Shown here: positions 1 through 23,732 of the stretch, in pieces
How the letters are laid out: each line of letters opens with the position of its first letter
Position numbering within the stretch: position 1 is the first letter of the stretch
Source: an uncultured archaeon
GTDB taxonomy: Archaea; Asgardarchaeota; Thorarchaeia; Thorarchaeales; Thorarchaeaceae
Assembly (NCBI GenBank): GCA_964354495.1
Contig: CAYHAA010000025.1
Coordinates: 1-23,732 of the forward strand
Reading direction: 5' to 3'
DNA length: 23,732 bases
Position numbers and translations under genes: made by a program
Notes under the pieces: model-generated
Database searches by the model: none
Told to the model about the DNA's origin: nothing
The model's input: the letters and a program-made list of their open reading frames with translations, nothing else

Positions 1-76
1 GACAACCTCAGAGTCCTGTTTCCCACCAGGGATATTTAAAGACCTACACGAATGGTTCACAGAATCATCTAAGGGA

Positions 77-118
77 TGTCCAACTTTGTCGAAGTCTTCA
101 GCAGCTGTTGCATACCCT
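77..118 (+). repeat. Site A: 42-bp copy of a non-coding repeated motif upstream of the surface-protein gene
   Basis: TGTCCAACTTTGTCGAAGTCTTCAGCAGCTGTTGCATACCCT; 35/42 identical to 3151-3192 in direct orientation. 75-95 matches the reverse complement of 3024-3044 at 18/21. Confidence 0.9.
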
Positions 119-375
119 CAAAGCCTCATATTGATTGGGTCCATTGAGATATTAAAGTTCAGGTGTACGAGGGCACACAGTTCAAGCTGACTGACGCATC
201 AACGGGCGCTGAGCGGTACTATGAACGACATTGCTTAATTAGCCGTTTGCCTGACAAAGAAACAAGAGTAGTATGCGTGGCTGATAGGTCTCCGATCTCT
301 CTCGAACAGATGAGGAGAAGGCGAGCAATCATGTTTTTGGAGTCTCAGCCAGCGCAACAGAGGAGGTCTCTAAGA

Positions 376-2913
376 GTGAATCTGGGAAGAGATACTAGCA
401 GGAAAGCACTGAGCATACTGATTGTGCTGGTGCTCGTAATGAGCTACGGAGGCTCGACAGCAACGAAGGGAGCTATTCCTTCTGAGCCTGAGAGCATGGT
501 CCGCAACAACCAGAGTATGTTGTCAGCTGGTCTGGAACGCTACACCGATGAGCCATTGACCGGATACGTTGAAGCGTGGTCAGGCAATAAGACAAGCGGC
601 GGTGTTGAGTTTACTAGCAACATCATAGGAGAGCCAGACGGCCTCCTCATGGAGATGTGGCTTATGTCGTCGTTTGAGTTTGCTGTCTTCAAGATTGACA
701 GCTCCATCATGAGCGACTCACTGACGCTAAAGGGATTCGTTGATGGCGGTGGTGTTGAAACGAATTTTGAAGTGTACAGCTGGGTCGACCCTTACACTGA
801 GCCCGAACTCGACGGAGTGACAAATGTCAGTATCAGCGACGATTGGTTCCTTCTTGGATTCAATATTGCAGCAGTCGGTGATGTCGTGCTCGAATATGCA
901 AACACATCTATCGAGTACTTGCTCCTGGTGGGACGGAATCCTACTGTAGCACCCGGATATTACCAATCACTTGACGCGATTGAGGTCCATGGGTTCACCA
1001 ATGTGATGGCAGACGAAGAGAATGATGGTCTTCCGGACATCTGGCAGTACCCTGATGTTGAGATGTTCAATGTTTCAATCGACATCGACCTGTTCGGTGA
1101 GACCTATGGCATCATGGGACTCGTGGGTGTTGCAGCTGAAGGGAGCACGAACCTAGACTTCCTTCTGCCCTTCATCAAGCTCGGAGTCATTGAGCCTACC
1201 GAGGTCGACGAGACCCATTACTACGTCATCTGTCAGGCTGAGCTCACACTTCCGTTCAGCGGGGTCAACGACTACCTCCAGTTTCTGAACTCCTACGACC
1301 TCGTGAACATGACCTTCATTGAGGGTAACGCTACCATACTCACTGAGACCATGAATGCATTTTCACACTACATCGGGCAGGATGACAGAATCAGGACCTA
1401 TCACGTCATAGACTACACTGTCGATGGCACCTTCAATCCTCACAACTACTACGCTGCCCAAGGTCAGATCAATGCAGAGTACACAACACTTGATACAAAG
1501 ACCGTCACACCAAAGACAGCTCAGGAGGAGTTCGACCTTGATGTCAGCATCGTGCTAGACATTGCGGAGAATGTCTTGGATGCTGTTCAGGGCGGCAAAG
1601 ACATGGCCACGCAGTTCATGAGCAAGATAATTGGTTTCATTCAGGGTAAGATGCTTGATGGCATCGGAAAAGAACTGCTTGAGAAGATAACCAAGAAAGC
1701 TCTCAAAACTGCTCTCAAGGCAATTTTCTCAATCACGACCATCAAGGACATCGTAGTCAAGGGCTCAAAGATTCTAGAGAAACTAGGAGTGGAGCTTCCC
1801 GACTGGCTCACCACAGCGCGTGACTTTGTTGAGAGCATCCCGTTCATCGACCCGCCAGTGGAGATCTGGAAGGTCCGACTGACCTTTGTGAACGAGACCA
1901 CGAGCCTGCCTGTCCTCGGATACGACTATATCAATAACGCATCCATCTACTCGCATCCGAAGGGTATCTACTTCGGAGATACCTACAGCGCGCAGGTGAT
2001 TCTGTCTTCCAGAGATATCTTCCCGGTGATAGGAAGGATTCAGTCAGTCAATGGGTCAAGGACTCTAACTGGCAATCTCTACGTGGAGGATCTAGGAACG
2101 CTTGAGGCGACGATGGCTAGGTCCTCGCTTGAACCAGGTGAGGCAGCAAGAGGAAGGATATACGCATTGCCGCCTGACGACATCCTTGTCATCAGTCAAT
2201 GCCACATCACAGCAGCACCAGGTCTATCCACAACTGTCGAGCTGGGCAATCTGTTCAATATCTCTCTCACAATCACTGATGAGAACGGAACACTGCTCTC
2301 TGATGTGTCAAGAGCCCGCGCAGCGATCAACAACATGCCCTATCCCATGATAGAACTGCCCATTGTGGCTGAGGCTGACGGAAGACTCACTCTGACAGTG
2401 GACACAGACACTCTGGGTGTGCTCCCCGGCGACTACATGGTAGCGGCAGTCTACAAACCAATGGCGATGTTCCACGACTACTGGAACTTCACGTTTGTCC
2501 TACAAGACACGGTAGCTCCGTACATCGGCAATCTGAATGGAATTGAGAGCGCGGATCACACAACAGTCGTCTTCAGTGCGATAGTCAGCGACTTTGACCT
2601 GAATATCAGCAGTGTCATACTGAAGACTATCGATGGCTCCGATAGCCTTGCTCTAGCGGTGTCACATCAGATGACCAGCAATGGAACTCACTACGTGGTC
2701 AGTCTTGCAGTAACGGACTTCAGTGCTGCAACTGTCTATTACAGGGTTGAAGCCGCAGACAATTCTGGCAACGAGGCTCAGACCCCACTGCAGTCGGTGA
2801 ACATCGTAGGTCTCTCTGAGCTGGGGCCACTTGGTATCTACATAGCAGCTGGGGTCGGTGCTGTCGCAGTAGTAGGTATTCTCCTCTACTTCATCAGACG
2901 CCCCGGACGCTAG
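376..2913 (+). CDS. Large membrane-anchored surface glycoprotein (845 aa): N-terminal signal/TM, acidic beta-rich domains, central Lys-rich helical segment, C-terminal Ig-like domain and TM anchor
   Basis: Long ORF (track 163-2913). GTG at 376 follows AGGAGG (361-366) and precedes the hydrophobic ALSILIVLVLVMS. About 15 N-x-S/T sequons. DEENDGLPDIW resembles a Ca-binding motif. It ends in LGIYIAAGVGAVAVVGILLYFIRR (TM plus basic tail). Confidence 0.85.
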   Translation: MNLGRDTSRKALSILIVLVLVMSYGGSTATKGAIPSEPESMVRNNQSMLSAGLERYTDEPLTGYVEAWSGNKTSGGVEFTSNIIGEPDGLLMEMWLMSSFEFAVFKIDSSIMSDSLTLKGFVDGGGVETNFEVYSWVDPYTEPELDGVTNVSISDDWFLLGFNIAAVGDVVLEYANTSIEYLLLVGRNPTVAPGYYQSLDAIEVHGFTNVMADEENDGLPDIWQYPDVEMFNVSIDIDLFGETYGIMGLVGVAAEGSTNLDFLLPFIKLGVIEPTEVDETHYYVICQAELTLPFSGVNDYLQFLNSYDLVNMTFIEGNATILTETMNAFSHYIGQDDRIRTYHVIDYTVDGTFNPHNYYAAQGQINAEYTTLDTKTVTPKTAQEEFDLDVSIVLDIAENVLDAVQGGKDMATQFMSKIIGFIQGKMLDGIGKELLEKITKKALKTALKAIFSITTIKDIVVKGSKILEKLGVELPDWLTTARDFVESIPFIDPPVEIWKVRLTFVNETTSLPVLGYDYINNASIYSHPKGIYFGDTYSAQVILSSRDIFPVIGRIQSVNGSRTLTGNLYVEDLGTLEATMARSSLEPGEAARGRIYALPPDDILVISQCHITAAPGLSTTVELGNLFNISLTITDENGTLLSDVSRARAAINNMPYPMIELPIVAEADGRLTLTVDTDTLGVLPGDYMVAAVYKPMAMFHDYWNFTFVLQDTVAPYIGNLNGIESADHTTVVFSAIVSDFDLNISSVILKTIDGSDSLALAVSHQMTSNGTHYVVSLAVTDFSAATVYYRVEAADNSGNEAQTPLQSVNIVGLSELGPLGIYIAAGVGAVAVVGILLYFIRRPGR

Positions 2914-2937
2914 GCTGAGCAGGTGGAAGAATCCGAT

Positions 2938-2971
2938 AAGGCAGGATGTGCGTTTGTCGCACTCTTGCCTT
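2938..2971 (+). terminator. Strong hairpin 24 nt after the stop codon (terminator or 3' stabilising stem)
   Basis: AAGGCAGGA-T-GTGCG / loop TTTGT / CGCAC-TCTTGCCTT: 14 pairs including one G-T, with one bulged T. Confidence 0.5.
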
Positions 2972-3004
2972 CTCACTCACTCTCTCCCACCGACCTCAGG
3001 AAAC

Positions 3005-3044
3005 TGCAACACCGTTCATTGTTAGTTGGACAAACTTGGACATC
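3005..3044 (-). repeat. Site C: inverted copy of the repeated motif
   Basis: Reverse complement reads GATGTCCAAGTTTGTCCAACT-N11-TGTTGCA. The core is 17/19 identical to site B and 18/21 to site A. The distal TGTTGCA of site A is kept, shifted by 2 nt. Confidence 0.85.
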
Positions 3045-3138
3045 GGAGTGCTGTCCGCCCAGGAAACGACACTGGGTTCGACTCCGTGAGGACAGAGTTC
3101 ATGTCAGGTCATCCTCACAGAATTAGTTCGGACCGAAC
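3044..3138. other. Densely self-complementary segment between sites C and B (candidate ncRNA or structured ssDNA)
   Basis: Stems CGGAGT/ACTCCG (3044-49/3081-86), CTGTCC/GGACAG (3051-56/3090-95), CCCAG/CTGGG (3058-62/3072-76), GTGAGGA/TCCTCAC (3086-92/3112-18), and palindrome GTTCGG-A-CCGAAC (3126-38). Confidence 0.4.
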
Positions 3139-3150
3139 AATATAAGCACC

Positions 3151-3192
3151 TGTCCAACTTTGTCCAAGTCTCTTGCAGCTGTTGTCAACCCT
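3151..3192 (+). repeat. Site B: 42-bp direct copy of site A
   Basis: TGTCCAACTTTGTCCAAGTCTCTTGCAGCTGTTGTCAACCCT; 35/42 identical to 77-118, starting 3074 bp downstream of it. Confidence 0.9.
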
Positions 3193-3215
3193 TATAGCAT
3201 GCCGCACCAATAGCA

Positions 3216-4112
3216 TCATCCAAGTTTCTGCTGAATTTCAGCAACTTTCACTCCTGTAATCGCCGCAAGGTCAAGTGTATGCTGATAGTCTATCAGGTAC
3301 TGTGCGATATTGTCTGAAGGTCTATGCGTTTCCAGTCTCCCTCTGATGAGTTCCACATATTCCGGGTCAATCTCGACGACAACGCAGCTTCTCTTTACTT
3401 GATCTGCCACAACTGCTGTGGTTCCTGTCCCGGCCATAGGATCAAAGACAACATCCTTGGGCATAGATGATGTGAGAATGATTCTGAGGAGCAGTGCGAT
3501 GGGTGTCTGCTGTTTGTGAATCCTGCTGCCCTCCTTGTCCCGGACAGCCTCATCCCCTGCGAAATAGCCAGAGGTCAACTCTCTGATGTCCTCCCAGATG
3601 TCTGTGACATACATTCCAGACTTTCGTTGACGCTTGTAGTTCGGCGGCAACGGCGGATCGATCCTCAGTCTGTTGAATACTCGTGGTCTCTCTCCCTTTG
3701 TGACAAAGGCAATGACCTGGTATTGCTTTCCATATCTCATGTTCGAGGGAACAGCGGAGGTCATCTTTCGCCAGATGATCAGATTCTGGTAGTTCCAGCC
3801 TGACTCTCTGAGGACTTTGAGAAGACGCTCGGTGTTCTTCTCTCGATGCATGAGATAGAGTGCTCCTCCCTGCGTTGTCACACGATGAATCTCGCTCACT
3901 ACGTCCTGTATCCAGTTCCAGTATTTCTCCGGGTCCTGTGAATCATCGAAATAGCTGTAGTCCTTTCCCTGATTATAGGGTGGGTCGAAAAAGGTCAGGT
4001 CCACATTCCTGACATGTCCCTCTCTGATGAAGTCTAGGCAGTTTCCAAGCAAGACCTCATGGTTAGGATTTTTCTTGACCACAGCATTCCACCCTAATCG
4101 GGGAAGTACCAA
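3216..4112 (-). CDS. Site-specific DNA methyltransferase, beta class (N6-adenine or N4-cytosine), with no adjacent endonuclease
   Basis: N-terminal catalytic DPPY, IIWRK, H...TP..LL.RII, and C-terminal SAM motif VFDPMAGTGTT...VEIDPEY. This motif order defines beta-class enzymes. The true start may be GTG at 4082. Confidence 0.92.
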   Translation of the reverse strand: MVLPRLGWNAVVKKNPNHEVLLGNCLDFIREGHVRNVDLTFFDPPYNQGKDYSYFDDSQDPEKYWNWIQDVVSEIHRVTTQGGALYLMHREKNTERLLKVLRESGWNYQNLIIWRKMTSAVPSNMRYGKQYQVIAFVTKGERPRVFNRLRIDPPLPPNYKRQRKSGMYVTDIWEDIRELTSGYFAGDEAVRDKEGSRIHKQQTPIALLLRIILTSSMPKDVVFDPMAGTGTTAVVADQVKRSCVVVEIDPEYVELIRGRLETHRPSDNIAQYLIDYQHTLDLAAITGVKVAEIQQKLG

Positions 4113-4255
4113 CTCTATGTCATAGTGACATATGCTGGCTTCTATGTATTCTGCTTTAGAACCGGCTATTGATATTCACATATTGCTCTGTTGACAATCA
4201 TTAAGTGGTATGGGACAAATCAAATACCGACACTGCTCGAGGAGGCGGGTCGTGA

Positions 4256-4981
4256 TTGAATCTAGGATACATCCTCTCTAAGGTATCAACTGCTGCGGCC
4301 GCTGTTGTTCTTTATCTGCCAGTCGTCGCTGGGATTATCACGCCCATGCTGTGGATTCTGCCGGCATGGTATGTATCTTGGTACCTCCTCTCCTATATTG
4401 TTCCTTTCTCGAACACATGGTCGGGCGTCTTCACTGTGTCATGGGACCCTGTTTCCGGCTCTGACAACGTTATGATTGTAGTCGCTTTCTGGCTCTTTGG
4501 ACTAGCAACATTCATAGTCGGCTCTGGACTCTTTCTCTACGCCTTGGCAACGATGGTCCGCGCTCGTTCTTCTACGAGCGAACTTATCACTTCAGGTCCC
4601 TACAGATGGATTCGGCATCCCCAACATCTTGGCATCATCCTCATGCTCTTCCTTCTTGCATTCCATATCGATGGCTTCGATTCTGTCGACATCCGTCTGG
4701 GTAACGTAGTTTCACTCTCTTCACTTGTCCTTCTTCTGGTTCTCGTAGCAGACATCGAAGAGATTGGTCTATCCAAGAAGTTTGGCGATGATTTCCTGAA
4801 CTACAGTCTGAATACTCCATTTATGCTGCCTCTTCGAGTTCCGAGCTCAATCAAAATGAAACTACCAGCTGTTCTCAACCGCAGGTCTGTCCGGTATCTG
4901 CTGGCTTTTGTGCTCTTCTGGTCTGTGATGACCCTGTTGTCGTATGCCTTCACGTTCCTGCCTCTGTTCTATGTACGATGA
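4256..4981 (+). CDS. Isoprenylcysteine carboxyl methyltransferase (ICMT/PEMT) family membrane protein
   Basis: Multiple TM helices; LITSGPYRWIRHPQHLG and EE..L.KKFG..F..Y...TP signatures; GGAGG at 4241-45 before TTG. Confidence 0.85.
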   Translation: MNLGYILSKVSTAAAAVVLYLPVVAGIITPMLWILPAWYVSWYLLSYIVPFSNTWSGVFTVSWDPVSGSDNVMIVVAFWLFGLATFIVGSGLFLYALATMVRARSSTSELITSGPYRWIRHPQHLGIILMLFLLAFHIDGFDSVDIRLGNVVSLSSLVLLLVLVADIEEIGLSKKFGDDFLNYSLNTPFMLPLRVPSSIKMKLPAVLNRRSVRYLLAFVLFWSVMTLLSYAFTFLPLFYVR

Positions 4982-5082
4982 GACAACTGCCAACAGAAAG
5001 GATCCGGCATCATTCTTCAGGATTTGTAAGGGCTATCACCAGATTGACGTATACTGTACTCACAATGCACTAAATCGATAAT

Positions 5083-5096
5083 GTAAAATTATATAA
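5083..5096 (+). promoter_or_regulatory. Archaeal BRE/TATA promoter for the HxlR-like gene
   Basis: GTAAAA followed by TTATATAA (5089-96), 42 nt upstream of ATG 5139. Confidence 0.6.
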
Positions 5097-5138
5097 CACA
5101 TTGTTACGCAATCATCTATCAGTTGGCGAAGTACAACC

Positions 5139-5519
5139 ATGATTTTGGGTGAAACAACTCATTATAAAACAACCGAACCCTTGACTGAGATATTCTCTCA
5201 TCTTGGGCGTGCCTATACAGTACCTCTCATTCTTGCGCTTGGTGAGCGTTCGTGCAATATCGATGTTCGCGAGCTTCAGGAGAGCATTGACTCGGGAAGT
5301 GGCAGGAGACTCAATGAGTCGACCATCTCGAAATGCCTCACGGGTCTCGTCGGACTTGGTCTTGTTGAGGGGACAATACCTGCACACTCTGCTTCAGTAG
5401 CAGAATACAGTCTGACCTCTGCAGGTCAGCAGATCTATAGACACCTCCTCCAGATTCGTCATGTAGCTGAAAGAGCTAACGATGACGAGACCTTCCTTGA
5501 CAGTGTGTCGGCCTGCTAA
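5139..5519 (+). CDS. HxlR-like winged-helix transcriptional regulator
   Basis: 126 aa; pattern IL..L......ELQ..I.....STISKCL..L...GLV........EYSLT..GQ. Confidence 0.75.
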   Translation: MILGETTHYKTTEPLTEIFSHLGRAYTVPLILALGERSCNIDVRELQESIDSGSGRRLNESTISKCLTGLVGLGLVEGTIPAHSASVAEYSLTSAGQQIYRHLLQIRHVAERANDDETFLDSVSAC

Positions 5520-5541
5520 GAAACCTTTCCAGACTGTCCGA

Positions 5542-5578
5542 TTCAGGGTCCCTCATGGGCCCTGAAACCCTACTTTTT
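5542..5578 (+). terminator. Hairpin plus T-tract after the HxlR-like gene
   Basis: TTCAGGGTCC-CTCAT-GGGCCCTGAA (10-bp stem, one G-T pair), followed by ACCCTAC-TTTTT. Confidence 0.55.
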
Positions 5579-5726
5579 CTATTAGCCATTTTTCCATTGC
5601 TTCAGATTCCCACAGCCTTAGCAATATGGAATTGCTGAAACCAACGCAATTCTTTATTTGACAACTATGCATATAGTACACGACGCAATGGTGCGTCCTG
5701 TGAACAAGTGTGAGTAAGGGATTCAA

Positions 5727-5975
5727 ATGCAAATTAAGAAAAGAGATGGTTCGCTCGAGCCATACATGCCAGAGAAGGTAGTAGTCGCCGCAGTGAAGTG
5801 CGGTGCTCCGTATCAGACTGCACGTGACATTGCTGCCTCGCTGTCAAAAAGACCCGAGAGTGTCATGAATGCCACCGATGTCAAAACATACATCCTGACC
5901 GAACTCCGTTCGAAAGGTGCAGCGAAGGCTGCTGATAATTGGGAAGCTTACGATCGCAAGCACAAGAAGAAGTAA
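5727..5975 (+). CDS. Stand-alone ATP-cone domain protein
   Basis: 82 aa; the N-terminus MQIKKRDGSLEPY..EKV is the ATP-cone signature (V.KRDG..E.F...KI). Confidence 0.85.
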   Translation: MQIKKRDGSLEPYMPEKVVVAAVKCGAPYQTARDIAASLSKRPESVMNATDVKTYILTELRSKGAAKAADNWEAYDRKHKKK

Positions 5976-6229
5976 GTTCTGGAAGAAGGGTTCCATTTAC
6001 TGGTTTGAGAGTCTGCATCAGAAACGCGTCATTCTTGACATGAGCTTTGATATCATCAAACCGCTTGCCTAGATGATACTCTATTTGACAGAGTTGCACT
6101 GTGATTGCAGCGCATCTCGCGGTGTTCCCTGTCTGAGAATCATCATTGATGCATATAGTTGAAATATCTGCTCTGCTTGATTGCAGAAAGGATGGTCAAG
6201 TACCACACAGGGTCGGTGGGACAGGACAC

Positions 6230-6964
6230 ATGAAGACAATCGACTACGACTCCGTTTCAAAGGTCTATGATGAGGTACGTACAGGCGACCCGGAGATGGT
6301 GCACCATATTTTGGAGGGCACCACTCTCACTCATGACTCCAAGGTACTTGACGTTGGCTGTGGCACTGGAAACAACACTCTTCTTCTTCAGGCTGCGACT
6401 TCTTCTAAGTTGGTAGGACTTGATATCTCACGCGGCATGCTCCAGAAGACCCGACAGAAGACAGATCGAATTCAGCTTGTCCAGTCCCCTGCAGAATCAA
6501 TCCCCTTTGCAGACCAGTCCTTTCGCTTGGTGTACATGACCGAGGTCCTGCATCACATTCGAGACATTGAGCCCGCATTTCAAGAACTACATAGGATACT
6601 CGAACCAGATGGCTCTCTCTGCATCGTCACGCAGTCACATCAACAGATTGAGCAACGAATGACCTCAAGGTTCTTCCCGGCATCCGCAAAGGTGGACAAG
6701 GAGAGATATCCTGACATCAGTGTCATTGAAGGTATCCTAACAGCATCGGGCTTTCAAGATGTGCAACCGATATCCGTATCGTTCAAACCAGTGAGGCTTG
6801 GTAATGATTATCTTCTCACAGTCACAGGGCGCGGCTACTCGATGCTTCACAAAATCAGTAAGAATGACTTTGAGTGGGGTTTGAAGAGACTGAGGGCTGC
6901 CTATGACGCTGGTGAGAAACTGATCTATTCTGCAGGCTACACTTTTGTCTGGGCAAAGAAGTGA
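6230..6964 (+). CDS. Class I SAM-dependent methyltransferase
   Basis: VLDVGCGTG motif I, LVGLDISRGML, AESIPFADQSF..V, ELHRILEPDG. The likely start is ATG 6230 (MKTIDY) rather than 6146. Confidence 0.9.
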   Translation: MKTIDYDSVSKVYDEVRTGDPEMVHHILEGTTLTHDSKVLDVGCGTGNNTLLLQAATSSKLVGLDISRGMLQKTRQKTDRIQLVQSPAESIPFADQSFRLVYMTEVLHHIRDIEPAFQELHRILEPDGSLCIVTQSHQQIEQRMTSRFFPASAKVDKERYPDISVIEGILTASGFQDVQPISVSFKPVRLGNDYLLTVTGRGYSMLHKISKNDFEWGLKRLRAAYDAGEKLIYSAGYTFVWAKK

Positions 6965-6967
6965 GTG

Positions 6968-7324
6968 TCACTCGACAACGAGATTGATCGTGCATCGGCT
7001 CTCTAGCTTTGACCTGAACAGCTCCTCGATGACCAGAGTTGTCTGTCCGGGTTTCAGTGCCTTGAAGAACCACTTTCCTTTCTCGGCATCTCCGCCAGTC
7101 CATCCTGGCTTCTTCATGCTCTCTGGGTGCAGGTACTCTGTCTCTGTCTTCTCATGAGATATGATGGAGGAATCTCCAATCGTGAACTGCGCCTCTTCGC
7201 CAACCGATCCATGTCGATGGAACTGATAGTAGAATCTGTCCCCCACAGAGAATTCGAGCACACTATCGTCTCCTGCGCACAGTATTCTTGGAATATCATC
7301 TCTCTCAGGTTTCGTCAGAGTCAC
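6968..7324 (-). CDS. Small Ig-like protein, possibly protease inhibitor I42 (chagasin)-like
   Basis: 118 aa, beta-rich; GG....W.F.ALKPGQTTL resembles I42 proteins, but the canonical NPTTGY loop is replaced by HGSVG. The start overlaps the upstream stop (ATGA, 7321-24). Confidence 0.5.
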   Translation of the reverse strand: MTLTKPERDDIPRILCAGDDSVLEFSVGDRFYYQFHRHGSVGEEAQFTIGDSSIISHEKTETEYLHPESMKKPGWTGGDAEKGKWFFKALKPGQTTLVIEELFRSKLESRCTINLVVE

Positions 7325-8079
7325 TCTCCTAACCTGCGTACAATCGGTCTCTTGTTCCGATAGCCCTGAACCATTATGAAGGCTATGACAAGTCCGACTG
7401 CGCTCCCTATGGCAATGATGAGAATCGTTGTTAACTGTATCTCTGCACCAATGACTGTGGGCATACCTGTGTGCCAGTTCACGAGGACTATGTCTATCAG
7501 GTCAGTGCCTAGAGTAGTAAATCGCTGTCTGAGGTAGTTCAGAGTCCCATTTTGCTTCTCATACCGCATCTCAACATAGGCAGAGATCACACTCCCATCG
7601 CCTGTCTGAATTGACCCCGTGCCCACGGTGCCCCACTCTTCATCAGTTTCGATGAGGGTCACTCCCACGAGTTCCGTGATATTGCCTATCTCAGTAAGGA
7701 AATCCCAATCTCCAATTGGCACTACAAATTCAGTCCGTCCTGATGCAATAAGGAGCGAGTCATTTGCTCTCTCAAGGTCGCAGTATGCCAAGGGCATCCG
7801 TGTTGACTCATTGATGAGGCTCGAAATACTCTCCATCCCAGTGACTCTCATTGTAGCCTTTTCACCGGCTGCTAGTCTGGATACAAGGGGGAAATTCACC
7901 TCAAAGGCAGCCAGATAGCTCGAATCTGCAAAGTATGCCTTCTGCAGCACGTAGGTAAACTCCTCGCCGACGCTCACCCCCCACTCAAGAGAATTGCCCG
8001 ACTGTCCAATGACCGATGCTGGCATGGCGAATTCAATGACCATGAGTAGCATCAGAATCGTGACGGTTCTCAATCTCAA
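7321..8079 (-). CDS. Membrane-anchored secreted protein of unknown function (Thorarchaeia-type)
   Basis: Signal-like RLRTVTILMLLMVIEFAMPA, then LEWGVSVGEEFTY, and a C-terminal TM (TILIIAIGSAVGLVIAFIMV) with a basic tail. The TTG start at 8079 follows GGTGA; the track start is 8145. Confidence 0.75.
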   Translation of the reverse strand: MRLRTVTILMLLMVIEFAMPASVIGQSGNSLEWGVSVGEEFTYVLQKAYFADSSYLAAFEVNFPLVSRLAAGEKATMRVTGMESISSLINESTRMPLAYCDLERANDSLLIASGRTEFVVPIGDWDFLTEIGNITELVGVTLIETDEEWGTVGTGSIQTGDGSVISAYVEMRYEKQNGTLNYLRQRFTTLGTDLIDIVLVNWHTGMPTVIGAEIQLTTILIIAIGSAVGLVIAFIMVQGYRNKRPIVRRLGE

Positions 8080-8146
8080 GGAGCATTCACCGTAGGTCTT
8101 CGGAGTTGCGTCGGGGATAATGAAGATATCCATTCCTTCATGCATT

Positions 8147-8881
8147 TCAGAGGATTTCCAGAAGGTCCGCTATGTTTTCTATGACGACGGAATCTATAGA
8201 GATTTTCTCGACCTCAGCAGCATCGCATGATGACAGAAGGATTGGCAGCATTCCTGCTCTTTGTGACGCAACCAGATCGGTATCGATACTGTCCCCAACA
8301 AAAGCGCACCTTCCCGGATTGAGGCTGAACTTGTCGGCTATTCGCAGAAGCATGTAGGGCGAAGGCTTGGCATAGCCAGGTACATTGCTGTACTCAATGG
8401 CATCGAACAGACGAATAATCGAGTCAAGTTCTAGCCTCCTAGCAGGACTCGAGTATCTATTCGAGGCGATTCCCAGTCTGAGGCCTCTTTCATGTAGGGT
8501 CTCGAGCATAGGCTTGACACCTTCTAGCAGCATTGGGTGACTGTTTCCATAGACCTCGCCGCATCTGGCCCCAAGGGCCATGGCCATATTGCCGAGGTCT
8601 TCTGTGACTCCCAAAGCAGCCAGCAGTCGTCTATCATACTCAAGCCAGACATCAGTCGTTGGTTCCCAATCTGAAGGAACATTATTCTCCAGCATGTAGT
8701 TCCAGAGCCACTCAGTCGGCTCTATGAGGGCTCTATTGATGTGAGCATCCGAGCGTGCTGCGGGATTCAGGATGCGCATGTCGTTCATGAATTCCCTTGT
8801 CAGTTGGCAGAGGTCTGCCTCCGAATGGTAGAGTGTGCCGCCAATATCGAAAATGATGGCTCTGATTCCGTCGATTCTCAT
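8147..8881 (-). CDS. HAD-superfamily hydrolase (subfamily IA)
   Basis: IIFDIGGTLY (motif I), LGIASN (II), AKPSP (III), FVGDSIDTD..A....G (IV). The start is ATG 8881 or GTG 8899. Confidence 0.92.
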   Translation of the reverse strand: MRIDGIRAIIFDIGGTLYHSEADLCQLTREFMNDMRILNPAARSDAHINRALIEPTEWLWNYMLENNVPSDWEPTTDVWLEYDRRLLAALGVTEDLGNMAMALGARCGEVYGNSHPMLLEGVKPMLETLHERGLRLGIASNRYSSPARRLELDSIIRLFDAIEYSNVPGYAKPSPYMLLRIADKFSLNPGRCAFVGDSIDTDLVASQRAGMLPILLSSCDAAEVEKISIDSVVIENIADLLEIL

Positions 8882-8975
8882 GGTAGGTATTGGCCTCACA
8901 TTGAGACACTTGTATCCTTCGTAGACGGCATCTCAAGCCTTTTGTGTGATGCTGATAGCATAGGACCTGATTGCC

Positions 8976-10118
8976 ATGGAGAATATGGATGACGCGCTGA
9001 AGGCTGTGGACCTGCATCTGAAGGCGAATCCAAATGATGCTGCAGCATGGAATGCGAAGGGAGTCATCCATGCACAGAGACATGAGTGGGGAGAGGCGCT
9101 CCGGAGTTTCGATCAGACACTTCGCATTGACCCGAACCTTGCCCGTGCTCATTCTAACAGGGGACGTGTCCTTCTCTCAATCGGGCCAGACAAGGCTAGC
9201 GAGGCTCTGAAGTCCTTCAACAGGGCTCTTCAGCTGCTGCCTGACGACCTTGAGACACTTCGCGACAAGGCAATCTCTCTGAGAGTCCTCGGTCATGCAG
9301 AAGAGGAGCTGGACTGCTACAGAAAGATAAGTGAGGCCTCAAAGAATGAATGGGAAGTCTGGCTTCGGATGGGAGACCTACAGCTGGAGCTGGGCGACTT
9401 CAAGGCCGCTGACTTAAGTTACGAGACCGCGCTGAAGCTCAAGGAGGACCTTGTGCCTGCCTTCATCCGAAGAGCCATTGCGCTGGCAATGATGGAAAAC
9501 TACACTGATGCGCTGAAGTCTGCAGAGACCGCGACAAAGCTTGCTCCTGAGAATGCAGAGGCATGGCTCATCGAGGGCGATGTCAACCTGCGTGCAGGAA
9601 AGCACAAATCAGCGTTCAAGTCCCTGAAGAAGGCCTCTGAGCTTGACCCGACCAACGCAAGCGTTGAGAACACAATGGGAAGGGTCGCCTACAAGGATGG
9701 CAAGCTGGATGAGGCAGTGACGCACTTCCGCAGAGCAATCGTCCGCCAGAGGCGTTACCCTAGTGCCATGCGCAACCTCGCCTTCATTCTGATGGAGCAG
9801 GAGGAGTGGAGTGAGGCGAGTAGAGTCTTCATAGACCTCACAACACTGGTCAAGGATGATCCAGATCTCTTCGATGCCAAAGCTACTGCTTTTGCACGAC
9901 TTGATGACTTCTGTAGTGCAGAGGAGGCATGGGAGAAGGCTCGCAAGCTCTACAAGGCGAAGGGGGATGAGCGCGAGGCTGAACGGGTCACAGTCCTTGG
10001 AAGAGCGGCGCGGATCAACTGTGGCAAGTTGAAGAAGGCAGCAAAGGCACAACGTGAGGATGAGAAGCTGACTCGTCGTCTCTCAGGTCGTCCTGAGTTC
10101 AGAAGAAAGGCACGTTGA
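8976..10118 (+). CDS. Tetratricopeptide repeat protein (380 aa)
   Basis: About 9 tandem 34-aa repeats (e.g. AAAWNAKG.....A...FDQTLRIDP, AEAWLIEG.....A...LKKASELDP) and a basic C-terminal tail. Confidence 0.92.
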   Translation: MENMDDALKAVDLHLKANPNDAAAWNAKGVIHAQRHEWGEALRSFDQTLRIDPNLARAHSNRGRVLLSIGPDKASEALKSFNRALQLLPDDLETLRDKAISLRVLGHAEEELDCYRKISEASKNEWEVWLRMGDLQLELGDFKAADLSYETALKLKEDLVPAFIRRAIALAMMENYTDALKSAETATKLAPENAEAWLIEGDVNLRAGKHKSAFKSLKKASELDPTNASVENTMGRVAYKDGKLDEAVTHFRRAIVRQRRYPSAMRNLAFILMEQEEWSEASRVFIDLTTLVKDDPDLFDAKATAFARLDDFCSAEEAWEKARKLYKAKGDEREAERVTVLGRAARINCGKLKKAAKAQREDEKLTRRLSGRPEFRRKAR

Positions 10119-10120
10119 CC

Positions 10121-10438
10121 TCACTGGGGCTCGGAATCGAGTCGACTTACCGAATCGGTGGAAGCACCAGAGGTCTCCATTCTTGTTATCAGGTCATCTA
10201 ATCTCATCTGAGCCTCAAAATACTCGGGATTGATAGCAATGGACCTCCTATAGGCATTATAGGCCTCAAGATAATGTCTACCTCTCTCGAGCAGTCTGCC
10301 ATAGTAACACCAGCCCTCGAAGTCCTCGGGTCTACCCACGAGGAGTTGTCCTATCGTATGCGTGACAAGTCGCGGAATCACACCGATGAAGACCACTGCA
10401 ACAATGCCTGCGATGACCAGTGGAATCACGAGACTCAT
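10121..10438 (-). CDS. Small membrane-anchored single-TPR protein
   Basis: N-terminal TM (LVIPLVIAGIVAVVFIGVI) followed by EGWCYYG.LL....HY.EA..AYRRSIAINP. Confidence 0.7.
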   Translation of the reverse strand: MSLVIPLVIAGIVAVVFIGVIPRLVTHTIGQLLVGRPEDFEGWCYYGRLLERGRHYLEAYNAYRRSIAINPEYFEAQMRLDDLITRMETSGASTDSVSRLDSEPQ

Positions 10439-10484
10439 ACAGATACCTCGACTCTCTTCCTATTGAACAATCGGTTGTGGTTTC

Positions 10485-11294
10485 TCATGCCACGATTTTG
10501 TCAAAGAGGATGGACTTGATGAAGATGTCGATTCCGAACCGGCCTTCTGTCATCTCTAGGTACCAAGGGCCCTCCAGTTTGAGAATCTCCTGTATCTCCT
10601 CGATTGTCTTCCCTGATTCATGCAATTCCTGAGCCTCTTGCTGAACCTCCTTGATGTAGTCAATTCTAGTCTGTATGTGCTCCTGGGGCGACTCAATCGG
10701 TCCTTTGTGAGAATCAAAGAAAATCTCAATATCCATGGCTAGTATCTTCTCCATAGTCGCAACCATCTGAGGAACATTCTCGTCTGGCATTGCTATTCTC
10801 TTCTTTGATGGTAGAGGTAAAGCGTCTGCAGAGAAGAACCACTTCTTCACGGGTTCATAGAAACCCACCATCTCCATGGTGTGCCCAGGAATAGGCACTA
10901 CCTCAAAGTTCAGGTCTCCAACAGAGAATCTGTCTGGCATGATGGTCAGTTCCGATACGGGTTCAGGTTGTCCCCACACGAATTTGAAGAACTCGGTACG
11001 CTGAGGCGGGTTTCGCATCGCCTTTTGTGCAGGCTCATTGGCGTAGATGGCTGCCTTGCCCTCAAAGACCTTGCAGCAGCCCACATGGTCCTCATGAGAG
11101 TGAGAGATGTAGACCTGATTGATCTTGTTCCCATGTGCAAACTCGCGCATTCCATCGATAGCATTTGGACATCCCGTATCGAAGAGAGCTTCTCTCACTA
11201 GATACGCATAGACAAACATGATGGCTGAACCATCCTGTTCAGTAGCGGTCTTGACACAGGTGACATCATCGTTGAAGGGAACAATCTCAATCAT
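10485..11294 (-). CDS. MBL-fold metallo-hydrolase
   Basis: FDTG, SHSHEDHVG (HxHxDH), PGHT, FSAD and SHKG motifs. Confidence 0.93.
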   Translation of the reverse strand: MIEIVPFNDDVTCVKTATEQDGSAIMFVYAYLVREALFDTGCPNAIDGMREFAHGNKINQVYISHSHEDHVGCCKVFEGKAAIYANEPAQKAMRNPPQRTEFFKFVWGQPEPVSELTIMPDRFSVGDLNFEVVPIPGHTMEMVGFYEPVKKWFFSADALPLPSKKRIAMPDENVPQMVATMEKILAMDIEIFFDSHKGPIESPQEHIQTRIDYIKEVQQEAQELHESGKTIEEIQEILKLEGPWYLEMTEGRFGIDIFIKSILFDKIVA

Positions 11295-11339
11295 TGCGTT
11301 CTATTCATTGCATACAGGGAATTGAGTCCTTTGGTCTGC

Positions 11340-12470
11340 CTATGCTACTGCATGAACATCCCGAAGAATGGGCGGTGCGAACTCACGTAGGCGTTGTAGG
11401 CCCATAACCTTGTCCCGTCTGTCCATCTTAGCGTCATTGAGTGTCTGTTCCATGAACTCGATTGCTTTGTCGTAGTCTTTCCGTGGTACCGGGAAGGGGA
11501 CACCGTCCTTTCCTCCAAAGGCAAAGCACATTCTGACCGGGTCCGACCATGACGGGGGTGCACCAAAGATCATCTCAGCGATTAGTGAGAGACCGCGGAT
11601 TGTTGCGGGTCCAAAGCCATCCTTCAGGAGGATTCCCTCATAGTTGTCTGGCTGGGTCTCATAAGCTTCTCTGACAGCATCCCAATTCATCCTGCTTGGA
11701 ACGACTTTGTAGGAGGGTAGTATACAGGTCTCACCGCCATCATCAAGCCAGGGAATCAGTGTTGATTCACCATATGATTTGATGTCCTCAAAGTAACGTC
11801 TGACCCTTGCTGGGTCCTCCTTGACGATGTCGATGCTGACCTTGCGACATTCTTCAGAGTCCCTCGAGGTCATATCCAGCGCGCAATCCTTGACCTGTCC
11901 AGAGATCAGACCAGTATGAGGTTCGTCGATGTAGCTCTTGGTCTCTTGAGCAGTCCAATGATAACGTCGAGCGTCATTGTTCTTCGGGTCCATACCCTGT
12001 TGAACAACGGTCCAGCTCTCCTCACCATCAACAAAGAACAGGTGCTGGTACAGCTGATATCCATCTTGAACTCCTGCATTGTCCACCTTCGCCACTGCCT
12101 TACTTATCTCGACAAGACCCGCGCCATCAAGCCCATAGTCATCCAAGGCGCGAAGCTGTTCTGGTACCTTCTTAGATGCAAGACCCTTGCCGCCGATTCC
12201 GACCATACCATGGGTCTCAAAGCTCAACGCGCACTTCAATACACCACACGTGACAGTGGTAGAACCTGAACTGTCCCAGTCATATCCAAGTACGTTCGAA
12301 AGAGCCTGAAACCAGACGGGGTCTGAGAGTCGGAGAAGAAGCTCGGATGTTCCAAACTCATCCACAATGAACTGGCACAGAGCGCTAGCCATGGGTATCA
12401 TCCGTTTCACGAGCCAATGTGGTGCCCTGCCCGGGTGGAGTTTGAGGTCAGCAACGCCCGCTCGTTTCAA
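11340..12470 (-). CDS. DUF763 domain protein
   Basis: ADL.LH.G.AP.WL..RM, DP.WFQAL..VLG.DW.SSGSTT, VVQQGM, ARRYHW, and the typical C-terminus FAFGGKDGVPFPV. Confidence 0.92.
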   Translation of the reverse strand: MKRAGVADLKLHPGRAPHWLVKRMIPMASALCQFIVDEFGTSELLLRLSDPVWFQALSNVLGYDWDSSGSTTVTCGVLKCALSFETHGMVGIGGKGLASKKVPEQLRALDDYGLDGAGLVEISKAVAKVDNAGVQDGYQLYQHLFFVDGEESWTVVQQGMDPKNNDARRYHWTAQETKSYIDEPHTGLISGQVKDCALDMTSRDSEECRKVSIDIVKEDPARVRRYFEDIKSYGESTLIPWLDDGGETCILPSYKVVPSRMNWDAVREAYETQPDNYEGILLKDGFGPATIRGLSLIAEMIFGAPPSWSDPVRMCFAFGGKDGVPFPVPRKDYDKAIEFMEQTLNDAKMDRRDKVMGLQRLREFAPPILRDVHAVA

Positions 12471-12677
12471 AGTTTCATCACCAATGTGCCTGCATGCTGA
12501 CAGTCATGAGGTATGAAGACTTATTGAGTACATAAAAGCGAAACAGATATCCGAAACTAATTCTCTCATTCCCTTTCTTTTTGTGCCTCGAACAATCCTT
12601 TTATTGGAATTTGTATGAAGCCATACACTGAGCGATATTCTGTCTGCTCAGAGAATTCTTTGATATCCAATGAGTTG

Positions 12678-13223
12678 ATGCACATGGCAGATAATGAAGA
12701 GTGGAATAAAGCAGTCAAGTACGCGGATTTCGTGAAGAACGCACGCGAGAACATTGAGCTGATGAAGGCCCGCTATGCTGACTTTCAGTTCAACGAGAGC
12801 GACTTGGAAACGCTTGGAAGCATTCAGAATGATATCAAGATTCTTGTTATTGGAACCGAGCGGTGCAATGACACAGCTGGAAATCTCCCCGTTCTGGCAA
12901 AGATGGCAGACGCCACACCGAAGATACAGCTTCGGATTCTCGATAGCGACTCGAACGTGGATTTTCATCAGCAGTTCAAGGTCAATGGCAAGAAGAAGAC
13001 GCCTGTTGTTCTGTTTCTCAGTAAGGACTATGAGGAGCTCTGCAGGTGGGTCGAGCGTTCAAATGCTGCCTACAGGATCATCAACGTGGGGACTGTTGAG
13101 GCGGTCGAAGAGAGGAGGGCCGCACTGAAGAAGCTCTACAGCGACCCTGAGATACAGCGTCAGAGCCTCAATGAGTTCCTGCGGCTCGTCCTCCGGGCTG
13201 ACTTCATCCTCGGAAGAAAGTAA
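12678..13223 (+). CDS. Thioredoxin-like protein (Thioredoxin_9-like) with a single-Cys CNDT motif
   Basis: ILVIGTERCNDTAGNLPVLAK, LRILDSD, NGKKKTPVVLF, W.ER. The likely start is ATG 12678 or 12684 (track 12615). Confidence 0.8.
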   Translation: MHMADNEEWNKAVKYADFVKNARENIELMKARYADFQFNESDLETLGSIQNDIKILVIGTERCNDTAGNLPVLAKMADATPKIQLRILDSDSNVDFHQQFKVNGKKKTPVVLFLSKDYEELCRWVERSNAAYRIINVGTVEAVEERRAALKKLYSDPEIQRQSLNEFLRLVLRADFILGRK

Positions 13224-13224
13224 G

Positions 13225-13881
13225 ATGGTTCACAAACTGGGCAAGGCAGACTGGACGGACAGGGACAGGATACAGGGGATAATTGACTCCTATTCTCTCA
13301 GGTATGACGAATCCTTCTGGGTGACTCTGATAGAGCTGATAGGAGAGCAGACGAGAGAGAATATTGCCGATTTTGGATGCGGACCTGGCCTCTTTCTTGT
13401 CGATGCAGCTCACAGGTTCTCCGCCAGAAGGCTCTTTGGGCTTGATGAGAGCAAGGAGATGATTGAGCAGGCAAAGACATTCATCCAAACGCGAACAGCT
13501 ACCAAGTCCTATGAATTGACGATCACCAACTTTGATGAGGCAGCAATCCCAATGCACCCCATGTCCATTGATCTTGCCTTCTGTGGCTTCATGCTCCACG
13601 AGGTTGCATCGCCTCAGGGCTTCGTGGACCAAGTAAGTAGAACATTGCGGACTGGAGGTGTGTGTGCGGTCTACGACTTTGTCTCCCGAGACGAAGAGAT
13701 CTTCGTCAGGAAAATGGCTGAGCAGGGAATGGCACCTGAACGAGCAAGACTGCGCTTTCCACATGTGTGCAAGCACTCGCTTGATGACATCAGAATGTTT
13801 ATCGAGGCCGCCGGGCTAAAGGATGTGCAGAGTGCAGCCGTTAATGATATACGTGGTCTGGCTGTTGGGTTAATGAAGTGA
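13225..13881 (+). CDS. Class I SAM-dependent methyltransferase
   Basis: IADFGCGPG, LFGLDESKEMI, SIDLAFCGFMLHEV, LRTGG. ATG 13225 lies 1 nt after the upstream stop. Confidence 0.9.
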   Translation: MVHKLGKADWTDRDRIQGIIDSYSLRYDESFWVTLIELIGEQTRENIADFGCGPGLFLVDAAHRFSARRLFGLDESKEMIEQAKTFIQTRTATKSYELTITNFDEAAIPMHPMSIDLAFCGFMLHEVASPQGFVDQVSRTLRTGGVCAVYDFVSRDEEIFVRKMAEQGMAPERARLRFPHVCKHSLDDIRMFIEAAGLKDVQSAAVNDIRGLAVGLMK

Positions 13882-13911
13882 CCCGAGCTATTACAATCTG
13901 CAGGACTCAGT

Positions 13912-14118
13912 GTGAACATGTCACCGGACCGACGAAAGTCACCATGGGCGTTTGATGAAAGTAACATTCAGTGCCCAGACTGCAAGAGCACTCGAGTGGT
14001 TCGAGTCATCAACTCATGGGCATTGGCCAGAGGAATCCAGACGTTCAAATGCTCAGCGTGTGGTAGAGTGTTCTACGACAGGGATGTAGATGATTATCAA
14101 CCCACCTTTGAGAGGTGA
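13912..14118 (+). CDS. Small zinc-ribbon protein (CxxC-22-CxxC)
   Basis: CPDCKSTRVVRV....ARGIQTFKCSACGRVF; the stop overlaps the priL start (GTGA, 14115-18). Confidence 0.75.
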   Translation: MNMSPDRRKSPWAFDESNIQCPDCKSTRVVRVINSWALARGIQTFKCSACGRVFYDRDVDDYQPTFER

Positions 14119-15266
14119 CCAATGTGTCAAGGAGTCTTCAGATGCTCAAGTATCCGTTCTCTCGAGAGGCACGTCAGGCATCGCTGCAGCTGGCACGAGA
14201 TCTGAAGGCGCTTGTAGACCTCCTGAATAGACCTGAGAACCACTATATTGTTGATGAGGCTGAGAAGCGAGTCTACTCGGCAATCACGCAGTCTGAGATC
14301 ACTTATCCTGACATGAGAGATGAGAAAATGGTTCTCGTCTATTCCGCTGCGCGTCTCATTGTTGAAGAGATTGGCAATTCTCGTCTGAGAGCCCTTCAGG
14401 CAGTGGCAGAGTCAAAGACTGTGAACAGACTACTTGCGGACGAGGATAACCAGCTCTTGGAGGACCTGTGCACAGAGTCACTCGGATGGAAAGTTGAATC
14501 TATGGGACCAAAGCTTGAGCGGGGTGGACTGCCTCTTGCTCTGAGAACATATGAGTTCAGAATCCGATTTGAGAACTTCCTTGAGGTGGCGCCAGACTTT
14601 CATGCTGACGAATGGATGCTGATAAACCGACATGTCGATAGAGGATGGGTACTGGTACGAAAAAGCGAACTTGTTAGGCTAGTATCAGGCAAGTTTCACC
14701 AGATTATCATGTTAGGCCATCTTGAAATCCCCAAGCTGCCGGAAAGGCTTGCCGAGGCAGTGCAGAGGGTGGAAACTGAAACGAAGGGGAAGGTCCGTCA
14801 GTTTGAGCCGATCAAGATTACAGGTCAGATTGTGTCTGCATTTCCGCCATGCATACAGAAGATGTACAACGATTCTGTAAGCGGCCAGGTAAATCTTCCT
14901 CACGATGCACGTTTTGCCCTTGCTGCCTTTCTCCTGAAGATTGGCATGGCAGAAGATGAAGTAAACAAGGTATTCGGGCACTCTCCTGACAGTGACAATC
15001 GCCAGATCACATACCAGGTGGACCATATTGCATCCAAACGCTCTACGACATCCGAGACGCAGGGTTACACTCCAACGGGATGCAGGAAGCTCCAGACCAG
15101 CAGTCTATGCCCGGTGTATCTCGGACTTGAATACGACCCTCTTTGCGAGTATATTCTGAATCCTCTTGCCTTCTATTCTACTCGCGCATGGGAACTCTCT
15201 CGAAACCCGCCCATTACTAATCACTCGTGGTATGCGAAATCGAAAGAGAAGAAGCAGTCCTTCTAA
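14115..15266 (+). CDS. priL: DNA primase large subunit (archaeo-eukaryotic) with C-terminal Fe-S domain
   Basis: N-terminal KYPF, W.LINR.V.RGWV, FPPCI, NLPH.ARFALAAFLLKIG, Y.V.HI, and YTP.GC..L....LC...C (four Cys of the 4Fe-4S domain). Confidence 0.93.
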   Translation: MTNVSRSLQMLKYPFSREARQASLQLARDLKALVDLLNRPENHYIVDEAEKRVYSAITQSEITYPDMRDEKMVLVYSAARLIVEEIGNSRLRALQAVAESKTVNRLLADEDNQLLEDLCTESLGWKVESMGPKLERGGLPLALRTYEFRIRFENFLEVAPDFHADEWMLINRHVDRGWVLVRKSELVRLVSGKFHQIIMLGHLEIPKLPERLAEAVQRVETETKGKVRQFEPIKITGQIVSAFPPCIQKMYNDSVSGQVNLPHDARFALAAFLLKIGMAEDEVNKVFGHSPDSDNRQITYQVDHIASKRSTTSETQGYTPTGCRKLQTSSLCPVYLGLEYDPLCEYILNPLAFYSTRAWELSRNPPITNHSWYAKSKEKKQSF

Positions 15267-16111
15267 CACTCAGAGAAGCGCCCTTGTGAGCGTGAGAAGT
15301 AGTAGAGGTACTCCTGTGCGTAACCGCTGTACTTCCCGAAGTATCCCCTGGCCGCCATTGACTTCTTTGTATATGCCTTTCCGGTCTCAACGAAGATATC
15401 ATAGTGATTCTGGATGACTCGCTCAATCCAGACGTCAATAGGAAATGCCTCCAGAAAACCAAGCGAGAACAGACAAACACAGTCTGCTACCTTGTCCCCG
15501 ACTCCGTGGAGTGACTTGAGGGCTACATGGGCATCCGCATATGTCATCTCTCTCAGCTCGCTCTCCAGTATTTTGCCCCTTACTAATGACTCAGCTGCCT
15601 GTCTGACGTACTTGGCTCTAAAGCCAAGACCCTGACTTTGCAGAGTCTTCACACTTGCTTCAGCCAGCTGCTCTGGCTCAGGAAACCCATAGACAGTCTT
15701 TCCCCTGAACTCGTATGCCGGGCCCCATTTCATTCTGATATTGCCCATCATTCTATGGATTGCTGGGATATTCTTACAAGTCGAACATATGAACGAGATG
15801 AGGCACGGAAAGAAGGGGTCATTGACGATTCTGAGGTCTGGTGCAGACTCGATGCTCTGCTGCATGATGCCGTCACGTCTGATACTCGTCTGAATCTCGT
15901 CAAGTGGGTCTTCGAGACGAAAGACAAGTCGCAGCGGAACTGCATCTGACGAGGAGGTCTCGTAGAGTAATGAGTTACCTCTCTGCTCTACGTAGACTGC
16001 TTGTCCGAGATCAGTGTTAACATATCCTCCACCCTCTCGTACCCAGGTAAATGTCTGTCCGCATTCGATGGTGTCGACCAGATTAAACCGTTGTACTTCG
16101 AGGTGTTTCAT
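15263..16111 (-). CDS. ogg1: 8-oxoguanine DNA glycosylase (OGG1 family)
   Basis: T..CGQ.F.W, CLISFICS..KNIP.I, FPEPEQL, GLGFRA.Y, HhH motif L.GVG.KVADC (catalytic Lys), FPIDVW (catalytic Asp), GYAQEYL. Confidence 0.93.
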   Translation of the reverse strand: MKHLEVQRFNLVDTIECGQTFTWVREGGGYVNTDLGQAVYVEQRGNSLLYETSSSDAVPLRLVFRLEDPLDEIQTSIRRDGIMQQSIESAPDLRIVNDPFFPCLISFICSTCKNIPAIHRMMGNIRMKWGPAYEFRGKTVYGFPEPEQLAEASVKTLQSQGLGFRAKYVRQAAESLVRGKILESELREMTYADAHVALKSLHGVGDKVADCVCLFSLGFLEAFPIDVWIERVIQNHYDIFVETGKAYTKKSMAARGYFGKYSGYAQEYLYYFSRSQGRFSEC

Positions 16112-16361
16112 CAGTAATTATCTTGTTTCTCATTGAAATGAGGATTGCCCTCTGACCAAGTCACGTAGTGATGCTCAATATGAGCACATCCTGTGTCCAT
16201 ATGGCTAAAGAGCAACACTAATACCTGAAAGTCATCAGTAGTATGATGGCGGCAGTGATGAGCTCCTTAATTGCGAGATTGTGAACACATGATCGACCTT
16301 AGGGGTATCTGAGCCTCCACCCCACCCCTATGTAGGAGATGCGTTCTATGCTTCAAAATAA

Positions 16362-16691
16362 GCTTCCGCCGATGACATAACAAGATTCAACTTCCTAAGT
16401 GATGTCATGAAACTTGAGAGTGTGGTTCTCGCCAAAGAGAGAATTGCGGGGTACTCTCTAATCCTCACCAAATTGGCGCCTCTCTTGAGGAAAGGCGATA
16501 GTTTGCGAAGAAATGCTGAATTCCATCTTGACCAAGGGATTCTTCATGGGAAGAGAGAATGGAAGAAAGACTCCTCCAGCAAGACACGAGAACACACAGA
16601 TTACATTCAAGCGTTCAGCATGAAATCTTCTATTCATCTACATACCTTCGCCCATGAGCGACTGACAGAAGAAAATGAGATTCAGAGGTAA
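16362..16691 (+). pseudogene. Possible decayed coding remnant of unknown identity
   Basis: Open frame from 16362 (after TAA 16359-61) to 16691. Protein-like text continues upstream of that stop (LGVSEPPPHPYVGDAFYASK*ASADDITRFNF...). No family recognised. Confidence 0.25.
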
Positions 16692-17143
16692 GGCGGCTCC
16701 GTTATGCTACTATGGCCAAATCCTCTCCTCCCTGTGGGTACTCCCTCACAAAACACCCATTCTGAACTCTGTCTACTTCACAGAGCGTCCTACACTATCA
16801 CTTATATTCACCACTAGTGGCATTTATGTCTGTTCCAAGAGGTTGTAACTTCCGGCTAATCATCATTTGATATATTAGATGCTGGCTATTCTTTCTAGAT
16901 ATGTGTGAGAAACCAGATTGTGGCGAGTATGCTTAACGCGGGAACCATTGTGGAATTAGAACGTTGTGATAAGCCTATGCATACTTGATAGATGAAACTA
17001 GCCATCTTTATGAAATATGAGCGAAAGCGCTGTGACATGATTTGTGCAAGATTGCAGAAGAGGGCATATCGATAATGGACCAAAAAGAATATAAACAAAC
17101 CAACATATTATCTTAACTTGATTGAGGGTTGTGATAGATGCCA

Positions 17144-17166
17144 TGCTTCATTGATACAATGAAGCA
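17144..17166. promoter_or_regulatory. Perfect 10-bp inverted repeat (operator or 5'-UTR hairpin)
   Basis: TGCTTCATTG-ATA-CAATGAAGCA, lying between a TATA-like AATATAAA (17088-95) and the start codon at 17191. Confidence 0.55.
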
Positions 17167-17190
17167 CAGTGAAATGAGTAGGTGGTAGAA

Positions 17191-17790
17191 ATGAGAAATC
17201 GTAAGTTAGTGTTACCATTAGTAATCATTCTCTCCATCGTCCTATTGGTAGGATTCGTGGATGCCGTTACAGTTGGATTCGAGGCACCTTACGACGATGG
17301 TGACTTCGATTATGGATACGGAGGCGGAGCGAATGACTATCCCGGTGACGGAAGATGTGAAATCTATATGAATGTGGTAGGTGCCGATTCTGAAGTGTGG
17401 TGTTGGATAGGATCTGATTTGACATTCACAAGCATAAAATCAGTGTCTATGGATGCTGATGTAGATATCAAAGCATATGTGTCAACCGCTTGGCCTTGGG
17501 GACTAGGGATTATTAGGATTTACTTGGAATGCCGAAAGACATCGGATGAATCACTACAGTGGTACCGGCAGGTCTGGAGTGATGTACGGAGTGGTGGTGA
17601 AACTCATTCCTATAACCATATCAGCCCGCCACTTGATACCAGTGATTTTCCAGTGTCAACACCTGCAGGCACGTACTATTTCTGCTGTAAGTTCTATTTC
17701 ATTGGCCACTTGGGTGCTGTCATTAAATACAGTTCGACTAGTGATTCAAGGGCGCAGCTTACCGTCGACAGCATAACAGTCACCTATTGA
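17191..17790 (+). CDS. Secreted beta-rich protein of unknown function (199 aa, 5 Cys)
   Basis: Signal peptide MRNRKLVLPLVIILSIVLLVGFVDA; no C-terminal anchor; AGGTGG upstream of ATG 17191. Confidence 0.75.
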   Translation: MRNRKLVLPLVIILSIVLLVGFVDAVTVGFEAPYDDGDFDYGYGGGANDYPGDGRCEIYMNVVGADSEVWCWIGSDLTFTSIKSVSMDADVDIKAYVSTAWPWGLGIIRIYLECRKTSDESLQWYRQVWSDVRSGGETHSYNHISPPLDTSDFPVSTPAGTYYFCCKFYFIGHLGAVIKYSSTSDSRAQLTVDSITVTY

Positions 17791-17809
17791 TTCTTGTTTG
17801 GCTCCGTAC

Positions 17810-18322
17810 TCATTCCAAGCGAGTTGATACGGAGCTTTTTTTCTTTGCTGAGTACACCCTATGCAAAAGAAACAGCAAGGAGCCAAGTATTGTTATTGAC
17901 AGTCCGGGGATGAATATGGTGCCCTGAGGGAAGACGCGGTACATGTCTATGTCGAGGTAGATCGTTTCATTACTTGTTGATTCAATAATGAGTGAATACA
18001 CTCCTGGAGCGGGAACATCTATCATTCCATTGAACGAAGTGATATTATGATACTCCACGATGGGGCTGCAGTTATCCAGTGCTCGGGACTGCATGAAGTT
18101 CAGAGTGTCGCTCCAGTCGAGAATATACATCGAGATTGGATAGTTATCTCTCACTTCAATAGTTACAACAACAGCACCTGTAAACACATACAGGCCGCCC
18201 TGAACTCCACCGGGGTCTAGTGGTCCGCCCCCTCCCATTCCGATATTTACTGAGAAAACAGAGACCAGCGTGATAGATATGCCAATAGAAAGAAGCAGAA
18301 CACTGAGTCGTTTCAGCTCCAC
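17810..18322 (-). CDS. Two-TM membrane protein with an extracytoplasmic beta-sandwich (ABC-operon accessory protein)
   Basis: GTG 18322 follows GGAGGTG at the end of the permease gene. TM1 is LSVLLLSIGISITLVSVF, followed by the motif VPAPGVYSLIIE, and TM2 is IFIPGLSITILGSLLFLL. Confidence 0.75.
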   Translation of the reverse strand: MELKRLSVLLLSIGISITLVSVFSVNIGMGGGGPLDPGGVQGGLYVFTGAVVVTIEVRDNYPISMYILDWSDTLNFMQSRALDNCSPIVEYHNITSFNGMIDVPAPGVYSLIIESTSNETIYLDIDMYRVFPQGTIFIPGLSITILGSLLFLLHRVYSAKKKSSVSTRLE

Positions 18323-18326
18323 GGAT

Positions 18327-19166
18327 CTACACCTCCATTCGCGAAAAAAGTGACAGGCTTCCAAGAAACAGTGCCAGACTGATTGCCAGTGCACACGTAA
18401 GGCCAGATATGAGGTCAAGAATCAGGGTGTCCAACTGACTAGTAGTTAGGCAAAAGAATACAAACTGGACTGGGCTGAAGATTGCATTAAGAGTGGCTGG
18501 CGTCAGGGAGTAATTGGTCAAGTATGTAAGAGCAATCCAATATACTATTCCCACAGCTGCCGTGACTGATGACTTTCTCGAAACAACTGTGGCAAATAGA
18601 GAGATAGTACTCACTAGGAGAATAGAAACAACACAGGAACTAACTGCGAGAACTACAGGGCCAACGTCCAGACCTGTCGGAATGACTATTTCTACCCAAA
18701 TGGTGACAGCCACAATTGTAGGAACGGAAGTGAGGATAAGCAGCAGTAGTAGCTTGATACACATTAGAGTCGATCGGTCCACTGGGTAGGACAAAAAGGC
18801 TCTCATTGTTCCATCCTCAAGACTACGTGCGAAAGTGAAAGCAACAATTAGAGGGATCAACAGAACAAGGGTACTTGTAGATATCCCTAGACCCTGCACG
18901 TATGCCAATGTCTTGATACTGCTGATATATTCTGTGTATGATTCGATTGTCTGTGCTGAATTATAGATGGCTATCGGACCAAGATTAAGTCCGATATGAA
19001 ATAGCGCAACGGACAAGACGCCAATCCCTGAAGAAAAAATGAGCGTTGCTACCAATAGTTCAATATTCGGAAATCGATAGGCGATAGCCAACTCTATCTT
19101 GGACACCTTCGAGACCTCGTCGACCCGCTCACGCACTTCGAACAACCTCCCGATATGCGTCCTCAA
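18327..19166 (-). CDS. ABC-2 type transporter permease
   Basis: About 6 TM helices; the EAA-like loop ARSLEDGTMRAFLSYPVDRSTLMCIKL. Confidence 0.88.
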   Translation of the reverse strand: MRTHIGRLFEVRERVDEVSKVSKIELAIAYRFPNIELLVATLIFSSGIGVLSVALFHIGLNLGPIAIYNSAQTIESYTEYISSIKTLAYVQGLGISTSTLVLLIPLIVAFTFARSLEDGTMRAFLSYPVDRSTLMCIKLLLLLILTSVPTIVAVTIWVEIVIPTGLDVGPVVLAVSSCVVSILLVSTISLFATVVSRKSSVTAAVGIVYWIALTYLTNYSLTPATLNAIFSPVQFVFFCLTTSQLDTLILDLISGLTCALAISLALFLGSLSLFSRMEV

Positions 19167-20046
19167 GAGTACCGGCCTTCACAATACTTCGTATCTCGAT
19201 ACTATTTTGCTCTGCTCTCTGGTAGAGCTGGTCTTTGACATCAGCTAGCTTAACGTTCGTGATACTAAGTGTGATCTCGTCTATGCTAGTTCGGCCAAGA
19301 ACGATCACTCCCCGGATGTCCTGCGCAACCGACGCGAGAACAACTGGATTTGAACATGAAACCCGGTAATGCCCCTGAGTATGCTTCTCAACCACATCTC
19401 TTGTTGGACCAGCTTCAACTATGTGACCTGTATTCATTATGGCGATAGAATGACAGAGTCTTTCGAGCTCGGAGAGAATGTGTGACGAGATGAAGAAGCT
19501 TGTACCGAGTCTATTATTCAACTCAATCACCAGCCGAACAATCTCATCCCGTCCATCCACATCGAGGTTGGATGTTGGTTCGTCAAGAAAGACGAGTTCT
19601 GGCGCACCTGCAAGACTCTGAGCGATTCCTAGTCTTTGATTCATGCCTGCTGATAGATTCTTGATCTGCCTCTGTCCCGCATCTGCAAGACCAACCAAAT
19701 CCAATAGCTCGCTTGGTGATTTTTCGCTGTGATACAGTTCAGTTACCAGTCCCAGATATTGCTCAACTCTCATGAACGACGGATATATGGGCCTCTCGTG
19801 GAGCACGCCGATCTTCTTCCGTATTTGAAGTGATTGCTTGAGCACATTTAGGCCAAAAATACAGGCGCTGCCCCTATCAGGTCTTATTAGTCCAAGTAGT
19901 ATCCTAAGAAGTGTCGTCTTTCCTGCTCCGTTTGGTCCAATGAGCCCAAATACACCTGGCTCCACATCTAGGTTCACATCAACCAAGGCCTCTACATTGT
20001 TGAAGCGTTTTGTGATGCCAGATGTCGTGATTATGCCAGCACTCAT
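19129..20046 (-). CDS. ABC transporter ATP-binding protein (exporter type)
   Basis: Walker A GPNGAGKTT, signature LSAGMNQR, Walker B VFLDEPT, H-loop SSHIL. Confidence 0.95.
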   Translation of the reverse strand: MSAGIITTSGITKRFNNVEALVDVNLDVEPGVFGLIGPNGAGKTTLLRILLGLIRPDRGSACIFGLNVLKQSLQIRKKIGVLHERPIYPSFMRVEQYLGLVTELYHSEKSPSELLDLVGLADAGQRQIKNLSAGMNQRLGIAQSLAGAPELVFLDEPTSNLDVDGRDEIVRLVIELNNRLGTSFFISSHILSELERLCHSIAIMNTGHIVEAGPTRDVVEKHTQGHYRVSCSNPVVLASVAQDIRGVIVLGRTSIDEITLSITNVKLADVKDQLYQRAEQNSIEIRSIVKAGTLEDAYREVVRSA

Positions 20047-20182
20047 TACGTTCTACCGTTCCGATTCATTTTTCAGACACAATATGCTCATCTTCAGGTG
20101 TGTAGGAGAACTTAGGACCAAATCCTATGGTTGAGGATTGTGATTAGCCTCTCAACTATTGATTCCTATGTCCTCCTAGACA

Positions 20183-20194
20183 CTAATGCATTAG
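20183..20194. promoter_or_regulatory. Perfect 12-bp palindrome upstream of the ABC operon
   Basis: CTAATGCATTAG, 136 nt upstream of the ATPase start on the minus strand. Confidence 0.3.
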
Positions 20195-20610
20195 CATAAA
20201 TATCATAAGAAGCTTTGCAAAGTATCTACCATGGTGGACCAGTCCAAACAGATGACGTTCACTTTTTGGAGAACTGAAGAAGCGCCTTTAAGGCCATTTG
20301 ATGTTCTCACACACTAATTCATTTCTAACCAAAGCATGATGAAAGGGATCTATGCAAAAAGGACATTAAAATGGCAGAGAGGACGGGAAGGCACTGGGCA
20401 ATCTCATGGTACCGGAATCTTCGACTTTATAAGGAATAGCGCCTTCATGTCCGCTACCAGTTCGCTAAGGAAGAGTCTAGGGTCAAAAAGGAGCATGGTA
20501 GGGCGTGCAAGCCTCTCGTTGGAAACCTCATCTCGCGTATGGTACAGAAAATGTACCAAGACAAAACCAATCAAAAGACAGAACACGACGATTGTGATAG
20601 GGAATTTGAA

Positions 20611-21954
20611 TCAGAGAGAATACATGATAGTAGAGGGCATGCCTAGAAGAAAAAGCACCCACGAATACTTTTCACTGTCCTTTCTTCGAAGAAGTCCATA
20701 GAATCCTAACCCAACTGTCGAGGTATCTGGATACTTTGACATCTCTTCGACATCGAAGAAGTGTGTTGGGCCATCGCCCTCTAGTTGTTCGGAGAGGAAT
20801 TCATTGCCCGAAGTAAGTACCCTCTCCTGTAATCGCTCGAAGCTCAGATCATCAGGAGTGTCAAGAATCACACCGATGACATCAGCATCAAGACCTGCAA
20901 GCCAGCCCAGCCTCATACTCCTGAGGACTTCCTCCTGAAGACCTATCCTGTGTAGACCTTTGGTATCATCGTGCCCAACAATAGACACATGCTCTGTCAG
21001 TATGTCTCGCATCCGTGCCCATCCCCACTTGTCTATGAAGAAGTCCATATGTTGAAGATTGTAGATATCAGAATTGATGAAGAAACTAAGGGCAGTGCTA
21101 TGGGTATAGGCGACTGTACTGATGAGAAGAGAACCAAGACGGAGGTTTTCAATTCGGTTCAAGAGCAGAGGGGTCATATCAATATCAGCGGGCTTTACAG
21201 GATGATGGGGATGTCTGCTCAGGTCGATAGTGTGGAGCTGAAGATGCATCAGTGAAAACAGGTCGATATTCTCAGGATGACTCACTGACATCCACAGTCT
21301 GATCAGATTGCTCTTTCTTAGGGGTTCAAGGTCGATGTGTTCTTGGTCACTCACAGAGAAGGCCAGGGTACGAAGACCTCGCAGTTCTGACAGAGGGGCT
21401 AGGTTGACCGTTTTCATTGTGTAACTGATGATGGCTAGTTCAACTAGACCGGTCAGAGCAGAGAGAGGTCGAAGGTCTATCTCCTTGAACTCGTTTGCCG
21501 AGAGGTAAAGCCGCTTGAGCTTGGGACACGCAGTCAATGGTGTGAGATCGATATCTGTCAGTCTGTTCTGGTTGAGGTTCAGTTCTCTCAGTTCTGAACA
21601 TCCCTGCAATGGAGTGAGATCAAGTCGTGTGAGTTCATTCTCTCCAAGAACGAGTCTCTCAAGTCGCGAGCCCGATGCTAGTGGTGACAGTTCTATGTGG
21701 CCTATCCTGCATTTCGAAAACTCTAGTTCGACCAGTGACTGACATCTTTCGATTCCACGAAGGTCCTGTCTATTCTCGAGGTCATTTCTGGTGATTCTCA
21801 GAACTTTCAGATCTGGAAACTGGCTGAGTGATTTCATGTCCAGCTGTCCCACAGACTTATAGTCAATGACTATCTGTTGTGAGTCCGGAGGGAATTCTAG
21901 AGTCCGCTTCCGTCCCCTCACATCAGTAAATAACACACTGCCCATGCCCGTCAT
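20611..21954 (-). CDS. Leucine-rich repeat protein with an atypical hydrophobic C-terminus
   Basis: Tandem LxxLxLxxNxLxxxDLxPL repeats. ATG 21954 lies 6 nt after AGGAGG. The reading frame continues past the TGA at 20611-13 down to 20404. Confidence 0.88.
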   Translation of the reverse strand: MTGMGSVLFTDVRGRKRTLEFPPDSQQIVIDYKSVGQLDMKSLSQFPDLKVLRITRNDLENRQDLRGIERCQSLVELEFSKCRIGHIELSPLASGSRLERLVLGENELTRLDLTPLQGCSELRELNLNQNRLTDIDLTPLTACPKLKRLYLSANEFKEIDLRPLSALTGLVELAIISYTMKTVNLAPLSELRGLRTLAFSVSDQEHIDLEPLRKSNLIRLWMSVSHPENIDLFSLMHLQLHTIDLSRHPHHPVKPADIDMTPLLLNRIENLRLGSLLISTVAYTHSTALSFFINSDIYNLQHMDFFIDKWGWARMRDILTEHVSIVGHDDTKGLHRIGLQEEVLRSMRLGWLAGLDADVIGVILDTPDDLSFERLQERVLTSGNEFLSEQLEGDGPTHFFDVEEMSKYPDTSTVGLGFYGLLRRKDSEKYSWVLFLLGMPSTIMYSL

Positions 21955-22261
21955 ACTGTTCCTCCTTTTCAACTACAGATAAAAAGATTCTAGTTGATAT
22001 GGGCGGTGGGAGTCTAGCTGGGTCGAAACCCACGAGCCGTTGTTAATCCACTGGTGAGATTGCATTTTGGTACCTTCAGTAGTGGTAAATGAACACTCAT
22101 GACTTCTTAAACTAGATAAAGAACAGTCATAATTCCAAATCAGCAGCTTAAAGGCCAATATGGTTCAATGGTGACATTTCATGGATTATGAGATTCGTTC
22201 CCGAAGGAGCAGAATAACTAACTAGCATTGTGTACATGTCGTATGTGGAGCAGAGGTACGA

Positions 22262-22996
22262 ATGACATCGACATCCAGCGCGAGAATCACGGTCGAGAGG
22301 GATGCAGTCTCGCAATCAATGTCACTCCTCGTCGAAAACATGAGTGAAGAGGCACAGCAGCAGCTCGGCCAGTGGCTTCCTGAGATCAAAGAACATGCAG
22401 TCAAGAGCATTGCTGAGTTGACCCGCCTGCAGACCTCAAAGCGCAGACCGCAGATCATCGTAGCTGCCGCTATCTATCAGGCCTTTCTTGAGTTCGAGAA
22501 CAGGACTCGCTTTGTCCTTCGGACACGCTTCATCTCTGGGACCCTGGGTCTCACTCTATGCTCAATCAGTCAGGCCTACTGCAATCTCTTTGACAGGAGA
22601 GTGAGGGTCCTGAGTCACAGAATAGAGCGTGTCCGTATGCTGAGCGAGGACCCAGCAGACCTTGTCTCGGAGATTGTTGCGAGTCTCATGAACGCTCTTG
22701 AGGAGCAGACTCCGGAGGCCGTCGATTGGCTTGCAGGCGTCCGAGAGGATGCCATATCTATGGTCAACTCCCTAGAGAGAAGACAGCGTGCATCCTGTGA
22801 ACCAGATGTACTTGCAGCCGCTGCGGTCTTTGGAGCAGCACAGCGACAGACGACAAGGGCAGTGGTCCATGTCGCGCAGAGGGACATCGCCATGGCATGC
22901 AGGTACAGTCAGGCTCTGGTCAGCAAGGTCTGGTTGCGGCTCTTCTCTGAGGGGAGATTATCAAGCATCACCGAGATAGGAAGGAGAGGACAATGA
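22262..22996 (+). CDS. TFIIB/TFB-like double cyclin-fold protein lacking the N-terminal Zn ribbon
   Basis: Two repeats resembling the TFB core: RRPQIIVAAAIY and EPDVLAAAAVFGAA...VAQRDIAMACRYSQALVSKVW (TFB pattern P..LAAAALY.......TQ.EVA.......TV). No N-terminal CxxC pairs. Confidence 0.7.
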   Translation: MTSTSSARITVERDAVSQSMSLLVENMSEEAQQQLGQWLPEIKEHAVKSIAELTRLQTSKRRPQIIVAAAIYQAFLEFENRTRFVLRTRFISGTLGLTLCSISQAYCNLFDRRVRVLSHRIERVRMLSEDPADLVSEIVASLMNALEEQTPEAVDWLAGVREDAISMVNSLERRQRASCEPDVLAAAAVFGAAQRQTTRAVVHVAQRDIAMACRYSQALVSKVWLRLFSEGRLSSITEIGRRGQ

Positions 22997-23732
22997 GCCC
23001 AGACAGAATCGATGACAGGTCGAAAATGTACTTCAGATGTTACAGAGACATTCTCCTCAGGCACGCACAGGATGCTAATGAACGAGAATTAGTGATAAGC
23101 ATCATGGGCAGCATCATTGAGGGCACTGCTAGAGGTCTAGAACGCGAGATGCTTGACCTGCTGCCAAAGAGGCCAAGTCCTCTCCACTGCATCCTTCTCT
23201 GCATGGTCTATTTTGCTGAGGACAGGTACGGGAGTGGCTACGAGCTAGTGGCCAAGGCGCTCTCCGTGAATCCCGACTTTGTGCCAGCCCTCAACATTCT
23301 CTCAGAAGTCAGGCTCCTTGAGAGTGACTCTGTGGAAGCGATCGCAATACTCGAACATTCGATTCAGCTTGACCCAGAGCAGTTTCAGTCACGACACCTG
23401 CTTGGCGAGGTCTACAGGAACAGTGGTCAGTATGAGAAGGCACTGCATGTCCTCGACCCCCTCAGGTTGAAGACTCCTGAGAACTCGGACCTGTGGATCT
23501 GGTTGAGGGAATGCCATAGGGCATTAGGGACCATCCTCCTCCTTGAGAACCATCTATTAGATGCAGTGGATGCGAATCCAGATTGTTTCGCGGTCTGGTT
23601 TCAACTTGGATATCACTATCTGGACATCAGTCGACTTGAGGATGCCCTGAGAGCGTTCAGGAGGGCGGACCAGCTGATGCCCGGTGATGCATCTATTCTC
23701 ACGAATATGGGGAACATCTATCAGAGAATGGG
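22993..23732 (+). CDS. TPR protein, truncated by the window end (not in the ORF track)
   Basis: ATG 22993 overlaps the upstream stop (ATGA) and the frame stays open to the window end. Manual translation gives ALSVNPDFVPALN, SIQLDPEQ...LLGEVY...GQYEKAL, and AVWFQLG..Y....RLEDALRAFRRA.QL.P. Confidence 0.9.
   Translation, partial: MSPDRIDDRSKMYFRCYRDILLRHAQDANERELVISIMGSIIEGTARGLEREMLDLLPKRPSPLHCILLCMVYFAEDRYGSGYELVAKALSVNPDFVPALNILSEVRLLESDSVEAIAILEHSIQLDPEQFQSRHLLGEVYRNSGQYEKALHVLDPLRLKTPENSDLWIWLRECHRALGTILLLENHLLDAVDANPDCFAVWFQLGYHYLDISRLEDALRAFRRADQLMPGDASILTNMGNIYQRM

Follow-up and report, generated by a model that had tools for sequence, protein, structure and literature searches.

Two gene-less mini elements of probable IS607-family origin account for three phased repeat sites in a Thorarchaeaceae contig

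Introduction

The ends of IS607-family transposons carry helically phased direct subterminal repeats that lie at unequal distances from GG termini, and insertion takes place at a GG target without duplication (PMC6188088). The members used for comparison in the present study are IS607 of H. pylori, IS1535 of M. tuberculosis, and ISC1926 and ISC1904 of Sulfolobus (Chen et al. 2018, PMC6188088). The TnpA of IS607-type elements integrates at 5'-TGGG, which is at the same time the TAM of the TnpB nuclease (PMC10690162). In the IS607-type IStron of Clostridium botulinum, TnpA-S excises the element as a circle and integrates it at a GG core (Zedaveinyte et al., PMC10690162). The organization of the omegaRNA has been described for both the IS605 and the IS607 types (PMC10690162, PMC10055086), and gene-less PATE-like elements of the IS200/IS605 type frequently code for a guide RNA dependent on TnpB from another copy (PMC10055086).

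The locus considered here lies on a contig of 23,732 nucleotides from an uncultured archaeon of the Thorarchaeaceae, the whole of which is referred to as the window. An earlier note on this DNA had seen three copies of a recombination-like site around a surface-protein gene and had proposed an undescribed mobility or phase-variation system. The present analysis shows that the system is of a known kind, the IS607 family, in agreement with the published phased subterminal repeats, GG core, and lack of duplication, and that an autonomous-type copy is found on another contig (C24) of the genome. We consider it highly probable (about 0.92) that the three sites are subterminal transposase-binding repeats of two non-autonomous (MITE-like) IS607-family derivatives of Thorarchaeota.

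Results and Discussion

The Three Sites and the Borders of the Elements

The pattern TGTCSAAnTTTGTCSAA is found in the window at 77 (plus strand), 3026 (minus), and 3151 (plus), as against 0.04 matches expected from shuffles. When up to two mismatches are allowed, the only window matches to TGTCSAANTTTGTCSAA are 77-93 (+, site A), 3026-3042 (-, site C), and 3151-3167 (+, site B), the same three positions that the earlier note had given as the only ones; three matches were seen in 0 of 100 shuffled windows. Sites A and B form a direct repeat of 48 nt (81% identical) with a spacing of 3074 bp, and A and C an inverted repeat of 19 nt (89% complementary); C and B form an inverted repeat of 17 nt that is 94% complementary, with 108 nt in between. 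Each site is a pair of 7-bp direct repeats, TGTCCAA and TGTCGAA in site A, and the 10-bp phasing of the two heptamers reported earlier is correct. A third binding repeat, TGTTG, had also been proposed. In A and B this string is part of a conserved left-end stretch, CAGCTGTTG, whereas near C it is coincidental, because its position there is flanking DNA past the element border; it was therefore dropped as a binding repeat and retained merely as part of that stretch.

Sites C and B are the right end (RE) and the left end (LE) of one complete, gene-less, B-type element of 180 bp (element 2, 3012-3191, minus strand), as defined by copies throughout the genome, BLAST limits, empty sites of sister copies, and metagenome break-points. 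The RE terminus, ...AACGG, ends at 3012 and the LE terminus GGG is 3189-3191, the borders being ambiguous inside the shared GG(T). BLAST matches in 17 congeners begin and end at window 3011-3193, and metagenome contigs depart from the window at 3011 and at 3192/3193. The heptamer pair begins 25 nt from the LE tip (site B) and 14 nt from the RE tip (site C). The tips themselves, GGGTTGACAAC and CCGTTCATTGT, are hardly similar, so that there are no true terminal inverted repeats. One metagenome contig (run X3) has 40 different letters at 3011.

Site A is the left end of a separate, A-type element (element 1) that runs off the contig start. Its left-end half occupies 1-117 on the minus strand, with the LE terminus GGG at 115-117, and the element would measure ~215 bp when complete. 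Window positions 1-118/120 are 91-92% identical to complete mini elements at C27:14591-14710 and C8:83707-83823, with the similarity ending at 118-120, and a metagenome contig departs from the window at 118. The end of contig C6 and the start of contig C42 both lie inside an A-type element, at most 1 base from the window's start point, and the right half of element 1 sits on another contig.

The surface-protein gene (331-2913, plus strand) encodes a protein of 860 amino acids that has a hydrophobic segment in its N-terminal part and is predicted to be anchored in the membrane by its C-terminal part, and a Pfam search of this protein returned no family. It lies between the two elements and inside neither, because the termini of both face away from it, and it is a bystander. 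The gene for an N6/N4 DNA methyltransferase (3216-4112, minus strand; PF01555, E 3e-43) is likewise outside, its stop codon being 25 nt from the left end of element 2.

These borders bear directly on the arrangement suggested previously, in which A and C would be the ends of a non-autonomous element or an invertible segment, A and B would delimit a one-gene cassette, and B would open a unit carrying the methyltransferase. It is true that the A/C inverted and A/B direct repeats bracket just the 860-aa gene, and that the distribution of this gene is patchy, with no match to our query in G012 and four other congeners (G024, G007, G011, and G015); these five genomes are all incomplete, so absence of the protein from them is not shown. 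However, the borders at 117, 3012, and 3191 pair C with B and leave A separate, the conserved element sequence and GG termini of the A and C sides face away from the gene, and a C-like end is paired with a B-like end in ~18 genomic copies at 125-156 bp. Moreover, IS607 ends act as a pair of LE and RE whose repeats lie within the element, B is simply the left end of the 180-bp element, and no motif is located close to the homologues of the gene in G017, G002, and G041. In other congeners having the gene, the gene neighborhood is different. Nothing points to inversion or phase variation, and the contigs of four runs over window 1-4300 contained no junction of the kind that an A/B deletion, an A/C inversion, or an excision would leave, a check on contigs that has rare forms outside its reach. 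The cassette arrangement is thus most improbable.

A composite use of the two elements is also conceivable, because both minis share the same orientation: TnpA could use the LE of element 2 (at 3191) jointly with the RE of element 1, which lies off the contig, to move a block of ~3.4 kb with the gene as passenger. Both left ends read in one direction, excision by a serine recombinase requires just a correctly oriented LE and RE, and the patchiness of the surface-protein gene among congeners would fit. A second copy of the block was, however, not seen, in no relative do minis flank the gene, and the left flank of the block is beyond the contig end. Two independent insertions near a variable gene are a simpler account of the layout, and we regard the composite as improbable.

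Copy Family and Empty Sites

In total, the genome contains ~45 copies of the motif and ~20 mini elements. The motif copies form inverted pairs whose members are separated by 125-156 bp, and the borders are sharp and shared from pair to pair. The left ends start with GGG in 18/18 cases, preceded by A in 14 of them, and the right ends finish with ACGG in 17/18, the next base being T in the same proportion. Of 24 congeners, 13 have the right-end pattern, and of 16 genomes from outside the genus none has it; such patchiness is typical of a mobile element. Intermediates of 375 and 485 bp retain the 3' end of tnpB.

For the B-type copies on contigs C4 and C1, which are 92-94% identical, two precise empty sites were identified in the closest congener, G012 (C30 about 30318-30324 and C37:41211-41212). 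In both cases the filled site exceeds the empty one by precisely the element, with GG(T) shared, which establishes insertion at GG(T) without target duplication; the earlier observation that no clean target-site duplication is present was correct. The search that the note had called for thus yielded two precise empty sites for sister copies and none for the window's own element, since contig C66 of G012 begins 45 nt past the left end and does not cover the orthologous site.

The same data speak to the idea that the motif is an operator of a host transcription factor at promoters, having no role in mobility. In favor of this idea, TATA-like boxes lie close to the motif, itself a short phased repeat, and its overlap with the promoter region of tnpA in full-length copies makes autoregulation by TnpA plausible as an added role. 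On the other hand, the motif always lies within the same 180-215-bp unit with sharp borders, the sites are here at the 3' ends of genes and are patchy in congeners, and the empty sites contradict a stand-alone operator, so we give this idea next to no credence.

The Transposase

The open reading frame list of the window contains neither TnpA nor TnpB, as the earlier note had found for any transposase or recombinase, and its proposal that the enzyme would act in trans is supported. The same ends enclose a 3.2-kb copy at C24:10672-13864 that carries both genes, and site C shares 29 of 31 positions with the RE of this copy (C24:13833-13863). Its TnpA (C24:10745-11344; Resolvase 2.2e-21, HTH_17 4e-06, MerR 1.5e-05) has an N-terminal MerR-like helix-turn-helix. 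The best solved relatives in the PDB are the IS607-family TnpAs of ISC1904, ISC1926, and IS1535, with the catalytic Ser aligned, and by these sequence criteria the protein is classed as an IS607-type serine recombinase. The TnpB (C24:12318-13829, 504 aa; Cas12f1-like TNB 2e-13) ends ~35 nt before the RE terminus. Larger relatives in this genome also encode a giant ORF of 1,800-1,900 aa.

The motif is linked to tnpA beyond this genome as well: in other Thorarchaeota MAGs, the LE double motif is located 46-48 bp before the start codon of tnpA at 10 of 12 loci. The suggestion that the phased repeats are transposase-binding ends of a mobile element thereby gains indirect support, in that the heptamers of site A appear to be subterminal repeats of a left end to which TnpA would bind. 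Only two genes with a Resolvase domain were found in the genome, on contigs C22 and C24, both in an element that we call D-type, and an autonomous copy with an exact B-type or A-type left end was not found there. Cross-mobilization of the A- and B-type minis is therefore assumed.

The Right-End RNA

The right-end half of element 2 (3012-3117, minus strand) is probably a scaffold for a TnpB guide RNA (omegaRNA). Three stems, formed by 3117-3111 with 3093-3087 (stem 1), 3086-3081 with 3049-3044 (stem 2), and 3077-3072 with 3062-3057 (stem 3), sit directly upstream of the RE tip on the tnpB-sense strand, and their G-U pairs fit only this strand. In an alignment of 51 distinct element copies (A1), 96.4% of the stem cells are paired, and 58 cells have changed on both sides, where shuffles give 16.3 and slid controls no more than 10, although the copies are related and their kinship inflates such counts of compensatory changes. 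The case for an RNA rests on this covariation; the fold of the single sequence (3012-3135, minus strand; z -1.15) is no better than that of shuffles.

TATA-like boxes, read from the sequence, are located at 3140-3145 (minus strand) in element 2, about 26-28 nt before stem 1, and at 33-40 (minus strand) in the A-type element, about 26-30 nt before the 5' arm of stem 1, which is at window 2-10 on the minus strand. The spacing from the TATA-like box to stem 1 is conserved in the two types, whereas the distance from the LE repeat to the box differs, and both boxes are putative promoters. If the element makes a TnpB omegaRNA, the flank of the right end at 2992-3011 (minus strand) would be its guide portion.

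No Rfam family reached the gathering score anywhere in the window. A GGTTCGA-like string between C and B had suggested a tRNA, whole or in part, which was rejected since ARAGORN finds none. The public sequencing runs matched to the window, the best of which carry 0.28 of the sampled words, include no RNA run.

The minis could instead be plain MITEs, with the conserved stems a relic of the parental 3' region or a DNA-level feature and no working guide RNA. The scaffold is short (~105 nt), and the autonomous-type D copies have only stem 3 in common with the minis. Against this stand the compensatory changes in three stems over 51 copies, the strand specificity of the G-U pairs, and a TATA-to-stem-1 spacing that is kept in two subfamilies despite differing LE-to-TATA distances. 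We therefore consider plain MITEs unlikely, while giving them appreciable weight.

Proposed Mechanism

On the preferred reading of two non-autonomous IS607-family insertions, each end presents a pair of TGTCCAA heptamers spaced by one helical turn, and this pair lies 25 nt from the GG terminus at the LE and 14 nt from it at the RE. The serine recombinase TnpA, made elsewhere from contig C24 or C22, would contact the heptamers with its MerR-like N-terminal domain and bring the ends together, upon which the element would be excised as a circle through exchange at the GG core. The circle would then enter a further (A)GGG(T) site, and no target duplication would arise. The guide-RNA scaffold is probably encoded in the right-hand two thirds of the mini and driven by a TATA box inside the element. 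Given TnpB in trans, the guide RNA would direct cutting of the emptied donor site, and recombination would restore the element. As a milder form of the improbable composite reading, the minis could be dispersed, self-promoted guide-RNA genes, each of which would protect its insertion by recruiting a TnpB produced at another locus.

An apparent undescribed recombination cassette hence becomes two ordinary insertions of IS607-type mini-transposons, and a false lead is averted. The exact borders can now be used for annotation, and the elements account for the breaks in the assembly at several contig ends, the start of the window among them. With ~20 copies here, dozens in congeners, and empty sites, the family constitutes a natural data set in an Asgard archaeon. 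It is suited to the study of how a serine TnpA reads phased heptamers, and could test whether the target choice (AGGG) coincides with the TAM of TnpB and whether gene-less elements retain a self-promoted guide RNA.

Comparison with Known Systems

An integron- or shufflon-like invertible segment is unlike the present locus, where the crossover termini face away from the gene and the window contains no recombinase. The PATE-like gene-less IS200/IS605 elements (Meers et al., PMC10055086) are similar in consisting of a minimal LE and RE and in being mobilized in trans. They differ in that their transposase is a Y1 HUH enzyme, their ends are single-strand hairpins, and their target is TAM-specific, whereas the window elements are characterized by a serine recombinase, by phased repeats in double-strand ends, and by a GG core.

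Closer is the IStron of C. botulinum (PMC10690162), whose upstream preference for 5'-TGGG equals the TnpB TAM; here the flank consensus is (A)GGG, with a putative role as TAM and in guide use. The omegaRNA of the IStron overlaps the right end, and the probable RNA scaffold described above abuts the right end of the mini element. The IStron contains a group I intron, which has no counterpart in these archaeal, gene-less elements.

With the IS607 family as a whole, the likeness extends to a serine TnpA with an N-terminal MerR-like domain together with TnpB (here in the C24 copy), to tips without terminal inverted repeats and phased subterminal direct repeats at unequal distances from the two ends, and to GG at both termini with insertion at (G)GG and no target duplication. 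The window copies are distinguished by being gene-less (180 and about 215 bp), by the repeat TGTCCAA, and by their Thorarchaeota lineage, and the larger relatives in this genome by their ORF of 1,800-1,900 aa.

The dispersed unit and its borders

At up to two mismatches, TGTCSAANTTTGTCSAA has just three matches in the window, 77-93(+), 3026-3042(-) and 3151-3167(+) (sites A, C and B, respectively), against a chance expectation of 0.04 from shuffles, which upholds the three-copy observation of the earlier note. The repeat finder gives A and B as a direct repeat of 48 nt (81% identical, spacing 3074 bp), A and C as an inverted repeat of 19 nt (89% complementary), and C and B as an inverted repeat of 17 nt (94% complementary, 108 nt apart). 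Neither a tRNA nor an Rfam family was found across the window.

A search of the whole genome (3.3 Mb in 51 contigs, the window being C25:1-23732) gives 26 motif copies with one mismatch at most and none of the reversed control pattern; at up to two mismatches, about 45 copies are real. The copies form inverted pairs with 125-156 bp between the members, one of which is always followed by ..ACAATGAACGG and the other always by about 25 nt ending in ..CCC. The window sites are parts of a dispersed unit of ~180-215 bp. When 18 genomic units are written out together with flanking DNA, they share sharp borders, outside which the sequences are unrelated. The unit starts with (A)GGGT.. in all 18 copies and ends with ..ATGAACGG(T) in 17, and the heptamers lie 25 nt (left end, LE) and 14 nt (right end, RE) from the GG tips. 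The left flank of LE is (A)GGG in 14-18 of the 18, the A preceding GGG in 14, and a T follows the GG of RE in 17. Judging from these flanks, the target, or the TAM of TnpB, may be up to AGGGT in length.

Copies carrying tnpA and tnpB

At C24:10672-13864, the same two ends, 3.2 kb apart, enclose two transposon genes. The TnpA (200 aa) combines a Resolvase catalytic domain (E 2e-21) with an HTH_17/MerR domain at the N terminus, and its closest solved structures are the IS607-family TnpAs of ISC1904, ISC1926 and IS1535, with the catalytic serine aligned. The TnpB (504 aa) has a Cas12f1-like TNB domain (E 2e-13) and stops about 35 nt short of the ..AACGG end. The gene order of this copy sets the polarity, the ..CCC/GGG.. 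side, by tnpA, being LE and the ..AACGG side, by tnpB, being RE. The genome holds only two Resolvase-domain genes, on C24 and C22. Copies of 375 and 485 bp retain only the 3' end of tnpB and bridge the full-length and mini (gene-less) forms; the ~180-215-bp unit derives from an IS607-family transposon and carries none of its genes.

Larger relatives (C1:3-7970, C3:77035-84799, and C22 with C44) have a TnpB of 670-730 aa and, divergent from it, an ORF of 1,800-1,900 aa. On C24, tnpA and tnpB are separated by an opposite-strand ORF of 320 aa that belongs to no Pfam family (C24:11353-12312; 851-1813(-) in the numbering of locus L001). Homologous stretches occur at C22:361-1305 and C7:24406-25347, the latter within a 1,253-aa ORF, while the sole tie to the 1,100-1,900-aa ORFs divergent from TnpB on C1, C3 and C44 is a weak match at C1:501-779. 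From this pattern, the 320-aa ORF appears to be what a deletion left of the giant gene in a parent element of ~8 kb.

The search for TnpA relatives gave MAGs of Candidatus Thorarchaeota or of uncultured archaea and one Promethearchaeota fragment, and nothing else. At 10 of 12 such loci, the double heptamer (TTGGACAnnnTTGGACA, coding strand) precedes the tnpA start by 46-48 bp, with a GGGTTG..ACAGC tip about 24 nt beyond it. Such a position would be expected for a site bound by the transposase itself, and possibly for its operator.

Two elements in the window

Element 2 occupies 3012-3191 (180 bp, minus strand), its ends being C (RE repeats) and B (LE repeats). Three independent lines delimit it: BLAST matches in 17 congeners begin and end at 3011-3193, metagenome contigs with other copies part from the window at 3011 and 3192/3193, and sister copies on C4 and C1 are 92-94% identical. 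Element 1, of a different subfamily, has A as its LE; window 1-118/120 is 91-92% identical to complete ~215-bp minis on C27 and C8, the likeness ending at the LE tip. The window begins inside this element and C6 and C42 stop at most one base from the complementary position, which indicates that the assembly broke within the repeat; C6 (end) or C42 (start) is probably the left neighbour. Six contig ends lie inside A-type minis (the window start, C6 end, C42 start, C35 end, C36 start and C8 end). The earlier note thus recognised the putative transposase-binding ends correctly but mis-paired them, since C and B belong to one element and A is the LE of another.

The two elements are oriented alike, with their tips pointing away from the 860-aa gene (331-2913; N-terminal hydrophobic segment and C-terminal anchor), so that the gene sits between two insertions. 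This border orientation contradicts the proposal that the three sites make the gene a cassette or invertible segment, which we regard as very unlikely. A composite LE2..RE1 transposon with the gene aboard would agree with the common orientation of the two minis and with the gene not being found, by the query used, in the closest congener (G012) and four others; nothing positive favours it, however, and it is very improbable. As for the gene between two insertions, its homologues in G017, G002 and G041 have 70-75% nucleotide identity, and no such motif was found near them. Element 2 itself lies where this gene and an N6/N4 DNA methyltransferase gene, 3216-4112(-), converge, in the spacer separating them.

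At the G017 locus (C178, L013), the homologue of window 5727-5984 directly precedes that of the 860-aa gene, whereas in the window this segment is found downstream, some 2.8 kb from the gene; the difference may mean that the methyltransferase block (3216-5600) was inserted or rearranged later. One contig of metagenome run X3 (record 20) follows the gene to 3011, continues with 40 other letters and then enters the right end of the element, which suggests that the element or its flank is arranged slightly differently in a related strain. X3 contigs break at 118, 142, 184 and 202, suggesting strain-level variation of the stretch that separates the A-type element from the gene start.

Empty sites and distribution

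Two sister copies with 700-bp flanks were searched against G012, where the flanks of both are contiguous and 90-95% identical. The first site reads ..GACTGA-CC-CTTCC.. when empty and ..GACTGA-CC-[element]-CC-CTTCC.. when filled; the second reads ..CTCTA-GG-ATTCC.. and ..CTCTA-GG-[element]-GG-TTCAG.., respectively. Insertion is thus at a GG dinucleotide, with no duplication past the shared GG(T). These two empty sites show the mobility of the family and, together with the fixed unit, contradict the motif being a host regulator site, an explanation that we consider barely conceivable. The RE pattern was present in 13 of the 24 congeners (0 to 18 copies apiece) and absent from all 16 genomes searched beyond the genus, a patchy distribution typical of a mobile element.

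Probable guide-RNA scaffold

We aligned 51 distinct RE-proximal pieces of 112 nt, of which this genome supplied 13 and 12 congeners the other 38. RNAalifold gives three stems with compensatory changes in 8 of 19 pairs, and 96.4% of the cells pair on this structure. Both-side changes amount to 58 cells against 16.3 +/- 3.0 on shuffling (0 of 500 reach 58) and at most 10 in slid controls, counts that are inflated by the relatedness of the copies. G-U pairs (e.g., 8 at columns 46/88 and 38 at columns 18/38) are compatible only with the tnpB-sense strand. The window positions of the stems, on the minus strand, are 3117-3111/3093-3087, 3086-3081/3049-3044 and 3077-3072/3062-3057. The single-sequence fold is unremarkable, and the full-length D-type (tnpA/tnpB-bearing) copies have stem 3 alone in common with the minis. 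The covariation argues that the stems are probably a guide-RNA scaffold. In B-type and A-type elements alike, a TATA-like box precedes stem 1 by about 26-30 nt, although its distance to the LE repeats differs by about 30 nt between them. The arrangement would suit an omegaRNA transcribed from its own promoter, with the flank from 3011 to about 2992 serving as the guide.

Comparison with known systems

IS607-family ends lack terminal inverted repeats and have short direct repeat motifs 20-60 bp from the tip, helically phased in IS1535, and an inverted repeat, often imperfect, that is placed at unequal distances from the two ends; both tips are GG, and insertion is at (G)GG without duplication (Chen et al. 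2018, PMC6188088). The present family likewise has GG tips and heptamers at unequal distances (25 nt/14 nt). One IS607-type TnpA has been shown to excise a circle and to integrate at a GG core, with a preference for 5'-TGGG, which is also the TnpB TAM (Zedaveinyte et al., PMC10690162); the left flank here is (A)GGG. Gene-less IS605 elements retaining omegaRNA are already known (PMC10055086), and the feature in the window is a Thorarchaeota mini form within the known IS607/TnpB kind.
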